In this document: positions 1 to 64,000 of the stretch, piece by piece | How positions within the stretch are numbered: the stretch's first letter is position 1 | Layout: every line of letters starts with the position of its first letter | Source of the DNA: Candidatus Thorarchaeota archaeon | Lineage (GTDB): Archaea > Asgardarchaeota > Thorarchaeia > Thorarchaeales > Thorarchaeaceae | Assembly (NCBI GenBank): GCA_048882485.1 | Contig: JBHLRP010000003.1 | Coordinates: forward strand, 32,001-96,000 | Reading direction: 5' to 3' | Length of the DNA stretch: 64,000 nucleotides | Program-made: the position numbers and the translations under genes | Notes under the pieces: generated by a model | What the model was told of the DNA's origin: nothing | What the model saw: the letters and a program-made list of their open reading frames with translations, nothing else | Databases searched by the model: none

Positions 1-418
1 CTGGACTGCTACGCAATTGCTCGTTTTCTAAAACGGTGGATGTTTCCATCCACATTCTCAGCTTATCCACATGGCCTCTAAGTTGGATGATGCTGTCCAT
101 CTGTCCTAACGACATTGAGACAAGACCTATGCGCCTCCCCTTCTCATGCGCCTTAAAGAAGCTCGCCTGGAACCCTTTGGCCTTGAATTGTTGAGCACGC
201 TTTCCCAGAGTCATGACTAGGTCTAGGTCCTCCTCCGATTCGAGGTTCAAGTAGTATGCGGGACGAAGTGGATGTGAAGTATCAGTAAACTTGACGATAT
301 GCGCGCCATGCTTGAAGCGTTGATTCACGCATGCACTACATCTGTACTTGCCTTCCTCAGAGAAGGAATCGTATACGAGCTGAACATTGTCTGTTGAGCC
401 GCATCTACTGCATCTCAA
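1..418 (-). CDS. Hypothetical protein with N-terminal Zn-finger; truncated by window edge
   Basis: Not in ORF track. Hand translation from TTG at 418: MRCSRCGSTDNVQLVYDSFSEEGKYRCSACVNQRFKHG..., open to position 1; two CxxC pairs. Confidence 0.7.
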   Translation of the reverse strand, partial: MRCSRCGSTDNVQLVYDSFSEEGKYRCSACVNQRFKHGAHIVKFTDTSHPLRPAYYLNLESEEDLDLVMTLGKRAQQFKAKGFQASFFKAHEKGRRIGLVSMSLGQMDSIIQLRGHVDKLRMWMETSTVLENEQLRSSP

Positions 419-607
419 GACCATTGCTTTGTCTCCTTCGCATTTTCTCTTCTGCAACTTAGCGAGATTAATGCGAAAACACTGAACTTGAGAAGCTGTG
501 TTTCCTGAGTGATACAAGCTCTATTGGGAAAAGGGAGGTCTTTCACGACTCTTATTGGTTTCAATCCGCTGGGATCCTCTATGGCGCTGAAACAAAGCTT
601 AATATGA

Positions 608-640
608 TGCAAAGTACTTTGCAATGCAAAGAACTTTATA
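608..640. promoter_or_regulatory. Tandem palindromic operator upstream of the membrane protein/wHTH gene pair
   Basis: Perfect 16-bp palindrome TGCAAAGTACTTTGCA (608-623) plus degenerate copy TGCAAAGAACTTTATA (625-640), just downstream of an AT-rich box (CTTAATAT, 598-605). Confidence 0.7.
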
Positions 641-647
641 TTAATGG

Positions 648-1289
648 ATGAACACAATGAACGAAGAAATCGATCTAGTGAAACTGGAGCAAGCAACATT
701 CAGAACAGCGAATCAAGACGGGCTTACTGAGATATGGATGGGCTTGATGATAATGGCAATTGCTCTCGTACTAATACAGACAAGTTTCGTCGGTACTGTG
801 GCGATTCTCATTATATTCCAGGCGGCATTCAATGAAAAAGTGAAGGAGCGGTTTACCTACCCTCGAATTGGGAAAGTGAAGCTTCGTGGAGAAAGTGAGA
901 TTCCTTCAGGATATGGATGGATCGTGGTTCTGGTCACCATGATTCCAGCACTGTCCGCTGTCATGTTTTCGGTGAGGATTGAGAATGATTTGCTCTATCT
1001 CATCGCAAGATGGGCTCCACTTATAGTTGGGATTGGACTGATTCAGCCAACAGCATACCTAGTAGAGCGTTCGGGTCTCAATAGATACTATGCTGTTGGA
1101 GCTATTGTCGCGATCTTAGGTGCAGGCTTCACCATCCTAGAGTTTGCTTCACCAGTGGACAGAATGATAAGCTACATGGCTCTGGTGGGTGGACTCTTCA
1201 TCCTAGCTGGTCTTGTGAGTCTCACACTGTTTGTGAAGAAGCATCCAATCCTCGATTTGGAGGAGATGGGTAATGGGCAAGACCAATGA
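648..1289 (+). CDS. Integral membrane protein (~6-7 TM)
   Basis: Multiple hydrophobic segments; YPRxGxV motif; overlaps the downstream regulator gene. Confidence 0.8.
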   Translation: MNTMNEEIDLVKLEQATFRTANQDGLTEIWMGLMIMAIALVLIQTSFVGTVAILIIFQAAFNEKVKERFTYPRIGKVKLRGESEIPSGYGWIVVLVTMIPALSAVMFSVRIENDLLYLIARWAPLIVGIGLIQPTAYLVERSGLNRYYAVGAIVAILGAGFTILEFASPVDRMISYMALVGGLFILAGLVSLTLFVKKHPILDLEEMGNGQDQ

Positions 1290-1590
1290 TCCCGAAAAGG
1301 CGCATGAGATCGACAAGGTCATTCATGAGCCTGCGCGGCTCAGAATAATGGCTCAGCTATATGTCGTGGAGTCTGCTGACTTCACGTTTCTCTTAAATCA
1401 ACTTGGATTCACCTGGGGAAACCTCTCTTCTCACCTAGCAAGGCTTGAGAAGGAAGGCTATATTCTGGTGGAAAAGGAGTTCGTTGATAGGAAGCCTCGG
1501 ACAACTTTGAGCCTGACAGAGGCGGGCAGAAAGGCCTTTAGAAAATACAGAACGACAATGAAGTCGGTAATAGAAGAGCTCCCAGATTAA
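1273..1590 (+). CDS. Winged-HTH transcriptional regulator (ArsR-like/HTH_34)
   Basis: IHEPARLRIM..., GNLSSHLARLEKEGYI, KPRTTLSLTEAG motifs. Confidence 0.9.
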   Translation: MGKTNDPEKAHEIDKVIHEPARLRIMAQLYVVESADFTFLLNQLGFTWGNLSSHLARLEKEGYILVEKEFVDRKPRTTLSLTEAGRKAFRKYRTTMKSVIEELPD

Positions 1591-1607
1591 ACTCGGAGTT
1601 TCCGAGT
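1591..1607 (+). terminator. Hairpin directly after the wHTH stop codon
   Basis: ACTCGGA-GTT-TCCGAGT perfect inverted repeat. Confidence 0.45.
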
Positions 1608-1823
1608 GTCAGTAATATATCGACCTTCATTGGTTTCAGATGCTGCTTCACCTGATACTTTCGACCATCTCCCTCAGACGTTGATGTTTCATCGACCGAA
1701 CTCATCCGAACGGCAAACTCCTAGTAGAAGTGTGATTCGTTCGGTTGTTGTCGAGGCATAGCACAAATCCAAAGAGTTACTTGTAGTCAGGTGTGAGCGA
1801 CACTGACATAGAGGTCCGAGTAG

Positions 1824-3809
1824 ATGGCAGAGTTCAAACTTGAGGCCCCCTTTGAGCCAACTGGCGACCAGCCGCAGGCGATTGACAAACTAGTGGAGGG
1901 TCTCGAAAATGGATTGCAGCATCAAACTCTACTAGGCGTCACGGGAAGCGGTAAGACGTTCACTATGGCAAATGTGATCGAGAAGTACAACAAGCCAACT
2001 CTAGTCATCTCTCACAACAAGACTCTCGCAGCACAGCTGGCCTCAGAATATCGTCAGTTCTTCCCAGATGCAGCCGTGGAGTATTTTGTTTCTTACTACG
2101 ATTACTATCAGCCCGAAGCTTATGTTCCGTCTAAGGATATGTATATCGAAAAAGAATCCGATATCAATGAAGAGATCGAACGCCTCAGGCATTCAGCGAC
2201 GCACTCGTTGAGGTCTCGAGAGGATGTCATTGTGGTCGCTTCGGTGTCTTGCATTTATGGAGTTGGTAATCCGTCTGAGTACGACTACTTCCGAATGATG
2301 GTGGAGGTTGGAAAAGAGATAGACAGACGAAGTCTACTCGCGAAGCTTGTAGCTATGCAATATGACCGGAATGACATGGAGGTAAAGCCAGGAACATTTC
2401 GTGTGAGGGGCGATGTGATTGACGTCTGTCCAGCAGCCTCAAGAAACCTCATCAGGATTGAACTCGATGGAGATGAAGTTGAAAGAATCTCTGTACTCGA
2501 GGCTCTTACCTCAAGGCACCTGGAGCGTTTGAAGTGGATCGAGCTGTTTCCCGCCAGACATCATATTGCACGGTATGAAAGAATCACAGACTCATTAGAT
2601 GCTATCGAGCAGGAGATGAGAGACCGAGTTGAGTGGTTCAGACAGCAAGGGAAGCTTGTTGAGGCTGATCGACTCAAGAGACGCACCCTCTATGATATGG
2701 AGATGATGAGGGAGACCGGCAAAACTCAAGGGATTGAGAACTATTCACGGTATATAGATGGGAGAAAGAAGGGTGAGAAGCCGTATGCATTGCTGGATTA
2801 CTTCCCTGAGGACTTCCTGATGATTATCGATGAGTCCCATATGACCATCCCACAGATCCGGGGCATGTACCACGGAGACCTCTCAAGAAAACAGAACTTG
2901 GTTGATTATGGATTCAGACTACCATCCGCCTTTGATAACCGACCACTGAAGTTCCCCGAGTTCGAGAAGTACATGAAGCATGTTGTATACACCAGTGCCA
3001 CTCCTGGCTCCCACGAAAGGAAAATGAGTGAACAGATAGTCGAGCAGCTCCTCAGACCCACAGGTCTCCTCGATCCAGACATCACAGTTCGTCCAGTCGT
3101 AGGACAGGTTGACCATCTGTTAGGGGAGATAAAGCAGACTACTGCAGACCGTGACAGAGTCCTAGTGACCACTCTCACAAAGAAGACTGCTGAGATGTTG
3201 GCAGAGTATCTTGTAGAGGCTGGGATCAAGGCGAGATATCTTCACTCAGACATTGGCACTGTCGAGAGGATTGAGATTATTCGGCAGCTCAGACAAGGAA
3301 AGTTCGATGTCCTTGTTGGTATCAATCTGCTCCGTGAGGGACTCGACCTTCCAGAAGTGGGTCTAGTAGCGGTTCTTGATGCAGACAAGGAAGGATTCTT
3401 GCGTACTGACTGGGCACTTATTCAAACAATGGGTAGAGCCTCTCGCAATGTTCGGGGTCGAGTCATTCTATATGGAGATCATGTGTCTAATGCCATGCAG
3501 AGCGCGATAGATGAAACAAATCGCAGACGCAGCTATCAGATTAAGTTCAATGAGGAACACAACATTGAGCCTCGTACCATTGTGAAAGACATTCGTGACA
3601 TTGCTGAGGGTATTGTCAGACTGGAGAAGACTGTACAGACAGAGATTGGTGACTTCGATCCATTGGAGATTGAAGACATGATGGACTACATCATCGATCT
3701 GGAGGAACAGATGAAGGAGGCTGCTAGGAACCTCGAGTTCGAAAGAGCGGCTAAACTGCGAGATCAGATACTGGATTTGAGAAAGAAGGTTGAGGGCAAC
3801 GGAACGTGA
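1824..3809 (+). CDS. uvrB: Excinuclease ABC subunit B
   Basis: PTGDQPQAI, GVTGSGKT, FVSYYDYYQPEAY beta-hairpin, DESH, GINLLREGLD, C-terminal UVR coiled coil. Confidence 0.99.
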   Translation: MAEFKLEAPFEPTGDQPQAIDKLVEGLENGLQHQTLLGVTGSGKTFTMANVIEKYNKPTLVISHNKTLAAQLASEYRQFFPDAAVEYFVSYYDYYQPEAYVPSKDMYIEKESDINEEIERLRHSATHSLRSREDVIVVASVSCIYGVGNPSEYDYFRMMVEVGKEIDRRSLLAKLVAMQYDRNDMEVKPGTFRVRGDVIDVCPAASRNLIRIELDGDEVERISVLEALTSRHLERLKWIELFPARHHIARYERITDSLDAIEQEMRDRVEWFRQQGKLVEADRLKRRTLYDMEMMRETGKTQGIENYSRYIDGRKKGEKPYALLDYFPEDFLMIIDESHMTIPQIRGMYHGDLSRKQNLVDYGFRLPSAFDNRPLKFPEFEKYMKHVVYTSATPGSHERKMSEQIVEQLLRPTGLLDPDITVRPVVGQVDHLLGEIKQTTADRDRVLVTTLTKKTAEMLAEYLVEAGIKARYLHSDIGTVERIEIIRQLRQGKFDVLVGINLLREGLDLPEVGLVAVLDADKEGFLRTDWALIQTMGRASRNVRGRVILYGDHVSNAMQSAIDETNRRRSYQIKFNEEHNIEPRTIVKDIRDIAEGIVRLEKTVQTEIGDFDPLEIEDMMDYIIDLEEQMKEAARNLEFERAAKLRDQILDLRKKVEGNGT

Positions 3810-6694
3810 AGGCTGCGACAAGGAAGCGCAAAGGTGACCCGACTGAGTTCGATGGACCGAGGTCTATCGTCGTTATGGGTGCAGCAGAGAACAATCTGCG
3901 GCACATCGACGTGGAGATTCCGAAGAACACCCTGACAGTCGTAACCGGGGTTTCAGGCAGTGGAAAGTCTAGCTTGGTCTTTGATACCATCTTTGCAGAA
4001 GGCCAGCGAAGATTCGTGGAGTCGCTTTCACCCTATGCCCGTCAGTTTCTTGGGATGCTGGAGAAGCCCAAAGTCGATTTCATGTCCGGTCTCTCGCCGT
4101 CGATATCAATTGACCAGAAGAGTGTAGGAAGGAACCCTCGCTCCACAGTCGGCACAATAACAGAGATCTACGACTTCCTGCGATTATTGTACGCTAGAGT
4201 GGGTGAGCCTCATTGTCCCCAGTGCGGAAAGAAGATCGAGCCCCAGACATCACAGCAGATGGTAGACAACGTCCTCCAGCTTGAAGAAGGCACCCGAATC
4301 ATGATTCTGGCTCCTATTGTGCGAGGGAGAAAAGGAGAGTATCGCAGGGAGTTCAGGAACCTTCTGAAGAAGGGCTACATCAGGGCTCGTGTAGATGGCG
4401 AGCTAAAGGACATCGAGGAGGGAATGTCCCTCGACCGTTACTTCGAGCACACTATTGAAGTTGTGATTGACAGAGTACGTGTCAAACCATCTGAACGGGG
4501 AAGAATCTCTGAGGCTGTAGAGACCTCCCTGAACATGGCGGATGGTGTCGTAGTCATATCAAAGCCAGATGGCGATATCACTCTCTCAGAGCAATTCGCC
4601 TGCGTGGACTGCGGTATCAGTCTGCCTGAGATGGAACCTCGTATCTTCTCATGGAACACTCCCCAGGGTGCATGTCCTCAATGTACAGGCATCGGTTCAG
4701 TCCGGGAGTTCGACCCTGACAGGTTCATTGAGAATCCTGAACTCACCATCCGTGAAGGTGCTTTAAGGGGCTACGAGTGGAAGCTGAAGCGGACTCGCCT
4801 GAAGAAAGTCGCTGAGAAATATGGCTTCACCCTCGATACAAAGTGGAACGACCTAACCAAGAAGCAGAAACACGTCCTGCTTCATGGATCTGGTGAAGAA
4901 AGGTTTGAGTCGACGTGGGAGGGTGGGAATGAGGACTATGGTGTTACCTATTCTGGGAAATTTCAGCGGCCCTTCGAAGGTTGGATGCAGAGAGCAAAGC
5001 GAGTCTATAGCACGACAAATTCTGAATACAGCAGGAAGCAGATTGAGTCCCTATACATGTCGGAGCTTACATGCCCAACATGCAATGGTAGCCGTTTGCG
5101 CCCCGAGTCCCGCGCCGTGACATTTGGGGGAAAGTCCATTGCCGAGCTTGATGTCTTGTCAGTGAAGGGGCTGCATGAGTTCTTCAAGAGTGTCAAGATA
5201 GATCCTCGCTTTCAGCCGGTAGCCGAACCAATACTCAGAGAGATTATGGGTAGAATAGGCTTCCTGAGAGATGTTGGCCTCGACTATCTGACTCTGAACC
5301 GAACCGCCCCGTCTCTCGCAGGTGGCGAGGCACAGCGCATACGACTAGCCAGTCAGATTGGCTCGAATCTTGTTGGAGTGACCTATGTGTGTGATGAACC
5401 ATCGATTGGGCTTCATGCACGTGACAACAAGCGTCTACTCAACTCGTTGATGCGGCTGAGAGACCTCGGAAACACTGTCTTAGTGGTCGAGCATGACGAA
5501 GAAACCATGAAGAGCGCAGATTATATCGTCGATCTCGGACCGGGTGCTGGGGCTGAGGGTGGAGAGGTTGTTGTTGCTGGAGAATTGAGTGAAATACTCA
5601 ATGCAAAGGACTCGATCACAGCCAAGTATCTCCGTGGAGAGGTTGCGATTCCAGTCCCCAAGAAGCGAAGAGGGCCCAATGGCCGCTTCATCGAGTTGCG
5701 TGGTGCTCGACATAACAACCTCAAGAATATCAATGTCAGGATTCCACTTGGGATGTTTATCTCAGTGACTGGTGTGTCAGGTAGCGGCAAGTCAAGTCTC
5801 ATTGTTGAAACGCTTCAGAGAGAGCTGGCGCACAGGTTCCACAAGGCTGAGAAGAAACCTGGCGACCATGATGATATCGTTGGGGCCGGTCAGCTCGACA
5901 AGGTAATTGTCATTGACCAGAGTCCCATCGGCAGGACACCCCGGTCGAATCCCGCGACGTACACTGGACTCTGGTCTCCACTTAGAGAGCTATTTTCCAG
6001 TCTTCCTGAGTCACAGATCAGAGGATACAAGCCAGGGCGATTTTCCTTCAATGTTAAGGGCGGTCGCTGTGAGAAGTGTCGCGGTGCAGGAGTAGAAATC
6101 ATCGAGATGCAGTTTCTCCCTCCCGTTCAGGTGACATGCACTGAGTGCAAGGGGCGGAGGTATAACAGAGAAACCCTTCAGGTCCGCTTCAAGGGAAAGA
6201 ACATAGCAGACATCCTAGACATGAGGATAGACGAGGCGGTGAAGTTCTTTGAAGGTGTGCCTTCGATTCATAGACGACTCGAAACATTGTGTGCAGTGGG
6301 GATGGGCTACATCAAACTTGGGCAGCCTGCAACAACTCTCTCGGGCGGCGAGGCACAACGTGTGAAGCTGAGCAAGTTCCTCTCGCGACCTGCAACCGGA
6401 CAAACTCTGATAATGCTAGACGAGCCTACAACTGGGCTTCATTTTGCGGACATCAAGAAGCTCCTTGAGGTCCTGCACAGACTAGTCGACCTAGGGAACA
6501 CTGTACTTGTGATTGAGCATCAGTTGGATGTCGTGAAGACCAGTGATTGGGTGATCGATCTTGGACCTGAGGGAGGCGATGAGGGGGGATATGTTGTAGC
6601 AGAGGGAACTCCTGAGGACATCGTAGCAAAGAAAAACTCCTTCACAGGGAGATTTCTGAAGGACTTGCTTGCGGAGGGAGGTGTGAGGGGATGA
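3806..6694 (+). CDS. uvrA: Excinuclease ABC subunit A, paralog 1
   Basis: Two ABC NBDs (GVSGSGKS x2, [32 protein letters not shown]), [27 protein letters not shown], six CxxC pairs; GTGA overlap with uvrB. Confidence 0.98.
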   Translation: MKAATRKRKGDPTEFDGPRSIVVMGAAENNLRHIDVEIPKNTLTVVTGVSGSGKSSLVFDTIFAEGQRRFVESLSPYARQFLGMLEKPKVDFMSGLSPSISIDQKSVGRNPRSTVGTITEIYDFLRLLYARVGEPHCPQCGKKIEPQTSQQMVDNVLQLEEGTRIMILAPIVRGRKGEYRREFRNLLKKGYIRARVDGELKDIEEGMSLDRYFEHTIEVVIDRVRVKPSERGRISEAVETSLNMADGVVVISKPDGDITLSEQFACVDCGISLPEMEPRIFSWNTPQGACPQCTGIGSVREFDPDRFIENPELTIREGALRGYEWKLKRTRLKKVAEKYGFTLDTKWNDLTKKQKHVLLHGSGEERFESTWEGGNEDYGVTYSGKFQRPFEGWMQRAKRVYSTTNSEYSRKQIESLYMSELTCPTCNGSRLRPESRAVTFGGKSIAELDVLSVKGLHEFFKSVKIDPRFQPVAEPILREIMGRIGFLRDVGLDYLTLNRTAPSLAGGEAQRIRLASQIGSNLVGVTYVCDEPSIGLHARDNKRLLNSLMRLRDLGNTVLVVEHDEETMKSADYIVDLGPGAGAEGGEVVVAGELSEILNAKDSITAKYLRGEVAIPVPKKRRGPNGRFIELRGARHNNLKNINVRIPLGMFISVTGVSGSGKSSLIVETLQRELAHRFHKAEKKPGDHDDIVGAGQLDKVIVIDQSPIGRTPRSNPATYTGLWSPLRELFSSLPESQIRGYKPGRFSFNVKGGRCEKCRGAGVEIIEMQFLPPVQVTCTECKGRRYNRETLQVRFKGKNIADILDMRIDEAVKFFEGVPSIHRRLETLCAVGMGYIKLGQPATTLSGGEAQRVKLSKFLSRPATGQTLIMLDEPTTGLHFADIKKLLEVLHRLVDLGNTVLVIEHQLDVVKTSDWVIDLGPEGGDEGGYVVAEGTPEDIVAKKNSFTGRFLKDLLAEGGVRG

Positions 6695-9549
6695 CTGGCT
6701 ACATCAAAGTCCGTAAGGCTGAGGAACACAACCTCAAGAAGATAGATGTAGACATCCCTCGAGACCGTCTTGTCGTCGTGACCGGGCCCTCAGGCTCAGG
6801 TAAGTCTACTCTGGTCTTTGACACAATCTTTGCAGAAGGACAGAGAAGGTATGTTGAGTCACTCTCCTCATATGCCAGACGCTTCCTAGGGAGGCTGGAC
6901 AAGCCCAAGGTTGACAAGATTTCAGGACTTCCTCCAGCTATCTCGATTGAGCAGAAGGGAAGGACCAAGAATCCCAGATCGACCGTTGGTACGTCAACAG
7001 AGATTCATGATTATCTGCGTCTACTCTACGCCAACATCGGTGTTCCACATTGTGTCGAGTGTGGACGTGCAATGGAGCAGCTAACTGCAGAATCAGCTGC
7101 ACGACTTCTCTTGGATGAGAATGGTGGTCATCGCGTCTTCGTTCTAGCACCTGTCGTGAGAGGCGAGGCGGGGAAGCACGAGGAAGTCTTTGAGGGGCTA
7201 CTCAAGAATGGCTTTGCCAGAGTCCGGGTGGATGGAGATGTACATGACATCGATGGCATTGAGATTGATGGTCGAAAGAAGCATAACATCGAGGTCGTTG
7301 TTGATCGTCTCGAGATAAGCCAAAAGGTTAGAGAACGGCTCATAGGGTCCCTAGAAACCGCACTGGAAACCGGTGAGGGTGCGGCTGTCATTTCACGAGA
7401 AGAAGAACCTGACCTCATGTTCGCTGAGCAGCTGATGTGTCCGAAATGTGGCCTTCAGTATGAAAAGCTTGGTCCCAAGGCGTTCTCCTACAATCGTCCA
7501 GATGGAGCATGTACTGAATGTAATGGTCTTGGGGTCACTATGGCGGTTGACCCTGATTTGGTGATACCCAGCAAGTCAATGACCATCCATGACATTAGCA
7601 GGAGAGTAAACGGTTCCGATAGGCCATGGTTCACTCGCCGTCTTGAGGCGCTGGGTGAACATTTGGGCTTCACACTAGAAACTCCTTACTCAAAGCTCAA
7701 CAAGTCGCAGCGCGAGGCCCTGTTGTGGGGAAGGCCTGAGATTACGCTTCATTACATTCAATATACTGAGTCATCACAGTGGGAGATTACACGGAAGTGG
7801 TTGGGCCTTATTCCTTGGATAGAAAAGGTGTTTGAGGACGGGAGGACAAGCGAGAAGCAGTGGTATCAGTATCGAGCAAGCTACATAGCTAATGTTCTCT
7901 CTAGGAAGATGGCATGCGAGTCATGCGGTGGTAGAAAGTTGAAGCCTCAGAGTCTCGCAGTAACAGTAAGTGGCAAGCCAATTGACGCTGTCACATCAAT
8001 GACTATTGAAGAGGCTGCGGACTTCTTCGAGAGGATTGACCTAACCGAACGTGAGATGAAGATTGCAGAACTCGTATTGAAGGAGATTCGAGCTCGACTG
8101 AAGTTCCTTATCTCTGTAGGTCTTGAATATCTGAATCTAGATAGACTCTCAATGAGTCTCTCTGGTGGCGAGAGCCAGAGAATACGACTTGCAACACAGA
8201 TCGGCTCTGCACTGACTGGAGTCCTTTACTGTCTCGACGAACCTTCGATCGGGCTCCATCCACGCGATATCAACCGCCTCATCGAGACCTTCTATCACCT
8301 GAGGTCTCTTGGGAATACTGTTGTAGTGATAGAGCACGATCGGGATACGATTCATGCGGCAGATCATATCATAGATCTCGGTCCTCTGGCTGGCATACAT
8401 GGAGGCCGCGTAGTGGCTGAGGGACCTCCAACAGATGTTCTTGCAGATCCAAAGTCGCTCACTGCGCAATATCTTGCAGGAAAGAAGCAGATTCCTGTGC
8501 CTAATGAGAGGCGAGAAGGGAATGGTGCGAAGATTATACTGAGAGGTGCGAGTCAGCACAATCTCAAGAATATCACTGTGGAGTTTCCGCTTGGTAAGCT
8601 CATCTGTGTGACAGGGGTTTCCGGCAGTGGAAAGAGCACCCTGACTTATGAAACACTATATAGAGCACTTCAGCGGAGAATGGGTTTAACGGGCCCACCT
8701 CCGGGGGCTCATGACGGGATTGAGGGCACAGAACATATCGATAGATTGGTGCTAGTTGACCAATCGCCAATTGGACGCACACCTAGATCCAATCCCGCGA
8801 CCTATACGAAGACATTCGCATCGATAAGAGCACTCTTTGCTCAGATGCCTGAAGCAAAGGCTAGGGGATTCAGTAAAGGGAGATTCTCTTTCAATACACG
8901 TGAAGGTCGATGCGAGAAGTGCCAGGGAAGTGGAGTGCTTACGGTTGAGATGCACTTCATGAGTGATGTCTTCATGACCTGTGATGTGTGCAAGGGAGAC
9001 CGCTTTGACAGAGAGACTCTTGAAGTGACCTACAAGGGCAAGAACATCACAGAAGTCCTCTCTATGACAATCGAGGAGGCTCTAGAGTTCTTCCGTGATA
9101 TTCCAAAGGTCGCAGATAAGCTCCAGACACTAGTCGACGTAGGTCTTGGATATCTGGAACTGGGACAGCCTGCGACGACTCTCTCTGGTGGTGAGGCGCA
9201 GCGAATGAAAATAGCCTCAGAACTTTCACGGCGAAGCACAGGCAAGACGCTATATCTGCTTGACGAGCCAACGACAGGGCTATCAGCATCTGATGTTCAT
9301 GTGCTGCTCCGAGTGTTGAATAGGCTAGTGGAGGGTGGCAACACAGTCATCATGGTTGAACATAACCTTGAGGTCATCAAGACCGCAGACTGGTTGGTCG
9401 ATCTTGGACCCGAAGGCGGAGATGCCGGAGGTCAGGTTGTTGCAGTGGGTACGCCTGAAGACCTCTGTGATGCGGTAGAATCGTATACAGGCAATCATCT
9501 ACGCGATGCTCTGTATAGCGGAAGGGTCAGGTATGGGCCCCTGAATTGA
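6691..9549 (+). CDS. uvrA: Excinuclease ABC subunit A, paralog 2
   Basis: Same full UvrA architecture ([36 protein letters not shown], six CxxC pairs); ATGA overlap with uvrA1. Confidence 0.98.
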
Positions 9550-9664
9550 AACGCGCCAACCGTTGCCGATTTCTCGTAGACCCTTTCAAATTATCATACG
9601 TCTCCAAATCTTATATTAGTGGAAATTTCAGAGTGTTTCTAGTCCGTCGGGAGGACAGGCATCA

Positions 9665-10120
9665 ATGACTTCAAGTAGACGAAGAGTGGACTCTGTCTCA
9701 CCACTCAAAATGTCAGCCTACGAATCTGACCTTCGTAGACGCATAGCGACTTTTCCGAGAGACGCACACTCATGGTTCTCCCTAGGTAAATATCTTATTA
9801 CTAGAGGACGGCATCGCGAGGCTGAAGGAGCTATTCGGAAAGCCATATCCCTTAATCCTCAACCCAAACAATACTGGGAAGAACTCGAAGAAGTCCTATC
9901 AGTCCTCAGGGAGACTAGCGTTGTTGACGAAATAGATCGGAGAATTGACAGATTGAAGAAACTCGAAGAGAGCGTGGAAGGAGCGAAACCTTCTCGCGTA
10001 TCGTCAGATGTTTCACCTTGTGTATCATGCGAGCACTACACTTACTATGGATGCTCAAAGGGGCAGTCATGTGACGCTCTCCTGAGTTGGCGTGCCCAAT
10101 TACTTCGAGCGTCGGAATGA
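9665..10120 (+). CDS. TPR-like protein with C-terminal 4-Cys motif
   Basis: AHSWFSLGKYL...AEGAIRKAISLNP TPR pattern; CVSC-x7-C-x5-C; upstream CTTATATT box and GGGAGG. Confidence 0.75.
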   Translation: MTSSRRRVDSVSPLKMSAYESDLRRRIATFPRDAHSWFSLGKYLITRGRHREAEGAIRKAISLNPQPKQYWEELEEVLSVLRETSVVDEIDRRIDRLKKLEESVEGAKPSRVSSDVSPCVSCEHYTYYGCSKGQSCDALLSWRAQLLRASE

Positions 10121-10193
10121 AAGCTGAGTGAACTGGCACCTTCCGAATCACTGATTTGCAGGTCTTTTTCTATGGATAGATAGAACCATAGAT

Positions 10194-12008
10194 GTGACCA
10201 ACATGGTTGACCTTGCCGAGCTTGTAAATGACCTGCCCGATGTTCCAGGAGTCTATCTCTGGAAGGATGAGAATGGGCAGATACTATACATTGGCAAGAG
10301 CAAATACCTCAGGCGAAGGGTAAGCTCCTATCTGAATCCTAATGGTCAGTATCGTAGAACAGCTGAAATGATGCATGCCGCGAGAGACTTGGATACAATA
10401 GTCACGAACACCGAAAAAGAAGCCATTGTTCTTGAAGCAACATTGATTCAGAACCATCGACCACCGTATAACATCAAGCTGAAGGATGACAGACGGCATG
10501 CTTGGATAAGAGTCGACCTAGGCTCGAAATACCCTGTTTTTGAAATCACTCGTGATGCTGAAAGAGATGGAGCGGTCTATTTTGGACCATATGGAAGCAC
10601 CAAGCGCCTTGAACGGTTCTTGGATACAATAAGGAAGTTCATTCCTATTGCCATGTGCAAGGATCCCACCAAAGTCAAGCGGGCGTGTATGGACTTCCAT
10701 CTTGATAGATGTACAGGTCCATGTGAGGAACACATTAGCGAAGAAGCCTATCGTTCTCTAGTAAAACAGATGTGTATGTATTTGGAGGGTCGATCTGATG
10801 AAGTGGCTGAGATGCTAGAGGATCAAATGAAAGAGGCCTCTGAGAACATGGAATTCGAAAAAGCTGCAGAGTTGAGGGACAGGCTGACTGATATGCAGAT
10901 TCTAATGAGTCGACAGAAGGTCGTAGAGTTCAAGGGTACCAACCGTGATGTCCTAGGGATTTCACGAACGGAACAAGCTGCCTTGGTAGAGATGCTAATC
11001 ATCAGGAATGGTCGATTGATAGGTCAAGACAATTTCTACTTCGATGTGGACTTGGATACTCCTGACCAAGATATATTGACTGCGTTTATTGGTCAATTCT
11101 ATTTCACGATTCCTAGAGTCCCAGACCAGATTATTCTCCCAACAGAAATTCCTGAGATGGATAAGCTCGGTGAGTGGCTTACAGAAACGGACGAGCATGT
11201 AGTTGAGTTCCTGCTTCCTTCAGACCAGAAATCCCAAGACTTGGTGGAAATGGCCAACAAGAACGCCTACCGTGCTCTAAGGAAGATTCTGATTCTTGGA
11301 GAAAGCAGCGAGGAAATTGTTCATGATGGTGTGAAGCAGTTGAAGGAAGCGCTTCGTCTGACCCAAGCACCAATGCACATCGAAGGCTTTGATATCGCAA
11401 ATATCCAAGGAACTGACCCAACTGGTTCTTGTGTTGTCTTCATTAATGGGGATCCGGATAATTCCAAGTATAGAATGTTTAAGGTGCGTGGGAAAACCAC
11501 CCCTGATGACTACGCGATGATGAATGAAGTCATATTTCGTCGATATAAGGGGGTGCTGATGCGTGGCGATCCTCTGCCAGATCTGATACTAGTTGATGGT
11601 GGGAAGGGGCAGCTAAGTGCAGCTCATAAGGCTCTTTCGCAGCACGGGCTCGAGTACTTGCCGCTCATTGCTCTGGCAAAGAGAGAAGAGATGATATTCA
11701 CAAGGGATGCAAAGGATGGGATCGAGTTGGAGGTTTCATCGGCGGCATTGAGATTGGTTCAATCAATCAGAGATGAGGCTCATAGATTTGCTCAGAGATA
11801 TCATCACAAGCTGCGAGAGAAGAGATTCACCGGCTCAATCTTGGAAGAAGCTCCAGGTATAGGACCGAAGAGACGTCAGGCGCTTCTCGAATCATTCGGA
11901 AGTTTCGATGCAGTAAAGGATGCAACAGTTGAAGAGATTAGAGAGGTAGAAGGTATGACCCAGAAGTCTGCAGAATCTCTCAAGAAGTGGCTTGACGAAC
12001 ATGGCTGA
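10194..12008 (+). CDS. uvrC: Excinuclease ABC subunit C
   Basis: GIY-YIG (PGVY...YIGKSK..RRRVSSY), P.YNI.LKDD, Cys cluster, UVR domain, RNase H-like (IEGFDIA, VDGGKGQ, RDEAHRFA), HhH (PGIGPKR). Confidence 0.98.
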   Translation: MTNMVDLAELVNDLPDVPGVYLWKDENGQILYIGKSKYLRRRVSSYLNPNGQYRRTAEMMHAARDLDTIVTNTEKEAIVLEATLIQNHRPPYNIKLKDDRRHAWIRVDLGSKYPVFEITRDAERDGAVYFGPYGSTKRLERFLDTIRKFIPIAMCKDPTKVKRACMDFHLDRCTGPCEEHISEEAYRSLVKQMCMYLEGRSDEVAEMLEDQMKEASENMEFEKAAELRDRLTDMQILMSRQKVVEFKGTNRDVLGISRTEQAALVEMLIIRNGRLIGQDNFYFDVDLDTPDQDILTAFIGQFYFTIPRVPDQIILPTEIPEMDKLGEWLTETDEHVVEFLLPSDQKSQDLVEMANKNAYRALRKILILGESSEEIVHDGVKQLKEALRLTQAPMHIEGFDIANIQGTDPTGSCVVFINGDPDNSKYRMFKVRGKTTPDDYAMMNEVIFRRYKGVLMRGDPLPDLILVDGGKGQLSAAHKALSQHGLEYLPLIALAKREEMIFTRDAKDGIELEVSSAALRLVQSIRDEAHRFAQRYHHKLREKRFTGSILEEAPGIGPKRRQALLESFGSFDAVKDATVEEIREVEGMTQKSAESLKKWLDEHG

Positions 12009-12009
12009 T

Positions 12010-13524
12010 TTAATCCTCATCTCCATTGGATTCCATCAGCTTCTCAACCATCGGTATTTCTGATTCAGTGATCGGAGTAAAGTGTCCAAAAGCGTTTTCA
12101 CTTCCAAGATTCAATTGAATCACGAATACTGATTTTGCTACTCTTTCGGGCCGACTCTCACGCAGTCTCTCTATGCTTTGTCGACGTCCATAGGCGACAT
12201 AAATCAGGAATCCAATCAGTCCAAGCCAGAATCCCATTGAGAGAGCCTCCAATGATTGATACAGAATGAAAAGTAGACAGATTGCTACGCCCAGTATTGG
12301 GAATAGAGGATAGAATCTAGCCTTGAAGGTACCTGGAACATTTAGCCTTCTGATACGCATCACTATCACGGAAGAGTTCACAATGGCCTGTCCTACAAGG
12401 TAAGCTAGCCCAGCAAGGGATGCCACTAGGTCAACCCTTCCAGTTAGCGCGAAAGCACTCACAGCGACAAAAGTAACAAGAAGCGCTGGAATTGGAGTCT
12501 TGAATCTTGAACTTACTCTTTCGAGAAAGCCAGGTAGGAAGCGGTCTCGGCCTAGAGCATATGCCACCCTAGCTGTGGATAGGAATGTAGCATTGAGAGC
12601 AGCGTAATTGGAGGCTGCCATTCCTGCTAGGCCAAAATAGAATGCACCAGTCCCGAACATTGAGGCATATACATGAGCAACAGGAACCGGTGATTCGAGA
12701 CTCGCCAATTCATTGTAGGGTACCACACCTACCATGACAAAAGCTGCGGTGACATAGATTGTTGTAGCAATCATTAAGGTGAGAAGAATGGCTCTTGGAA
12801 TGTTCTTCGCAGGTTCTTTGATTTCCTCTGAAGCAGTGGTGATGAGCTCGTATCCTATGAAGCTGATATAGATGAAAGCGACAGTAGCCATCAACTCCAT
12901 GAATCCAGTTCCTGGCGCAAAGAATGGATCGAGATTAGTAGGTTGGACAAAGAATAGTCCCAGCCCGATGAAGGAGAAGAGTACAACCGACTGAGCAATG
13001 TTGAACACACCCAAAACTCCGCTGACTCCTTTCACACTTAAGATATTCGTGGTCAATGTGAACGCGATTATGACTACTGCAATTGTGGTCACCATCTCAG
13101 GGGTTGCTATTGGAATGAATAAAGCGAGAGTGTGGGCAACGGCGAGAGAATAGAGACCACATGCAACAATATTCCCGATTAGTAGATACCATCCAGTCAG
13201 GAACGCGGGGAGTCCACCGTATGTGTCATGGACAAATGTGTAGCCGCCTCCCTGCTTTGGGATTGATGACGACAGTTCTGCATAGTTGATTGCAGTAAAG
13301 ATGGTGAGAAGTCCAGTTGCTAGATATGCAATAATGAGTCCAGGTCCAACCATGCCTGCTGCGATGCCTGAGATGACATAGATTCCGCCACCGAGCATAG
13401 CCCCCAGGCCAAGGTTGGTTGCTCCCATGAGACCAAGTCGTCGAGCAAACTTTCCATCTGAGCTGTCTTGCCCGACTACCTCTGACATCGTCTTCACCAG
13501 AAAATCCTTCAGTTTCGCCCTCAT
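12010..13524 (-). CDS. APC-family amino acid permease
   Basis: GAMLGGGIY, YAELSS.IP..GG.Y, F.GYE...TASEEIKEP.KNIPRA; ~12 TM. Confidence 0.93.
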   Translation of the reverse strand: MRAKLKDFLVKTMSEVVGQDSSDGKFARRLGLMGATNLGLGAMLGGGIYVISGIAAGMVGPGLIIAYLATGLLTIFTAINYAELSSSIPKQGGGYTFVHDTYGGLPAFLTGWYLLIGNIVACGLYSLAVAHTLALFIPIATPEMVTTIAVVIIAFTLTTNILSVKGVSGVLGVFNIAQSVVLFSFIGLGLFFVQPTNLDPFFAPGTGFMELMATVAFIYISFIGYELITTASEEIKEPAKNIPRAILLTLMIATTIYVTAAFVMVGVVPYNELASLESPVPVAHVYASMFGTGAFYFGLAGMAASNYAALNATFLSTARVAYALGRDRFLPGFLERVSSRFKTPIPALLVTFVAVSAFALTGRVDLVASLAGLAYLVGQAIVNSSVIVMRIRRLNVPGTFKARFYPLFPILGVAICLLFILYQSLEALSMGFWLGLIGFLIYVAYGRRQSIERLRESRPERVAKSVFVIQLNLGSENAFGHFTPITESEIPMVEKLMESNGDED

Positions 13525-13605
13525 TCAGCGTATTTGATTGTTCTCTGCGCGACCTTGAGGAATGCTTTTGAAAGTTGCGAAGTCGCCAATTAGGCGAGTT
13601 GTCCA

Positions 13606-13622
13606 ACCCCGAAGTTTAAATG
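13606..13622 (+). promoter_or_regulatory. BRE/TATA promoter of ferredoxin 1
   Basis: ACCCCGAAGTTTAAATG, identical to 13959-13975; begins 79 bp before the start codon. Confidence 0.75.
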
Positions 13623-13684
13623 TAACATGTGGCGGCACTCACTTGTAGGACTTGCAAATTAGTCCAATAGCGAAGTGACTGACC

Positions 13685-13867
13685 GTGATTTGGAAAGTAA
13701 CTGATGCATGCACTGCATGCGGCACATGCGCCGACGTCTGCCCAGTTGATCCTACATTGTACGTGGTCAACGACATAGCTGTGTATCAGATAGACCGAGA
13801 AGATGAGTGCACAGAGTGCTATGCTTGCGTCGATTCGTGCCCTGAGGGCGCGATTGAAGAAGGCTAG
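13685..13867 (+). CDS. 2[4Fe-4S] ferredoxin
   Basis: CTACGTCADVCP and CTECYACVDSCP. Confidence 0.95.
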   Translation: MIWKVTDACTACGTCADVCPVDPTLYVVNDIAVYQIDREDECTECYACVDSCPEGAIEEG

Positions 13868-13903
13868 GACAGAGCACCGTCTTCTATGCTATCAGTCGAT
13901 TTT

Positions 13904-13950
13904 ACGCTCATTTTGAAGATTCCTGCAAGAATGAGCGTTTCTTTTTATTT
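13904..13950 (+). terminator. Hairpin plus T-tract after ferredoxin 1
   Basis: ACGCTCATT...AATGAGCGT followed by TTCTTTTTATTTT. Confidence 0.65.
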
Positions 13951-13958
13951 TGTACATT

Positions 13959-13975
13959 ACCCCGAAGTTTAAATG
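13959..13975 (+). promoter_or_regulatory. BRE/TATA promoter of ferredoxin 2
   Basis: 17-bp identity with 13606-13622; begins 80 bp before the start codon. Confidence 0.75.
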
Positions 13976-14038
13976 CTGAAATGAACCGCACCACAAATGC
14001 AGAACTCTATTTAGAGTCTAAAGAAGAAGTGATTCAGA

Positions 14039-14224
14039 TTGATGTGGAAGATAACTGACGCTTGTACAGGAGAAGGAACTTGTGCCGATGTCTGTCCCGT
14101 TGACCCAACACTGTTTGTGATTGAAAACGACAAAGCCATCTATCAGGAAGCTCGTGCTGATGAATGCACTGAGTGCTACGCTTGTGTCGACAGTTGCCCA
14201 GAGGGCGCTATCGAAGAAGCATAG
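14039..14224 (+). CDS. Dicluster ferredoxin paralog, possibly [3Fe-4S][4Fe-4S]
   Basis: CTGEGTCADVCP (second Cys replaced by Glu) and CTECYACVDSCP. Confidence 0.93.
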   Translation: MMWKITDACTGEGTCADVCPVDPTLFVIENDKAIYQEARADECTECYACVDSCPEGAIEEA

Positions 14225-14294
14225 TGTCCGTGCAACTAGGAATCCGACAGGGGGGCTCTACAGCTCCTGTGGTTGCTTCCCTGTCTTCGACATT

Positions 14295-14552
14295 CTATTT
14301 CTCCTTGTAGGGTTGGCCTAACACCGAGTTGAAGAAATCCCTCAGAGTTCGATCTTCAAGTATCACCTTCACAGAAGCCACACTATCTTGTGCCGGCATA
14401 TAGCTACCTGTCACTTTCACAATTCTTGATTCATCATCTAGTAACAGGATTGTTTTATCCTCATCGACCTCCTCATGCATTCCAAACTCCTCGCGAATCC
14501 TGTCCATGCAGGAACGGTACACAGCAGGGTCAATTCGATAGAATAGTTTCAT
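14295..14552 (-). CDS. Hypothetical protein
   Basis: 85-aa ORF filling the gap; GAGGT upstream of ATG. Confidence 0.7.
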   Translation of the reverse strand: MKLFYRIDPAVYRSCMDRIREEFGMHEEVDEDKTILLLDDESRIVKVTGSYMPAQDSVASVKVILEDRTLRDFFNSVLGQPYKEK

Positions 14553-14603
14553 GATGGTGAACCTCTTTGCATCCGAGACCTTGTGCTGCTTAGTAAGTTA
14601 TAA

Positions 14604-16337
14604 GTGCTACAGATGGACAGCCAGACCATCCAACGATTAACGGGAGAGATTACTTACTTGAATGCAAACCACCACAAGTTGCTAGGTTTATTCATAGTCA
14701 CTCTAATGCTTTCTGGAATCATCCCATTGGCATTTATCCAGATAGCTGATGCCAAGCCTGAAATGCAATTCACTAGTTCAGAGATCACTTGGGAAACTCT
14801 TAACAGAAACATGAACGTAACAACATTCGTGGGGCCAGATGGCAGTCGCGACGAGCTCTGGCATTTTCTGAGCAGCGCTCAGGAGAGCATCTATGTTGAG
14901 ATATATGGAATTAACAACCCGTATATCCTAGATCATATCTACACCCTGAGAGATGCGAATCCATCACTTGACATCAAGGTCTTGATGGGGTGGGAGAGTC
15001 TTGGCTACATGGAACCCTATCTTCCTAATCCGTATGTGGCGTATAACCTTACACAAGAAGGTGTACCCTTTAGATGGACCAGCGATACCGAATTCACATA
15101 CGCACATCAGAAATTCGTGATTATTGACAACAAAACCACAATTGTTCATTCTGGGAACTGGGCGAAGACAAGCTTTCCTGAGGCTGGAAAGAAGGCCAAC
15201 AGGGAATGGAGCATTGCTATGACTGACGTAGAGGTTACTGCTGTCTACAGATGGGTCTTCGATTATGACTGGCAGAATGGAGTTGCTTATGATGAAGTCC
15301 GCGACGGGACTGGAAGTCCATTGTCTTATACTCAAAGCGGAAGCTCTTATCCCAGGCCATTCAGTACGCCAGGCGAATTCTCTGGTCCAATGAATGTAAC
15401 TCCAATCTTCAGCCCCGTTACAAGTCTGCAGGGCATTCTCTATTGCATAAACTCAGCTCGAGCAACACTAGATATCCAAATTGCGTACTTCACTTCTGTT
15501 GGCGATGGTGGTGAGGTCGACCAGGTCATTGACGCTATCATTGCCGCGAAGAACAGAGGTGTCACTGTTAGAGTCATAACCGAAGAAAATGCCAAGCCTG
15601 ACATCGAGGATGTTGTAATCGAGTTCGAAACACATGGGATTCCGGTAGTCTATCAATATGAAACCTGGTTCACAGCCATGCACAATAAAGGCATTATAGT
15701 TGATGGCCGTTTGGTTCTGATTAGCAGCATCAACTATAGTGATGGAAGCATTGGAGAGAATAGAGAAGCAGGAGTCATCATTGAAAATAAAGAGGTCGCT
15801 CAATGGTACCTGGATGTTTTCGATTATGACTGGAAGCTGGGAGAGATTGCCAACTCCGATGAAGTGAATCTTGATTGGAACCCTAATATTCCTGCCAGTG
15901 ACGCAGATATCACAGTCACAGTGTATGCACATATGCTGAATAATACAGGTGATGTTGAAGAAGTCAAGCTCGGAGTTAAAATCGCTGATGGTCAATGGAC
16001 CAATCATACGATTACCTCGAGTGTCTACACTACACCCCAGAACTACCAGGATACAACTGCGAATTATGACTATGTGATTCCTCAACAGGCTGATGGGACA
16101 AACATAACTGTCAAGGCTTATGTCGAGTGGACTAATGGAACGCACACGATTTGGCATGAAAGTATGGAGCGTGTGATTCGTGTTCGTGATTCGCTTGGTT
16201 CAATACCGCCTCCCACAACCACACCTCCGCCTCCACCGCCGCCTGATGGAATAGTCGCGCTGTTAGCTGAATATGGAATCTATATCATAGCTGCCGTTGC
16301 TGCATTGGTCTTGGCTGTGGTGTTCAGAAGACGCTAA
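14604..16337 (+). CDS. Secreted, C-terminally anchored phospholipase D-superfamily protein
   Basis: Two HKD motifs (HQKFVIID, HNKGIIVD), N-terminal hydrophobic signal, poly-Pro linker, C-terminal TM + RRR; true start may be slightly downstream. Confidence 0.9.
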   Translation: MLQMDSQTIQRLTGEITYLNANHHKLLGLFIVTLMLSGIIPLAFIQIADAKPEMQFTSSEITWETLNRNMNVTTFVGPDGSRDELWHFLSSAQESIYVEIYGINNPYILDHIYTLRDANPSLDIKVLMGWESLGYMEPYLPNPYVAYNLTQEGVPFRWTSDTEFTYAHQKFVIIDNKTTIVHSGNWAKTSFPEAGKKANREWSIAMTDVEVTAVYRWVFDYDWQNGVAYDEVRDGTGSPLSYTQSGSSYPRPFSTPGEFSGPMNVTPIFSPVTSLQGILYCINSARATLDIQIAYFTSVGDGGEVDQVIDAIIAAKNRGVTVRVITEENAKPDIEDVVIEFETHGIPVVYQYETWFTAMHNKGIIVDGRLVLISSINYSDGSIGENREAGVIIENKEVAQWYLDVFDYDWKLGEIANSDEVNLDWNPNIPASDADITVTVYAHMLNNTGDVEEVKLGVKIADGQWTNHTITSSVYTTPQNYQDTTANYDYVIPQQADGTNITVKAYVEWTNGTHTIWHESMERVIRVRDSLGSIPPPTTTPPPPPPPDGIVALLAEYGIYIIAAVAALVLAVVFRRR

Positions 16338-16403
16338 AATCTGCCTAGAACTGGTCTCTGCGCTCTGCTTCTAGCAGGGAGCGAGGCCATGTTCCCATCC
16401 TTT

Positions 16404-16982
16404 TCATGAATTCTCTGCAAATTCTGCGAATTTATAGCAGCTCTCGGCATCCTGAGTTTCCCCACGCTTCTCATGGAGAGCTCCTGCTATTCTATATGCG
16501 CGAGCAACCTCAGACCACTTCTCCTGAGCATCAAGGCATAGCGCAAGTGCCTTCCAAGTCTTTGGATTTTCTGAGTCGTACTTGATTGATTCATTATATG
16601 CTGCAATAGCATCGTCGATTCTCATTACGCTTTCAAGAGCCCGGGCTTTCTTCGCCCAGAGATCCGGGTCCTCTGGTGCCTCTGCAAGTCCTTTTTCTGC
16701 CGCAGCCAAGGCTTCTTGAAACTCACTCAGAGTCAGAAATGCCTCCGCCTTGTGGCTATACGCTCTAGGGTCGCTGGGATCAATAGAGATCGCAAGATCA
16801 AAGGCGTTTAACGCGAATGTCTGTTCTCCTATGAGAATATGGACGAGGCCCATCTCATTCAACGCATCGAGGTTAGAATTATCCAGTTCCATTACCTGTC
16901 TGTACACATCCAGTGCTTTCTGATATTCTCCTTGCTGACGCAACGCTCTGGCGTTGTCAAGGAGTTCCGCACTAGATGACAT
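16404..16982 (-). CDS. TPR-repeat protein
   Basis: About five consecutive TPR patterns. Confidence 0.9.
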   Translation of the reverse strand: MSSSAELLDNARALRQQGEYQKALDVYRQVMELDNSNLDALNEMGLVHILIGEQTFALNAFDLAISIDPSDPRAYSHKAEAFLTLSEFQEALAAAEKGLAEAPEDPDLWAKKARALESVMRIDDAIAAYNESIKYDSENPKTWKALALCLDAQEKWSEVARAYRIAGALHEKRGETQDAESCYKFAEFAENS

Positions 16983-17128
16983 ACACCTTCTCCCGAATCT
17001 TCATGTTTTAATGCTATTTCCTGTGGACAACGAAGAGCCTGAAAAACCTCGAATCCTGGACTCACAAACAACAACTGTTTTAACCCACACGCAACCACGA
17101 CAGTCTACTCAACCTGTGAGGGAGCAAA

Positions 17129-17695
17129 ATGCCAAGTGAAGAGTTCGATTCCGAGGATGAGTACGATGAGTTTGAGGATGAAGACGACGAGTCCTATGAT
17201 GATGAGGACGATGAGTACTATGAAGATGAAGAGGACTTTCCTGAAGAAGTAGAACAAGCCTTCATACAGCAGCGCGAGTCTCGTTTCACTGGCTTCTTGG
17301 AGGATCCTTGGCCAAAGACTGCATTCATTCTGATTCTTGTCGGCTTTGGCATCATTCTTCCGTGGCCTGAGGCTATCTGGTTCACATGGTTGTATCACAT
17401 AATTGCTCTATACGGGCTTAGCATATTGGGCCTTGTAGCAATTATCTACTCGCTGAAGGCATGGATAACCTCTAGCACTAGAATTCGCTTCATAGGTATG
17501 CTATTCATCATAATCTCTATTGTAAGTCTGGTCGTTGGGTTCATTGACACTATTGCATGGGCATTAACTGGCTATTCATTCATTCCTGTCCTCCAAACAC
17601 CCCTGGTTGTCCTATTCATCGTGGTTGAGGTCTTTCTGATCTACACATTGTGGATTATGCGTAGTCAGTTTATGGCACCCGAAGCTGAGGATTAG
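17129..17695 (+). CDS. 4-TM membrane protein with acidic low-complexity N-terminus
   Basis: ~40 aa D/E/Y/F tract followed by four hydrophobic helices. Confidence 0.85.
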   Translation: MPSEEFDSEDEYDEFEDEDDESYDDEDDEYYEDEEDFPEEVEQAFIQQRESRFTGFLEDPWPKTAFILILVGFGIILPWPEAIWFTWLYHIIALYGLSILGLVAIIYSLKAWITSSTRIRFIGMLFIIISIVSLVVGFIDTIAWALTGYSFIPVLQTPLVVLFIVVEVFLIYTLWIMRSQFMAPEAED

Positions 17696-17705
17696 GTGTT
17701 GTAGA

Positions 17706-18077
17706 GTGAGCCAAGACGAGCGCTCACTAGAATACCTAATCTTGCGAATACGTGAATTCGTCGAAGAACGCGGATGGGAGAAGTACCAGAAGCCAGGGTC
17801 ACTGGCTGTTTCAGCATCAATAGAAACAGGAGAATTGCTGGAACTCTTCCAATGGCTCAATGATGAAGAGATTGACCAATACCTCAAAGACGAACACTAT
17901 CGGTCTAGGCTTGCTTCGGAGATAGCAGATGTCATGATTTACATACTGAGGCTGGCAGATGTTACAGGAATCAATCCTTTTGATGCCATTCTCAATAAGA
18001 TGAAAGAAAATGAGAAGAAATATCCGTCAGATGAATGGCATTCACGAATCCCGAGTAAGACTAGGGAACCTCGGTAA
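17706..18077 (+). CDS. MazG-like (DCTPP1-type) nucleotide pyrophosphohydrolase
   Basis: F..ER.W, E.GELLELFQW, EIADV.IY, K...NE.KYP. Confidence 0.92.
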   Translation: MSQDERSLEYLILRIREFVEERGWEKYQKPGSLAVSASIETGELLELFQWLNDEEIDQYLKDEHYRSRLASEIADVMIYILRLADVTGINPFDAILNKMKENEKKYPSDEWHSRIPSKTREPR

Positions 18078-18876
18078 GTCGTTTGTAGAGGTCTGGGCGT
18101 CTATCAGCGATTGCGTCATTACGTGCAGTCATTGTCTTATCGTCTGCTTCGATGAGGGCCAAATCTGCCCATTGGAGATCACTGACTCCTTCACCTATAC
18201 GAAGAAGGACTTCCCCTCCTGGCGTTGTTATCTGCGAGCCGCCAACGAAATGCACATCTCGTTCCTCGCCGGTCCTACCTGAAGTGGCTGTAAATACGCG
18301 GTTCTCAATTGACCTTGTGATCATCGCATCTGGACAGAACGGGAGGACAAGATTTGCTGGATGCAGGATAATCTGAGCCCTTTTGATTGCTAATATCCTG
18401 GAAATCTCAGGGAATGCCCAATCAAAACATATCATTATTCCAAAACGATATCCATTATGTTCAATTACTGGGGGCTCTTCATTTCCAGGAAGAAACCATT
18501 CCTTCTCTTTATCGAATAGCTGAATCTTGCGATAAGTAGTGAGATGCTTTCCGGCGCCAAAGATTGCCGCAGAGTTGTAGAGATCGCCCTCCGCTCTCTC
18601 GCATAATCCCGCGGTGACTAGCCCTCCTCTGTTCGACCATTTCAATAGATGTCTTGAGAAATCTCCCTCTGGAATTGTTTCTGAGAGAGCGTATGCTTCT
18701 TCGCGACTGTCGAAGACATAGCCGGAGTTTGCTAGTTCGGGAAGGACAAGAACATCGACCTGGTTGTCGGATGAAGAATCAAGAATATCATTCATCTTGG
18801 TCAGATTACCTTCTAAGTCGCCAATGATAGGCTCTATCTGACCAACAGCTACTCTGACTGACACAGTGGCACCCAA
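18061..18876 (-). CDS. Nitrilase/carbon-nitrogen hydrolase
   Basis: E-K-C triad: VLPEL, YRKIQL, ICFDW. Confidence 0.93.
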   Translation of the reverse strand: MGATVSVRVAVGQIEPIIGDLEGNLTKMNDILDSSSDNQVDVLVLPELANSGYVFDSREEAYALSETIPEGDFSRHLLKWSNRGGLVTAGLCERAEGDLYNSAAIFGAGKHLTTYRKIQLFDKEKEWFLPGNEEPPVIEHNGYRFGIMICFDWAFPEISRILAIKRAQIILHPANLVLPFCPDAMITRSIENRVFTATSGRTGEERDVHFVGGSQITTPGGEVLLRIGEGVSDLQWADLALIEADDKTMTARNDAIADRRPDLYKRLTEVP

Positions 18877-18973
18877 TTTCTCATGTCAAGTCATAGGCTA
18901 TCACTGCTTCGGTAGGGTCCGCCAGCAAGCCTTTTTTCATCTGAGCTACTATACTAATGCAAAGGTGAACTCA

Positions 18974-19054
18974 GTGTTCTTCGATGATGATGATTGGTAC
19001 GACGCCGAAGAGGACTGGGAAGACGATGAATGGGAAGACGATGACGATTGGTAG
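18974..19054 (+). CDS. 26-aa Trp/acidic micropeptide MFFDDDDWYDAEEDWEDDEWEDDDDW
   Basis: GTG start 5 nt after AGGTGA (18963-18968); sits in an otherwise empty gap; downstream hairpin pairs fully only on the + strand. Confidence 0.65.
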   Translation: MFFDDDDWYDAEEDWEDDEWEDDDDW

Positions 19055-19091
19055 TATCCATATTATCTGCCTTTCATCGTCCGTAGTAGAC

Positions 19092-19124
19092 TAGGGGTGC
19101 GGGTCTGAAAGGACTCGCTCCCTA
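19092..19124 (+). terminator. 14-bp RNA hairpin with GAAA tetraloop
   Basis: TAGGGG-T-GCGGGTCT-GAAA-GGACTCGC-TCCCTA; three G-U pairs that exist only in the + transcript. Confidence 0.6.
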
Positions 19125-19133
19125 TGCTTGCTT

Positions 19134-19994
19134 TTAGAAGAGGCCGCCTTTCATTTTGGTCTGGCAATCACAACCTGCATCCGTTGGGATATTGTCAATC
19201 ATCTCAAAGGTGAGCTTCCTCACGCGATCAACGTTGTCAGCCATAGTTTTCAATACAGCCTCGTGTGTGACAACTTCTTCCCCATGGACATCATAGTCAG
19301 TCGGCATACTCACATTAACAAAACATATCCCTGCTTCCATCGCGAGGGCTGCTTCTGGGTATGCGGTCATTCCAATGACCTCCCAGCCCTGATTGTGATA
19401 GAACATTGACTCGGCTCTAGTGGAGAATCTAGGTCCATTGATGCATACATATGTTCCCTTGTCATGAATCTTATACTTCAGCTTACCAGCGGTTTCTACG
19501 GCAACCTTGCGAAGTTCGGGACAGAAGGGTTCCGCAAATGGAAGGTGTGCGATAGGCCCTCCCTCGAAGAACGTGTCTTTCCTTCTTCCGAAGGTTCTAT
19601 CAAAGATTGAGTCGGCAATCACGAATTCGCCAAGTTTGACCTTATCTGGTTGCAGGCTCCCACAAGCGGCAGGACTGATGATTCTTGTGACGCCAAGAGA
19701 TTTGAGGCCCCAAATATTGGCTCGATAGTTGATGGCATGAGGCGGAATTGTGTGACCTCTACCGTGTCGTGCTAGAAACACAAAGGAACGGCCCTTTGCC
19801 TTTCCAACGATATAGTTGTCCGAGGCCTCACCATATGGAGTGAACACCTTGATCTCCATAGGGTTCTCTATGACTGTAGGATCATAATTGCCACTACCCC
19901 CAAACATGCCAATCTCAATCGGGAGCAAGTTCTCTATTTCTTCCTTCTGAGTACGGTCTATTGGGACAAATTCAAGCTTCGCTTCGAATGCCAT
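19134..19994 (-). CDS. mtnP: S-methyl-5'-thioadenosine phosphorylase
   Basis: GGSG, TPYG, LARHGRGH..PPH.INYRANI, GPRFSTRAES, IGMT..PE, TDYD. Confidence 0.9.
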   Translation of the reverse strand: MAFEAKLEFVPIDRTQKEEIENLLPIEIGMFGGSGNYDPTVIENPMEIKVFTPYGEASDNYIVGKAKGRSFVFLARHGRGHTIPPHAINYRANIWGLKSLGVTRIISPAACGSLQPDKVKLGEFVIADSIFDRTFGRRKDTFFEGGPIAHLPFAEPFCPELRKVAVETAGKLKYKIHDKGTYVCINGPRFSTRAESMFYHNQGWEVIGMTAYPEAALAMEAGICFVNVSMPTDYDVHGEEVVTHEAVLKTMADNVDRVRKLTFEMIDNIPTDAGCDCQTKMKGGLF

Positions 19995-19998
19995 TATT

Positions 19999-20682
19999 TC
20001 ACTCCTCCTTCAGTTTCCAGACCTTATCAAGAGGATAGACAATCCTACCTAGGAAACCAAGATGCGCCTTGATTTTGGACAATTGATCATCTGATAGAAC
20101 CACATTGTTGTACTCTCTAAGATGCTTCTTCAGCTGCGCAGTGGTCATCTCCTTGACATCTTCGCCCTCAAAAATCTTTGAAATTAATGACGAAACGTCT
20201 TCATAGAAGTTCCAAGGCCAAATTTCCCACGCCCATGTTATCTCTACACCATAGTAATCCGGAATAAACTTGGAACCATCAATGTGCATTAGAGCTGCTG
20301 TCTTTACATCTGCAGGATTACCCGCTTCTTTGATGTGGTTCACAGCCATAGTAAGGCTTTGGCCGGTATCCGTGATATCATCAACAACGAGGACTCTCTT
20401 TCCTTCAACGCTACCAACCAGAGGGACTGAGAGCTTTGCATGCCCATCTTTAGTTGCTGTGACTCCCCAGTGGTCGACCTTCACACTAAAGAGGTCCTTG
20501 ATTCCCAAGAGGTCACACTGAATCCTCGCGTGAACCCATCCACCACGAGCAATGCCAACCACAGCATCTGGGCGCCAGCCAGACTCCTTTATCTTCAGAG
20601 CAGTCTGATAGGCATAGCTATAGATATCATCCCAATCCAGAATATAACATAATGGGCCCTTGAGTTCCATGGTAATCACCAA
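19999..20682 (-). CDS. Type I (purine) phosphoribosyltransferase
   Basis: GIARGG, VLVVDDITDTGQSL, PDYY, W..WPW; co-oriented with mtnP, 4-bp gap. Confidence 0.92.
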   Translation of the reverse strand: MVITMELKGPLCYILDWDDIYSYAYQTALKIKESGWRPDAVVGIARGGWVHARIQCDLLGIKDLFSVKVDHWGVTATKDGHAKLSVPLVGSVEGKRVLVVDDITDTGQSLTMAVNHIKEAGNPADVKTAALMHIDGSKFIPDYYGVEITWAWEIWPWNFYEDVSSLISKIFEGEDVKEMTTAQLKKHLREYNNVVLSDDQLSKIKAHLGFLGRIVYPLDKVWKLKEE

Positions 20683-20792
20683 CCAGTCATTCGGCCTACC
20701 GATATATGATAAAAGTATGCCCCTTCCAAGATTCGCTATTGACTCGGCTATCTTGGAGTGACCTTTATCTGTTCGGCATTGATTTCCATCAT

Positions 20793-21353
20793 ATGTATGA
20801 TGGTACTCCCGTTACTTTGAGAGCCTTAGAGATGTCTGATCTTGATGCAATCGAGGAGCACTGGAACAGCTGGGAGCTTAGAAGAACCATTGGAGTTCCA
20901 CTTCCAGGTTCTAGACGCGAATGGCTTGAGTTTGCGACCAAGGCTAATCCCTGGAAAGATGGCGAGCTACACCTAGCCATCGTCGAGAAGAAGACGGCCA
21001 AATTCCTAGGCACAATTGGCCTCAGAGACATAGCCTTCCCTCATCGAAGAGCTGAGTTTGGAATTTCCATTCACAATCCTAGGAACCGCTCTAGGGGCTA
21101 TGGAACGGATGCAACGCGATTGATGCTCTGGATTGGATTCCACCTTCTTGGGCTAGAGAGCATCTACTTGGACACTTTCCCGGATAATATGGAAGCCCAT
21201 CGTGCATATGTGAAGGCAGGCTTTAAGGAGGTTGGTTTCTTGAGAAATACGGAATTTCGCGAGGGCAAGTATGGCGATCTTCTAATCATGGACATAACTC
21301 GGGAGGAGTTTTTCAAAGCCTACCCGCCCGGTACTTTCATTGCTGATACTTGA
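20793..21353 (+). CDS. GNAT RimJ/RimL-family acetyltransferase
   Basis: LRALE..D, AEFGI.I, RSRGYGTDA, N..A...Y.KAGF..VG.LR; start moved to ATG 20793. Confidence 0.9.
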   Translation: MYDGTPVTLRALEMSDLDAIEEHWNSWELRRTIGVPLPGSRREWLEFATKANPWKDGELHLAIVEKKTAKFLGTIGLRDIAFPHRRAEFGISIHNPRNRSRGYGTDATRLMLWIGFHLLGLESIYLDTFPDNMEAHRAYVKAGFKEVGFLRNTEFREGKYGDLLIMDITREEFFKAYPPGTFIADT

Positions 21354-21354
21354 T

Positions 21355-22212
21355 TCAATTCTCTGATTTCATTACCTGGCAACATAGGCTAAGCGAATCA
21401 ACAATAGCGGGAGAGTAGCTCACTTCAAAGTAGAGAATATCACCTTCTGAAACACTCACTGGATCATTCAGCGGAAGAAGGAGATCTCTCCAGCCGTCCT
21501 CCATTGTCAATATTATATCTTCAATGAGCGGAGCTTCAAACATGCCGACGAGTCCATGAACGACACCATCCTTTAGAGCCACGAATTCAAGCTTCTTGTC
21601 TACTTTCCAGTCACTCTGATGGAGCTGAAAGTCGAACTCCTCCAGTACAGTGAGATTAGCAAGGTCTCGCGAAGGATCCCTCTCCATCGTCTGAGGGACT
21701 TTGGGAAATCTGAAGCCAGAGCTCTGGAATCTGTCCCAAATATCAGAGCACTGTATGGGCGTCACATAAACAGTCGCACTTCGTGGAAGGAGAATGCCCC
21801 GCTCCCTCAAGATATTCTGAACCGCCCACTGGCTAGCAGGTATTTGCGGCTCAACAAGCATTACTGAAGAGAGCATCTCGCATGTGACAATGTCTGCTCG
21901 TTTCTCTGGCTTGAAATCCCCGTAATGGCATCTGACTACCTCGACAATGTCGTCTAACCCATTTTGTTTGACGGCTTGTTTGGCATATTCTACTGAGAAT
22001 CTATCCATCTCTACAGCAGTGACTTTCCGAGCACCAGCCCTAGCCGCCAACATGGCCAAAATTCCAGTCCCTGTGCCAAGATCCACAACATACGAATCTT
22101 CCGTGACAGTCCGCTGGAGGGCTTGCTCGAACTTGGAGAGCCTCGACTGCTGACTCAAGAGTCCAGCAGCATGCAATATTGAGAATGGCGTGGAAATTTC
22201 ATGTTCGTCCAT
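21355..22212 (-). CDS. SAM-dependent methyltransferase, PRMT-like
   Basis: VVDLGTGTGILAMLAARAGARKVTAVE; double-E-like loop CEMLSSVMLVE; C-terminal beta-rich domain (VHGLVGMF); start moved to ATG 22212. Confidence 0.85.
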   Translation of the reverse strand: MDEHEISTPFSILHAAGLLSQQSRLSKFEQALQRTVTEDSYVVDLGTGTGILAMLAARAGARKVTAVEMDRFSVEYAKQAVKQNGLDDIVEVVRCHYGDFKPEKRADIVTCEMLSSVMLVEPQIPASQWAVQNILRERGILLPRSATVYVTPIQCSDIWDRFQSSGFRFPKVPQTMERDPSRDLANLTVLEEFDFQLHQSDWKVDKKLEFVALKDGVVHGLVGMFEAPLIEDIILTMEDGWRDLLLPLNDPVSVSEGDILYFEVSYSPAIVDSLSLCCQVMKSEN

Positions 22213-22307
22213 CGTCAAATTGCCATATCCAGAGGTTCTTATAATATGATATGAGCCACTGCGAATGTTAGAGCGCATTGCCAAACTTGATCGGTGATCA
22301 TGAATTG

Positions 22308-23468
22308 ATGGATGAAAGTATAAAGCTCGCATTGGACGCCCTAGAGGAAGGACGGCCAAACGATGCCATCACTATACTGGAACCATTGATTGATGAATCT
22401 CTTGATAATGAAGCGGATATTCTCATGTATCTCGGTATCGCATATGTTCAGACCGAGCAACCACGCAAAGCAGTGGAAGTACTTGAAAGGGCTGAAGATC
22501 TTGTTGAAGAACACTGCGTCCTCTCAATGTTTCTGGGTCGCGCTTACCGTGCACTTGCAAGGTTTGACGACGCTGAAGACGAGCTAAGTCGCTCAATCTC
22601 TCTTGATCCAGAAACCCCTGAGCCCTATGCCGACCTTGGTTGGGTTCTTCTTAAGAAAGGCGAATATGCCAGGACTGTCAAGACATTGGCTTCAGCCTGT
22701 GAAACTTTCCCTGAGGACCTCGATATCCGAGCAATTTATGCGCTTTCGCTATACAGATTGGGCGACTTCACAGCTGCCGCGGAACAATGGGCGATGATGC
22801 ATCGCCAAGAACCGGAGTTCATGTCAGCAATCTCGAACTACGCTTTCCTCATGCTCACTCTGGGTCGTTCCTATGAAGCGGCTCCGTTTGTTGGACGAGC
22901 GAATATGCTGGCGCCAGATGACTATAGATCCTTGATACTCTTAGGAGAATTACGATTCCAGTCAGGTGAACACGAGGGTGCCAGGGAATGTTTCCAGAAG
23001 GTCTTGGAGCAAGATCCGGAGAATGTGGAGGCATTGTCGCGCCTAGCAATTCTTTACAATCATTTGCTCGATAGGACTTCTTGCAACGACCATTTGGAAC
23101 GAGCGAAATCTCTAGTCGGAGGCACTCCGGAGGGTTGGCGCAGCTTATGTTATGCGTTGTCTATGATTGGGCGTGATGAAGACTTCATCAATTGCCTAAT
23201 AGAATGGACACGACTGGATCCTACTTCTGCAACTCCATGGGTTGCTCTCGCAAAGCATTATGACCGAATAGGTTTACTAGAGTATTCTAGAAATGCTTGG
23301 CGAGTTTCCTTTGAATTGCGAGAATACGTTAAGATTCTATGCAACTCATGTGGCAATGAAGTCCGCCATCCCTATGATTCGACCGTGGGATTTGATATCT
23401 ATGCAATAAAGATTTGTCAGAGATGTGGTGAAACCATTCCAATGCCAGCTGGCTTAGCAGAGTTCTAG
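22308..23468 (+). CDS. TPR-repeat protein with C-terminal Zn-ribbon
   Basis: Many TPR repeats; CNSC...CQRC at the C-terminus; GGTGA upstream of ATG 22308. Confidence 0.88.
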   Translation: MDESIKLALDALEEGRPNDAITILEPLIDESLDNEADILMYLGIAYVQTEQPRKAVEVLERAEDLVEEHCVLSMFLGRAYRALARFDDAEDELSRSISLDPETPEPYADLGWVLLKKGEYARTVKTLASACETFPEDLDIRAIYALSLYRLGDFTAAAEQWAMMHRQEPEFMSAISNYAFLMLTLGRSYEAAPFVGRANMLAPDDYRSLILLGELRFQSGEHEGARECFQKVLEQDPENVEALSRLAILYNHLLDRTSCNDHLERAKSLVGGTPEGWRSLCYALSMIGRDEDFINCLIEWTRLDPTSATPWVALAKHYDRIGLLEYSRNAWRVSFELREYVKILCNSCGNEVRHPYDSTVGFDIYAIKICQRCGETIPMPAGLAEF

Positions 23469-23486
23469 AATACTCGGATAAATGAG

Positions 23487-23948
23487 GTGTCGATTCTGGC
23501 TAGTCGTCGCTATCCAAAGTTTCCTATTCCTGGTGTGGCTGGGATTGTGGCTGGACCTGAGGGAATACTCCTGGTAGTAAGAGATAAAGAGCCTGCAAAA
23601 GGGCGTCTTAGTTTTCCAGGCGGAGGAGTTGATGTGGGTGAGACTCAGGAAGAAGCCATTGTAAGAGAGGTGCGAGAGGAAACAGGAGTAGAATGCGAAG
23701 TAATCAAGTTCGTAACTACTTCTGATTTAATCATCCCTGACAATGAAGGTGCAATCGAGTTCCACTTTATTCTCAACCATTATCTCTGCCGAGCATTATC
23801 TTTCGAACTGCGAGCAGAGAGTCCTGACGCTCAGCCTATTTGGATTGAGCCATCGAGACTTCGCGAATTCGATATACCTCCTCGAGTTCTTGAGATATTG
23901 TTTGACAATGTCGATGACATCGCATTAATCATGGCACAAAAGGAGTGA
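23487..23948 (+). CDS. Nudix hydrolase
   Basis: Nudix box GGGVDVGETQEEAIVREVREETGV. Confidence 0.95.
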   Translation: MSILASRRYPKFPIPGVAGIVAGPEGILLVVRDKEPAKGRLSFPGGGVDVGETQEEAIVREVREETGVECEVIKFVTTSDLIIPDNEGAIEFHFILNHYLCRALSFELRAESPDAQPIWIEPSRLREFDIPPRVLEILFDNVDDIALIMAQKE

Positions 23949-24050
23949 GTCTGGCACTTTTCGTTGTAAGCAGCATTTGTCTTTGTCCATGAAATATAAA
24001 AGCATAGATGCGCCACGCTAGATGTACCTATTACTTCACCCACATAGGAC

Positions 24051-24524
24051 GTGTTATCGACAATGTTCAGAACTATTATGGCGCTTGTGATTGCGCTAGT
24101 CGTTGCTATCGTAATTGGTGTATTTCAGATTCTTGGTTTGACAATTGCAGACCTACAGGCAATTATCGGATCCACAGATCTCACTGATATCGTGGCATAC
24201 CAAGGCGGAGTCCTTTTCGGACAGCTCATCTTTCCATACACTTTTGCAATTAGCGGCATCTATACACCGCTTGTTGCTCTCGGAGTCGCTGGATTCATTG
24301 CCGGGCTGATTTCAAAGAGCGGCGTGAGAATGCTCTTTGTATCTCTAATTGCAATCGGTCTATTCTTTGTCGGATATGTAGTTCTCACCATGGGATATTC
24401 TGTAAACGACGTAGATGCCATGGCTACATTGGCACAGAACATAGCAATCGACCTTGGTGTATCATTCGCACTCCTTTTCGTACCAGGCATTATTGGAGCT
24501 TCACTCACCGCTGAGGAATACTAG
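24051..24524 (+). CDS. Small 4-TM membrane protein
   Basis: Four hydrophobic helices. Confidence 0.8.
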   Translation: MLSTMFRTIMALVIALVVAIVIGVFQILGLTIADLQAIIGSTDLTDIVAYQGGVLFGQLIFPYTFAISGIYTPLVALGVAGFIAGLISKSGVRMLFVSLIAIGLFFVGYVVLTMGYSVNDVDAMATLAQNIAIDLGVSFALLFVPGIIGASLTAEEY

Positions 24525-24550
24525 TTCCAGCAATCGCTCCAGAGGGGGTC

Positions 24551-26089
24551 CTATCCCCCTTCCTGCCTTTTTTCTGCAATTTCCTTCATGAGAGTATCTT
24601 TTCTTTGAAGGATTCTGGAAAGAACAAGATCAATCGAAACTAGGTCCAGATAGTCATCGATGTAATCAGCATGAACAAATGCTCCCGCTGCCATCGGGTG
24701 TCCACCAGCCTCTACAATTTCCTGCCCTATTGCCTCACTAATTTGCTCACCAGCGCGCACAAATGATTCTTTGAGGTTGACACCTTTGTTCACGAGACTC
24801 TGTCTCGCACGACCTGATATCTTGATTAGCTTGCTTTCTTCAGTGCTGTTGGTACTCACCCCAATGATAGGTTTGTCTATCGGCACGATTCTTGACCCTT
24901 GAGCCATGCCAATGACAATGCCAATGATTGTATCTGAAGTGAGCGGGTCCTTGACGACGTACATTCCCTCCATCTCAGCATACTTGTGTTCCTCTAGTCT
25001 TCTCAAGGCAGCTGCAAGATTTGCACGATGTTGCTGCAGAAGCGCGGTGCCTTCTTGATACGCATCCTCATCCCCAAGGCAAATCTTGACTCCCACATGT
25101 GGCTGTCTATTCCTGCCACAGGCGTTCAGAAGCGTCGAAAATTCCTTTGCCGAACGCATTTCAGTTTCTTCAGGTCGGTTGACTAATGTTATGACATCCC
25201 CCACTATTCCCGTCGCAATTCTTGCGTCGCCGTAGACTTCAATTATGTAGTCGATTAGATATTGAATTACAGTCTGCTTCTCTTTCTTCTGTAGTCCTGC
25301 CCAGATTCTCCAATTGTCGTCAGGATCCTTTACTGGGATCTTGAGTTGTTCAAAGACGCCATAACATGCCGCCTCATTTCCAGTGATTCCTGGAAGATAG
25401 GGTTCTGTGGCATATTCAAGCAAGTAGGGCAAAGGTCTTGTATTAATGCCGAAAAAGGTGAGGTCTTTTCCTAATTTGATGTATCCTGATTCTATTCCTA
25501 ACTGGACAATGTCTTGGTTTATTCCTTGGAAACCTTTGCCGTAATAGTCCTGCAGATCTCCTGTTGCGCCTACAATTGCCAATTCTGTCAGGTCCACATT
25601 CTGATTGGAGAGGGCATATGCTACCAAGAACGCAATCCCTGCCCCGGATATGTCGTATCCCCCGTCGAGCTCGTGTTGATTTGGATTGATCTCGATTAGT
25701 GAATCAGCACTCCTTTCCGCCTCAACGTCCTCATTTGGCAGATGATGATCGAGCACGATTATTCGTTCCACAGCGCCATTTCCGACAATAGAATCTAGGA
25801 TTAGTCCCATCTGACCTGTCCCAAAATCGCTGAAAACCAAGAGGTCTGGCTTGTTTTCCTTGACTAGCTCTTCAACATCAATAATGGTTTCTGAATTCAG
25901 CTGGTGGAGGTTTCGCCATACAACATCTTTCCCCTCTCTTTCCAGCATTTTCACAACGATTGAAAGAGCACTTATTCCATCAGCGTCAATATGAGAAACA
26001 GCGAGAACCTTGCGCGAGGTATGAATTGACTTCACTGCCTCATCAATTCTCTCTTGCATAGACTGTGGCAGTGCTGTTAGAATTGACAC
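24551..26089 (-). CDS. DHH phosphoesterase, archaeal RecJ/Cdc45 (GAN-like) family
   Basis: HIDADG, SDFG, LDHH, SGAG, GATGD, EFSTLLNACGR, GGHPMAAG. Confidence 0.92.
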   Translation of the reverse strand: MSILTALPQSMQERIDEAVKSIHTSRKVLAVSHIDADGISALSIVVKMLEREGKDVVWRNLHQLNSETIIDVEELVKENKPDLLVFSDFGTGQMGLILDSIVGNGAVERIIVLDHHLPNEDVEAERSADSLIEINPNQHELDGGYDISGAGIAFLVAYALSNQNVDLTELAIVGATGDLQDYYGKGFQGINQDIVQLGIESGYIKLGKDLTFFGINTRPLPYLLEYATEPYLPGITGNEAACYGVFEQLKIPVKDPDDNWRIWAGLQKKEKQTVIQYLIDYIIEVYGDARIATGIVGDVITLVNRPEETEMRSAKEFSTLLNACGRNRQPHVGVKICLGDEDAYQEGTALLQQHRANLAAALRRLEEHKYAEMEGMYVVKDPLTSDTIIGIVIGMAQGSRIVPIDKPIIGVSTNSTEESKLIKISGRARQSLVNKGVNLKESFVRAGEQISEAIGQEIVEAGGHPMAAGAFVHADYIDDYLDLVSIDLVLSRILQRKDTLMKEIAEKRQEGG

Positions 26090-26162
26090 CTTTGCTCCTG
26101 TAAATTCCTTCAGAGAGGCAATATAAGTAGGCCTCTCTGTGGCGTTGAGTTATTTTATTTAC

Positions 26163-26504
26163 TCACTCAGCCCCGCGCATCACTCTTGATAGAGCGAGAA
26201 AGATCACAAGAAATACGCTCGCAACGGCAGCTAATGCCTTTGCTATTTTCTGCCAGTTAGTTAATGGGACTTCAAAATCTCGAAGCTCATTTGTGACTCT
26301 CTTGATATAAACTCTCATTTCGGTGTAGAGCGCTTCTTGATCATCAATTCTGGTTGAATACTCTGACCAACTCTTGTAATAAGGTGCTTCTGGTTTTGTC
26401 TGGAGCCATTCATGCCAAGCTCCCAGTATCTTTTCTCTATGTGATTGAGGGAACTGTTCTATACTTTTTCTTACACTGCTTTCCCATTCTGTAGGCAACA
26501 TCAA
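26163..26504 (-). CDS. Hypothetical tail-anchored membrane protein
   Basis: Soluble N-terminal part, single C-terminal TM, short basic tail. Confidence 0.75.
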   Translation of the reverse strand: MMLPTEWESSVRKSIEQFPQSHREKILGAWHEWLQTKPEAPYYKSWSEYSTRIDDQEALYTEMRVYIKRVTNELRDFEVPLTNWQKIAKALAAVASVFLVIFLALSRVMRGAE

Positions 26505-26643
26505 TGCGCACCCCTTTATTCTCCCGGCAGAGGGACAGTTCAGTTTCGCCAGGACTGCTATTAAGTATTCACCAGATTTTATCCGCTTTTAAAGGGCAAT
26601 AAGGATATGGTTATGGAAGCGCGCGCTTCTTGAAATGCGCATT

Positions 26644-27171
26644 TTATCGTGCTTGAGCTACTTCCTTTTGCCAGCCCTTCAGATCATTCCTGAGCTTCTG
26701 AACATCTGATGGATTGATTGGATCCACTCTTCCATATGTCTTTAGTATTCTTACCCATCTTTGCATTTTTACAACAAGCTGACCTAGTCCTCCCCTTTGC
26801 TCGAGAGTGCTGGCTGCTTGAGCGATTTTGATGGACAAGTCGCTGGCAATGACTCCCTCTCGAACCTGTGAATCCAGAGTATCAAGTACGGCTTGCAGAC
26901 TCGAAACAGCTCCTTTTTGCTGAAGGGTTGCTGCTTCTACAGGTCGTGCTAGACCAGAAGCGGATATATTCTCAATTTTCGCCATGAGTTCGTCCAGCTT
27001 CTCACTATTGGATGCAACTGCTAGTGATATCTCGGAGTTGGAGTCTTGGACCTCTGTGATTTTTGAGAGGACATCTATCATTCTGTTAAGCATCTGTGTG
27101 AGCCGTTCAATTGCGCCATTGATTTCAGTCAGTTTGGCTCTAACATATGTATCATCGTCACTCATTCGCAT
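26644..27171 (-). CDS. Hypothetical coiled-coil protein
   Basis: Heptad pattern over the first ~70 aa. Confidence 0.8.
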   Translation of the reverse strand: MRMSDDDTYVRAKLTEINGAIERLTQMLNRMIDVLSKITEVQDSNSEISLAVASNSEKLDELMAKIENISASGLARPVEAATLQQKGAVSSLQAVLDTLDSQVREGVIASDLSIKIAQAASTLEQRGGLGQLVVKMQRWVRILKTYGRVDPINPSDVQKLRNDLKGWQKEVAQAR

Positions 27172-27342
27172 CCCTTCTGTAATTTTGGTCGCTCGGGATT
27201 GTCGTCAGTATAGTGGTGATTGCAGGGCTTCTCACATTAAGCTTTCTGTGGTGCAAAAGGGAGCCGCACCTAACTTAAGACCTTTATAGAGGCAATTCGC
27301 CCAGACATGTCAATAATCGCTTCAAAATGGAGGCTGCGAAAA

Positions 27343-27693
27343 TTGTACGTTGCGAACTACGAAGAACGCGAAAGAACTGAAGTTCCATTGCCGGGCGTTG
27401 CTAAGACAACGATGCGCTGGCTAATTGGTAGACGTACAGGTGCAAAGACATACGCTATGAGGCTTTTTGAGATGCAGCCTGGAGGTATAATCCCACTACA
27501 CTCCCACGGTGAGGAGCATGAGATATTCGTTCTGAATGGCGAAGCCAAGGTATTGGGAGAGAGCAACAAGGATGTGGCGAAGAAAGATGATGTGATCTTC
27601 ATTCCGCCAGATCATCCTCATGGCTATGATAACACAGAAGGAACAGAGGTATTCAGTTTCATCTGTGTTATTCCGTTGCGAGAGAAAACATAG
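27343..27693 (+). CDS. Cupin-domain protein
   Basis: PGG.IPLHSH..EHEIFVL.G, IFIPP..PHGY.N; TTG start after GGAGG. Confidence 0.92.
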   Translation: MYVANYEERERTEVPLPGVAKTTMRWLIGRRTGAKTYAMRLFEMQPGGIIPLHSHGEEHEIFVLNGEAKVLGESNKDVAKKDDVIFIPPDHPHGYDNTEGTEVFSFICVIPLREKT

Positions 27694-27747
27694 AGGCTTC
27701 AGAGCCTTAGAGTCACATTCTTTTGTTGCCTAAACACAAAGGCAGGT

Positions 27748-28563
27748 GTGTCTGAGATGGATATTCGTGAGAAGCGCCTTTGGCTATTTGATGTAGACAA
27801 CACCCTCATCCGCGATGTCGAACATCCTGAAGTATTTGAAGACGCAATGAATCTCTGGAACGTATTGCGAGAAAAACGAAAGACAACTGCAATTCTTACC
27901 AATGTGGGGCGTCTATCTTCTCGACAGATTCATGATGTATTGGAATCAGTCGGATTTCGGGTTGAGCACGAGAACACCTTCAGCGCTGGCGCAGCGGCAG
28001 CGGCCTATGTACATAATCGGTCACCTGGTGCCCGCTGTTTCGTTATCAGTGAGGGTGGAGCAACTGAGGACTTTGTGGCAAGGGGTCTGAATGTGACTAG
28101 CAACCCGCCAATTGAGTTTGTGGCAGTTGCAGCAGATCGAGGTCTCACTTATGCAGAACTCAACTTTGCAACGAAGATGGTTCGAAACGGTGCACAACTC
28201 ATCTGTGTCAGCGGCAGCTACGACTACGGGGGAGTATATCTCGGAACTGAGGATGTCTACATTGGAGAACGGTCGATTGTAGCGGCTATTGAACATGCCA
28301 CTGGTGTCACTTCGGTTGTTGTTGGAAAGCCTCTTCCGGAGATTTTCACTGAAACAGTTGCTATTCTAGGTTACAACCCTGAAGATGCAGTAATGGTGGG
28401 TGACAATCCTGCCTCAGACATTGCGGGCGGCAATGCTGCCGGAATGACCACGATACTAGTGAATCGTAACCCGGATAATACTGTTCAGTTTGACTCTCAA
28501 AGTCTTGATCAAAATGCAGACATTTTCGTAAGCAGCCTTGATGAGGTCATCGAGTTTCTTTAG
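27748..28563 (+). CDS. HAD-IIA family hydrolase (NagD-like)
   Basis: FDVDNTL, LTN, VGKP, MVGDNPASDIAGG. Confidence 0.93.
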   Translation: MSEMDIREKRLWLFDVDNTLIRDVEHPEVFEDAMNLWNVLREKRKTTAILTNVGRLSSRQIHDVLESVGFRVEHENTFSAGAAAAAYVHNRSPGARCFVISEGGATEDFVARGLNVTSNPPIEFVAVAADRGLTYAELNFATKMVRNGAQLICVSGSYDYGGVYLGTEDVYIGERSIVAAIEHATGVTSVVVGKPLPEIFTETVAILGYNPEDAVMVGDNPASDIAGGNAAGMTTILVNRNPDNTVQFDSQSLDQNADIFVSSLDEVIEFL

Positions 28564-29206
28564 ACGACATCTTCTTTTTGCCACCCAGAGAGGGTTGTAA
28601 GGGCTTTTTAGGTGAAGCGATCCCCTTCAGTTCTTTCCACCAATTATGCCCGCTCCGTACTATGCTTTGAGATTCCTCATGTACCATTTTGCCGATAATC
28701 TCAAAGAGATCAGTGATATTTGAACCATCAAGGGCACTTGTCATGACATAGGGGGCTCCGAGATTCTTGGCAAAATTATTAATGTCCTTCTCTTCAACGC
28801 GGTGCGGTTTCTTGTCAACCTTATTGGCGACTACCACTACTGGCACTTTCCCTCCGATATTCTCCTCAGCTTCCTTGAGCCATTTCGGCAACTGATTGTA
28901 AGTTCGCTTTCTGGTGATGTCACACATGAGTACCAAACCAGTTGCTCCATCATAGAACGATTTGCGAAGTTCTTTGAAGACATCTTGCCCTGCCATATCC
29001 CACAGGATTAATTTGATTGGTGCCTTTTTCTTGCCCTTTCCCAGTGACAAGTCGCGACTAGAATGCTGGACGCCCACAGTTGATTTATAGTCATGCCTGA
29101 ACCAGCCATGAGCCCATCTATTAACGGTGCTCGTCTTGCCTACACTTTCAGGTCCAATGATACAAATCTTGTAGACATATTTGGATCTGACAATTCTAGT
29201 TTCCAT
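28547..29206 (-). CDS. Rab-like small GTPase
   Basis: G1 GPESVGKTS, G2 YKSTVG, G3 WDMAGQ, G4 NKVD, G5 SAL; RabF-like KLILW, FYDGA, CDIT. Confidence 0.93.
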   Translation of the reverse strand: METRIVRSKYVYKICIIGPESVGKTSTVNRWAHGWFRHDYKSTVGVQHSSRDLSLGKGKKKAPIKLILWDMAGQDVFKELRKSFYDGATGLVLMCDITRKRTYNQLPKWLKEAEENIGGKVPVVVVANKVDKKPHRVEEKDINNFAKNLGAPYVMTSALDGSNITDLFEIIGKMVHEESQSIVRSGHNWWKELKGIASPKKPLQPSLGGKKKMSSKETR

Positions 29207-29319
29207 ATCCTCAAATCATCCTATAGCCATGCGCTAATTATGGTGGAGGCATAAGCTTTGTGGCTTCCGGGACTGCATTTGTTCGCAAGACTCAAAGGCC
29301 TTAGCACCTCTTTGGCATT

Positions 29320-30012
29320 TTGATAGGAATGACCAAATTACCCGAATTGAGATTTGAAGTGAATCGAGAAGGTCTCAGTGTCTGGTTGGCCAAGATTGGC
29401 GACCTCAAACTTGGGAAATCCAGCAAGGAATTCGAGAACTATGAACAGGAGATTTTCAATGAGATTCGGTTTCAAGATGACTTGGAAAGCATGAAGGATG
29501 ACCCTCTATTTCGTTCCTATAGAGATCTCTATTGGACATTTGGCATGGATCCAACAAAGCTGCGTGTTTCTAGTGAAGCATTACGGCGACGTATTCTGCG
29601 TGGGCTTAATCTCTGGAGAATCTCTGATGTAGTTGATGTGGCGAATTTGGCGTCTGCGTATCATAAGCTCCCAATTGGGCTTGTTGATGATGCAAAGCGA
29701 AGTGGGGAATTGAGAATACGAACTGCCAAGAAAAGTGAGGAGTTTGTGAGAATTGGCGGAAAATCTATTCATTGTCGAGGTAGAGAGATTGTTCTTGCAG
29801 ATGATGAGAAGATAATCTGCCTTGGATATGCAACACATGATTCTGAGCTGACAAAAGTCGTTCCTGACACCAAGGATGTTCTCTTTCTAATTTATGGTGC
29901 CCAAGCTGCTACGAATCGAATAATGAATTCGGCAATCGAGATTACAACAGATATGATTGATCGCTGGATACATTGTTCTATGATTGACCATCGCGTCTTC
30001 AGAATTGCATGA
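29320..30012 (+). CDS. Stand-alone B3/B4 (PheT editing-like) domain protein
   Basis: YR..Y...G.DPTK.R.SSEAL.RR, VVD..NL.S....LPIG..D. Confidence 0.9.
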   Translation: MIGMTKLPELRFEVNREGLSVWLAKIGDLKLGKSSKEFENYEQEIFNEIRFQDDLESMKDDPLFRSYRDLYWTFGMDPTKLRVSSEALRRRILRGLNLWRISDVVDVANLASAYHKLPIGLVDDAKRSGELRIRTAKKSEEFVRIGGKSIHCRGREIVLADDEKIICLGYATHDSELTKVVPDTKDVLFLIYGAQAATNRIMNSAIEITTDMIDRWIHCSMIDHRVFRIA

Positions 30013-30023
30013 GCAGAACAGAC

Positions 30024-31991
30024 TTAGAACTGCAGGAATGGTTCTCCCAACACGATTCGCTCAAGCAGGCCTGACTTTGATGCTTTCTTCACAATCTCTT
30101 CGAACCTCTTCTTAAGTCGTGCCTCGTCAACATACTCTGGTTGTTTGACACCCATGGCTTTAATGACTTCAATCATAACGTACTCGAAGTCGTAGACAAT
30201 GAACTCTATCTTCTTTGTCTTTCCCCGCTTTGTTACTTCTTTCTTGACCTTCTTTGCCAGACCCTGCCTAATCGCTGCTTTTGTTTCTTTGAGATAATAT
30301 GTTAACGCCTTCTCATAGTTCAATTCGCCGACCTTGACGAGTTCTTTGAGAAATGGGAGGCCAAATGCCGTCTTCGCAACCTTCTCGATTTTCGCCACAA
30401 ATCCATTCATTAGGTCCTCATACGAAACCATCCCAGCTTGCCCTCGGGTGTCAAACACCTTCTCGTCATTCTTGGCACTCTTGAACCTGGCCTTCTTGGC
30501 AGCCAATTCTTGCTCGCGACGCTTCCTCTCTTCCTCTTCTTTTTTCAGACGTTCTGCTTCTGCCTTGGCCTTCTCAGCTTCCTTGCGTTTTCTTTCCTGC
30601 TCAGCTTTTCTTTCAGCGGCCTTCTTCTCTCGCTCTTTTCGTTCAGCCTCCTCTCTTGCGAGTCGTTCTTGCTCGAGTTTCTTCAAGACCTTCTCTTGCT
30701 CTTCCCTCAGGACCGACATGTGCTTCTGAACATCTTTCTCTGTAAGAGTGATATGCTTCGTGAGAAGCCATCTGACACCGATGTGATTCACCTTTGGTTT
30801 GTGGTCAGCTGAGGAGAAGATGAAACTCGCAGTCTGCTGTCCAGGCAAAGCACCTATGATCTCTTCGGATGCCTTTTCTCCAGCGATTGGTTCAAGTATT
30901 CTCTCTAGTACCTTCAGAGATTGCTCACTGCTAATTCTTCCTGAAGCAATTGAGTTGAACTGCTCAAAGGCCTTGTAATCAATGTCCTTTGGGCTCTGTG
31001 TCGCAATCAGGCATTCAACTCCATATTTTCTAGCCTGCCTAAACAGGAGCAGGAACGTCTCTTTTGGTCCCGGTGCGCGCATGCCTGCGGGAATGAAAGG
31101 TGCCGCCTCATCTTGGAACAGAATCATTCTTGGGTCATCAGTGAATCCTTGGCGCAGCATCCAAGAATAGAGCTGGTTTAGGACGATTGAGATGAAGAAA
31201 TGTTTCTCTTCCTCACTTCTGAGTGTCTTTAGGAAGATTACATTGATTGGTGTCTTACCATCTACTTCCTTAGTAAGATGATCGAAGTCAATCTGCCCTT
31301 CCTCCTTGAAGAGAAGCTGCGATGATCCAACGGTCAATGTCCTAATTCTTGTAGCTAATGTCTGCCTTTCGGTGAACTTCATGTACGGCTCCAAATCAAC
31401 ACCTATTTCTTCAGCAGGAGCTGTCAGCAGATTTGCGAGTTCTTTCAGGTCTTCTACGTCTCTTCCGCTCTCCCAAATTGTCCTTAGAAGCTCGTATAGG
31501 ACAGCAAAGGACTTGCCCTCCCAAGATCTTGAGAGACCACCCACCTTTGTGAGTACCTTTGTCAGTGTCCTTGAGCAATTATCCAGGAGCCGAATGATGT
31601 CGTCTTGGTCGGCCTTTGGATCTGGCAATTTCAATGGATTGATTGAGATGGCGAGACCCTTGCTGCTCGCAGGAGTATAGACTCTTACAATCACCTTATC
31701 CATGTACTCCTTCAGCAAGCTATCCGGAACTCCCTTCTCATTCAGCTGCTTGGGGTCTCCAGGCAGCATTAGTGATGCAATATCGCCCTGTGGGTCAAAT
31801 GCTATAACTGGAATTCCCTCCAGAGCTGCTTCCTCAAGGATGACTTTGCTTAGAACTGTCTTTCCTGATCCAGTCGAACCAAAAATCCCTCCATGTCGAC
31901 GAAGAAGATCCACAGAGATTTCGAATTTCTTTTCGGTTCTCTTTCCATCGTTGTCAAGATAGTTGCCGAGCCATAGCTTCTTGTCTGCCAT
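30024..31991 (-). CDS. HerA/VirB4-like (DUF87/DUF853-type) ATPase with E/R/K-rich helix
   Basis: RHGGIFGSTGSGKT, FDPQGD, FQDEA, RQARKYGV..LIATQSP.DID; start ATG 31991 after AGGTGG. Confidence 0.9.
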   Translation of the reverse strand: MADKKLWLGNYLDNDGKRTEKKFEISVDLLRRHGGIFGSTGSGKTVLSKVILEEAALEGIPVIAFDPQGDIASLMLPGDPKQLNEKGVPDSLLKEYMDKVIVRVYTPASSKGLAISINPLKLPDPKADQDDIIRLLDNCSRTLTKVLTKVGGLSRSWEGKSFAVLYELLRTIWESGRDVEDLKELANLLTAPAEEIGVDLEPYMKFTERQTLATRIRTLTVGSSQLLFKEEGQIDFDHLTKEVDGKTPINVIFLKTLRSEEEKHFFISIVLNQLYSWMLRQGFTDDPRMILFQDEAAPFIPAGMRAPGPKETFLLLFRQARKYGVECLIATQSPKDIDYKAFEQFNSIASGRISSEQSLKVLERILEPIAGEKASEEIIGALPGQQTASFIFSSADHKPKVNHIGVRWLLTKHITLTEKDVQKHMSVLREEQEKVLKKLEQERLAREEAERKEREKKAAERKAEQERKRKEAEKAKAEAERLKKEEEERKRREQELAAKKARFKSAKNDEKVFDTRGQAGMVSYEDLMNGFVAKIEKVAKTAFGLPFLKELVKVGELNYEKALTYYLKETKAAIRQGLAKKVKKEVTKRGKTKKIEFIVYDFEYVMIEVIKAMGVKQPEYVDEARLKKRFEEIVKKASKSGLLERIVLGEPFLQF

Positions 31992-32162
31992 TTGTTGCCA
32001 CCTTGGACTATCCAGCGAATTCTTTCTAGGACTAAAATGAGGTTCTTTTCGGACCCTTATTTCATTTACTGGGAGGACTATGAGTGTCACTAGAAATAGA
32101 GCTTTTTATTTCTCAGTAGTGACTTTGTCCTCAGCTAGATGTTCAAGAAATGAGGGGCAACA

Positions 32163-32933
32163 ATGACCACCGAGTCAGATACAACAGAGAAAGCGGCAGA
32201 TGAATCAGAAGAGGATACCAAAATTGCTCTCGGGCTGCAAGCTATGAAGCATGTAAGAGCCAGACGGTCAATTCGGCACTTCACAGGGCAACGAATCCCT
32301 GATGACCACTTGGAGCTAGTACTGGAAGCAGCTCGTCATGCACCGAGTCCTGAGAATATGCTATCGATACGGCTTGTTGTAATTCGAGATGATCAGGAAA
32401 TGAAGCAATTCCTAGCTGACATTGCTCAGGAGAACGCTCAGAAAGTCTTCGGTTCATCTCCTTTCGAACTCACAAGCGGACGGAATTGGTACGTGGCGGA
32501 TGAATTCAGAGCAGCTATATATTCACGACTGCGTGAGGGCGAGTTATTCAGGTATCCTGAGAAGAGCGACGCTGTCATTATAGTCTGTGCCAGTGATGCT
32601 TGGAATGACGCGACCAAGTTGTATCCCAACGAGCTCTTTGGCTCTGTTACAGCGGGTATGGCCGTCCAAAACATGTGGATGGTAGCAACCGCAATGGGCT
32701 ATGGCTGTGGCTATGAAGCACTTGTCTGTTCGGATGCGCGACACACTCAGCTTATCCGTGACAGACTGGGAATTCCGCCTACCTGGTCGCCTCTTACCGC
32801 ATTTTGCATTGGTGTGCCAATAGAATCGAGGCCACTTGGTCCAAGCAGGCCGCCTCTTGAGAGTTTACTGTATCATGAACGTTGGGGGTATCCATACCGG
32901 AGATTGGCCTTCAGGAATAAGGAGGAGAAATGA
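32163..32933 (+). CDS. Nitroreductase-family protein
   Basis: RRSIRHF, LEAARHAPS, AVQNMW.VA...GYG. Confidence 0.92.
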   Translation: MTTESDTTEKAADESEEDTKIALGLQAMKHVRARRSIRHFTGQRIPDDHLELVLEAARHAPSPENMLSIRLVVIRDDQEMKQFLADIAQENAQKVFGSSPFELTSGRNWYVADEFRAAIYSRLREGELFRYPEKSDAVIIVCASDAWNDATKLYPNELFGSVTAGMAVQNMWMVATAMGYGCGYEALVCSDARHTQLIRDRLGIPPTWSPLTAFCIGVPIESRPLGPSRPPLESLLYHERWGYPYRRLAFRNKEEK

Positions 32934-34063
32934 AATTGAGTATAGAGAAAATTGCAGTAATCGGTGCTGGCTTGATGGGCTCAGGAATTGCATATGTTTC
33001 CGCAGCATCTGGGTATGAAGTGACGATGATGGACGTAAACGATGAGGCTGTCGGAAAAGGACTGGATAGGTTGCGCTTCTATGTGGAATCAGGAGTCAAA
33101 AGAGGCAAATTAACGGACTCGGATGCTGAAGGCCTCCTTGGACGCGTGAAGACTTCGACAAGTGCAGAAGCTGCAGTAAGTGATGTTGACTTAGTCATCG
33201 AGGCTGTCTATGAGAACATGGATGTGAAAAAGGATCTATTCAAGAGAATGGATGCTGCTGCCGATCAACGCACAATTCTTGCATCCAACACATCATCCCT
33301 CAGTATAACTGAGCTTGGCAAAGTTACAGGAAGACCTGAGAAAGTGGTCGGGATGCATTACTTCTCTCCTGTCCCAGCGATGAAGCTGCTTGAGATTATT
33401 GTTGGAGAGCAAACAGGCGATGACACGATTAGCGCTGCAATGGCGGTGGGTGAGAAGCAAGGCAAAAACACGGTAAAGGCAAAGGATAGTCCCGGGTTCA
33501 TTGTCAATAGGATTAGAGCAAAACTTGGTAGAGAATGCATACTCACTTATGAGAGGGGCATTGCGACGCTTAGGGAAATCGATGCGGCTTTGAAGGAGGT
33601 GTATGGTGTACCGATGGGACCATTCGAGCTATCCGACTTTGTTGGTCTAGATGTTTCAATGGGTACTTCCACAACACTCTATCAGGAATTGGGTGATTGT
33701 TTCAAACCTCCTGACACTCTGAAACGCCTTGTAGAGGCTGGTACCCTCGGCAGAAAGACTGGTAGTGGCTTCTATGAATATAGGGAGGGCATGGAGTCTG
33801 AGCCCGAAGAACCAAAGGGTGTAGATCCCGAATGGCTCACTCTACGCATTATACTCCCATATCTGAGGGAGGCAATGATTGAGGTTGAAGAGGGGATTGC
33901 CACAAAGGAGGACATCAACAAAGCAATGATTCTTGGCACCAATTACAGAGAAGGTCCTTTCGATACAATCGAGCGTTTAGGACTTGACAAGATTCGCGAA
34001 GAGATGAAGAAGCTTCACAATGAGTTTGGCGATTGCTACAGTCTTCCTAGAATGCTTCAATGA
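32930..34063 (+). CDS. 3-hydroxyacyl-CoA dehydrogenase with duplicated C-terminal domain
   Basis: VIGAGLMGSGIA, EAVYE, SNTSSL, GMHYF.P, PGFIVNR, PMGPF, GRKTG.GFY. Confidence 0.95.
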   Translation: MKLSIEKIAVIGAGLMGSGIAYVSAASGYEVTMMDVNDEAVGKGLDRLRFYVESGVKRGKLTDSDAEGLLGRVKTSTSAEAAVSDVDLVIEAVYENMDVKKDLFKRMDAAADQRTILASNTSSLSITELGKVTGRPEKVVGMHYFSPVPAMKLLEIIVGEQTGDDTISAAMAVGEKQGKNTVKAKDSPGFIVNRIRAKLGRECILTYERGIATLREIDAALKEVYGVPMGPFELSDFVGLDVSMGTSTTLYQELGDCFKPPDTLKRLVEAGTLGRKTGSGFYEYREGMESEPEEPKGVDPEWLTLRIILPYLREAMIEVEEGIATKEDINKAMILGTNYREGPFDTIERLGLDKIREEMKKLHNEFGDCYSLPRMLQ

Positions 34064-34872
34064 ATTCTCTGCGGAGGAATGATGAATTGTCTGATAATGA
34101 AGTTCTCTATGATACAGCGGACGCGGTTGCCATTATCACTGTGAATCGACCAGAGAAGTACAATGCACTGAATATGTCAGTCAAGAAGGCTCTCTATGAA
34201 CTGTTCAGACGCGCGGAAGATGACTCCTCTGTGAGAGCAGTGATTCTCACAGGCAGGGGTGAGAAAGCCTTCATTTCTGGTGCGGACATTAATGACTTCG
34301 TGGGCAAGGACTCAAAGACTATCAGACCTGTTGTTAACGCCAGTCGTGACATTTCCCGACTCATTGACTCGATGAGCAAACCAGTAATTGCAGGAGTGAA
34401 TGGCTACGCTCTCGGAGGAGGGTGTGAGCTTGCGATGGCATGTGACATCAGATACGCCTCGACAAACGCCAGATTCGGCCTTCCTGAGATTAAATTAGGG
34501 ACATTGCCAGGTAACGGTGGTACTGCGCGCCTTCCTAGAATCGTTGGCCTTGGAATCGCCAAGGAATTAGTTCTTACTGGAGAACTGATTCCGGCAGAAG
34601 AGGCATTTAGAATAGGACTAGTGAACAAGTTATTTGATTCAGTAGAAATGCTTAGGGAGCATACCAGAGATCTTGCCACAGCAATTGCGAGCAAACCCGG
34701 AGTAGCTGTGGGGCTCGCAAATCAGTCAATAGGCAACGCTTGGCAGATGCCACTCTCTGAACACTTGGCACATGAACTTGATGCTTTTTGTCAGACATTT
34801 GATACGCAAGATATCAGTGAGGGTGTCGCAGCATTTCTTGAGAAGCGTGAACCCAAGTTCAAACACAAATAG
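34060..34872 (+). CDS. Enoyl-CoA hydratase/isomerase
   Basis: NRPEKYNAL, AFISGADI, NGYALGGGCELAMACD, GLPEIKLG..PG.GGT.RLPR. Confidence 0.95.
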   Translation: MNSLRRNDELSDNEVLYDTADAVAIITVNRPEKYNALNMSVKKALYELFRRAEDDSSVRAVILTGRGEKAFISGADINDFVGKDSKTIRPVVNASRDISRLIDSMSKPVIAGVNGYALGGGCELAMACDIRYASTNARFGLPEIKLGTLPGNGGTARLPRIVGLGIAKELVLTGELIPAEEAFRIGLVNKLFDSVEMLREHTRDLATAIASKPGVAVGLANQSIGNAWQMPLSEHLAHELDAFCQTFDTQDISEGVAAFLEKREPKFKHK

Positions 34873-34909
34873 TGCAACGCAAATGAGCGAGTTCTCAAAA
34901 CATAGGAAG

Positions 34910-34931
34910 GGGATGGAGGCCAATCCATCCC
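34910..34931. terminator. Hairpin between convergent genes
   Basis: GGGATGGA-GGCCAA-TCCATCCC. Confidence 0.55.
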
Positions 34932-34940
34932 GCTATGGAA

Positions 34941-35561
34941 TTACTCCTGGCCGACTGGTTCGTACCTGCGACCAAGGAATGCTACAATAAGTACTACCAG
35001 CACCAAGGCAAAGAGGCCTAGAGAACCTGCAGCCCATTCGTATGAATTCGTTGCATCCCAGATTATGTCAAGACCAACCTTGACACCTGCCATTATAGCG
35101 CCAAGCAGCAAGGATACAAGCATGAAGCGAGCTGTCATCTCCTTGACCTGTCCCATTTCACCGGCTTCCGTTATCTCTCCACTGAAGAAGACGAATATGA
35201 ATAGGAAAATGTAGGCAATGACAATCATAGCTCCCATGTCGAACAGATTCCTCTGGTAAAGTAGGCCCTCGTCAAGCAGCCCTAGAATGAGAATGGTTGC
35301 AATGGCCATGAGGAACACGAACATGTTGCTTACAAGTTTATCTTCCGGATGGACAAATCCTGTGCGTTCTGTGAATGTGTTTATAGCACTCGCAAGAATG
35401 ACAATTCCCAGTAGCACTGCGCCAACAATCCATGCATAGAATGGATATGCGGTACCAGTTTGACCAAGTCCCTCAAGCAGATACTTGAGGATAGCTGAAA
35501 AGGCAAGAATGGCAATGCCGATACCAGCCATAATGTTGCTTATGGTAGTAATTCTGACCAT
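34941..35561 (-). CDS. 6-TM membrane protein
   Basis: Six hydrophobic helices. Confidence 0.8.
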   Translation of the reverse strand: MVRITTISNIMAGIGIAILAFSAILKYLLEGLGQTGTAYPFYAWIVGAVLLGIVILASAINTFTERTGFVHPEDKLVSNMFVFLMAIATILILGLLDEGLLYQRNLFDMGAMIVIAYIFLFIFVFFSGEITEAGEMGQVKEMTARFMLVSLLLGAIMAGVKVGLDIIWDATNSYEWAAGSLGLFALVLVVLIVAFLGRRYEPVGQE

Positions 35562-35631
35562 TTTGAATCTCCCCGTTAGGAGTGACTAGCGCCAAGAGTA
35601 TGCTGTCTTCTAATTAACTCTTGCTCAATCG

Positions 35632-36849
35632 TTACTGGTCGGCGCTTTGAGCATCAACCCCATGTGCTTCTGGCATGAAGTAAGTACCAATGCAAGCAAC
35701 ACCAATCAGAGCTGCTACGAGAATTGCAAGACCCATTAGCCCGAATGTAGAGTAAGCGTAAGCACCAGTAGCCGGTCCGATGATCATTCCTGATCCAAAG
35801 AAGATGCTATACACGCCCATAGTGCTGCCTCTCGCCTCTTCATGTGAAACGTCAGTCAGGTATGCCATGGCAGCAGGCGGGAATGCACCTGCAATGAATC
35901 CGAACGCTGGCAATAGAGGCCATACTGACCAGAGATTGGCGATTCCACCCTCTCCAGCGCCACCGACTAGAAGATATGCAAGAACGCCAAAGCCAATCAA
36001 CCCGGTGACGATGAATGGCCTTCGTTTTCTTACACGGTCAGACAAATGTCCCATTATGATGATTCCAAGAACAAGTGATATAGCGAGCATTCCGAAGAGT
36101 ATCAGCATCTCTGTGTTAGACAATGAAAAATGCTCTTCTATGATTCTCTCGACATTGGCTATGAGAAGACCATATAGAGAGATGATTGGTACATAGACCG
36201 GGAGCATTAGCTGGATTCTTTTATCAGCGGCTACCATTCTTAGAAGTTCTGTCATCTTGGCTTCGGTCTGTACGACCTTGCGTGTTTCTTGTAATGTGAA
36301 ATAACCGATTACTCCACTTCCGCTAGCTGCTGCAGCTGCTACTAATAGAATCAGCATTGCTTGATAGCCAAACTGCAAGAGGATTATCCCAAGACCATAT
36401 CCTCCAGCAAGTCCCATGAGTGTTGAGAGGTCATAGTATCCCATGAGCCGCGCTCTGTTATCTTCAGCAGAGGCATCAGCAATCATTGAGAGAGATGTCG
36501 TCACTTGTGAGGCTGCACCAAGCCCGAAAATTGCTGCGAATGGCAACAGAACTGCCGCATTTGGAGCTATCGAGAATAGAAATGCAGCGGCTGCGGTTAT
36601 AAAGAGGCTAGCAATCAATATCGGTTTCCTTCCAATCTTGTCGCTGTATGATCCAAAGAAAGAAACGGTGGCTAATTCCGTTACAGGATATACGATGAGT
36701 ACCGCAGCAACCTCCCATTCTGTTAAGCCCCCCAAATATGATTGGCTCTGAATCACAGCAATGGTGACATAGAAAGATGCACGCATAATCATCGTTACCA
36801 GGTACAATGCAATCAAGGTCAGTCGATGTTCCGATGCTCTCAGGCCCAT
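35632..36849 (-). CDS. MFS transporter
   Basis: Motif A GSYSDKIGRK and GHLSDRVRKRR; 12 TM. Confidence 0.95.
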   Translation of the reverse strand: MGLRASEHRLTLIALYLVTMIMRASFYVTIAVIQSQSYLGGLTEWEVAAVLIVYPVTELATVSFFGSYSDKIGRKPILIASLFITAAAAFLFSIAPNAAVLLPFAAIFGLGAASQVTTSLSMIADASAEDNRARLMGYYDLSTLMGLAGGYGLGIILLQFGYQAMLILLVAAAAASGSGVIGYFTLQETRKVVQTEAKMTELLRMVAADKRIQLMLPVYVPIISLYGLLIANVERIIEEHFSLSNTEMLILFGMLAISLVLGIIIMGHLSDRVRKRRPFIVTGLIGFGVLAYLLVGGAGEGGIANLWSVWPLLPAFGFIAGAFPPAAMAYLTDVSHEEARGSTMGVYSIFFGSGMIIGPATGAYAYSTFGLMGLAILVAALIGVACIGTYFMPEAHGVDAQSADQ

Positions 36850-36922
36850 GTTTGTGCCTCCGTCGATTCTTGCTGTTCTGACGACATCACCGTTATAAGC
36901 TAGCTAGTTGTGTACATCAACC

Positions 36923-37285
36923 ATGGGCGTCGGAAAAATCCCGGAGGAGCGAGGTTCACCAGAATTCGTCTTTCTCTCATTCTATAGACTCAAGACAATG
37001 AGTGATGAAGAGAAGACAGACTGGTTCAGAAGATGGGCCGATATCCGTAGCAAGCTTCCTCAAGGAATCAAGATAGTCACTGAGGCTGGTCATGCCTTTG
37101 GAACGGAGTATACTGGATTTACTGTATATGAAGGGCCAATCAACAAGTTCGAGGAGTTGATGTCCATCCTCAGGCGCCACACCACAGATGTTGTTGAAAA
37201 GACAAAGACCATTATTGGGACCAAGGGGCTGGCTTTGCCTACTGACAAATTCCAACGGATTTTGGAAAGTCGGCCAATTGACTGA
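36923..37285 (+). CDS. Hypothetical protein, possibly dimeric alpha+beta barrel (chlorite dismutase-like) fold
   Basis: Beta-alpha-beta-beta-alpha-beta pattern judged by eye; fold is an inference. Confidence 0.6.
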   Translation: MGVGKIPEERGSPEFVFLSFYRLKTMSDEEKTDWFRRWADIRSKLPQGIKIVTEAGHAFGTEYTGFTVYEGPINKFEELMSILRRHTTDVVEKTKTIIGTKGLALPTDKFQRILESRPID

Positions 37286-37328
37286 TCTTGGAAATCGGAG
37301 TGATTCTAGGAATATCTGGAGGCTCAAT

Positions 37329-39092
37329 ATGTCTTACACGATTTCGAGAAAGACTACTATCATCCTCATTGTGGCAGCAATTGCTGGTGCCACCCTGTTC
37401 TTTGTAGCTCCCGCTGAGATTCAGCCTGGCGATTATGATGTCCTTCTAATTGTTGATGCTCCTGATGATAGAATCGAATACTTGTTTAGTGTTTCATTTG
37501 TCACCGATGGTGACACCTCCGACTCCACCTATTTCGTGACAGGTGCTTATACGAACCTGTCAGTATCTGCAACCACACAGATCCCAATCGCACCTACGAG
37601 CAAGCTGTCCATAGTGGTTGAAGCTGAGGGCAGTCCAATAAATGCCCACATGATTCACCTGGTCTTGTCCAATAATGAGGGTTTCATTGAGATTGTGAGG
37701 TGTTCACGGCAGTCTGGTCAAGTATTCCATCTTGAATATCAACCACTTGTTCGATCGCAAAATGCTGTAATGATTCTGGGAGTTGTTGCGATACTATGGT
37801 TCACTGAGGGCATCAGTCTTGTAGCAACTTCTCTACTAATTCCTATCCTAATCGTTCTATCTGATATCCGTACACCTAGTGCTGCTCTTGCACCGTTCTT
37901 TGACCCAGCTGTTGCACTCATCTTTGGAGGTTTCTTGATAGGCAGAGCTCTGACGAAATATGAACTGGATAAGCGACTGGCTCTTCTTATCCTTTCAAAA
38001 GGAGAGGGTACGGGTTCGGGATTGCTCCTTACAGTCATGGGCATAACTGCTTTCCTATCTATGTGGATAAGCAACACCGCTTCAGCTGCAATCATGATTC
38101 CAATAGCACTCGCGGTTATCTCTCGAATTCGGAACATGGAAGTTCAAGAGAAATACGGGAAAGCGCTGGTCTTGGGAGTAGCATATTCTGCCACACTCGG
38201 CGGAGTAGCAAGTCTAGTAGGGTCTCCGCCAAATCCACTTGCAGCTACATACATCACGTCCTTTCTGGGCATTGAGTTCTCATTCATGAGCTGGCTGCCC
38301 TTTGGAGTGCCTGTTGTTCTCATCATGCTGCCGCTCATATGGCAATGGATACTATTCAGATTCAAAGTACCGAGAGCCATTGACGAGATTCGTGATTTGA
38401 AGGATGTTTCACTCAAGGAGTATCTCAAACTCGGCCCTCTGTCACTACAGCAAAAGCTAGTTGTTGCAGTTTTTGCCAGTGTTGTCATTCTATGGCTCAC
38501 AGAAACGATCCCCGACTTTGTGGCATCTTTCATTGGATGGGGCGGACATGGCATTCACAGTTCAATAGTTGCTCTAATAGGTGGTCTATCGCTGCTCATT
38601 CTTCGACTTTTGGATGAGAAGGATGTTTCATCTGAGATCAACTGGGGGTCATTGATGATATTGGGAAGCGGCATTGCGCTGGGGGGTGCTATGATTGATA
38701 CTGGCCTATCGACTTTTCTTGCTGGTCAGATGAGTGGCCTTCTGGTTTTGCCCCCGACACTGGTTATAGTCGTTATAGGCATCATACCAGTGCTTGTTAC
38801 AATGGTTGCATCAAACACTGGAGCGGCGGTGATTCTCATTCCAATAGCTATACCCTTAGCCACGGGATTGGGGATTGACCCAGTCTTGATCACAATGATC
38901 ATCGCAATCGCGGTGTCAATGGACTTCGCCCTTCCGACAGGAACTCCTCCGTCTACGATTGCATATAGTACTGGAAAGGTGGAGATGAGAGAGATGATAA
39001 CAACAGGTCTAGTGGTAGACTTGATGGCTGTTTTAATCATCACAATCCTAGTCGTGTGGCTCTGGGGAATATTGGGGCTTGTTATCCTCTGA
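37329..39092 (+). CDS. DASS/SLC13 Na+-coupled anion symporter with extra N-terminal soluble domain
   Basis: LSMWISNTA, GSPPN, ASNTG, LPTGTPP; ATG 37329 after GGAGG. Confidence 0.93.
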   Translation: MSYTISRKTTIILIVAAIAGATLFFVAPAEIQPGDYDVLLIVDAPDDRIEYLFSVSFVTDGDTSDSTYFVTGAYTNLSVSATTQIPIAPTSKLSIVVEAEGSPINAHMIHLVLSNNEGFIEIVRCSRQSGQVFHLEYQPLVRSQNAVMILGVVAILWFTEGISLVATSLLIPILIVLSDIRTPSAALAPFFDPAVALIFGGFLIGRALTKYELDKRLALLILSKGEGTGSGLLLTVMGITAFLSMWISNTASAAIMIPIALAVISRIRNMEVQEKYGKALVLGVAYSATLGGVASLVGSPPNPLAATYITSFLGIEFSFMSWLPFGVPVVLIMLPLIWQWILFRFKVPRAIDEIRDLKDVSLKEYLKLGPLSLQQKLVVAVFASVVILWLTETIPDFVASFIGWGGHGIHSSIVALIGGLSLLILRLLDEKDVSSEINWGSLMILGSGIALGGAMIDTGLSTFLAGQMSGLLVLPPTLVIVVIGIIPVLVTMVASNTGAAVILIPIAIPLATGLGIDPVLITMIIAIAVSMDFALPTGTPPSTIAYSTGKVEMREMITTGLVVDLMAVLIITILVVWLWGILGLVIL

Positions 39093-39165
39093 ATGGTGGT
39101 ACAATTGGCAAATTCACGGCAGGTTTAAATCGAATGAACAGCCCAGCACCAATTCGTGACTAAGG

Positions 39166-39948
39166 ATGAATTGGTTGGCAAAAATAATCGCTGGAAATGC
39201 TGATGAGTACTCGAAGGCAAAGCTTGTCAAATATGGGATTGGAACTCATCCTGGCCCTCGAGCAAAGATTGCATTAAGCAAGGGTAGGATAACGTTCAAG
39301 GCTGATCTAGATTTTGAGAAAGTATTCACACGGGCGTACGTCAAGGGTGCACCAGAAGGGAATCATAAGATTAAAGGGATTGTGAGAAGCTACACTGATC
39401 GTACTGCAGAATTTGGCCAGATAATGATGCCTTTGTCTTGGAAAAGATCAAAGGGAAAACTGGCGAGCATATATAATGCCAAGCTAGATGAGGTGGCGCC
39501 TCTCGAGCATATTCGCGATTTAATTAATGTTGATGGACCTACAACTTTCTTCCTTGTATCATTGAATCCACGAGATGGCACAAAGCCATGGAAGGTTACG
39601 ACAAAGACTTCATTTCCGAAGGGAGGAGCTCCAGGAGAAGATGACGATGAGGAGGAAGGTTCGAAGGAGAAAGATCCTGTCTTCACTAAGGGGGCTCTAG
39701 CAAATACGCCGGAAATTCTGGATTATGTACTTGGGGAAGTCATACCCGATCTTAAAGATAAGGTAGGCCCTAATTGCAAGAAGTTATCGGTTGCCAATAC
39801 AATCGTCATTGAGGATATTATACCCCCAGATGATCCCAGTCTTTCTTTCGCTGAGAAGAGGAAGCTCGCAAAGAAACGTGGCAAGATAATACGAAAAATC
39901 ACTATCGATGATGAACAACATGCAAAGGAGGTCGACTTCTTTGTTTGA
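39166..39948 (+). CDS. Hypothetical basic protein
   Basis: 260-aa ORF; TTTAAA box upstream; C-terminal AKKRGKIIRKITID. Confidence 0.8.
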   Translation: MNWLAKIIAGNADEYSKAKLVKYGIGTHPGPRAKIALSKGRITFKADLDFEKVFTRAYVKGAPEGNHKIKGIVRSYTDRTAEFGQIMMPLSWKRSKGKLASIYNAKLDEVAPLEHIRDLINVDGPTTFFLVSLNPRDGTKPWKVTTKTSFPKGGAPGEDDDEEEGSKEKDPVFTKGALANTPEILDYVLGEVIPDLKDKVGPNCKKLSVANTIVIEDIIPPDDPSLSFAEKRKLAKKRGKIIRKITIDDEQHAKEVDFFV

Positions 39949-40020
39949 GCGATTGACCGTGACCTTTTTATTGCTACGCCCATCGGCGGAGGCGAACACG
40001 TCCAGAGAGAGGTCAGACTA

Positions 40021-40221
40021 ATGCTACAGACTGCACTATCAAACCTACTCATTGTTTCTCTGTTACTCATCTTTTTCGGAGTTTTCGCTTTCGGTTGGCT
40101 TGTTGTTCACGTAGAACATAGTCGACACCGCTCAACTGTGAAAATTGCACTTGCATTAATATTGGGCGCAGTTCTGATTGGATTTGGTCTTCATTTCTTT
40201 CTTATAGCCTCAGGGATCTAG
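40021..40221 (+). CDS. Small 2-TM membrane protein
   Basis: GAGGT before ATG; two TM helices with a His-rich loop. Confidence 0.75.
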   Translation: MLQTALSNLLIVSLLLIFFGVFAFGWLVVHVEHSRHRSTVKIALALILGAVLIGFGLHFFLIASGI

Positions 40222-40368
40222 TCTAGAAACAAGACATTCCGATACGTATGATTTGTTTCCTCATCGATGTTCTATTGGTCCACATAACACATATTTGGCC
40301 TCTTCTTGAGTTCTCACTGTTAGACCATCCACCTAACTAAGCAAATCGCCTGATAGAGGAGTTCTCAA

Positions 40369-41559
40369 TTGCTACAAGATCCCGATCTCGAGAAACTTGC
40401 AGTAGAATCTCGCCAGAGATTGGTTCAGGAGTTTGCTGAAACTCATGCGGATCTTCGTGAGCGGTCACGCAGAATCCCCACTAGCGAGGCTCATCAGCTC
40501 GCGGACAATCTGTCCTGTCCTTTTCAGATAGCCACTCTGGCCTACCTCATCGATATGGATGGTGTTTTGAGCGCAAGAGAAGCAGTAAATCTATTCTCAG
40601 CAGAACTCGAGCGCCTTGCATCTGTTGGCGAAGAGGTTCCCAACCTCCCTGGAAACGTCATGGAGTTTGCCCTTGCGGAAGGACGATGGATTGAGTATAT
40701 CTACGGCAAGTTCATCAGGGAAATGGAAGTGAAAGTTAGGGAGTTGGCAAATGCAGAGGGTTTCTTGGAAGAGGAATCACCTGCAGTTGAGAAAGCAGTT
40801 GCGCTCATATTGTCGCGTAGCAAGGTAGCTGAAATATTTGTCGCTCCTCTTGTGGAAGCATGGTTGAGTGAACACAAGAAGTCCACCAGTGAAGATATGT
40901 TGATGCTGGTAGGTCCCGCCCTCACAAAATGGAAAAAGAGCACGCTTAGGGGAAAACTGTCACATCTACAGAGACGTAGTCAAGCATTCTTCAGAAAGCT
41001 TAGTGTGATTCTCTCTTCAGACACTTCAGAGTCCGCCACAGTCGACCTCTGGACAAAAAGGCTGAATGAATTGGTTGAGGCATTAGGAAGGCCGCTTAAT
41101 CAGATGTCTATTAGTGCTGCTGCACATCTTTTGGTGCACATCGCGCCAAGAAAAATCGGGAGAGGTGACAAATCTCCGTATGTCGCTGTGAGTGCAGCAT
41201 CAACAAGGGGTAATAAAGCTGAACCGGACCTTAGCTCTCCGTTTGATTTCTTGGAACGCGATGTTCTTCTGGCAAAGAGGAGACCTGTTGAAGACAGGAA
41301 TCAATTCCTGAGGGATAGGATTGGACGCGTCCTCCGATTTCTGCAACACCAGGGAAACACTGTTTCCGAGGGAGTTGAGCATGCACTAAATGAACTCGAA
41401 GATCGATTGCACCTGAAAGCTGTTCCCATGGACGAACTCGTAGAAAAATGCCAGACGGAGCTCGCTAGTGTTTCGGTGGACATGCAGGAAGAAGTTGCTG
41501 TCAAGCAGTTACTCAACTACATCACTATTTACGCCTACGGAGAGATGCCACCATCATGA
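40369..41559 (+). CDS. Hypothetical alpha-helical protein
   Basis: 396-aa ORF, GAGGAG before TTG. Confidence 0.8.
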   Translation: MLQDPDLEKLAVESRQRLVQEFAETHADLRERSRRIPTSEAHQLADNLSCPFQIATLAYLIDMDGVLSAREAVNLFSAELERLASVGEEVPNLPGNVMEFALAEGRWIEYIYGKFIREMEVKVRELANAEGFLEEESPAVEKAVALILSRSKVAEIFVAPLVEAWLSEHKKSTSEDMLMLVGPALTKWKKSTLRGKLSHLQRRSQAFFRKLSVILSSDTSESATVDLWTKRLNELVEALGRPLNQMSISAAAHLLVHIAPRKIGRGDKSPYVAVSAASTRGNKAEPDLSSPFDFLERDVLLAKRRPVEDRNQFLRDRIGRVLRFLQHQGNTVSEGVEHALNELEDRLHLKAVPMDELVEKCQTELASVSVDMQEEVAVKQLLNYITIYAYGEMPPS

Positions 41560-42326
41560 CTAATGAGGCACTATACTGGCTTCTGGATATCGAAGCCTAT
41601 GACTTCAACATCGGGGTTTTAAAAGACACCGACTTGAAAGGAAAGGCTCTAATGGTTTCCCGTCAGCTATGGTCGGTTATTCGTGAGGACAAGGTTCTGT
41701 CCGTGTTGATAGGACCTGGCATTTTCAAAGGGACTGCAGTCAGTGGCAACATTCGTGTTGATGTCGTAGAGAAGCTTGCCGCACTCATTTTCGACCCAAC
41801 TCAGATGAGGTACGACGAACCCGTACCAACGGTCGATATCATCAATCCAGAGGTCATCGATCCTCTTGGTGCCAAGAAGCAAGAGGAGATAGTCACGATT
41901 ATACGCAAGCTTGTTGTTGAAAAAGGAAATGTCATGGCAGCAGACCCTCTTGCTAAAGTTAAGCAGAGAGGGAGCGTTCCTCAGATGGCACATTATGATG
42001 AAATGATACGAAAAATCGATGTTTCACACGTTTCTGGAGTACAAAGGGCAAGGTTCATCCTTGCAGGTACAAATAGCCCAATGTATAGACCCTTTGCAGA
42101 TTCCTTTCAGAAGCGAGGTTATATCCAAGCTGATCGTCTGAAGGTAATGGCAACACCATTTCTCAAGTTCAGTAGCTTTGTTGACATTGAGGTCATGTCT
42201 GATTGGATGATTGTCGAGAAAGCTGGAATTGATAGCAAGACAGGAATCGAAGCAATGAGAGATGAGTACGATGCAACCTTATTGCAGGTAAAAGAGAATG
42301 AGCAAGCGTTCATTTTCGAAGCGTGA
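41556..42326 (+). CDS. Hypothetical protein
   Basis: 256-aa ORF with ATGA overlap to the upstream gene. Confidence 0.8.
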   Translation: MTNEALYWLLDIEAYDFNIGVLKDTDLKGKALMVSRQLWSVIREDKVLSVLIGPGIFKGTAVSGNIRVDVVEKLAALIFDPTQMRYDEPVPTVDIINPEVIDPLGAKKQEEIVTIIRKLVVEKGNVMAADPLAKVKQRGSVPQMAHYDEMIRKIDVSHVSGVQRARFILAGTNSPMYRPFADSFQKRGYIQADRLKVMATPFLKFSSFVDIEVMSDWMIVEKAGIDSKTGIEAMRDEYDATLLQVKENEQAFIFEA

Positions 42327-42381
42327 TTGCACCGAAAGAGTCTTTGATGTATCGTCAGCCCATAGATTTGAGGACTCCTAA

Positions 42382-45009
42382 TTGGAAGTAGCAGATGCCG
42401 ACGTTCAGAAGCAGCTTGCTAAGCCCTACACCATTTTGCTCCGCGCAGGCAAGCAAGATATGACTACTCGAGTTGAGGTGTTCTCAGACGTTCTTTTGGA
42501 CAGACAGAGATCCAAGCTTGCAGGATTGATTGAGTATGGCTACAAGCAATCAGGCCTTCTGGAAATCAAGCGGTTCTGGTTTGTGAAGTATAACAAGCCT
42601 GTCTATTACCAGCCAAAGGAAGCGCATGAGATTATCAGGAAATCTAAGAACATAATCGTTCCACGTTCTCAAAAGCCCGCCTTCACGAAGGACCTCTCAG
42701 ACCTTGTAAAACGGCTCAATGCGCCCAAGCTTCGTATCATTCCTGTTTGTGAGAGTTGTGTGCGGGACAATAGGCTCACGGTTCTGACTCGTCGCAACGC
42801 AGTGAAGGTTTCTAAAACTGAGGTGTCTTGCACAACGTGTGCCAGAACAGATTTGCGAACCGACCTGAAGAGTATGGGGGTCAATTTGTCGAAGATTATG
42901 ATTCAGCATCTAGAGAGACAGCTCTCAACTGTAAAGTCAGTACCAAGGTTGCTTGAGGTGCTTTCGCCAAACTTTGATCCTGCAAGAGAAACTGACCTGA
43001 CTCTATTCGACCAGATTTCTGGTGAAGAGATTGGAAAAGGCCGCAAGATTGAATCTCTTCCTATTCCTTCGGAGCTAGCCACTGTCATTACCTCTGAGGG
43101 TCTGGAGCGGCTCTTGCCAGTTCAGGAACTCGTAATTGATGCTGGCCTTCTGAAAGGGGCAAGTCTCTTGATTGTTTCTTCCACCTCTTCTGGAAAGACA
43201 CTACTTGCTGAGCTAGCGGGGATTCCAAAAGCTATGCAGAAGAAAAAGATGATTTACCTATCGCCTTTGGTTGCGCTAACCAATGAGAAGTACGAGCTAT
43301 TTAGGAAACGCTACAAGAAGCTTGGAGTGCGGGTTGGCATCAGAGTAGGCATGTCCCGACTTGATGTAGGAAAAGAAGAGCGCGTGATTGTTGATACTGA
43401 TGTCGCAAAAGCAGATGTCATATGCGCCACATATGAAGCTCTCGACCTGATTTTCAGATCAGCGGAAACACAGAAGCTCGGTCAAATCGGGACCGTCGTG
43501 ATTGACGAAATCCAGATGCTTGCGGACCCTGAAAGAGGTCCAGAGCTTGATGGCCTTATTTCTAGACTCAGATTTCATGCTCCAAAGGCTCAGATACTTG
43601 CATTATCCGCTACTGTGGGAGAGCCGAACCAACTTGGTAAAGAGCTTGGTCTGCACCTCGTTAATTATACCGGTCGTCCGGTTCCTCTTGAACGGCATGT
43701 GGTCTTTTCGAGAAGTGATGATGATAAACGCAGAATTATCCAGCGCCTGGTGAAAGAAGAGTTCCGGCATAAAAGCAGCATGGGCAACAAAGGCCAGTCT
43801 ATCATATTCACTTATTCTAGAAGAAGAGCCCACTCTCTAAGTGATTGGCTGCACGAGCATGGTGTATCAAGCACAATCTATCATGGTGGATTATCGTATT
43901 CACACAGACGAAGGATTGAGAGAGCTTACGCTAAGCAGAGGTATGCATGTGTTGTAACCACTGCCGCTCTTGGTGCTGGAGTTGATTTGCCTGCATCACA
44001 AGTAATCTTTGAATCATTGGCGATGGGTGCAGAATGGCTTTCGATAGCTGAGTTCGAACAGATGCTTGGTCGTGCAGGCCGCTTGGGCAAACATGACCGC
44101 GGGCGTGTATACCTCATTGTTCAGCCAGAAAAGAAGTACCATGCAGGCCTTGATGGTTATGAGGATGAAATCGCGGCTAAATTGCTAAATGGAGATATTG
44201 AGGCTGTAGAACCATTTGCTGATACTGAGATGTGCGCCGAACAAATTCTTGCGACAATCTGTTCAACCGGGCTTGTTGATTTGAAGGAAATTGCACGTTC
44301 CTATTTGAAGATGCTCTCTTCATCAGTCCCGCCCTCCGATGCACTGAAGCATTTAGTTAAGACACACATGATTCGAATTAGGCAGGGTGGAGCATATCCC
44401 ACCAAACTAGGAAGAGCAACATCGCTTTCATTCCTGACACCAAGCCAAGGGTATGACATTCAGAAAATGGCCGGTCAATATGATGTGCTAGATATGGCCA
44501 TCTCGCTAGAGCCTTTTCAGAATGTATATCTCACAAATAAGCTCCAAGCTGAAGTTAATGCTGCATTCAGGACCTTCATGCCGACTAGACTATTCTCAGG
44601 CATTTTCTCTGATGTCACGAGTCTTAGCGGAAGTCATGGAGCGGCTGGAAGGTTGCCAAAATGGGTGTTCGAAGTGTTTTCTCGATGGATAAGCCAATTC
44701 TTCAATTGCAAGTGCAAAGAATATCCTGAATGTGATCATGGTAAGATTGCATTTGGTCGATGGATGGTTGCTCAGAGGAAAGAAGGATTGAATCCGTCCA
44801 GTATTGCACGTCTATTGAGAAAGGATTTTGAGTTGTGGGCTTACCCTGGTGATATTTTTTCATGGCTTGACTCGTTGATTCATAGTCTCAAAGCGGTTCG
44901 CAGAATTGCTGAGGTCGCAGGAGAGACCGATATCACTGTAGAAGTCGATGGGCAAATTGCTAGAATTGAACGTCCTTTGGAATCCACCAAGAAGGAACAG
45001 GGAGAGTAA
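42382..45009 (+). CDS. Archaea-specific Ski2-like SF2 helicase (ASH-Ski2/COG1202 type)
   Basis: LLPVQ, SSTSSGKT, PLVAL.NEKY, DEIQ, LSAT, RPVPLERH, YHGGL, QMLGRAGR; N-terminal CxxC..CxxC and C-terminal C.C...P.C. Confidence 0.9.
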   Translation: MEVADADVQKQLAKPYTILLRAGKQDMTTRVEVFSDVLLDRQRSKLAGLIEYGYKQSGLLEIKRFWFVKYNKPVYYQPKEAHEIIRKSKNIIVPRSQKPAFTKDLSDLVKRLNAPKLRIIPVCESCVRDNRLTVLTRRNAVKVSKTEVSCTTCARTDLRTDLKSMGVNLSKIMIQHLERQLSTVKSVPRLLEVLSPNFDPARETDLTLFDQISGEEIGKGRKIESLPIPSELATVITSEGLERLLPVQELVIDAGLLKGASLLIVSSTSSGKTLLAELAGIPKAMQKKKMIYLSPLVALTNEKYELFRKRYKKLGVRVGIRVGMSRLDVGKEERVIVDTDVAKADVICATYEALDLIFRSAETQKLGQIGTVVIDEIQMLADPERGPELDGLISRLRFHAPKAQILALSATVGEPNQLGKELGLHLVNYTGRPVPLERHVVFSRSDDDKRRIIQRLVKEEFRHKSSMGNKGQSIIFTYSRRRAHSLSDWLHEHGVSSTIYHGGLSYSHRRRIERAYAKQRYACVVTTAALGAGVDLPASQVIFESLAMGAEWLSIAEFEQMLGRAGRLGKHDRGRVYLIVQPEKKYHAGLDGYEDEIAAKLLNGDIEAVEPFADTEMCAEQILATICSTGLVDLKEIARSYLKMLSSSVPPSDALKHLVKTHMIRIRQGGAYPTKLGRATSLSFLTPSQGYDIQKMAGQYDVLDMAISLEPFQNVYLTNKLQAEVNAAFRTFMPTRLFSGIFSDVTSLSGSHGAAGRLPKWVFEVFSRWISQFFNCKCKEYPECDHGKIAFGRWMVAQRKEGLNPSSIARLLRKDFELWAYPGDIFSWLDSLIHSLKAVRRIAEVAGETDITVEVDGQIARIERPLESTKKEQGE

Positions 45010-45011
45010 TT

Positions 45012-45266
45012 CTACTTCTTGGGTTTATCTATCTCAAACCGTACTCTGATATTGTCAATTGACTCTGGATCCATCGTGTCGAGGTTCAAGTCAAGCCAGT
45101 AGTGAAGGTCTCTTCTGATGGCTTCTTTCTGAGCCAATTCAGGGGGAAGATCAAGAGGCCTCTCGGTTGCCATTTTGAAATGTGAGCACCCACATGTACA
45201 GGCGCCGTCAAGGACTATGTCAATGTCATCAGTAGTCTTGCCGCAGTTCCTACATTGGAAAATCAT
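45012..45266 (-). CDS. Zn-ribbon protein (DUF2072/OapC-like N-terminus)
   Basis: QCRNCG...LDGACTCG..HF. Confidence 0.7.
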   Translation of the reverse strand: MIFQCRNCGKTTDDIDIVLDGACTCGCSHFKMATERPLDLPPELAQKEAIRRDLHYWLDLNLDTMDPESIDNIRVRFEIDKPKK

Positions 45267-45388
45267 AGTTGTCTCCTAGGATTCGTGGCGTCAACTGTCT
45301 ATGAGGCTTAGTACTCCATGCGTATTACTTACATACTCGGAAAGGGATTACACTTATCTGTCACATCTTCCCGCCAGATTTCAGGGGC

Positions 45389-45655
45389 GTGACTAACCAG
45401 ATGGCAAAATCTTGTGCTGCATGCCGTGCTAAGTCGAAGATTCGATGCGACCGATGCAGAAACGAATTTTGTCACGACCACGCGATCAAGTGCCATTCAT
45501 GCGGGACAATCACATGTATCCGAGACCTCAACTACAAAAATGAATGCCCCACTTGTGGAAAGAGTCTTGAGATATGCCCAGAATGTCTAATCAATGGAAA
45601 GGTTGTTCGCACAATAGCAGGTTCCATTTGTCCAGAATGCGGCTGGACTGGCTAG
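45389..45655 (+). CDS. Small multi-Zn-finger protein
   Basis: 14 Cys in 88 aa: six CxxC, one CxxH, one CxxD. Confidence 0.8.
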   Translation: MTNQMAKSCAACRAKSKIRCDRCRNEFCHDHAIKCHSCGTITCIRDLNYKNECPTCGKSLEICPECLINGKVVRTIAGSICPECGWTG

Positions 45656-45900
45656 AGAAATCCGATTATCCAGATAAGAAGCAAGATAACTCCAATCGCT
45701 CCCGCCACAAGCCATCCTCTTCTTCCAAATCCCCACACAATGGGAATCGGTCCAATGAGGATCACGCCCTTACTTTCTCGATGAACTTCCTCACTAGAAG
45801 ATTCCCTTTGCATTGCAAGACAACCAGCTAGAATCAAGAGGATGCCAAGTCCCAAGATTAGGAAGCCAAGCAGTTGCGGCGCATTAAAGGTTTGAATCAT
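45652..45900 (-). CDS. DUF131/TIGR00304-type small membrane protein
   Basis: GVILIGPIPIVWG motif. Confidence 0.85.
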   Translation of the reverse strand: MIQTFNAPQLLGFLILGLGILLILAGCLAMQRESSSEEVHRESKGVILIGPIPIVWGFGRRGWLVAGAIGVILLLIWIIGFL

Positions 45901-45930
45901 AATAATCCCCAGCTAGATATTATGCAATCA

Positions 45931-46509
45931 CTACTCTTGAGCGGCTCTTGTCCTAGTGTCAAGTCTATTAACGGGCAGCTTGAATTCCATCCGTTCATAC
46001 CCTCCAACTTGCTCGCCTTCGAATGCCCAGAGCGTGATAACATCCTCATAAATCTCGTACTGAAGCATAGTGTCTATCTCAATAATCTCTGTGCCAACCG
46101 GGAATCTCCAAAGTATCTCGAAGTCATACGGGGCTTCCTCTTCTTCAAGCCATGTTTCTATCTGATTCACATCTGGCTTGAATGGAGTCGCGAAATCAAT
46201 CAAGTACACAACCGACACGACTTCAGAGCTGCCTTTCAAGAAGATATCTGCATAGCTGACTTGAGACCTCACTTTCTGCTTGTTAATCTCCACTCTCTCT
46301 TTATCCAGAAACCGCTGCATGTTGTCAACAAGCTTGACTATTTCAGCCCTGAGTAAGTCATCGTCACGTATGACTCTTCTATAGTACCCCTCAGGATCGA
46401 GGTACTCATAGCAAAGACGTTCATGGATTTCTCCCGAGTGTGAAACAGAAAACAGGGAGTCTGCGTGAATTGGCTCAACCATCTCTGACATAAATTTCTC
46501 CATTTTCAC
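45931..46509 (-). CDS. Hypothetical acidic protein
   Basis: 192-aa ORF 4 bp downstream of the MBL hydrolase gene. Confidence 0.75.
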   Translation of the reverse strand: MKMEKFMSEMVEPIHADSLFSVSHSGEIHERLCYEYLDPEGYYRRVIRDDDLLRAEIVKLVDNMQRFLDKERVEINKQKVRSQVSYADIFLKGSSEVVSVVYLIDFATPFKPDVNQIETWLEEEEAPYDFEILWRFPVGTEIIEIDTMLQYEIYEDVITLWAFEGEQVGGYERMEFKLPVNRLDTRTRAAQE

Positions 46510-46513
46510 TCAC

Positions 46514-47518
46514 CTACTCCAACGGGACTGCGTTGAGTCCATCATCAACAAGGTGTCCCGAGAAATGAGACGCATTTCCTGTGAAGCAATAGACTACTCT
46601 TGGATTGACCTTCTTTGCGAACCTCATCAAGCCATTGAAATCGGAATGAGCACTCAGGGGGAACCCAATCTTACTCGAATCACCCAGAGTCCACCCTGAA
46701 AGCGAGTAGTGATCCATTCTATTCATGATGTCGTTGGCGGCGGTGCTGCCAATGGCACCTCGGATGTTTTTTCGTGTGTGATGAAATGAAGAACTCACAA
46801 TTGCACAGCCTTCTGAAAATAGGTGCTTTACATCTCGATGGTTCAATGAAGTATGACGTAAATCACTTCCATGTTGGTTGTAGACTTTGCAGACCTCATC
46901 GATTCTATGGTTTCCTGACACAACATTGAATCCTCCCCATTGAAGAAGTGCGATAGCTTCCTGTGCTTTCCCCAACGAGTAGGCCAGAAAGACAGGTATT
47001 CGCCCATTCTCTATAGATTCGCTTGTTGTGGTCAAGATATCATCATAGATACTCTTGCGTGATGGAAACACCCATTCCGGCGTTCCGTATGTCGCCTCTG
47101 TTATCAGTACATCTGCTGATACTGGTTTAGCTGCAGTATGCACCATACTGTCTACAACATTGTAGTCTCCGCTATAAAGGACGGATAGTCCTTCGTCGAA
47201 CTCCATGAGATACATTGAGGAACCTAGGACATGTCCAGCATTGAGAGCTGTCACTATGACTCCAAGCTGTCCAATCCTCTGGTTATATTCCAGTAACTCC
47301 ACTCGTCCTTTGACCATATGCCCTCGAGCTTTTAGTGTGTCAATCGTCGCTTTTGTCGCCACGACTCTATGGGCTTTTTCAATACCTTTGAGATGATCAG
47401 TATGTCCATGAGTTAGTAGAGTGGTTTCTCCCTTAATCCCCGTATCCAATGCGAGTCTGACATGACCATAATCAAGGATAAGACCATCTGCTTGTTTCTT
47501 GAGCTTCAGTGTGGACAT
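46514..47518 (-). CDS. MBL/beta-CASP nuclease
   Basis: THGHTDH, AGHVLGS, YSGD, EATYG, YSLGKAQE, LSAHSD; start moved to ATG 47518. Confidence 0.9.
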   Translation of the reverse strand: MSTLKLKKQADGLILDYGHVRLALDTGIKGETTLLTHGHTDHLKGIEKAHRVVATKATIDTLKARGHMVKGRVELLEYNQRIGQLGVIVTALNAGHVLGSSMYLMEFDEGLSVLYSGDYNVVDSMVHTAAKPVSADVLITEATYGTPEWVFPSRKSIYDDILTTTSESIENGRIPVFLAYSLGKAQEAIALLQWGGFNVVSGNHRIDEVCKVYNQHGSDLRHTSLNHRDVKHLFSEGCAIVSSSFHHTRKNIRGAIGSTAANDIMNRMDHYSLSGWTLGDSSKIGFPLSAHSDFNGLMRFAKKVNPRVVYCFTGNASHFSGHLVDDGLNAVPLE

Positions 47519-47583
47519 GGGAGAACCTGCAACGCACATCAGCTATATTCACAAAAGCGTTTCCCACTGAGTGTGAATACTAG

Positions 47584-48471
47584 CTACAACTGTTTTCTCA
47601 GAAGCAATAACTCACATTCTGATGCCGTCCCGTTGCACAAATCTGCTATTCTTCGCGCCAGCTCCTTCTGCCCAGTTCCCAGAATTGGAAATGCAATCTC
47701 AAGTGCATCGGTCTGCAGGACTCTTTCATGAATGGCCTGTGCTAATGTGTCAATTTCTATGAGTCTGAAATCAGCAATAATTGGCCAAAGGATCGCTGTA
47801 TTATCAATAATGTCAAACCCAACTGCAGCAGTTATTCCCCTGTCATCTTCCAGAGTATGTAGATGGTTTTTCACGGATGCCATCAGCCAGCCAAGAGTGA
47901 CAAGAGAGCTATCAACTCCTGAAGTCTTGTTTTGCCTCCAGAAGAGGTCTCTAACAGCTTCATGGTCATTCGTTGCTTTCCATGTTACCAGGCTTGATTC
48001 CTTTGATTGGCTTCCTGTCACATCGATACCGTAACGAAATATCCTATCCTCCAGAGTAAATCCCAGACTCTCCAGCATTGGCTGAAATCTTCTGTTCAGT
48101 GCAAAACCAACTGGAAATGGTAATTTTGGTTTCTTCTGCGAAATGTCAACAATTGCATCGACATGATGAATCGTGACACTTCGAAAGAATGGAAGTGACG
48201 ACTTCAGAAGCTGGAGCTGGGCAGGTTCCTTCAGGAATGATTTGTGATTAACTGCAACCAGAGCCACAGCAAGTCTAGTTCTATCTCTGAAAATGGCAGT
48301 CCCGCCAACTATCTCCTCCTCAATGCTAGAGAGAAAGAACAAACTGTCCTCAAGCTGTGCGAATCTTGTAGCCAACTGCTTGTCTTGCGGAGATGCCTCT
48401 CTTGATAAATCTAGCCAGATGTCGAGTTCTGCCCTCGACATCCGCCTAGTATACAGATTCCTTGAGCTCAT
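47584..48471 (-). CDS. Hypothetical protein, possible degenerate tandem GNAT fold
   Basis: 295-aa ORF; EEEIVGG strand and LESLGF helix resemble GNAT elements. Confidence 0.6.
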   Translation of the reverse strand: MSSRNLYTRRMSRAELDIWLDLSREASPQDKQLATRFAQLEDSLFFLSSIEEEIVGGTAIFRDRTRLAVALVAVNHKSFLKEPAQLQLLKSSLPFFRSVTIHHVDAIVDISQKKPKLPFPVGFALNRRFQPMLESLGFTLEDRIFRYGIDVTGSQSKESSLVTWKATNDHEAVRDLFWRQNKTSGVDSSLVTLGWLMASVKNHLHTLEDDRGITAAVGFDIIDNTAILWPIIADFRLIEIDTLAQAIHERVLQTDALEIAFPILGTGQKELARRIADLCNGTASECELLLLRKQL

Positions 48472-48501
48472 AGTATGGCACTTGCTGTTTTCTTGTGGGA
48501 A

Positions 48502-49560
48502 TCATTTCTTGAAATGTGGAATGATCTCCTCACCTATCTGCTTGATGCCCGTCTTCTTCTTTGGACCTATCGGTGAGCCAACAACAAACTGGGTAACACC
48601 CACTTTTGATAGCTCCTCAATTCGTTTGATACACTGGTTCTTGTCACCAACAACAGCAAAGGCATCAATCATCTCGTCAGTGATAGCCCCAGGAAGGTCC
48701 TTGAAGTTCCCTTCTGCTAGGAGTCCCCTCACCTTGTTGCATGCATCCAAGTCCAAGTCATGACGTTCAAGAACAACGTCAGGCGAGCCAGCCACTATAA
48801 AGGCGACAACAATCTTTGCATCACCCTCCAAAGCTGCTTCCCTGGTGTCCCCAATACTGAATGATGCGTACGCAGTGACATCAATATCTTTGAGATCTCG
48901 TCCAGCTTCCTCCGCGCCTTCCTTGATTTTCTCCATCGCAATTTCGAAATCCTTGGGATGGCTTGCGTTGATGAGAATCCCGTCCGCGACTGTCGCTGTT
49001 TTCTTCAGCATCATTGGGCCTTGCGCACCTGCATAGATTGGAATCTTGGGACCCCGTTTCACGGGCTTTCCGTCTTTCATCTTTGGACTGCCATCTGCAT
49101 CAAGGACTGGTTCCTTCTTGACAATGGCTAGTTTTGCATTCTTGACCTTGAAGACTTTTCCATCTGCTTTGTATTTGCTGCCTTCCGTGAGCTTGCGCAT
49201 GTACTTGATTGACTCCACCACAGCTGATACGGGTTTGTCCCACTTAATCCCTAGACCACTCAGAGTGACTTTGTCTCCAGCACCCATGCCTATCACAGCT
49301 CGACCATTGCTCAGTTCATTGATTGTTACAGCTGCAGACGCTGTTAATGCAGGACTTATGTGAAATGGGTTAGTGACGCCCGGCCCCAACATGATCTTCT
49401 CAGTATTCAGAGCGATGGCAGTCAGAGTGGCCCAAACATTTCGGTTGTTGTAGTGGTCAGTGATCCATACATTATCAAAACCTGCTTCTTCTGCAAGTTT
49501 TGTCCAAGTGACCAACTTCTCAATGGGTTTGTCAGGTACGAATTCAATTCCGATTCGCAT
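48502..49560 (-). CDS. mer: F420-dependent methylenetetrahydromethanopterin reductase
   Basis: GIEFVP, WITDHYNNRN, GPGVTNP, GAGD, IYAGAQGPMML, LINASHPKD, GSPIGP. Confidence 0.96.
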   Translation of the reverse strand: MRIGIEFVPDKPIEKLVTWTKLAEEAGFDNVWITDHYNNRNVWATLTAIALNTEKIMLGPGVTNPFHISPALTASAAVTINELSNGRAVIGMGAGDKVTLSGLGIKWDKPVSAVVESIKYMRKLTEGSKYKADGKVFKVKNAKLAIVKKEPVLDADGSPKMKDGKPVKRGPKIPIYAGAQGPMMLKKTATVADGILINASHPKDFEIAMEKIKEGAEEAGRDLKDIDVTAYASFSIGDTREAALEGDAKIVVAFIVAGSPDVVLERHDLDLDACNKVRGLLAEGNFKDLPGAITDEMIDAFAVVGDKNQCIKRIEELSKVGVTQFVVGSPIGPKKKTGIKQIGEEIIPHFKK

Positions 49561-49660
49561 TTCATATGTCTCCTACAAATCACGGCTTGGAAACTTCCCA
49601 ATAGAATAACCTATCGATTTTCTGAGAAGATGGAAGGAGGATGAAAACTATAGCTGCAAT

Positions 49661-49885
49661 TTGACAAAGGAACTAAATCGCACTCAGCATTCCTTTCAGT
49701 TCATGCTAGGCAAAATGATTGACATAATTTTCGCAGCAATCGGGATGGCATTGGGATTGGCAGCGCTTGTTCTCAATTTGCTAGATCCTGCAAATGCAAG
49801 CACATCCATTACCCTACTTGGCATAGCAGCCTTTTGCTTTGGAGTTCTGCTGCTAGACCTAGTCCAAAAAGCCGATTCTGGTTAA
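49661..49885 (+). CDS. Small 2-TM membrane protein (start uncertain)
   Basis: Two hydrophobic helices; true start probably a later ATG. Confidence 0.6.
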   Translation: MTKELNRTQHSFQFMLGKMIDIIFAAIGMALGLAALVLNLLDPANASTSITLLGIAAFCFGVLLLDLVQKADSG

Positions 49886-49905
49886 CATTGTCCTCAGTTG
49901 TCATT

Positions 49906-49957
49906 GTAGGTAGATTCTCTGTCTAGATTCAGAGCAATCTGCCTACTTCTTTCTTTG
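49906..49957 (+). terminator. Long hairpin plus pyrimidine tract
   Basis: GTAGGTAGATT-CTCTG...CAGAG-C-AATCTGCCTAC then TTCTTTCTTT. Confidence 0.6.
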
Positions 49958-50045
49958 AAATTGAAGCATATCGTCTTCTCAGTGGAATCTATCGAAGGGT
50001 TTATTGAGGCGGCTGCAAGTTGAAGCAAAGGGAGTGGCTGAAGAG

Positions 50046-51035
50046 ATGCAGTCTTTAGTTCTCACACGAGATGGCCTCCAGCTAGCTGATACTCCCAGAC
50101 CCGCCTTAATGCCAGGTAATGTCCGAATTGAGGTCCGCAGTGTTGGTATATGTTCGACGGACATTGCCATTTGGAAAGGCGACTATGAGGTTAATCTCCC
50201 CCTTGTATTGGGTCATGAAATAGCCGGGGTCATACATGAAAGCTCAGTACCTGACATAAGACAAGGGACAGCGGTGACTACTGAGGTTGATGTTCCTTGT
50301 GGGAATTGCTGGTATTGCAGACACAATCAACCGGCGCGCTGCAAGGAAAAAGAGTTGCTAGGAATTACTACTGATGGGGGACTTGCTGAGTTCCTCAGCG
50401 TACCAGCTGAACTAGTACATCCACTTCCTGAAGGCATTGATGTTTCGTCAGGAATTTTTGTGGAGCCTTTGGCATCAGCGATAGAAACATACGAAAAAGC
50501 TCCCGCTGAGCATGATGAGCCAGTCGTTATCATAGGATGCGGAAAGACAGGCCTCCTAGTAGCCCAGGTCTATGATGCATTTGGAGCCAATGTCGTCGTA
50601 GTTGATCAAAATAGATGGCGGCTTGGCCTTGTGAGGCAACTGGGTATACAAGACATAGTGAACACAAGCAATCCCGATTGGAAGCAGCGAGTCCTAGACT
50701 TGACGACAGATGTGGGGCCCAGAATAGTAATCGAATCGACCAGTAATTCCGCAGGTATAACAATGGCCTTAGACCTCATCCGGGATGGAGGCATTATTGG
50801 GTTGAAAAGCATTCATGGCGAGAAAATTAGATTCAATCCGTCGGAAATCGTGCAGCGCGAGATAACCATGTTTGGAAACTTTTCTGGTCCATACAAAAAA
50901 GCAGTGGATATGCTGAATAAGGGACGCATTGAGGTCAAGCGGCTTATCACAAAGGAATTCAAGCTGGAGGACGGATCAAAGGCTTTCGAGTTTGCGTCTG
51001 ATCCTAACACAACGAAAGTCGTCATCAACATATGA
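50046..51035 (+). CDS. Zn-dependent alcohol dehydrogenase (MDR family)
   Basis: GICSTD, LGHE..G, CGNCWYC...C, VEPLA, IIGCGKTG. Confidence 0.95.
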   Translation: MQSLVLTRDGLQLADTPRPALMPGNVRIEVRSVGICSTDIAIWKGDYEVNLPLVLGHEIAGVIHESSVPDIRQGTAVTTEVDVPCGNCWYCRHNQPARCKEKELLGITTDGGLAEFLSVPAELVHPLPEGIDVSSGIFVEPLASAIETYEKAPAEHDEPVVIIGCGKTGLLVAQVYDAFGANVVVVDQNRWRLGLVRQLGIQDIVNTSNPDWKQRVLDLTTDVGPRIVIESTSNSAGITMALDLIRDGGIIGLKSIHGEKIRFNPSEIVQREITMFGNFSGPYKKAVDMLNKGRIEVKRLITKEFKLEDGSKAFEFASDPNTTKVVINI

Positions 51036-51046
51036 GGAGTTCGTGA

Positions 51047-52318
51047 ATGGAGCAATTCGATGTCGATTTACACATTCACTCCTCGCATTCAATCGGTGTC
51101 AGCAAATCTATGATAATCCCCAAGCTTGCACAGGGTGCAAAAGAAAAGGGTCTCGATATGATTGGAACCGGCGATGCCACACAACCACAATGGCTTCATC
51201 ATCTACGTACAAACCTCAAAGAAACTGATGATGGGCTCTTCCACAACTCGGTAAGTTTCATACTCACGGTTGAGATAGAGGATGCAGAGTCGATACATCA
51301 TCTTGTGGTTCTTCGCGACTTTGAAGCTGTTGAACATCTCCGCAGGCTCTTGAAACCTGCATCTCCTAACTTGGACCATGAATGGGGTGGCCGACCTAGA
51401 GTCAACCTGAAGGGAGCTGAGATAGCTGGTGCTGTCCGCGACTGCGAAGGACTAATCGGCCCAGCCCATGCCTTCACACCCTATAGGTCAATCTTCAGGG
51501 AAGGTCGCTATGACAGTTTAAAGGACTGTTACAAAGAGGAGGCTCCTCATGTACGATTCATCGAGCTCGGCTTATCAGCGGATACAGAGGTTGCTGATTG
51601 CATTCCAGAACTTAGAAACCTTACCTACATTACCTCTAGTGATGCTCATTCTCCTTCTCCGGATAAGCTAGGCAGAGAGTTTGTCAGACTATCAATGAAC
51701 TCTCCAACATTCGATGAGCTTCGCCAGGCCATCATTAGAACCAAAGAGCGGAAGCCAATTCTCAATGTGGGGTTCAACCCGCGACTCGGAAAATACTTTC
51801 TTTCATTCTGTTCGAAGTGTAGACGTACATTAGTATTGGAGGAAGGATTCAAACCTCCTGAATTTGATGACCTGAACATCTACATCTCATGCTCTGATGT
51901 AGAGGATCACTCACGACTGTTGAGAGAGATTCATCGACGAAAGGTCAAGTGCCCCTCAGATGGTCGTGCACTTCGACTAGGGGTCAGAGACCGTGCAATG
52001 ATGATAGGCGAGGGGGTGAGTATTTCCCCATCACATCGCCCTCCATACCTGCATATTCCTCCTCTTCTGGACCTAATGGCATCTGCAATGGGTATTAAGT
52101 CTAAGACTTCCAAGAAGTTGCGCGATATGTATTCAACTTTGAGAGAATCATTTGGGCCAGAAACAACTATACTCACCGGGACCTCTCTAGAAGACCTAGC
52201 TGAGGTCAATCCAAAGCTTTCAATGATGATTGGTTCATATCGAGATGGATCGATAGGCTACATACCCGGCGGAGGTGGACGATATGGGACACTGGTTGCT
52301 CCATGGGAGGATGCATAG
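51047..52318 (+). CDS. Endonuclease Q (TIGR00375 family, PHP domain)
   Basis: DLHIHS, GTGD, HAFTP, ELGLSAD, SDAHS, KLGRE, GVRDR, RPPY.H..PL, PGGGGRYG. Confidence 0.92.
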   Translation: MEQFDVDLHIHSSHSIGVSKSMIIPKLAQGAKEKGLDMIGTGDATQPQWLHHLRTNLKETDDGLFHNSVSFILTVEIEDAESIHHLVVLRDFEAVEHLRRLLKPASPNLDHEWGGRPRVNLKGAEIAGAVRDCEGLIGPAHAFTPYRSIFREGRYDSLKDCYKEEAPHVRFIELGLSADTEVADCIPELRNLTYITSSDAHSPSPDKLGREFVRLSMNSPTFDELRQAIIRTKERKPILNVGFNPRLGKYFLSFCSKCRRTLVLEEGFKPPEFDDLNIYISCSDVEDHSRLLREIHRRKVKCPSDGRALRLGVRDRAMMIGEGVSISPSHRPPYLHIPPLLDLMASAMGIKSKTSKKLRDMYSTLRESFGPETTILTGTSLEDLAEVNPKLSMMIGSYRDGSIGYIPGGGGRYGTLVAPWEDA

Positions 52319-52320
52319 TC

Positions 52321-52626
52321 ATGACAGTTGTAAGAGGCGTTATCCGCGAGATTGGTAGGAGCCAGACAACTCGCATTAGTGCAAGGAGATGGTACGGATC
52401 TACAACCATCGTAGTGCAGAATCAAGAAACAGGGCAAACGTACGATGTTCGACTCTCAGCTGGAATATTGGACAAGTGTCGCTTCCTGCCTCGCGTCGGA
52501 ATGCCTGTCATAATTCATGGATATGTCGAAGAGGCGGAATTCGGATTGTCAGACTTTGTTGTATCCAGGGTGACTGACATCAAAAGAGAAGGTGCAGATG
52601 TAAAACGCGTTCATAGGTTCGATTAG
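52321..52626 (+). CDS. Small OB-fold-like protein
   Basis: VRGVIREIG ... VG.PV.I.G.V strand pattern. Confidence 0.7.
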   Translation: MTVVRGVIREIGRSQTTRISARRWYGSTTIVVQNQETGQTYDVRLSAGILDKCRFLPRVGMPVIIHGYVEEAEFGLSDFVVSRVTDIKREGADVKRVHRFD

Positions 52627-52628
52627 GC

Positions 52629-53003
52629 CTATTTCAATCTGATAATGTATCCTGGCTGAAGAATCCATTCCGAGCGGCATTTCGGGCATTTTGAAGGACG
52701 CTTAGCAGATTTTCTCTTGGCAAATGCATATCCACATTTACCACAGCTAGCTGGACGAATAAGCAGTTCTTTGCCTTTATGCTTCAATGATAATGCAATA
52801 TGTTCGATGTCTTCATAGACAATTACTCGATGCTTGATATCTAGTATGTTGCATATGTCTTGAGCTGTAAGAGGTACGTCTGTTTGCTCTAGAAGCTCAG
52901 TGATTCTCTCTCGTCTAGTTAGCATTTCTAGCTCGTGGATGACGAGAGAACGTGATATAGTTTCGGTGTCCTCTCCAAGAGGTCTAAATGTGTTCAATGC
53001 CAT
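52629..53003 (-). CDS. HTH + Zn-ribbon transcriptional regulator (COG3357-like)
   Basis: TRRERI.ELL, YEDIEHIA.SL, P..C..CGY.F, PSKCPKCRSEWI. Confidence 0.9.
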   Translation of the reverse strand: MALNTFRPLGEDTETISRSLVIHELEMLTRRERITELLEQTDVPLTAQDICNILDIKHRVIVYEDIEHIALSLKHKGKELLIRPASCGKCGYAFAKRKSAKRPSKCPKCRSEWILQPGYIIRLK

Positions 53004-53101
53004 AGCAGATGATAGGAAGTCCCTATTGTTCGCAAGTACAATGGAAGGTGAAGATGCTGGCGCAGATGCGTCTCGAAAAGGCTCCTAATGGAGCCAACCA
53101 G

Positions 53102-54322
53102 ATGTCGTACGATGAGAGAGTCTGTTCCAGGTGTATGGGTCATAGGCATCTGTGCGGTATCAATCCTTGTCCTCTTCTAATGCGAGCCAAGGCACTGAGT
53201 AGAATTGAGAGTGCAGTTACTGGATTAGACCTGACGGGGTCATCACCTCCATCCATATTTGTGGGTGAGCAGGGATACCCGAAAGTCCTAGCTGGACCTC
53301 TGATTCCTCCACTGAAGGGTCGAGATGCAGCCATCATGGAACGACCGGATTTATGGTTGGAAAGGACTATTGATGAGATTCTCTCCTTCCGATTCAATCT
53401 TGTAAGAACCAAGAAGCTAATTCCGGTGGATGCAGCCTCAGACCCGCCGAGAATCCTATCAGAAACCCAGACACTTGCACTCTCAGAAACTCCTACTACC
53501 TCCGAAGCCACACTTCTCAAACGACCTAGCTTCACAAGTGTGTTCTCAGAACTGACTCTTCCAACTGGACCTTCTGCTCCTCTTCAGCTATTTGTGCTTG
53601 AAGACAATCCCGACGTACCCAGAGCAGTGGACAAGGCGACATCAGATACAGACTTGAAGGCCGTGGGTGGAATAATGGAGATGTTTGAGGGTGGTGTCCA
53701 CCAGCAACAGATGACTCGACTTCTGTCTGTTGGTCTTTTGGGTGAACAGAGAAATCGTCGATTGGTGCCCACAAAATGGAGCATTACTGCTGTTGATGAT
53801 ATCGTTGGTAAAGAGCTTCACAAGCAAGTCCTGCGTTTTCCATGGATCAATGACTATCTAGTCTTTGTCGATCATGCTCTTGGAAACACTGTTGCCCTCC
53901 TCTTTCTACCAAGTGGTTGGCAATTTGAGGCAATGGAGTCATGGCTAGGGGGTCTGAATCCACCAATCATTACTGATAATGAATGGTTTCGAGGAAGAAA
54001 GGACTACGCTAGCTCAGTTGTTGGGGCTTACTATGCAACAAGGCTACCTTCTCTTCAATATCTCAGGAAGATACGCAGGCAGGCAGGCGTGATAGTCTTT
54101 ATGGAGATTGATCCTCAGCTATGGGTTCCCCTTGGAGTCTGGCGTTTCAGGGAAATTGCAAGAAGGGCTCTCGAATCCCAGACGAAGAGGTTCTCCTCTC
54201 TCGATGAGGCGCTTAATGAGATTGGCACGCATTTAAGGAATCCAATTGAGAGATGGCTCAAAGTGAGTAAGCTCTATAGAGAGTTCACAACTCAAACACT
54301 CATCACTGATTTCGTCGAATGA
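53102..54322 (+). CDS. nreA: Nre-family DNA repair protein
   Basis: CxxC...LCG...CP, SPPS.FVG..GYP.V..GP, RRLVPTKWSITAVD, G.YYA.RL, PLGVW..RE; C-terminal PIP box QTLITDF. Confidence 0.92.
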   Translation: MSYDERVCSRCMGHRHLCGINPCPLLMRAKALSRIESAVTGLDLTGSSPPSIFVGEQGYPKVLAGPLIPPLKGRDAAIMERPDLWLERTIDEILSFRFNLVRTKKLIPVDAASDPPRILSETQTLALSETPTTSEATLLKRPSFTSVFSELTLPTGPSAPLQLFVLEDNPDVPRAVDKATSDTDLKAVGGIMEMFEGGVHQQQMTRLLSVGLLGEQRNRRLVPTKWSITAVDDIVGKELHKQVLRFPWINDYLVFVDHALGNTVALLFLPSGWQFEAMESWLGGLNPPIITDNEWFRGRKDYASSVVGAYYATRLPSLQYLRKIRRQAGVIVFMEIDPQLWVPLGVWRFREIARRALESQTKRFSSLDEALNEIGTHLRNPIERWLKVSKLYREFTTQTLITDFVE

Positions 54323-54381
54323 ATCATCTAGATGCATCGTACATTTTTCTTTAAAGCAAAGATTCGTTAAGTGAGCGGAGA

Positions 54382-55743
54382 TTGAAAATGCGCGCCCACA
54401 AAATTCGATATCTTGCGCTACTTAGCGCTAGCTTATTGCTTCTACCATTTATCTCTCTACCAGGAGTTGCTGGATGGGAATCTGGTGATGAAGCTGCAAT
54501 CTTTGGACACACCTTCGATGAAGAATACTGGACTAACAGCTCATTGTTTATTGAAGGAGATGATGGGGGGAATGCAACGCTCACTGCATCCTACGTTGGT
54601 GTAGGAGAGTTTGATTCATTCCTGATTGCATTCAATGAGATCAACACGAATGATGGTCAAAGACTCATAATTCCCTATCAGTTGTTTGGAATGCATTTCA
54701 CAACCCCCAATGACAATGAAGTCTTCATTGCCGCAGTGTTTGCTTTCCTTCTGGCTCACAATGAAACCTATGGTGATAATAATCTTCCAGACATGGGTCA
54801 TGACGCCGCCTGGTATGTAGTGCCTGTGGCGAACAACAATCCATGGCCTGAATTTGTACCAGCTGTAGAATCTATCCCTGCGGCCAAATTAGGCGATGGC
54901 CATTATCGTTTTGGAATGCGATATACAAACATGCCTGTTAGAATAGTTGCTGCCAACTCAACCCCTGCAGCCTTCTGGCTCACATTGGGCATTCCTGTGC
55001 TAACAATGCTTGTTAGCGAGCTTGTGATAGAATATGATATTACAATTGGCGCTGATGGAGTAGTCAATGCTGAAACTGTATATACCATAGGCCAAGCAAT
55101 GAAAGCGAAGTGGTGGGGACTAGCTGATCAAGACCCATCTGAGATTATTGTTCCGTCAATGGCAATAACTGCAGTGCATTATCTTTCAGTCTTCACATCG
55201 AACTATGAAGTCAGAACATCAGACACCAATACTTTGGTAGATCCAACGGGGACTGAACCACTGGATGAAGATCTCGACATCACTATCGGAGATAGTGACA
55301 GAGCTTTCAGCATCGGTATTGGACGCGAGTATTCACTCGTGAACGAATCTACCAATCCATGGACAACGGTATCTACGGGTGAAACAGCACTCAATACACT
55401 TCTTGAAGCTCGTCCCGCAGATTTCTTCTTGATCTTATGGCAGGCTCCCCTCTCTATCTGGCTGTACGCTCACATGGCATTTGGACTGTCTGAGCGGGTT
55501 AGAAACATGTACAATAGCCCACAGCAGCTGGTTGTCAATGCAGGTACTGCATTTGATGATGATCAGCTTTGGTACGGTGTGACATTTCCTGAATGGAATG
55601 GGCTTCGGATTGAACAAGATCCTACGTATACAGCGTACACTAACCTGGCAGCAGGGACTATGCCCACCGGACGCGGTGCTGGAATCATTGTTCTTGCTGG
55701 AATTGCAATTGTCGTAATTGTGATCCTAATTCGAAGACGCTAA
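54382..55743 (+). CDS. Secreted/surface protein with C-terminal TM anchor
   Basis: Signal peptide, acidic beta-rich body with N-x-S/T sites, C-terminal TM + RRR. Confidence 0.85.
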   Translation: MKMRAHKIRYLALLSASLLLLPFISLPGVAGWESGDEAAIFGHTFDEEYWTNSSLFIEGDDGGNATLTASYVGVGEFDSFLIAFNEINTNDGQRLIIPYQLFGMHFTTPNDNEVFIAAVFAFLLAHNETYGDNNLPDMGHDAAWYVVPVANNNPWPEFVPAVESIPAAKLGDGHYRFGMRYTNMPVRIVAANSTPAAFWLTLGIPVLTMLVSELVIEYDITIGADGVVNAETVYTIGQAMKAKWWGLADQDPSEIIVPSMAITAVHYLSVFTSNYEVRTSDTNTLVDPTGTEPLDEDLDITIGDSDRAFSIGIGREYSLVNESTNPWTTVSTGETALNTLLEARPADFFLILWQAPLSIWLYAHMAFGLSERVRNMYNSPQQLVVNAGTAFDDDQLWYGVTFPEWNGLRIEQDPTYTAYTNLAAGTMPTGRGAGIIVLAGIAIVVIVILIRRR

Positions 55744-55754
55744 GACCAGCATAT

Positions 55755-55797
55755 TGGGTCCCCCGCTTCTTGATTGAGGGGCCCATTCTTCTTCTTT
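55755..55797 (+). terminator. GC hairpin plus pyrimidine tract
   Basis: TGGGTCCCC...GGGGCCCA then TTCTTCTTCTTT. Confidence 0.55.
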
Positions 55798-55848
55798 CGG
55801 GCAATTTAAGAGATGAGCGGACTGCCTAGCTACTAGAGGAAAGATGCC

Positions 55849-57375
55849 TTGATGTATGAGCGGCTATGCAATCTATGCGCTCGAATTCCCCCTTTTTCCT
55901 CATTTGGTGCGCGGAGAGAGGATCGAGAGCTTGCAAAAGCAGTCAAATTCCTTGAGACAAAGATACATGTTAGTACATCGGGTGTCTTTGCAGCTTCATA
56001 TTTCACTTCAACCTCAGTATTTGTCATTTCAATCATAGTCTTCGTTCTGCTGGACGCAAGCATCCTGATATCTTTGCCAATATCCGCTATTGCATCTGCG
56101 ATAACCTACTTCGCCGTAGTGTCGTATCCTGTTTCAACCATGAATAGCTATAAGCTCAGTATATCCGAAGAAGCGGACCTCGTTTTCGAGCAATTCATCC
56201 TTGTCTTTCAAACCGGTGGCACAATTTTTGATGCAATAGAAATGGTGGCTTCATCCGATCACCCCTTCTTGTCAAAGGTCTTCCTGGAGATTATGGAGCA
56301 GATTCAAGGTGGCACGCCTCCTGAAACATGTCTGATGGAATTTGCCAAGAATCAGCCTTCTGATGATTTGAGGAGATATGTAATGGGCATTCTCTCGGCT
56401 CTAGAACAAAAGACTGAACTCTTAGACCTCCTTTCAGGGGAGTCTTTTGAAGCCGACATGACGCTGCGCCAGAAGAATCTGGAGCTTGAGAGCCGTCTTT
56501 TGGTCGTAGCAGCACTTGCCACATATATACCGATAATGCTTACTCTGGCAGTTTCTCTTGCGGGACATGCCACCAATCTCATGGTTCTTCTGCTGGCTCC
56601 AATCCTAATTGGACTCAACTCACTATTGAAAACAAGATTCTCAAGTCAATTCTCTGCATATTTCGATAGACCCAATCGTGAGAACGTGCTATTCCTTCAT
56701 CAAAGTCAAATTGTCGCAGAATATGATGAATTCCTGAACTTCCTTATGCTGCTATCAGAACGTCTGAGATCCGGCGACACCCTGGAGGTGGCTATCCAAT
56801 CTATCCGCGACGACGTCGCAGTTGAGATACAGAAGCTTATTGATCCAGTTATTAATTCCATTTCATGGGGAGGGGGAAGTATTGAGGAGGCCATGGCAGA
56901 TGCTGCTAAGATGGCACTGGGTCAGCGAGTTGCAAATATGATCAGGATGATAACGGTGATGTGCGCGACATCAGCAACTGATGCTGGTAATCGTCTTTCA
57001 AGGATAGCGGCTCGTTTAGTGAAGCGATCAGCTGTGGCAAAGGAACGCGAGTCAATTATCGCGGCTCAGCGTTTCAAGGTATATCTATTGAGCATCACCA
57101 GCTCACTAGTCTTGGGTCTGCTCTCCGCTCTTTCGCCCTACCTATTCATTGGATCTTTGTTGACTGAAGGACCTACTTGGAGCGCAGGTGACTTATCGCT
57201 ACTGAACATCCTGCCTTTGTTTGCCACCTTACTTGTCACGACAATATCCACAGGTTACCAAAACACAAGTATGGTTGGCGGTAGACGTCCAATCCTAATG
57301 GGCGCCGTTTGCGGACTTCTATTCTGGGCAGCTTTCATGCTTTCATCTGCCATTCTGGGGATAGAAATTGTGTGA
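55849..57375 (+). CDS. T2SS-F/TadB-TadC/FlaJ-like membrane platform protein with two domains
   Basis: Two repeats of G..L..A.....(13-20 aa)..I..G.....A, each followed by TM helices. Confidence 0.8.
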   Translation: MMYERLCNLCARIPPFSSFGARREDRELAKAVKFLETKIHVSTSGVFAASYFTSTSVFVISIIVFVLLDASILISLPISAIASAITYFAVVSYPVSTMNSYKLSISEEADLVFEQFILVFQTGGTIFDAIEMVASSDHPFLSKVFLEIMEQIQGGTPPETCLMEFAKNQPSDDLRRYVMGILSALEQKTELLDLLSGESFEADMTLRQKNLELESRLLVVAALATYIPIMLTLAVSLAGHATNLMVLLLAPILIGLNSLLKTRFSSQFSAYFDRPNRENVLFLHQSQIVAEYDEFLNFLMLLSERLRSGDTLEVAIQSIRDDVAVEIQKLIDPVINSISWGGGSIEEAMADAAKMALGQRVANMIRMITVMCATSATDAGNRLSRIAARLVKRSAVAKERESIIAAQRFKVYLLSITSSLVLGLLSALSPYLFIGSLLTEGPTWSAGDLSLLNILPLFATLLVTTISTGYQNTSMVGGRRPILMGAVCGLLFWAAFMLSSAILGIEIV

Positions 57376-57432
57376 CATAGGTTTTTTAGAAGCGATGGTG
57401 AAGGTCGTTTCAGTAAGCAAGAGGTGTAAAGC

Positions 57433-58086
57433 ATGCTTCAATTCGAGATTTTCGACCTCACCCTAGCTGAAATTGTTGCCTACTTCCAGAATGATGTTGT
57501 TATTGCTTGGGTGCTGATCGGCTCTGGTGCTCTCGCTGCAGCATGGCTGCTTGAGAATATTACAGATCCAATTCCACTTCTCGGAACTATATTCGACGGG
57601 TTGGTGGCAATCAGTACCTATCTTGGCTTCTTTGTAGGCATTCTGGATATGTGTGTAGGCTATGTTGTATGGGCAGCGAATCCAGACGCAGTGATTGTGG
57701 CCGGGCTTCTCGTCCTCATTGGTTTCGCATTGAGTATGAGACTGCTCTCAAAGTTTCCTATCGCGCTTCTTCTGTCCTTAGGCCTAGCTTTGTTCGGCAC
57801 ATTTACGCTCTATGGAATTCTCACTCCTTATGCAGATGCCCCCGTCATAGGTGAATACGTCACACAGATTATATCTTTGAAATGGATGGCAGTTATTGCT
57901 TTCATTATCTTCGCTGTGGTATACCTTCTAAGCGGCCTTCTGATCAAGTTGATTCAACTAATCGGAAAGGTGTTTGCAGCAACTCCGGTCATTGTATTGA
58001 TTGGACTTGCAGCCCTTGGAGTGGGACTTATCATCTTCTTTGCCCCAGAGATGGTTGGACTAGGTGTTGCCTGGCCATCGCCATAA
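57433..58086 (+). CDS. Multi-pass membrane protein
   Basis: About seven TM helices; GAGGTG before ATG. Confidence 0.82.
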   Translation: MLQFEIFDLTLAEIVAYFQNDVVIAWVLIGSGALAAAWLLENITDPIPLLGTIFDGLVAISTYLGFFVGILDMCVGYVVWAANPDAVIVAGLLVLIGFALSMRLLSKFPIALLLSLGLALFGTFTLYGILTPYADAPVIGEYVTQIISLKWMAVIAFIIFAVVYLLSGLLIKLIQLIGKVFAATPVIVLIGLAALGVGLIIFFAPEMVGLGVAWPSP

Positions 58087-58136
58087 TGCTTGAGGGGACC
58101 TGTTCCCCTCCTTGCATCTTTTTCTATCAAGTCAAT

Positions 58137-58397
58137 TCACATGGTTCGAGGGCGTCTTATCTCTCTGATGTACAGGAACTTGATAGAGAGATCCGAATAG
58201 AACTTGGCGGCATTGTCGATGCTCTTCTTCGCCTCAGTGATTCCAGAATACCAGTCTGAAACATAGAATCCCTTCTCACCAAGGTCACCAGATGCTAGTC
58301 GCGTGAATCCATCGGGCAATTCAAATCCCACAGGTACAAACATTGCTACCCTGAATTCACTGTTATTGGTTTCAAGCCAAAGTTCACAATACGACAT
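58137..58397 (-). CDS. Hypothetical protein
   Basis: 86-aa ORF filling the gap. Confidence 0.65.
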   Translation of the reverse strand: MSYCELWLETNNSEFRVAMFVPVGFELPDGFTRLASGDLGEKGFYVSDWYSGITEAKKSIDNAAKFYSDLSIKFLYIREIRRPRTM

Positions 58398-58588
58398 TCA
58401 TTCACAACTCTGCTCAATTTTCCCTGCTTAGAAGATTAAGGTTTGCCTGTGTAGATATGCCACAATAGCGCGTCCCAAAGAGTTCAAATAGAAGAAGTCA
58501 TGTGAAACTAACAAGACTCAGTAGAATCAAATACACTCTATGATAGATGAATGTGTCACAGGGCAGAAGACACGGAGGATAGGTCAAG

Positions 58589-59233
58589 TTGGCGCTCAGG
58601 TTCGAACAATCAACACTCATGAAAGAGAAAGCTGCAATCGAGAAAAAGGATGAATCTAGCCGCTCGAAGCAAGAAAAGGAGAGGTTGCAGGAAATCAATG
58701 ATTTGCTCAAGAAGAAAATCATCAGTGTGACTATGAGTCAGGCGCTGGTGAATCGCATTGATGAGCTTGTTCATGAAACTGTTGGTAGGTCTCGAGCTCA
58801 ACTAATCGAGGATGCAGTACGATGGTTCTTGGACTATTCCGTGCATAGATGGACTGACCTCGGTCTATATGTAACTGGTTCTAGAGTTGTATTGGAATCG
58901 GAAACCATGAATTCATTCTTCTTCTCAAAGCTAACTCCATCGGATCAGTACGAGCTTGGTATAACATCAGGTAGTCAATCAGCAATCGGGGATGTTATCA
59001 CATTATATCATGGAACCGATCCATCAGATAAGGATAGTCGAGGCCTTATTCTTACACTGCTTCAGAACTTTGGGTGGGGCTTTCTGAAAATGCAAAGCGA
59101 TGACCTTCTTGTCATAACAAGCCCCTTCTATCCAGCTCCATTCATACAAGGCTATCTTGAAGCGCTGCTAAAGGTCAAGCTAGAACTGGTTGACACTGCA
59201 GGGAAAGATACCGTCGCCCTTCGATTCAAATAG
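58589..59233 (+). CDS. Ribbon-helix-helix regulator with V4R-like C-terminal domain
   Basis: IISVTMSQALVNRIDELV....SRAQLIEDAV; later G.RV, YELG...G, L...GWG, F..GYL. Confidence 0.8.
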   Translation: MALRFEQSTLMKEKAAIEKKDESSRSKQEKERLQEINDLLKKKIISVTMSQALVNRIDELVHETVGRSRAQLIEDAVRWFLDYSVHRWTDLGLYVTGSRVVLESETMNSFFFSKLTPSDQYELGITSGSQSAIGDVITLYHGTDPSDKDSRGLILTLLQNFGWGFLKMQSDDLLVITSPFYPAPFIQGYLEALLKVKLELVDTAGKDTVALRFK

Positions 59234-59256
59234 CTCGAGTCTTGCAACTCAGCAGT

Positions 59257-59682
59257 CTACCATTCCTCACCTAGTTCAAGTATTTCGAACTCTGCATCAT
59301 ACAGTCCTGGAATGCTTTCTATGGTGCTTCTAATGGTTGGCTCCTTCTGCCTGATTTCATCTGCTGCAAAATATACCTCATAGACACATCGATTCTCCTC
59401 GAAGCAGAATCCTGTAGTGAACAGCACCTTGAGGTCATGAGCCTTAAAAAGCTGAGTCATAGTTTGCATGAGGGCAGGATTGACCTTCTCGACCTCGAGT
59501 CTGACACGTGCTCCACCCTCCTTCATCATCGGAATGAGTCTTATCTCTCCCGACCTCTCAAAATAGATTACCATTGCAGCTTTCATGTCACCAAGTTCTG
59601 GATTATTGAAGAAGTCCTCTGGAAGGGTAATCGCCCGCTTCTTCTTGACATCTGCAATCATACCTTTAGTTAGCCCGGCCAC
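59257..59682 (-). CDS. AbrB-like + ACT-like domain protein
   Basis: VKKKRAITLPEDF...EIRLIP N-terminal pattern; C-terminal beta-alpha-beta-beta-alpha-beta ending IESIPGL. Confidence 0.65.
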   Translation of the reverse strand: MAGLTKGMIADVKKKRAITLPEDFFNNPELGDMKAAMVIYFERSGEIRLIPMMKEGGARVRLEVEKVNPALMQTMTQLFKAHDLKVLFTTGFCFEENRCVYEVYFAADEIRQKEPTIRSTIESIPGLYDAEFEILELGEEW

Positions 59683-59831
59683 GCCAATCGCCTCTGCCTA
59701 TTAACTGGTTGAATGCACTGGTGTATTTGAGTCTTCGTCTTGCTTATACCCATGTCGAGAATGATTTCAGAAAGCCATAAATCAGGAGTTGAGGCTGCTG
59801 CATCACCAATCTACACGGAGAACTACGAATT

Positions 59832-59954
59832 ATGGGAAAGGAAGGAGAACTATACGTCTGTGACATCTGTCAGCAAGTTGTACGAGTAGTGAAATATGGG
59901 GCTGGAACCCTGGTTTGTTGCGGTCAACCAATGCGACTGTTTGAGGACGACTAG
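59832..59954 (+). CDS. Desulforedoxin (stand-alone FeCys4 domain)
   Basis: Not in ORF track. MGKEGELYVCDICQQVVRVVKYGAGTLVCCGQPMRLFEDD: Y.CxxC...G.GTLVCCG.PM signature; GGAG upstream. Confidence 0.92.
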   Translation: MGKEGELYVCDICQQVVRVVKYGAGTLVCCGQPMRLFEDD

Positions 59955-60003
59955 AACGAAGGTTGACCTGCAAATCTTGTCAGGCAGAAGAGTGCTGCTT
60001 GAT

Positions 60004-60014
60004 AATCTTTATAT
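60004..60014 (+). promoter_or_regulatory. TATA box of rpo5 paralog 1
   Basis: AATCTTTATAT, identical to 60667-60677. Confidence 0.7.
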
Positions 60015-60060
60015 GACAAGCTGAATCGGCGACTGCTAGACCTTCTTTGGGTGTGTTTCC

Positions 60061-60615
60061 ATGATAGAGTTTCCAAGCAATGTGATAAAGACTAGGAACC
60101 TTCTCAACCTTCGAGCCTATGCAGTTGAGGACTTGCTCGAATATGAGAATCGTTTTGAGATGCATCCGATTAAGAAATTAGAAGACGGGACAATCAAGTC
60201 CGTTGTATGGATTCTGAAAGAGCCTCGCGTTGTAGGGATTGCGCTAGTCAAAGATTTGGTGAAAAAGATGGAAGAGGTTCAGGCACAGGAGGGCATCCTA
60301 GTAGGTGGGTCTAGATTCACACCAGCCGCAAAGAAGCATGCCATGGACATGAGGGTTGAACTTGTCTTGGGTAACTATGCATCATTTGATCTGTTCTCAC
60401 ACGAGCTCGTTCCTTCGCATACCATTGCTGATGAAGATGAAGTGTCTCTAGTCATGGAGCATTATGGTATAGCCCGCGACCAAATTCCTCGAATCCTAAG
60501 AAACGACCCAGCTGTGAAAGTTCTAGGTGCCAAACCTGGGCAAGTAGTCAGAATCGAACGAGATAGTGATACTGCTGGAGGAGTCTATTATTACAGACTA
60601 GTAGTCACCTCCTAG
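60061..60615 (+). CDS. rpoH: RNA polymerase subunit Rpo5/RpoH, two-domain RPB5-like, paralog 1
   Basis: C-domain HELVPSH...QIPRI...DPAV..LGAKPGQVVRIER.S.TAG...YYRLV, plus ~105-aa N-terminal domain. Confidence 0.92.
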   Translation: MIEFPSNVIKTRNLLNLRAYAVEDLLEYENRFEMHPIKKLEDGTIKSVVWILKEPRVVGIALVKDLVKKMEEVQAQEGILVGGSRFTPAAKKHAMDMRVELVLGNYASFDLFSHELVPSHTIADEDEVSLVMEHYGIARDQIPRILRNDPAVKVLGAKPGQVVRIERDSDTAGGVYYYRLVVTS

Positions 60616-60666
60616 AATCAAATTTTCTTTCAAATACTGCTTCCTTTGCAAAAACCCCTAGTTGGG

Positions 60667-60677
60667 AATCTTTATAT
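60667..60677 (+). promoter_or_regulatory. TATA box of rpo5 paralog 2
   Basis: AATCTTTATAT; GGGTG precedes both start codons at the same spacing. Confidence 0.7.
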
Positions 60678-60717
60678 CTCGCGCCTAGAATTGCGTTGTA
60701 ATTTAGGGTGTTTTCTC

Positions 60718-61278
60718 GTGGTTGAATTCCCGACTTTAGTCATGAAAACCAGAGGTCTCCTTACTCTTAGAGGCTACCTTGTAGAAGAATTGCTGGAATA
60801 CGAGGACCGGTATGTGATGCATCCTACAAGGGAGTCTGAAGATATCACCGTTAAATCAGTTGTATGGATTTTCAAGGTGCCAAAAGTAGTAGGAGTGGCT
60901 GTTGTTAGGGAACTAGTGAAAGCGATGGAGGAAGCTCAAGCACAGGAGGGTATGCTTGTAGGGGGCTCTAGAGTCACACCAGCGTCAAAGAAGCTCGCTC
61001 GCGAAATGCGTGTGGAGCTTGTGGAGGGAGGCTATTCATCATTTGACCTCTTTGGCCACAGTCTTGTTCCGAAACATGTGGTTGCAGATGAGGAAGAGGT
61101 TCAACTTGTTCTTGACCACTACGGCATCAGAAGATCACAGCTGCCTCGAATCTATCGGACTGATGCCGCCGTCAAGGTACTGGGTGCAAAAACAGGCCAG
61201 GTGATTCGAATCCAACGTGAGAGCGATACTGCAGGGCTCTCCTATTACTATCGTCTCATTGTTGACCCAGGACGATGA
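60718..61278 (+). CDS. rpoH: RNA polymerase subunit Rpo5/RpoH, two-domain RPB5-like, paralog 2
   Basis: HSLVPKH...QLPRI...GQVIRIQRESDTAG..YYYRL; GTG start at 60718 makes it colinear with paralog 1. Confidence 0.92.
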   Translation: MVEFPTLVMKTRGLLTLRGYLVEELLEYEDRYVMHPTRESEDITVKSVVWIFKVPKVVGVAVVRELVKAMEEAQAQEGMLVGGSRVTPASKKLAREMRVELVEGGYSSFDLFGHSLVPKHVVADEEEVQLVLDHYGIRRSQLPRIYRTDAAVKVLGAKTGQVIRIQRESDTAGLSYYYRLIVDPGR

Positions 61279-61280
61279 GA

Positions 61281-62060
61281 TTAGAAAGCTACTATGCCCA
61301 TTGCCATTCCAGCAAATAGGAGGGCTACGCATGTAATGAGAGGTAAGAGTATATTATCCGTCCCCTTCGGGCTCAAGGCTTCTACTATGGTAGCAATGAA
61401 GGCACCTATCAGCGCTAGCACTAACATCTGAATCCACAAGATATTGCCGCCGCTCGCAAAAACGCCATAGTTCACAATGCCAAAGAACCAGAACGCCAGG
61501 AGCGCCCCGAAGAATCCAAAAATCAGAACAGCCGCGCATCCATGAGGACTCCGTTTGGAGCCAAAGATGACTCGACATGAATTGATTCCATACCTCATAC
61601 CGATAGGTGCGCTCATTCCATCTCCCAGCATCATTATGTGTATGGCTGCCGCTGGAATGAAGTAGAGATTTTGATATCCCGTTATAGTAAATACAGCTGT
61701 TAAGATGGTTATTGACACAGCATACCAGAGTGGTCCTCGAACACTTCCATGCTCTAGGTCCTCAGGTCTAGCCATAGCTTCAAAGAATCTGCTGAAGCGT
61801 TCATGGTTTGCGAGTGCCAGCATCAAAACAAATGTGAAACCTACAAGAGTGGCTACCCACGGATGGGGAAAGTATGGTACTGCCCAGATTGCGAATCCGG
61901 CAAACAGATGAACAATTCTTCTAGTGAATTCAGGCCTCCAATTCATCTTGCGCCTTGCCAAGTCAGCAACTGTGAGTACAATCACCGCATAAAGGAGTGC
62001 GATAAAGTAAACTGCGATATCCCCAAGCTCGATTGCAAATCCTGCCTGCATCGAATCCAC
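61281..62060 (-). CDS. CTP-dependent polyprenol/phytol/diacylglycerol kinase-family membrane protein
   Basis: RRIVHL..G, G.L.Y, GDG.SA..G..YG, KRS..G, VEALSP.G.DN. Confidence 0.9.
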   Translation of the reverse strand: MDSMQAGFAIELGDIAVYFIALLYAVIVLTVADLARRKMNWRPEFTRRIVHLFAGFAIWAVPYFPHPWVATLVGFTFVLMLALANHERFSRFFEAMARPEDLEHGSVRGPLWYAVSITILTAVFTITGYQNLYFIPAAAIHIMMLGDGMSAPIGMRYGINSCRVIFGSKRSPHGCAAVLIFGFFGALLAFWFFGIVNYGVFASGGNILWIQMLVLALIGAFIATIVEALSPKGTDNILLPLITCVALLFAGMAMGIVAF

Positions 62061-62098
62061 TCACCGAATGCGATTGCCGAATAAACATCTGCTTATAT

Positions 62099-62923
62099 TT
62101 ATCGGCCTGTTTCCTGCCGTCCTTCGACATATATCGGGCTTTGACCCGACTCTGCCGCAATATATTCGATTGCGTCTTTTACCAAGTCCTCCAGGGCTTC
62201 TCTGTCTTTTCCTCTCGCAGAAACCCAGACCCGGAGAACATCAGTTGTTCCGTATTTCCTCGGCATTGATTTGATATAGACTCCAGGCGTCTTCTTCATT
62301 GCTCTATCTATGAACGGTGCGAATACGGACTCATCCTTGAAACCAAATTCAACTATCTTCTCGAAATACGTCTCTGCGATGCGATCTTCCACCCAAGGTT
62401 CGACTGAATTCTCAAAGATGTATTTCAGTTCTGCAGGCACTCCAGGAAGACAGAATATTGTTGTATCAGTGACCTCAAGCATAACTCCGGGTGCCCCGCC
62501 GACTCTATTATCTAGGGGGATTGAGCCTTCGGGAATCCGTGTCATCTTCTTGCGTGGTTCAGAGATATATGAGTCTGCAACAATCCCCTTGTCGCTCAGC
62601 ATTTTGTATTGTCGCTCAACAATTGCTAGAGCCTCCCTATCCTCAACAAGAGGTAGGCCAAGATGGGCTGCGATAGCTTCTAGTGTCATGTCGTCATGCG
62701 TTGGACCCAGACCACCGGATGTGACAATCAATTGGCAACTTCCAACCAAGAAATCAAGCGCAGCACCGATTTCGCCCTTGATGTCCCGAACAGCTACCAG
62801 ACGGTGGATCTCAGCAGAGAGCGCTGTAAGACGAATCTCCATCCAGTTCGCATTAGTATCAAGCACAAGTCCATCAAGAACTTCGTTTCCAATCGTGAGA
62901 ATCCCAGCCTTCAATAGTACCAC
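62099..62923 (-). CDS. CinA-like molybdopterin-binding-domain protein
   Basis: IGNEVL.G...DTN, SGGLGPTHDD.T, N.VG.APG, LPGVP.E. Confidence 0.92.
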   Translation of the reverse strand: MVLLKAGILTIGNEVLDGLVLDTNANWMEIRLTALSAEIHRLVAVRDIKGEIGAALDFLVGSCQLIVTSGGLGPTHDDMTLEAIAAHLGLPLVEDREALAIVERQYKMLSDKGIVADSYISEPRKKMTRIPEGSIPLDNRVGGAPGVMLEVTDTTIFCLPGVPAELKYIFENSVEPWVEDRIAETYFEKIVEFGFKDESVFAPFIDRAMKKTPGVYIKSMPRKYGTTDVLRVWVSARGKDREALEDLVKDAIEYIAAESGQSPIYVEGRQETGR

Positions 62924-62929
62924 CTATGA

Positions 62930-63631
62930 CTAAACATCTGCCATCTTCACTTCGGTTTCTAATGCATTGGCAATGTGTTTGAGCGTTGCAAGCCTTTTCC
63001 TCCCCAATTCCTTGCCTGGTTTGGTATTCATGCTCTCAACGATTTTCTCCGCCAGGTCGAGAAACTCATTGATGTGAGCCGAAACCTCATCGAGCAAGAA
63101 TCCTGGATTTATCTTGATGCCATTCACCATATAGTGTATCACCCCTATCGCTCCCAGCTTCACAATTTTGTCAGCGTCCCAAAGAACTTGCGCCTCCAGT
63201 GGCTCAACCGGTTTGTCCAATGTCAATCCCACATGCTTGCGGATGACATCACATACTTTCTCAATCACAATAGGATTCACTGACTTCTCTAGGAGGATTT
63301 TGCGTGCTTCTTCTGCTCCTGCATCGCCATGCTTTTGAATTCCGCCCATTCCGGGCTTAGCTATATCATGAAGCCAAGCTGCGAGTGTAACGACCTGCCT
63401 ATCAGCTCCTACCTGTTGGGCGATAGCTTTTGCAGTACTGACCACGTATTTCACATGATCAAATCGATAGTTGTAAAGCGCTACAACGTTTTTATCCTGA
63501 GCTTCTGACCATTCTTTAATTGCTGCTTTCTCAGAGCCTAGTTTCACAATTTCCTCCAGCTCAGCTTCTAAGTCTTCTTTCATTTGCATCCATTCTGATG
63601 GAAGAATTGTGAGGTTTATGAATTGTATCAC
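62930..63631 (-). CDS. HD-domain phosphohydrolase
   Basis: H...V, AAWLHDI, H...GA, I..H, DAD...LGA.G; GTGA overlap with tatD, though the start could be ATG 63583. Confidence 0.9.
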   Translation of the reverse strand: MIQFINLTILPSEWMQMKEDLEAELEEIVKLGSEKAAIKEWSEAQDKNVVALYNYRFDHVKYVVSTAKAIAQQVGADRQVVTLAAWLHDIAKPGMGGIQKHGDAGAEEARKILLEKSVNPIVIEKVCDVIRKHVGLTLDKPVEPLEAQVLWDADKIVKLGAIGVIHYMVNGIKINPGFLLDEVSAHINEFLDLAEKIVESMNTKPGKELGRKRLATLKHIANALETEVKMADV

Positions 63632-64000
63632 TGAGGCTGAATGTGTGTATAGAGGCGAAGGGTGTTTTCAAGTATAATCTCTTGTAATTCTTCTTCCTCC
63701 ATCTTCAAAATCTGCGCGGTTTCACTCAACGCCACCTGTATATTAGAAGGTTCATTTCTAATTCCTTTTTCTGGGCCGAGAACCGGACTATCGGTTTCCA
63801 AGAGTAGCCTCTCAATCGTGACTGCTTTCACGAGTTTTCTCTTCTGGGGTGATCTAACAACAGAGGTTGGGATTGAGAAGTAATAACCCAATTCTCTCGA
63901 AGCAGTCCTGGCTAGACTTGCCTTTCCATCAAAAGCATGCATATGCACTCTTTCTGCATCACAGGAACCAAGCACCTCCAGCGCCTTTCTTCCTGCGGAC
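63628..64000 (-). CDS. tatD: TatD-family deoxyribonuclease, 3' part only (truncated by window edge)
   Basis: HAF.G, GYYFSI, RLLLETDSP, RNEP, EN..RLY. Confidence 0.9.
   Translation of the reverse strand, partial: SAGRKALEVLGSCDAERVHMHAFDGKASLARTASRELGYYFSIPTSVVRSPQKRKLVKAVTIERLLLETDSPVLGPEKGIRNEPSNIQVALSETAQILKMEEEELQEIILENTLRLYTHIQPQ

Follow-up and report, generated by a model that had tools for sequence, protein, structure and literature searches.

The window analysed here (64,000 nucleotides from a MAG of Thorarchaeota, an Asgard archaeon; genome 90.5% complete) contains five intact open reading frames (ORFs) in the order uvrB, uvrA1, uvrA2, a small TPR/4-Cys gene and uvrC (Table 1). uvrB and uvrC are each the sole copy in this genome (G000), and UvrB and UvrC carry all of their diagnostic Pfam domains, in keeping with a UvrABC system of NER. 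The 4-bp stop/start overlaps claimed in a preliminary description of the locus are real: GTGA and ATGA were read in the junctions ACGTGAAG and GGATGACT, respectively. uvrA1 terminates with a TGA that overlaps the ATG of uvrA2, and uvrA2 lies in a different frame, so that these are two ORFs and not a fused one. We rejected an assembly or frameshift artefact, as the same junction was present in 28 independent assemblies, closed chromosomes included.

Table 1. Features of the uvr locus and clade-fixed changes in UvrA1 (A1) and UvrA2 (A2). Positions are those of the window; residue roles and Ct-UvrA numbering are from PMC12796330.
Feature	Position	Strand	Description
HTH_34 gene	1273..1590	+	winged-helix DNA-binding protein; PF13601, E = 1.5e-26
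uvrB	1824..3809	+	661 aa; Pfam UvrB_inter, UvrB, Helicase_C, UVR
GTGA overlap	3806..3809	+	uvrB stop / uvrA1 start
uvrA1	3806..6694	+	GTG start; 962 aa; class I UvrA
A1 Phe70	4013..4015	+	Ct-UvrA Tyr55 (interface)
A1 Ser99			Ct-UvrA Ala84
A1 Ala505	5318..5320	+	catalytic signature-I Ser490 of Ct-UvrA
A1 Pro773			beta-hairpin FLPD to FLPP
A1 Gln906	6521..6523	+	EHN to EHQ
ATGA overlap	6691..6694	+	uvrA1 stop / uvrA2 start
uvrA2	6691..9549	+	952 aa; class I UvrA
A2 Arg64	6880..6882	+	wedge Gln65
A2 Pro81	6931..6933	+	interface Ser82
A2 Ser865-Ala866	9283..9288	+	post-Walker-B-II GLHF to GLSA
A2 hairpin			FLPD to FMSD
TPR/4-Cys gene	9665..10120	+	151 aa; C-terminal 4-Cys motif; weak Pfam TPR matches
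uvrC	10194..12008	+	604 aa; Pfam GIY-YIG, UVR, UvrC_RNaseH, HHH

A1 and A2 are both intact and clearly diverged, as first described, with 49% identity over their full length. Both scored above the cut-offs of NF001503 (1147 bits; A1 1399.3, A2 1330.8) and TIGR00630 (729.8 bits; A1 1332.6, A2 1287.0), and A1 matched the solved structure 9gxk over its full length (1205 bits). The UvrB-binding domain (PF17760; E = 2.6e-37 for A1, 6.8e-28 for A2) and the insertion/DNA-binding domain (PF17755; 2.2e-23 and 2.9e-17) were found in each, and the six CxxC pairs reported earlier were seen in both translations. The Walker A and B sets are intact in A1 and A2; A2 keeps both LSGGE signatures, while signature I of A1 reads LAGGE. 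As had been claimed, divergence between the two is greatest in the insertion domain, at 24% identity. Its description as Trp-rich in A2 holds in part: A2 has 6 Trp residues to 4 in A1, but A1 is enriched too (clade medians of 7 for A2, 5 for A1 and 2 for single UvrAs).

The class II UvrAs (D. radiodurans UvrA2, 2VF7; DrrC; Ecm16, 7SH1) likewise represent a second UvrA paralogue per genome. Neither the UvrB-binding domain nor Zn module 1 is present in these proteins, whose roles lie outside NER (PMC9328131). A1 and A2, unlike these, retain PF17760 and the CxxC pairs of Zn module 1 and pass the class I cut-offs, so we rejected a class II identity for both, in agreement with the preliminary description. 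Class II-like UvrAs of ~840 aa were found in other Asgard genomes and none in this one, which does encode a divergent 1637-aa UvrA-like paralogue, separate from A1 and A2. A search of this 90.5%-complete genome gave no further class I UvrA of full length. It is very improbable that A1 is the true NER sensor while A2, in the manner of class II UvrA2, DrrC or Ecm16, is an auxiliary UvrA-like ATPase that serves regulation or some process other than NER. A1 is indeed nearer to canonical UvrAs (56% identity, against 53% for A2; 43% against 37% in the UvrB-binding domain), and conserved sites carry more derived changes in A2 than in A1 (17 against 10), the wedge included. Yet A2 has retained its UvrB-binding domain (E = 7e-28) and scores above the class I equivalog cut-offs, uvrA2 sits between uvrA1 and uvrC and is constrained like uvrB, and the additional paralogue of this genome is a different, 1637-aa protein.

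The tandem arrangement is conserved. A synteny survey, as the preliminary description had suggested, found uvrA1-uvrA2 in every Thorarchaeota locus that had sufficient sequence (31 pairs of full length), throughout the genera sampled in family f1 and also in a sister family (same order; G025). uvrB lies 5' of uvrA1 across the Thorarchaeota loci, and the whole order, uvrB-uvrA1-uvrA2-(TPR)-uvrC, is kept in those that reach far enough. A single copy in close relatives had been named as a point that would weigh against the pair; no intact one-copy locus was found. Five apparently one-copy genomes were checked, and four of these have fragments of A1 or A2 at contig ends, so that their apparent single copy arises from contig breaks; the fifth (G205) yielded no tandem at all. 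Of 28 Thorarchaeota loci, 25 had an A1/A2 overlap of 4 nt and 3 had one of 1 nt, and the overlap was retained down to 65% protein identity. At the uvrB/A1 junction of most related loci, the closest possible start codon in frame with A1 was at -4 or -1 nt relative to the stop of uvrB.

Relaxed selection on one copy, also raised at the outset, was rejected. The dN/dS values were 0.030-0.047 for A1, 0.032-0.063 for A2 and 0.024-0.056 for uvrB, and per-domain conservation was the same in A1 and A2, so that purifying selection acts on the two with equal strength. In the UvrA phylogeny, a check suggested at the outset, A1 and A2 formed separate clades with 100% support each.

What distinguishes the two clades at functional residues? 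Both carry clade-fixed substitutions (Table 1) where single UvrAs are nearly invariant: the signature-I Ser, wedge Gln65, GLH, and Tyr55, Ser82 and Ala84. Among A1 orthologues, S490A occurred in 29/33 and EHN to EHQ in 32/33, and among A2 orthologues Q65R and GLHF to GL(S/A)A each occurred in 32/32. The signature Ser to Ala change was also present in 4/48 single UvrAs and 8/104 bacterial fused N halves, and is thus tolerated outside any heterodimer. Published cross-dimer contacts of UvrA are Y55-Y55, Y55-S82, Y55-P83 and Y55-A84 (PMC12796330). On this list, Phe55 of A1 against Pro-Pro-Ala of A2, and Tyr55 of A2 against Ser-Pro-Ser of A1, would be complementary, and would meet only in an A1:A2 dimer. 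Of the 14 interface residues on the list, 4 were fixed differences between A1 and A2, compared with 66/938 overall, although both the enrichment and the complementarity are post hoc and use the contacts of a homologue, not those of an A1/A2 model. The canonical interface core (F66, L81, P83, L507 and V510) is unchanged in both, and the residues of the homodimer contact are largely kept.

These features bear on two explanations that do without a dedicated A1:A2 pair. In the first, A1 and A2 would have subfunctionalised after the duplication into two homodimeric sensors, A1:A1 and A2:A2, with different lesion spectra (through, for example, their wedges and insertion domains) that use a common UvrB and UvrC, and co-transcription would only co-regulate them. 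This we consider unlikely. Each protein has all of the class I domains and passes the equivalog cut-offs, the homodimer contact residues are largely conserved in both, and the signature Ser to Ala change is known in some single UvrAs, all of which two homodimers would accommodate. However, neither copy occurred alone in any intact locus, the start/stop overlap is maintained to 65% protein identity, and the residues with fixed changes touch each other only across the mixed interface. In the second, A1:A1, A1:A2 and A2:A2 would form a mixed pool with a wider lesion range by combination. With the interface core unchanged in both proteins all three pairings look sterically possible, and both proteins are expected to be expressed, their genes being coupled; but the complementarity of Phe55/Pro82 and Tyr55/Ser82-Ser84 suggests that the mixed dimer would be preferred, as do the obligately 1:1 fused forms described below, and we regard such a pool as quite unlikely.

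In place of the tandem, other Asgard families encode a fused double class I UvrA in one ORF of 1917-1983 aa (G028, G052, G221, P0025 and P0119), with two full class I units in the single 1917-1972 aa ORF of families f5 and f26. In G052 the fused ORF is the only UvrA match at E <= 1e-40, and G221 has class II-like and 1632-aa copies besides the fused UvrA. The known double-length UvrAs (NF001885/PRK00635) likewise consist of an N and a C unit of class I, each complete and diverged from the other. A1 and A2 differ from these in being separate polypeptides with a stop/start overlap and not one chain, each scoring ~700 bits against NF001885 (cut-off 3054), and in lying inside a uvrB...uvrC operon, unlike the three fused genes of Asgard archaea that were inspected. 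[quoted passage not shown]

The best LG+F+G4 likelihood tree was ((A1, fused N), (A2, fused C)), and FastTree likewise favoured A1/N plus A2/C. Rare residues shared between the groups pointed the same way, with 11 that fit A1/N plus A2/C, against 3 that fit a crossed pairing and 2 that fit independent duplications. In contrast, a site-heterogeneous PMSF tree left the deep nodes unresolved and recovered neither A1 with most N halves nor A2 with the C halves, and an AU test, built on IQ-TREE -fast searches under LG+F+G4, did not reject a Thorarchaeota-only duplication (p-AU 0.175). The claim that the pair is a split counterpart of the fused UvrA is therefore upheld by the best tree and the 11:3:2 residue count but not by the PMSF tree or the AU test; it remains the favoured relationship, suggested by sequence comparison with real but moderate support. 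The same AU result leaves room for two homodimers, for which a lineage-specific duplication would suffice, but relatives hold both units in a single chain and A2 is tied to the fused C halves by the rare shared residues, both of which argue against them.

Individual characters varied in what they told us. In the fused forms of Asgard archaea, rare residues are common to the N half and A1 and to the C half and A2, and the GLH His is lost in one unit per pair. The His of GLHF was present in 254/256 non-Asgard units (208 bacterial fused halves and 48 single UvrAs, mostly bacterial), and GL(S/A)A was common to A2 and 7/7 C halves of the G221/P0025 type. Fused proteins of the G028/G052 type gave rare-residue counts of 7:7:6, and thus no orthology signal. 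The state at Tyr55 was crossed, with Phe in A1 and in the fused C halves; a complementary Tyr55/residue-84 rule common to the fused proteins was rejected, as their states are paired the opposite way. Pairwise identity carried no orthology signal, all groups being 50-56% alike, and indel characters in the insertion domain were set aside as contradictory because the alignment there is unreliable. In the bacterial fused forms sampled, N and C halves were sisters (99% SH-aLRT), so their duplication is independent of the Asgard one.

Taken with the canonical class I homodimers (G. stearothermophilus 2R6F/3UWX, T. maritima 3PIH, M. tuberculosis 3ZQJ and the Ct-UvrA 9GXK series), A1 and A2 share the full domain set, namely two ABC ATPase modules, three Zn modules, and the UvrB-binding and insertion domains, and also an operon with uvrB and uvrC. 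They differ in being two diverged genes and not one. We propose, with a probability of roughly 0.6, that A1 and A2 form a heterodimer that serves as one damage sensor, the unfused counterpart of the Asgard double-length UvrA, working with the single UvrB and UvrC. Against this stands the retention, in each of A1 and A2, of every domain needed for a homodimer. In the proposed A1:A2 heterodimer, the gene overlap would lead to roughly 1:1 synthesis, and the two chains would pair via their ATP-binding-I domains. The distal ATP site supplied by A1 would lack the catalytic signature Ser, and A2 would bring an Arg in place of the DNA-probing wedge Gln, an altered post-Walker-B-II loop and a Trp-rich insertion domain. 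As such a dimer would be asymmetric, its two UvrB docking sites would not be equivalent. Together with the UvrB and UvrC of the operon, the A1:A2 sensor would carry out bacterial-type NER.

A stronger version, in which the heterodimer is obligate and polarised, with a weakened distal ATP site in A1 and the Arg wedge, altered loop and Trp-lined domain in A2, is tentative and may well not hold. If true, lesion probing and UvrB loading would be intrinsically asymmetric, and the pair would be a natural split form of the fused UvrA. Heterodimeric ABC exporters have one degenerate ATP site. By analogy, A1 and A2 may represent a duplicated ABC ATPase with asymmetric loss of a catalytic motif, here the signature-I Ser to Ala change in A1. 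As both composite ATP sites of UvrA form within one chain and not across the dimer (PMC12796330), the asymmetry of A1/A2 would lie between protomers, unlike that in the shared site of the exporters.

Why would a non-identical pair matter? The textbook UvrA is a symmetric homodimer, yet its target is asymmetric, with the lesion on one strand, and the division of work among two protomers, four ATP sites and two UvrBs is still debated (PMC12796330). If A1:A2 is a natural non-identical pair, each protomer could be mutated separately without engineered tandem constructs, and roles could be assigned to each. An asymmetric pair would also explain the very common, uncharacterised double-length UvrAs as covalent versions of it. 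Within an incomplete coverage of the literature, we found no account of a class I UvrA sensor encoded by two genes. The locus documents the remodelling of a bacterial-type repair system inside Asgard archaea.

Two further genes accompany the uvr genes. The HTH_34 gene lies 234 nt 5' of uvrB, and is a possible candidate for a regulator. The TPR/4-Cys gene is restricted to the sub-clade of the window, where synteny places it invariably immediately 5' of uvrC, and an alignment of 13 homologues gave the motif SPCxxCxxYTYYGCSxxxxC. A TATA-like sequence, TTATATTA, lies ~45 nt 5' of this gene.

The five open reading frames of the NER locus are co-oriented, with a 4-nt overlap of both the uvrB/uvrA1 and the uvrA1/uvrA2 pair, as shown by the junction sequences ACGTGAAG and GGATGACT, respectively. 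UvrB and UvrC have complete domain sets by Pfam, and each is encoded by a single-copy gene in the window's genome. The UvrA proteins, A1 and A2, share 49% identity from end to end. Both contain the UvrB-binding (PF17760) and insertion/DNA-binding (PF17755) domains, keep all six CxxC pairs and pass the NCBIfam class I UvrA equivalog cut-offs. The preliminary description of two coupled full-length UvrA genes in an NER locus was therefore accurate in every observed detail. A gene for a winged-helix HTH_34 protein, a possible regulator of the uvr operon, precedes uvrB by 234 nt in the same orientation.

Genes of the NER locus and the HTH_34 gene before it (window positions), and UvrA-like genes elsewhere in the window's genome (G000)
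Feature	Position	Strand	Remarks
HTH_34 gene	1273-1590	+	
uvrB	1824-3809	+	
uvrA1	3806-6694	+	GTG start
uvrA2	6691-9549	+	
TPR gene	9665-10120	+	151 aa
uvrC	10194-12008	+	
Third UvrA-like gene	G000:C1:274734-279563	-	Double-length, 1637 aa; locus L108:1981-6891
UvrA-like fragment	G000:C124:2-811		276 aa, contig end

The closest public-genome contigs came from Thorarchaeota (Asgard/Promethearchaeota) MAGs, closed chromosomes among them. Both genes were full-length, with A1 before A2, in 31 related loci; contig ends cut the others, leaving one gene or fragments. The tandem occurred throughout the sampled genera of the window's family and also in a sister family from the same taxonomic order (G025; a contig end interrupts A2 there). 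A single copy in close relatives, named beforehand as an observation that would speak against the heterodimer, was not seen in any intact locus. Among five apparent one-copy genomes that were rechecked, we found no intact one-copy locus: in four, contig ends carry fragments of A1 or A2, and no tandem was found in the fifth, a fragmented assembly (G205). The proposed synteny survey showed the order uvrB-A1-A2-uvrC to be conserved wherever related loci reach far enough. The TPR gene is restricted to the window's sub-clade and invariably lies directly upstream of uvrC, at a distance of about 75-120 nt; in some genomes an insert of 3-4.5 kb parts uvrA2 from both. At its C terminus the small TPR protein carries a motif with four Cys that is strictly conserved, SPC-x2-C-x2-YTYYGCS-x4-C...WR.

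Of 28 loci, 25 show a 4-nt overlap between A1 stop and A2 start and 3 a 1-nt overlap; overlap persists to protein identities as low as 65%. In one related locus (L057:7017), ATA stands at the position that aligns with the uvrA2 start codon, and the A1 stop is TAG. Across nine genome pairs, dN/dS was 0.030-0.047 for A1 and 0.032-0.063 for A2, close to that of uvrB (0.024-0.056), and per-domain column conservation was equal in the two clades. Relaxed selection on one copy, another outcome named as adverse, was thus not seen, and neither gene is decaying. A1 and A2 are constrained, always paired, start/stop-overlapped class I UvrAs with complementary fixed changes, beside the only uvrB and uvrC.

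These changes were mapped by phmmer alignment to 9gxk, the UvrA of a cryo-EM study (Ct-UvrA, PMC12796330), using 33 A1 and 32 A2 orthologues and 48 single UvrAs for comparison. The canonical residue was present in 85-100% of the single UvrAs at most of the tabulated positions. In Ct-UvrA, the proximal ATP site comprises ATP-binding I and signature II, the distal site comprises ATP-binding II and signature I with the catalytic Ser490, and Tyr62, Gln65 and Phe66 form the DNA-probing wedge; dimer contacts of ATP-binding I include Y55-Y55, Y55-S82, Y55-P83, Y55-A84, F66-F66 and G80-M508 (PMC12796330).

Residue states in A1 and A2 (Ct-UvrA numbering)
Position	A1	A2
Ser490 (signature I)	Ala 29/33	Ser 32/32
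EHN (H-loop II)	EHQ 32/33	EHN 32/32
Tyr55	Phe 96%	Tyr 100%
Ala84	Ser 96%	Ala 100%
Gln65 (wedge)	Gln 100%	Arg 32/32
Ser82	Ser	Pro
GLHF (after Walker B II)	GLHF 33/33	GL(S/A)A; His replaced 32/32, Phe to Ala 31
Hairpin FLPD	FLPP	FMSD

Fixed differences were found at 4 of the 14 listed interface residues compared with 66 of 938 overall, a post hoc count. At sites where single UvrAs are strongly conserved, 27 differences between A1 and A2 are fixed; the derived state lies in A2 at 17 of them and in A1 at 10. An accessory role for A2 seems very improbable. Judging from the contact list of the homologue, Phe55 of A1 would face Pro-Pro-Ala of A2, and Tyr55 of A2 would face Ser-Pro-Ser of A1, only in a mixed dimer. 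Two separate homodimers, which the complete class I domains of each protein might allow, would lack these facings and are unlikely; a mixed pool of dimers is quite doubtful. We favour, with a probability of roughly 0.6, an A1:A2 heterodimer that acts as an asymmetric sensor. The start/stop overlap would give about 1:1 synthesis, and A1 and A2 would pair through ATP-binding I, with A1 supplying Gln and A2 Arg to the helix-entering wedge. The absence of the signature serine, together with EHQ, would make the distal site of A1 poor at hydrolysing ATP, and the loop after Walker B II would be altered in A2. The two DNA-binding domains would be unlike each other, as would the two UvrB docking sites. 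The signature Ser to Ala change also occurs in 4/48 single UvrAs and 8/104 bacterial fused N halves. The literature searched yielded no description of a class I UvrA sensor encoded by two genes.

Fused UvrAs, with two units in one ORF, are annotated and mentioned in print, so far without characterisation. A length-restricted protein search scored at least 7995 double-length UvrAs, with Poribacteria, Planctomycetes, Latescibacterota and 'Heimdallarchaeota' among the matches listed. In a phylum-wide survey of Asgard UvrA repertoires, two families (G028/G052; G221) had a single ORF of 1917-1972 aa containing two complete class I units. This ORF is the only UvrA match at E <= 1e-40 in G052, and is accompanied in G221 by two further copies, one class II-like (~840 aa) and one double-length (1632 aa). 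In the largest family (f9), probably Lokiarchaeia-type, a single class I UvrA is accompanied by two other proteins: a class II-like one of ~840 aa, and one of ~1640 aa that is double-length but has lost domains.

Trees of 355 and of 74 UvrA units placed the N and C halves of bacterial fused proteins as sisters, indicating independent duplication. The earlier suggestion that A1 and A2 are a split counterpart of fused UvrA was favoured by FastTree, which placed A1 with fused N halves (0.85) and A2 with fused C halves (0.57), and by the best tree under LG+F+G4, ((A1, N), (A2, C)), with lnL -56389.9. Rare residues shared with G221/P0025-type fused proteins also favoured it (A1/N+A2/C 11, crossed 3, independent duplications 2). 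However, site-heterogeneous IQ-TREE left the deep nodes of the Asgard units open, the AU test under LG+F+G4 rejected no tested topology (explicit Rosetta constraint, lnL -56394.6, p-AU 0.47; A1 and A2 as sisters, lnL -56423.6, p-AU 0.175), and G028/G052-type proteins gave no signal (7:7:6). The clearest shared character is GL(S/A)A, common to A2 and 7/7 G221/P0025-type C halves; outside Asgard, 254 of 256 units (48 single UvrAs, mostly bacterial, and 208 halves of bacterial fused proteins) keep the His of GLHF. Likewise, A2 and fused C halves have in common an insertion-domain helix rich in Trp. Taken together, these results make orthology of the split and Asgard fused forms likely but not proven.

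In the fused proteins of G028 (L101) and G052 (L102), the GLH His is lost in the N half and not the C half (GLAF/GLSF); exactly one of the two units lacks it in the split pair, as in both Asgard fused types. Walker B II reads LLEEPT in place of LLDEPT (Asp to Glu) in 7/7 fused N halves of the other type (P0025, P0032, P0052, P0081, P0115, P0119 and L103 of G221), so the distal ATP site is altered in one fused unit too.

The third UvrA-like gene of the window's genome, outside the window, encodes a protein with complementary domain losses: unit 1 has the UvrB-binding and lacks the insertion domain, and unit 2 lacks the UvrB-binding domain. It is kept in many Asgard genomes and adjoins the class II-like ~840-aa UvrA in G203 and G056 (f9). 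Some Thorarchaeota, and one Asgard genome outside that group, have a further full-length UvrA paralogue of about 950-990 aa (L105, G020:C5; L106, G016:C31; L104, G229; also G142:C15 and G205:C54). Its wedge/interface is degenerate (Tyr62 to Thr, Gln65 to Thr/Ser, Phe66 to Met/Arg), and in the window's genome only the tabulated UvrA-like fragment is seen.

Follow-up and report, generated by a model that had tools for sequence, protein, structure and literature searches.

Genomic context and reading frame

The stretch of DNA analyzed here, referred to as the window, comprises 64,000 nt from a Candidatus Thorarchaeota archaeon (GCA_048882485.1 JBHLRP010000003.1:32001-96000), with positions counted from its first letter. 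Between two minus-strand genes it carries a short plus-strand reading frame rich in Asp, Glu and Trp codons, together with the following features:

18061-18876, minus strand: CN_hydrolase gene, divergent neighbour of the micro-gene
18930-18939, plus strand: T-rich element CCTTTTTTCA, 35-44 nt upstream of the start codon
18963-18968, plus strand: Shine-Dalgarno sequence AGGTGA, 5 nt upstream of the start codon
18974-19054, plus strand: acidic-Trp coding sequence of 26 codons with GTG start, MFFDDDDWYDAEEDWEDDEWEDDDDW, and TAG stop at 19052-19054
19092-19124, plus strand: hairpin with arms 19092-19106 and 19111-19124 and a GAAA loop at 19107-19110
19132-19135, plus strand: TTTT run, 7 nt past the hairpin, overlapping the stop codon of the convergent MTA phosphorylase gene (19134-19136, minus strand)
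19134-19994, minus strand: gene for an MTA-phosphorylase-type PNP_UDP_1 protein (mtnP/MTAP), convergent neighbour of the micro-gene

The start codon is GTG at 18974 rather than ATG, separated from the AGGTGA by the spacer ACTCA, and the 25 codons that follow it, FFDDDDWYDAEEDWEDDEWEDDDDW, run directly into TAG. The encoded peptide begins with MFF, carries Trp at positions 8, 15, 20 and 26, the last of these being its C-terminal residue, and combines 17 Asp/Glu residues and 4 Trp with no basic residue, which gives a net charge of about -17 over 26 residues. A phosphoribosyltransferase (Pribosyltran) gene precedes the MTA phosphorylase gene, a MazG-like gene is also among the window neighbours, and a TPR protein gene lies 2 kb from the micro-gene; no tRNAs were found in the window. 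Near the micro-gene, the window also encodes a predicted membrane protein of 188 aa without a Pfam match (17129-17695, plus strand), whose first ~40 residues form an acidic-aromatic segment composed almost entirely of Asp/Glu with Tyr/Phe (MPSEEFDSEDEYDEFEDEDDESYDDEDDEYYEDEEDF...).

The deposited annotation contains a different call for this frame, namely a 62-aa ORF that begins at a far-upstream GTG at 18866 (18866-19054, plus strand), forms a singleton cluster and is the sole database record of the locus. The 36 additional N-terminal codons of this call are unconserved and are interrupted by stops in relatives. The 62-aa form is ruled out by in-frame stops that lie directly before the equivalent of GTG 18974 in related genomes, and these same stops fix the start position of the shorter frame. 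Judged by this comparison, the deposited call has the wrong start.

Coding status

The MTA phosphorylase gene was used as an anchor to locate orthologous loci in 40 related genomes, and a similar frame was found just past its 3' end in several genera of the family. For the codon test, eight same-genus orthologues were aligned without indels, and their variable columns fall at codon positions 1, 2 and 3 in the proportion 3/4/14. In the coding frame, 10 of the 16 variable codons differ in a purely synonymous manner, whereas the two remaining sense frames give 0 of 15 and 4 of 16. Identity among these orthologues is 81-99% within the ORF versus 51-93% in the flanks, substitutions are chiefly synonymous or exchange Asp and Glu, and length differences across the family amount to whole codons. 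The ribosome-binding site, the start position and the stop are retained in both same-genus and other-genus loci.

An antisense poly-Ser frame also scored highly in this test, with 12 of 16 variable codons appearing 'synonymous', an artefact of the shared wobble position. This frame is interrupted by stops in 12 of the 44 family genes and has neither a start nor a ribosome-binding site, which identifies the sense frame as the coding one. Within the 3.96-Mb genome to which the window belongs, a six-frame reading revealed such an acidic-Trp tail in only two frames, and only 2 of 3446 long ORFs end in [DE]3-Trp. Two other small-gene classes were discarded, the Trp leader peptide or attenuator for want of a same-strand gene downstream and the RiPP precursor for want of a nearby maturase. 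It is very probable that 18974-19054 (plus strand) is a real translated gene, and its pattern of variation marks it as a genuine, conserved and essentially unannotated protein-coding micro-gene of Thorarchaeota (Asgard archaea).

Signals flanking the frame

The signals around the frame recur in its relatives. A T-rich block comparable to that at 18930-18939 (CTTTTYT, CTTATTTCA or TCTTTACTCA) is present at an equal distance in both orthologous and paralogous loci, and the window element is a possible TATA-type promoter element of the micro-gene. In every family member examined, (G)AGGTGA or a close variant is positioned 4-8 nt upstream of an ATG, GTG or TTG. Downstream of the frame, the hairpin has a 14-bp stem with one bulged U and three G·U pairs (19097-19119, 19102-19115 and 19106-19111), and its predicted folding energy is -22.2 kcal/mol on the plus strand versus -14.7 kcal/mol on the minus strand, with folding z-scores over 86 nt of -2.3 and -0.4, respectively.

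Oligo-T serves as a termination signal in archaea, and a short T-run follows the hairpin. A scan for consensus terminators did not flag the window hairpin, which is followed by only four T, starting 7 nt past the stem. A strong hairpin with T-rich sequence occupies the same place in most orthologues and paralogues, where the T-runs are mostly longer than the four T of the window; one orthologue (L005) has no hairpin. The stems differ in sequence and could not be aligned in a MAFFT alignment of the 3' regions, so the hairpins of relatives were judged from single-sequence folds. The recurrence of hairpins and T-rich tails with unrelated stems fits a plus-strand 3' end or terminator and supports transcription of this strand. 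The window hairpin itself probably forms the 3' end of the micro-gene transcript or acts as its terminator.

A preliminary description of the locus had pointed to a 26-aa peptide in which 17 Asp/Glu and 4 Trp occur and basic residues are absent, preceded at 5 nt by AGGTGA, and to a GAAA-looped 14-bp stem with three G·U pairs that favours the plus strand; the sequence confirms the former and the folding energies agree with the latter. Its proposal of a stand-alone plus-strand micro-gene between minus-strand genes, equipped with its own ribosome-binding site and 3' hairpin, is likewise supported, and the conservation beside mtnP that it had suggested examining is indeed seen in relatives, where the frame is kept with mainly synonymous changes.

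Family definition and distribution

The low complexity of the peptide makes every sequence comparison with it weak. Searching six-frame translations with the 26-aa peptide yielded matches in 5 of 201 genomes and was too insensitive for a sequence of this kind, and codon-pattern searches were therefore used instead. Of 400 Asgard genomes, 18 contain the strict pattern Trp-[Asp/Glu]5-Trp-stop, and each of these belongs to the family of the window organism; the pattern was absent from the 315 Asgard genomes outside this family, and the reversed control gave no matches. The looser pattern [DE]5-Trp-stop occurs at ~100 sites distributed over 64 of the 86 family genomes; its reversed control matched twice.

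In total, 44 distinct peptides of 24-34 aa were collected, with an overall composition of 53% Asp, 14% Glu and 12% Trp. The acidic-Trp microprotein family is defined here operationally by these sequences, which share a Met-x-Phe N-terminus, runs of Asp/Glu, a Trp-Trp spacing of mostly 5-8, and an almost complete lack of basic residues, and of which 32 end in Trp and four in Phe. The window peptide agrees with this working definition in its ribosome-binding site, length, Met-x-Phe start, Trp spacing and terminal Trp. The 26-aa forms are absent from the protein collections queried, and no description of such a family was found in the literature; it therefore appears to be an undescribed microprotein family of a single Thorarchaeota family.

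Several longer acidic sequences were observed as well. On contig C12 of the same genome (2292-3245, plus strand), a protein of ~300 aa with a helix-turn-helix-like middle has a tail of ...EEQEEEEDW-stop, and a pattern search located orthologues of this tail in other genomes of the genus. In genome G052, a 44-aa ORF at L045:103-234 (plus strand), MSESEESNPKKTKSKPVVDETWDDVELPEEYWDDEFEEDEFEAW, lies 1.2 kb from that genome's acidic-Trp micro-gene and is preceded by a sequence resembling a ribosome-binding site; it looks DSS1-like and has no Pfam match at E ≤ 10.

A basic protein encoded beside the micro-gene

Many members of the family lie next to a gene for a basic protein of ~275 aa, here called X280. 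The copy in the genome studied (protein P0001) is located on contig C9 at about 320-1137 (L022:253-1137, plus strand) and has 272 aa, a pI of 10.6 and a net charge of +27; across loci, the pI ranges from 10.2 to 10.7 and the net charge from +18 to +29. X280 has no match among Pfam or NCBIfam HMMs, almost all of its 76 close homologues carry the label of hypothetical Thorarchaeota proteins, and a library of 1.84 billion proteins contains only 82 matching cluster representatives. Its gene is present in 60 of the 86 family genomes. Among 30 X280 loci fetched, 29 were assessable; in each of these, an acidic-Trp micro-gene lies upstream in divergent orientation, the two start codons being separated by about 240 nt. 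One genome (G020) encodes two X280 paralogues (L020 and L064), each with its own peptide gene, and genus g3 lacks X280 (0/7) and the [DE]5-Trp-stop tail (0/7) alike. In genus g4, where X280 was found in none of five genomes (0/5), a longer variant of 50 residues, MSGPQPDEEIDETELDEMDYEDWGEEEEWEEEDWGDDEWTATYRDEDDDDW, lies beside MTAP (L015:1291-1443, plus strand).

The AlphaFold model of X280 (pLDDT 84.5, pTM 0.82) contains two ferredoxin-like alpha/beta domains (residues 21-76 and 88-180) followed by a three-helix bundle (182-272). Foldseek returned weak matches to PaaX (8a39, E 4e-3), Rv0674 (3kfw) and Cas2 (4es1). With VIA-align, the tail resembles spectrin-like bundles, and the N-terminal half matches generic ferredoxin-like folds at Z ≤ 6.4, with Cas2 at Z 5.1-5.6. 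In the ESM Atlas, residues ~87-272 fall near ChrB_N/PaaX_M (Cas2-like) clusters with TM scores of 0.41-0.50 by query and 0.37-0.61 by target, and the whole protein near hypothetical Bathyarchaeota proteins with TM scores of 0.68-0.74; searching the PDB with a sequence profile produced nothing beyond coiled-coil noise. Compared with ChrB_N (PF20229) and PaaX_M (PF20803), X280 has an extra N-terminal ferredoxin-like domain and lacks the winged-helix domain. On the basis of these models, X280 may be called loosely ChrB_N/PaaX_M-like, a resemblance only, as the scores are too low for a claim of membership.

ChrB and PaaX are regulators, and X280 may, by analogy of the modelled fold, be a nucleic-acid-binding protein or control the micro-gene divergent to it. 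The intergenic regions between X280 and the peptide gene do contain conserved blocks; no conserved palindrome or operator was detected in these regions or upstream of the window gene. A complex prediction for X280 with the peptide of subfamily B (see below) scored 0.01, below the mark, and counts neither for nor against binding.

Two paralogous copies

The genome under study contains a second copy of the micro-gene, MYFDDEDIWADDDDDWDDDDWEDDDE, located on contig C9 beside X280 and assigned to subfamily B. The divergent neighbour of the window copy is the CN_hydrolase gene and not X280, so that the context typical of subfamily B is lacking and the window copy is filed as subfamily A. The two subfamilies occur in tandem in genome G375 of genus g7 (L029, contig C14, about 56850-59873), in which the genes follow one another as MazG-like, CN_hydrolase, A, X270, B and MTAP, with MazG-like, A and B reading rightward and CN_hydrolase, X270 and MTAP leftward. 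This tandem is probably the arrangement from which the window locus derives. Genera g6, g2 and g25 possess a single copy, in which a leftward X280, a rightward peptide gene and a leftward MTAP follow one another. In the genus of the window organism, A still lies between CN_hydrolase and MTAP, and X280 and B are found elsewhere. The placement between MTA phosphorylase and CN_hydrolase is kept in genera g1 and g7, and the copies of the subfamily in genus g5 have lost the mtnP neighbourhood.

Taken together, the locus layouts show the window gene to be a free-standing paralogue (A, of the ...WEEEDWEDDEWEDDDDW type) of the X280-linked B, and thus a spare duplicate of it.

A poly-Lys micro-gene downstream of copy B

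A further micro-gene, which encodes a poly-Lys peptide, follows B on the same strand, at a distance of about 75 nt, in all seven of the genus-g1/g5 loci read; three more g5 loci were picked up by an automatic scan with stricter criteria. A representative example is MAKKKPTTKKKKTEPKAAPAKKKK at L047:2710-2784 (plus strand), which has its own ribosome-binding site, and the gene occupies the same position in L048, L051, L054, L058, L060, L066, L071, L074 and L075. It comprises 24-33 codons, begins about 75-100 nt past B and is followed by a hairpin and a T-run. In the genome studied, contig C9 ends 5 nt past B, so the poly-Lys gene is unassembled there. No poly-Lys micro-gene follows copy A in the window. 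Beyond these loci, the whole trio is present at L078, a locus of another assembly with a distant X280-like gene, and two further distant X280-like loci have Lys-rich micro-ORFs only.

Possible mode of action

Since B always lies beside a very basic orphan protein, the product of the micro-gene probably clamps positively charged partners. The reading preferred here, which we rate as just short of probable given the composition and gene neighbourhood of the family, is that of a disordered polyanion with Trp anchors that would bind Lys/Arg-rich partners and thereby compete with nucleic acid or act as a chaperone. The peptide would be intrinsically disordered and would associate with Lys/Arg-rich surfaces, whether those of X280, of the poly-Lys microprotein or of other nucleic-acid-binding proteins. 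Charge would drive the binding, and the Trp side chains, those spaced along the peptide as well as the free one at its C-terminus, would serve as anchors; the peptide would either compete with nucleic acid as a phosphate-and-base mimic or hold its basic partners in a soluble or inactive state. The extra A copy might enlarge the peptide pool or allow it to be regulated separately, and because CN_hydrolase takes the place of X280 at the window copy, the partner of this copy may differ.

The divergent layout of X280 and the peptide gene could, however, be that of a regulator and its target gene rather than that of two binding partners, in line with the resemblance of the modelled X280 fold to regulators (ChrB_N/PaaX_M). 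A bolder version of charge-based binding, which we consider rather unlikely, would unite the acidic-Trp microprotein, the poly-Lys microprotein and the basic Cas2/ChrB_N-like protein in a charge-complementary three-part switch, in which the tiny disordered polyelectrolytes would titrate each other and the nucleic-acid-binding protein. Such a switch would parallel, in a prokaryote, the pairing of prothymosin-alpha with histone H1, and the free-standing copy of the window would act as a separately expressed antidote pool. No micro-gene polyelectrolyte module of this kind was described in the literature searched.

Alternative explanations

A different use of the same charge would be the buffering of small cations, with the polyanion binding polyamines or divalent metal ions and serving as a reservoir or sensor for polyamine and methionine-salvage metabolism. 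The net charge of about -17 in 26 residues, the position next to MTA phosphorylase and CN_hydrolase that is conserved in genera g1 and g7, and the general association of the family with polycationic partners are all compatible with this idea. Nevertheless, it leaves the regular Trp spacing and the terminal Trp unexplained, among the conserved neighbours the strongest is a basic protein rather than a polyamine enzyme, and a convergent neighbour is weak evidence for a shared function. We therefore regard a cation buffer as distinctly unlikely.

The frame might also act through its translation. In Escherichia coli, acidic nascent chains (Asp/Glu runs) destabilize ribosomes in a Mg2+-dependent manner, and translation of the Asp/Glu run could accordingly report Mg2+ or polyamine status and set the extent to which the plus-strand transcript continues antisense into mtnP. 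The flanking genes are linked to methionine salvage and polyamines (CN_hydrolase, MTA phosphorylase and phosphoribosyltransferase), and the T-run overlaps the mtnP stop codon, both of which favour such a sensor. The hairpin and T-run, however, follow the micro-gene directly, with no same-strand gene downstream, and the mtnP neighbourhood is lost in the genus g5 copies of the same subfamily. No acidic micro-ORF precedes ABCE1 in the genome studied either. Moreover, the Trp positions, Met-x-Phe and the terminal Trp are kept as amino acids, which would be needless for pure stalling, and the probability of this explanation is accordingly small.

The Asgard affiliation of the host invites a comparison with eukaryotic docking peptides, according to which the micro-gene would encode a Sem1/DSS1-like subunit or an acidic-Trp ligand of actin-related, TPR or coat-like proteins. 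The composition does resemble that of eukaryotic acidic-Trp motifs, and a TPR protein is encoded 2 kb away. However, searches with four family members and three longer variants gave no match to DSS1_SEM1 or any other Pfam family at E ≤ 10, the peptide has 26 aa compared with ~70-90 aa for DSS1/Sem1, the WH2 and connector elements are absent, the strict pattern is found in none of the 315 other Asgard genomes, and the gene conserved beside the micro-gene encodes a lineage-specific basic orphan. We consider this explanation very unlikely. The preliminary description had proposed an acidic mimic or chaperone of Sem1 type; the general idea fits the link to basic X280 and the poly-Lys micro-gene, and the Sem1 identity, with no HMM match, is unsupported. 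The eukaryote-style docking to Arp2/3, kinesin or delta-COP that it had also suggested is likewise unsupported for a peptide without WH2 or connector, confined by the strict pattern to one Thorarchaeota family and belonging to a family encoded beside an archaeal orphan.

Least credible of all is a C/D-box small RNA or other structured RNA with an incidental open frame, for although the hairpin favours the plus strand and an Rfam search of 1.1 kb around the gene (18500-19600) gave, as its only matches, weak ones over 18983-19049 to sR18 (13.7 bits, E 3.3) and sR30 (13.1 bits, E 1.9), these arise from GAUGA words in the Asp codons and lie far under the gathering thresholds of 45 and 38 bits, there is no conserved CUGA D box, the sequence varies by codon and by whole-codon indels, and the ribosome-binding site and start are conserved.

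Significance

Genes that are so short and of such low complexity escape annotation or are mis-called, and the micro-gene described here is nonetheless conserved across an archaeal family and tied to a basic orphan and a poly-Lys micro-gene. New here is the assignment, from gene order, of the window copy as paralogue A of the X280-linked B. If the proposed charge pairing is true, the system would offer a minimal and genetically tractable case of regulation by disordered polyelectrolyte microproteins in archaea, and since peptides of this size can be synthesized, the charge-pairing hypothesis is directly testable. The locus also calls for caution, in that acidic-Trp motifs of Asgard archaea should not be read as eukaryote-like docking signals without evidence.

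Comparison with known systems

Several known acidic proteins and motifs share individual features with the micro-gene product. The resemblance to the acidic (A) motif of WASP and the W-acidic motif of kinesin light chain ligands, in which Trp is flanked by Asp/Glu (DDW, EWED), is compositional only, and in contrast to the WASP VCA region, the window peptide has nothing but MFF before its first acidic run, without WH2 or connector. LysW/ArgW carriers are likewise small acidic proteins of archaea and bacteria with Trp near an acidic C-terminus, but the window peptide lacks their Cys zinc ribbon, ends in Trp instead of Glu and has no LysX-type ATP-grasp neighbour.

DSS1/Sem1 (PF05160) is a small, acidic and disordered eukaryotic protein of ~70-90 aa that wraps basic surfaces and can mimic DNA. 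The window peptide is similarly small, strongly acidic and, by prediction from its composition, disordered, and it is rich in Trp, a residue that is functionally important in DSS1/Sem1; it differs in its length of 26 aa, the lack of a C-terminal helix and of an HMM match, and its restriction to one Thorarchaeota family. The partners differ as well, being PCI-domain or BRCA2-type proteins in the case of DSS1/Sem1, whereas the conserved neighbour of the acidic-Trp family is a basic orphan. Prothymosin-alpha and histone H1 form a disordered polyanion-polycation pair, and the combination of an Asp/Glu chain with a Lys-rich chain has a parallel, at the level of the genes, in the tandem acidic and poly-Lys micro-genes; the eukaryotic proteins are, however, much longer and lack periodic Trp. 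The tip of SSB (DDDIPF) and the tails of phage T7 gp2.5 and gp4 consist of an acidic run with a terminal aromatic residue and can dock into basic pockets and mimic single-stranded DNA. The acidic-Trp peptides share the acidic run, the terminal aromatic residue (36 of the 44 end in Trp or Phe) and the free carboxylate, but the SSB and T7 elements are tails of folded proteins, whereas here the whole protein is the tail and contains several internal Trp. By analogy, DSS1/Sem1, prothymosin-alpha with histone H1, and the aromatic-ended acidic tails of SSB and T7 gp2.5 would thus be the closest known systems in their way of working.

Follow-up and report, generated by a model that had tools for sequence, protein, structure and literature searches.

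Two open reading frames lie in tandem on the forward strand of the window, the 64,000-nucleotide stretch of Thorarchaeota ("Thor") DNA that was analysed as a whole. Both encode long-form members of the Rpo5/RpoH family and are hereafter called copy A (rpo5A) and copy B (rpo5B). An earlier sequence-only reading had described colinear proteins of 184 and 186 residues at this position. Both were present as claimed, and BLASTP aligned them without gaps at 124 of 182 identical residues (68%, E 6e-89). Each product was recognised by the Pfam profile Rpb5_C (PF01191; 89.1 bits for copy A and 90 bits for copy B, cut-off 23.5) and by the NCBIfam RpoH equivalog NF007129 (94.1 and 92.3 bits, respectively, cut-off 83). 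A TTG at 60646, offered as the start of copy B in the list of open reading frames, was rejected; a gene starting there would include its own promoter box, and relatives lack an equivalent start codon. The coordinates of the genes, their domains and their candidate expression signals are collected in Table 1.

Table 1. Features of the tandem rpo5 locus, numbered from the first nucleotide of the window.
Feature	Position	Strand	Description
BRE/TATA-like element of rpo5A	60004..60014	+	AATCTTTATAT within TTGATAATCTTTATATG; exact 11-mer; putative promoter role
Shine-Dalgarno-like GGGTG of rpo5A	60049..60053	+	8 nt before ATG
rpo5A (copy A)	60061..60615, including stop	+	184 aa, ATG to TAG; long-form Rpo5/RpoH
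N-terminal jaw-like domain of copy A, residues 1-106	60061..60378	+	dead PD-(D/E)xK (Mrr-like) fold, as judged from sequence; RPB5_N homologue
C-terminal assembly domain of copy A, residues 107-184	60379..60612	+	common to all archaeal RpoH
Intergenic spacer, 102 bp	60616..60717	+	T-rich run TTTTCTTT (60623-60630) directly after the copy A stop; holds the copy B promoter (putative)
BRE/TATA-like element of rpo5B	60667..60677	+	GGGAATCTTTATAT; exact 11-mer
Shine-Dalgarno-like GGGTG of rpo5B	60706..60710	+	8 nt before GTG
rpo5B (copy B)	60718..61278, including stop	+	186 aa, GTG to TGA; second long-form Rpo5

When the 3.96 Mb genome (90.5% complete) was searched at E ≤ 1, Rpb5_C matched copies A and B and nothing else, and a search for a third, short rpoH, as the sequence-only reading had proposed, returned none. 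In a single-contig relative (G004, about 77% complete) the tandem pair again stood alone, with no other Rpo5. The neighbours of the pair are a desulforedoxin-like gene and a membrane-protein gene, the latter downstream and convergent. The pair had been described as not followed by rpoB and rpoA, and this was right: rpoB, rpoA' and rpoA'' are on a different contig from the pair (rpoB on contig C65), and rpoH is absent from the 489 bp preceding rpoB. One rpoB match (Rpb2_6) was found in the whole genome, which leaves a second polymerase without a catalytic core of its own. An assembly artefact is excluded, because contigs from independent metagenome runs span the A-B junction and the same pair recurs in other genomes of the genus. 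Database entries name these proteins RpoH or even RPABC1, which makes fair the earlier guess that the long form might already be annotated and that the pair was the notable part.

Each gene had also been credited with its own promoter box and GGGTG ribosome-binding site, and both signals were found for both genes. The 11-mer AATCTTTATAT occurs exactly twice within the window, at the two positions in Table 1, a count that is unremarkable by itself (34 of 100 shuffles gave at least two one-mismatch matches). The position of the box, 41-47 nt before the start, is kept in all 10 pair-bearing species of the genus. The A-type box precedes the ATG by about 47 nt throughout the ten species, with a related TTGACAATGTTTATAT in other genera, and the B-type box, GGGAATCTTTATA(T/A), lies about 41 nt before the start in the same ten species and in G015. 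When the upstream regions of A and B were aligned, the box and the ribosome-binding site were common to both. The motif (A/C)GGGTG is kept upstream of every B copy, and a G-rich motif (GGGTG, GGATG, GGTTGG or a looser run) precedes A in most of the ten species. Start codons differ consistently between the copies, being ATG for A and GTG or TTG for B in 10 of 10 species. Based upon this conservation, each gene would be transcribed from its own BRE/TATA-like promoter and translated from its own ribosome-binding site. The T run TTTTCTTT is a putative terminator.

The C-terminal 78 residues are the assembly domain known from other archaeal RpoH, which would attach the protein to the A'' part of the largest subunit. 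PF01191 spans residues 110-181 of copy A, and the C-terminal half is 38-54% identical to Rpo5 of Pyrococcus, Thermococcus and Sulfolobus, with a TM-score of about 0.85 by target. The full-length AF2 model (pLDDT 87, pTM 0.65) and RPB5 (8uhd_E) superposed over 199 columns, with 29% identity and a TM-score of 0.80. The 34 best structural matches of this model were all RPB5-family chains, 32 of them eukaryotic and two from ASFV, and the short archaeal Rpo5 superposed on its C-terminal half only. Docking of copy B with the RpoA'' encoded by the same genome was predicted at 0.73, against 0.00 for the best control. For comparison, 58 of 80 solved complexes attain this mark, as do 2 of 110 mismatched pairs. 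Since Rpo5-Rpo1 complexes have already been solved, the prediction may reflect memory of them and indicates likeness only. The prediction was made for copy B only, with at least 88% of contacts common between runs and a partner pLDDT of at least 81, and the predicted interface comprises C-domain residues 105-184.

The sequence-only reading had pointed out that the second paralogue changes a near-invariant DP to DA. The change is real and is common to the B copies of six species, and it is thus a maintained substitution rather than an error. It falls in the assembly domain and could hint that one copy acts outside the polymerase, as a free jaw protein for a transcription factor, an assembly chaperone or DNA, with the other copy remaining structural. 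Such a role would fit the behaviour of the eukaryotic RPB5 jaw, which binds many factors, for example TFIIB, RAP30 and HBx (PMC13257274). However, every invariant Rpo5 residue, including those of the assembly domain, is kept in both A and B, dN/dS in this domain is about 0.065-0.07, and copy B, which carries the DA, is itself predicted to dock on RpoA'' through a surface that includes residues 149-151, where the DA lies, with the reservation about memory given above. A role for one copy outside the polymerase is accordingly considered very improbable.

The N-terminal half (about 106 residues) is, as judged from sequence, a PD-(D/E)xK fold that has lost its catalytic residues. Pfam RNA_pol_Rpb5_N (PF03871) matched neither copy (E ≤ 1) and gave no match in the genome (E ≤ 10). 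The Pfam scores of the N half were instead above or near the cut-offs of two restriction endonuclease-like families, Mrr_cat (PF04471; 22.4 bits for copy A and 30.5 bits for copy B, cut-off 21) and NA-iREase1 (PF22722, an 'inactive REase' family; 25.2 bits on copy A). The Rpb5_N cut-off was reached by just one homologue across 400 Asgard genomes, that of Heimdallarchaeum, which scored 27.1 bits. Weak Rpb5_N matches in protein family f9 were rejected as Rpo5, the protein being a 277-residue zinc-ribbon protein.

Profile comparisons nevertheless connected this domain with RPB5. An N-only profile searched against 177,635 PDB sequences found RPB5 chains only (human, E 1.4e-6; Arabidopsis, E 5e-5; yeast, E 3e-3), with no nucleases at E ≤ 10. 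Positions 40-92 of this profile aligned to human RPB5 65-116, and phmmer aligned residues 41-181 of copy A to human RPB5 66-209, an alignment that reaches into the N-domain. Together with the superposition of the full-length model, these results bear out the proposal that the N half and the RPB5 jaw are colinear homologues. By analogy with that jaw, the domain would lengthen the lower jaw alongside the downstream DNA and present a surface on which factors could dock.

A comparison based on structure alone places the N-domain about equally near to Mrr-like nucleases and to RPB5. A search with the N-only predicted model (pLDDT 91) gave AF1548 at Z 10.6 (rmsd 3.1, 100 residues), NucS at Z 10.3 and Arabidopsis NRPB5 at Z 9.0, and the best structural neighbours include NucS/EndoMS, MspJI and AspBHI along with AF1548. 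These neighbours, and Mrr_cat scores above the gathering cut-off in both copies, would be expected if the domain were an active Mrr-type nuclease fused to RpoH and cleaving DNA in defence or repair. The catalytic D...(E/Q)xK positions are, however, not conserved in long Rpo5. Aligned with a true Mrr_cat domain carrying GDGGVD...VQCK, these proteins show I, V, G or R at the acid/amide position of the (E/Q)xK motif and K, P or D at the lysine position, with K only in Thor sequences. The domain also matches the inactive family NA-iREase1, and in the PDB its profile picks out RPB5 and no nuclease. The objection that the sequence-only reading had raised against its own proposal, a grouping of the N-domain with active nucleases, thus did not overturn it, and we regard an active nuclease as scarcely credible.

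Long forms of Rpo5 were found in many Asgard families, including Thor, Heimdallarchaeum, Hodarchaeales, Jordarchaeales and Freyarchaeia, at 27-43% identity to copy A. A search with one homologue (P0135) returned long forms in Freyarchaeia and C-domain-only matches in Methanocellales, Argoarchaeum and Woesearchaeota, and taxon labels in the ESM Atlas suggest long forms in Bathyarchaeia as well. Short Rpo5 forms are present in four Asgard genomes (G026, G031, G036 and G037), where the gene shares its strand with rpoA'' and precedes it by 6-10 kb. A search for a free-standing jaw gene in five Asgard genomes with a short rpoH, run without a positive control, gave no N-domain match at E ≤ 0.01. Three free-standing Mrr-like proteins (P0136-P0138) were matched in an N-domain search, two of them (P0136 and P0138) on metagenome contigs of about 1 kb. 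In searches of full-text papers, supplementary tables and subscription journals aside, neither a long Rpo5 nor Rpo5 paralogues were seen to be reported for Asgard archaea. Steczkiewicz et al. 2012 (PMC3424549) give Eukaryota as the sole range of the Rpb5 N-terminal domain. Rpo5 of Asgard polymerase models is discussed, with no remark on a long form, in a survey of the small archaeal subunits from 2026 (PMC13257274), and the main text of the Liu et al. preprint makes no mention of long Rpo5.

The presence in each Rpo5 copy of a dead-nuclease domain homologous to the RPB5 jaw indicates that the jaw probably arose in archaea. A different origin is conceivable, in which early eukaryotes or giant viruses (Nucleocytoviricota) passed a two-domain RPB5 to Asgard archaea. 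RPB5 clusters of Nucleocytoviricota in the ESM Atlas (176-204 aa) are indeed similar, with TM-scores of 0.79-0.85 to the model and the same combination of Rpb5_C with Mrr_cat or Rpb5_N matches. Against such an import stand the spread of the long form over many, deeply diverged Asgard families, the position of the Asgard domain nearer to plain Mrr_cat than the eukaryotic domain is, and its lack of the eukaryotic insertion, and we think it improbable. These same three observations fit an order of descent from an Mrr-like domain to archaeal long Rpo5 and from there to RPB5. The papers covered here treat the RPB5 jaw as eukaryotic; a two-domain Rpo5 in many Asgard lineages would move its origin into archaea, and the Asgard protein would then stand midway from a simple nuclease domain of the Mrr type to the jaw of eukaryotes.

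The pair was present in every species of the genus for which the locus was assembled and in four further genera of the family, so that the duplication is not confined to this genome; such confinement would have told against the sequence-only reading. Several genera of the same family have one copy. In a tree over ten species, the A and B copies formed separate clades with the same inner topology (support 99/99 for A and 100/99 for B). Deep, family-wide nodes were without resolution, and a single clade of all A copies was not rejected in a test that does not discriminate (p-AU 0.435). Identity between A and B is 62-68%, and dS between them is saturated. Measurement of dN/dS, as had been recommended, gave 0.06-0.10 in both domains of both copies, which points to purifying selection on each. 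Taken together, the sequences argue that the pair is old and maintained. The two copies have evolved at different rates, median within-genus identity being 73% for A and 81% for B, the slower-evolving copy, and strain polymorphism is higher in A than in B.

Across the genus only seven differences between A and B are fixed (R/K, K/R, D/E, F/V, I/L, gap/G and S/G). All but S/G, six in number, are conservative exchanges or, for gap/G, a single-residue difference in length. Given this number, the sequences lend little support to a distinct function for each copy. The two polymerase isoforms that the sequence-only reading had suggested, on the pattern of plant NRPE5 or trypanosome RPB5z, are hypothetical. 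The copies may instead be functionally equivalent, with one functional kind of polymerase and with the pair kept for dosage or for regulatory subfunctionalisation through two promoters. The small and mostly conservative set of fixed differences agrees with this explanation, as do the retention of all invariant Rpo5 residues in both copies, the single rpoB, the location of consistent differences in expression signals (start codon and promoter context), and the genera of the same family that live with one copy. The explanation is at odds with the limited identity of the copies, each of which has kept its own clade throughout the radiation of the genus, and with the saturated dS, over which pure redundancy is seldom stable; the faster evolution and greater polymorphism of A also suggest unequal constraint. 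Full equivalence is possible, and we hold it to be rather doubtful.

We favour, as probable, a reading in which the locus carries two ancient tandem paralogues of a long, RPB5-like Rpo5 whose products compete for one site on the polymerase. Since the polymerase has a single Rpo5 site and the genome yielded no Rpo5 gene besides A and B, the two products most likely compete for that site, and the cell would hold polymerase molecules with either A or B. The two types of polymerase may differ in function, or they may differ only in timing or amount, as the contrast between ATG and GTG/TTG starts could imply. A more specific proposal is that Rpo5A and Rpo5B define two versions of one RNA polymerase that serve different promoter sets, conditions or partner factors, an archaeal forerunner of eukaryotic subunit swapping, with a jaw that originated as an archaeal fusion of a dead Mrr-type nuclease to RpoH. 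This proposal as a whole we consider unlikely. The tandem pair nonetheless raises a question that is rare for archaea, namely whether alternative peripheral subunits on one catalytic core alter transcription. If swapped subunits do so, the finding would be relevant to the diversification of Pol I, II and III. Should A and B prove equivalent, the pair would still be a clean instance of an essential polymerase subunit whose gene has been kept in duplicate over a long time.

The Thor proteins can be compared with several known systems. Canonical archaeal RpoH (about 75-85 aa; NF007129; 8cro_H, 4qiw_H and 7ok0_H) corresponds to their C-terminal 78 residues at the level of an equivalog, with an rmsd of 1.1-1.5 Å. 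In contrast to RpoH, the Thor proteins add a 106-residue N-terminal domain, and their gene occurs in two copies and does not head rpoB-rpoA. The order of domains, a dead PD-(D/E)xK jaw followed by the assembly domain, is that of eukaryotic RPB5/RPABC1 (POLR2E, yeast ABC27; PF03871 with PF01191; 1dzf, 8uhd_E and 7eu0_E). The Thor proteins are about 25 residues shorter and lack the counterpart of human residues of about 33-64, from the first helix to the sheet. The N-domain of about 106 residues is without the eukaryotic insertion of about 20 residues after helix 1, which is part of the full jaw of about 140 residues, and the offset between the N-only profile and human RPB5, 5 residues at helix 1, has reached 25 by the sheet. 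Unlike eukaryotic RPB5, neither Thor copy is scored by Rpb5_N, and both are scored by Mrr_cat. Mrr_cat and NA-iREase1 domains themselves (PF04471 and PF22722; AF1548, 1y88, and NucS, 2vld) have the same fold (Z 10.3-10.6), whereas the Thor domain is without catalytic residues and is fused to an RNA polymerase assembly domain. The RPB5 of Nucleocytoviricota (for example ASFV, 8q3b_E) is likewise a compact two-domain protein, of 176-205 aa, with TM-scores of 0.79-0.85 to Atlas models and a VIA Z of 7.9 for the N-domain; the viral examples in the PDB are only 10-17% identical.

The systems also differ in how Rpb5-family genes are distributed over polymerases. Eukaryotic RPB5 is a subunit common to RNA polymerases I, II and III, and archaea have one RNA polymerase. 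One RPB5 thus serves several nuclear polymerases, whereas in Thor two tandem paralogues of Rpo5 would serve one polymerase with one rpoB. Plants (NRPE5/NRPD5; 8hil_E, 8hyj_E and 7eu0_E) and trypanosomatids (RPB5z) resemble Thor in that more than one diverged Rpb5-family gene is kept per genome under selection. The plant and trypanosome paralogues, however, each accompany a distinct catalytic core, whereas the Thor pair is found with one rpoB and few fixed differences between A and B.

Both tandem open reading frames described in the sequence-only reading were confirmed as long-form genes for RNA polymerase subunit Rpo5 (RpoH), here called rpo5A and rpo5B (A and B). The proteins share 124 of 182 residues with zero gaps (BLASTP). 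A longer B frame from TTG 60646, given in an ORF listing, was rejected; it would engulf the promoter box and is used in no relative. Independent metagenome runs yielded contigs that span the A-B spacer, ruling out an assembly artefact. As had been noted, the pair is not followed by rpoB or rpoA: a convergent membrane-protein gene lies downstream, and rpoB, rpoA' and rpoA'' are on a different contig. No third, short rpoH was found in the 489 bp preceding rpoB, and A and B are the sole Rpb5_C (PF01191) matches in this genome (3.96 Mb, 157 contigs, 90.5% complete). Flanking-gene synteny around the pair is retained in another genus (locus L014), where the 141-aa neighbour is also highly conserved.

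The Rpo5 gene pair and neighbouring genes in the window
Feature	Coordinates	Strand	Description
rpo5A	60061-60615	+	184 aa, ATG start
rpo5B	60718-61278	+	186 aa, GTG start
Desulforedoxin-like gene	59832-59954	+	40 aa, directly 5' of the pair; Desulfoferrod_N 52 bits
141-aa protein	59257-59682	-	No Pfam family; place beside the pair kept in another genus (L014)
Ribbon-helix-helix domain protein	58589-59233	+	214 aa; place beside the pair kept in another genus (L014)

The C-terminal halves of both proteins are canonical RpoH (PF01191, 89-90 bits; NCBIfam equivalog, 92-94 bits, cut-off 83). The N-terminal halves match Mrr_cat (22.4 and 30.5 bits, cut-off 21) and NA-iREase1, with no match to Pfam Rpb5_N. 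Despite that absence, three comparisons agree with the earlier proposal of a eukaryotic RPB5 jaw. Residues 41-181 of A aligned to human RPB5 66-209 in a phmmer search of all PDB sequences, the alignment reaching far into the N-domain and pairing EPRVVGI, M.E....ILV and FTPAAK with their human equivalents. A profile made from 29 N-domains, C-domain excluded, retrieved only eukaryotic RPB5 chains from the PDB (human E 1.4e-6, Arabidopsis NRPB5A 5e-5, yeast 3e-3) and zero nucleases at E<=10. The whole-protein AlphaFold2 model (pLDDT 87) matched complete RPB5 chains (TM 0.80, 29% identity); archaeal Rpo5 of the short type superposes on its C half only. Considered purely structurally, the N-domain (model pLDDT 91) has a generic PD-(D/E)xK fold that resembles AF1548 (Z 10.6) and NucS (10.3) about as closely as it does Arabidopsis NRPB5 (9.0) and ASFV RPB5 (7.9). 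Aligned with a genuine Mrr_cat domain bearing GDGGVD...VQCK, the long Rpo5 family does not retain the catalytic positions. Together with the profile and fold results, this indicates that the N-domain is a catalytically dead Mrr-type nuclease whose sequence resembles RPB5_N more than it does any nuclease of solved structure. The two labels are compatible because RPB5_N itself has been placed in the PD-(D/E)xK superfamily (PMC3424549), and homology between the N half and the eukaryotic RPB5 jaw is supported.

Each copy was found to have its own promoter-like box and GGGTG ribosome-binding site, as claimed. Across the 64 kb there are exactly two instances of the 11-mer AATCTTTATAT, one 47 nt before the A start and the other 41 nt before the B start. 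At least two one-mismatch matches were observed in 34 of 100 shuffles, so the count by itself is not significant and the weight of the element rests on its conservation. GGGTG lies 8 nt 5' of both starts, and a promoter-like element and SD are kept upstream of both genes in 10/10 species of the genus. The start codon is ATG for A, and GTG or TTG for B, in all ten.

The pair is ancient and maintained. It is present in every species of the genus with an assembled locus; for a further species, G015, A is cut off because the contig begins just upstream of B. Four further genera of the family include two-copy members, the remaining genera having one, so the duplication is not confined to a single genome. 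A maximum-likelihood tree separates the genus A copies (clade support 99/99) from the B copies (100/99), and each clade divides identically into two sets of five species, which places the duplication before the genus. A single family-wide origin was neither rejected nor demonstrated (p-AU 0.435), deeper nodes being poorly supported. Within each clade dN/dS is 0.06-0.10, similar in the N and C domains (Nei-Gojobori); dS between A and B is saturated. A evolves faster than B (within-genus median identity 73% versus 81%). In two metagenome runs from independent samples, variant positions of co-occurring strains fall in A (60150-60530), with none among those listed in B, which fits A as the less constrained copy. 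The DP to DA change noted in B is real and common to six species. Elsewhere, the two long Rpo5 genes of G160, which belongs to a different Asgard family, are not in tandem but separated by 104 kb (C1:150104-150322 and 254160-254378), and G371 and G380 (genus g5) have three Rpb5_C matches each, so paralogous Rpo5 genes may have originated on more than one occasion.

A complex of B, the DA copy, with RpoA'' from the same genome was predicted with both chains supplied as alignments, and scored 0.73 against 0.00 for the best control. Among solved complexes 58 of 80 attained this mark, as did 2 of 110 mismatched pairs; because Rpo5-Rpo1 complexes are already solved, the result speaks for resemblance to these and does not demonstrate binding. 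Runs had 88% or more of their contacts in common, partner pLDDT was at least 81, and the predicted interface covers B residues 105-184, including 149-151. The largest subunit (L004:3861-7893, contig C65) is divided in this genome between A', with 885 aa, and A'', with 453 aa. Its match lies in one unbroken 1385-aa frame in G010 of the same genus (L057, G010:C32), and is likewise uninterrupted in two genomes from other families, G031 and G032; further members of the genus have a single stop at the A'/A'' junction.

The sequence-only reading proposed two polymerase forms differing in Rpo5 copy. Fixed A/B differences number seven, six of them conservative substitutions or one-residue length differences, and the genome has one rpoB. 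The hypothesis is permitted, its sole support being that two diverged copies differing in expression signals have long been retained together; two functionally distinct forms seem unlikely.

Rpb5_C matches were obtained in 369 of 400 Asgard genomes. Long-form frames of ~170-245 aa occur in many families, including by public names Heimdallarchaeum, Hodarchaeales, Jordarchaeales and Freyarchaeia; the 221-aa Heimdallarchaeum protein is the sole case reaching the Rpb5_N cut-off. Other families have short frames of 81-125 aa, and an N-domain search of five genomes carrying the short form had no match. A conserved 277-aa protein in genomes having short RpoH (L037:1117-1950 and homologues; family f9, genus g17) matches Rpb5_N weakly by way of its DDRGYLV helix (E 2e-4 to 1e-2) and has a C-terminal CxxC...CxxC zinc ribbon; it was rejected as Rpo5. 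A full-text literature search found no description of long Rpo5 or Rpo5 paralogues in Asgard archaea; databases name these proteins RpoH, or RPABC1 in some JGI records.

In several short-form families the gene precedes rpoA and shares its strand (at a distance of 6-10 kb from rpoA'' in G026, G031, G036 and G037), resembling the textbook rpoH operon; G032 is an exception, with its short form and rpoA on different contigs. The long-form genes examined lie away from rpoA'' or on other contigs. ESM Atlas clusters of the long-form architecture are labelled part Bathyarchaeota, a label only, and part Nucleocytoviricota. Eukaryotic RPB5 has a ~20-residue insertion after helix 1 that the A and B N-domains lack, and giant-virus RPB5 models from the Atlas superpose on the long-form model with TM 0.79-0.85.
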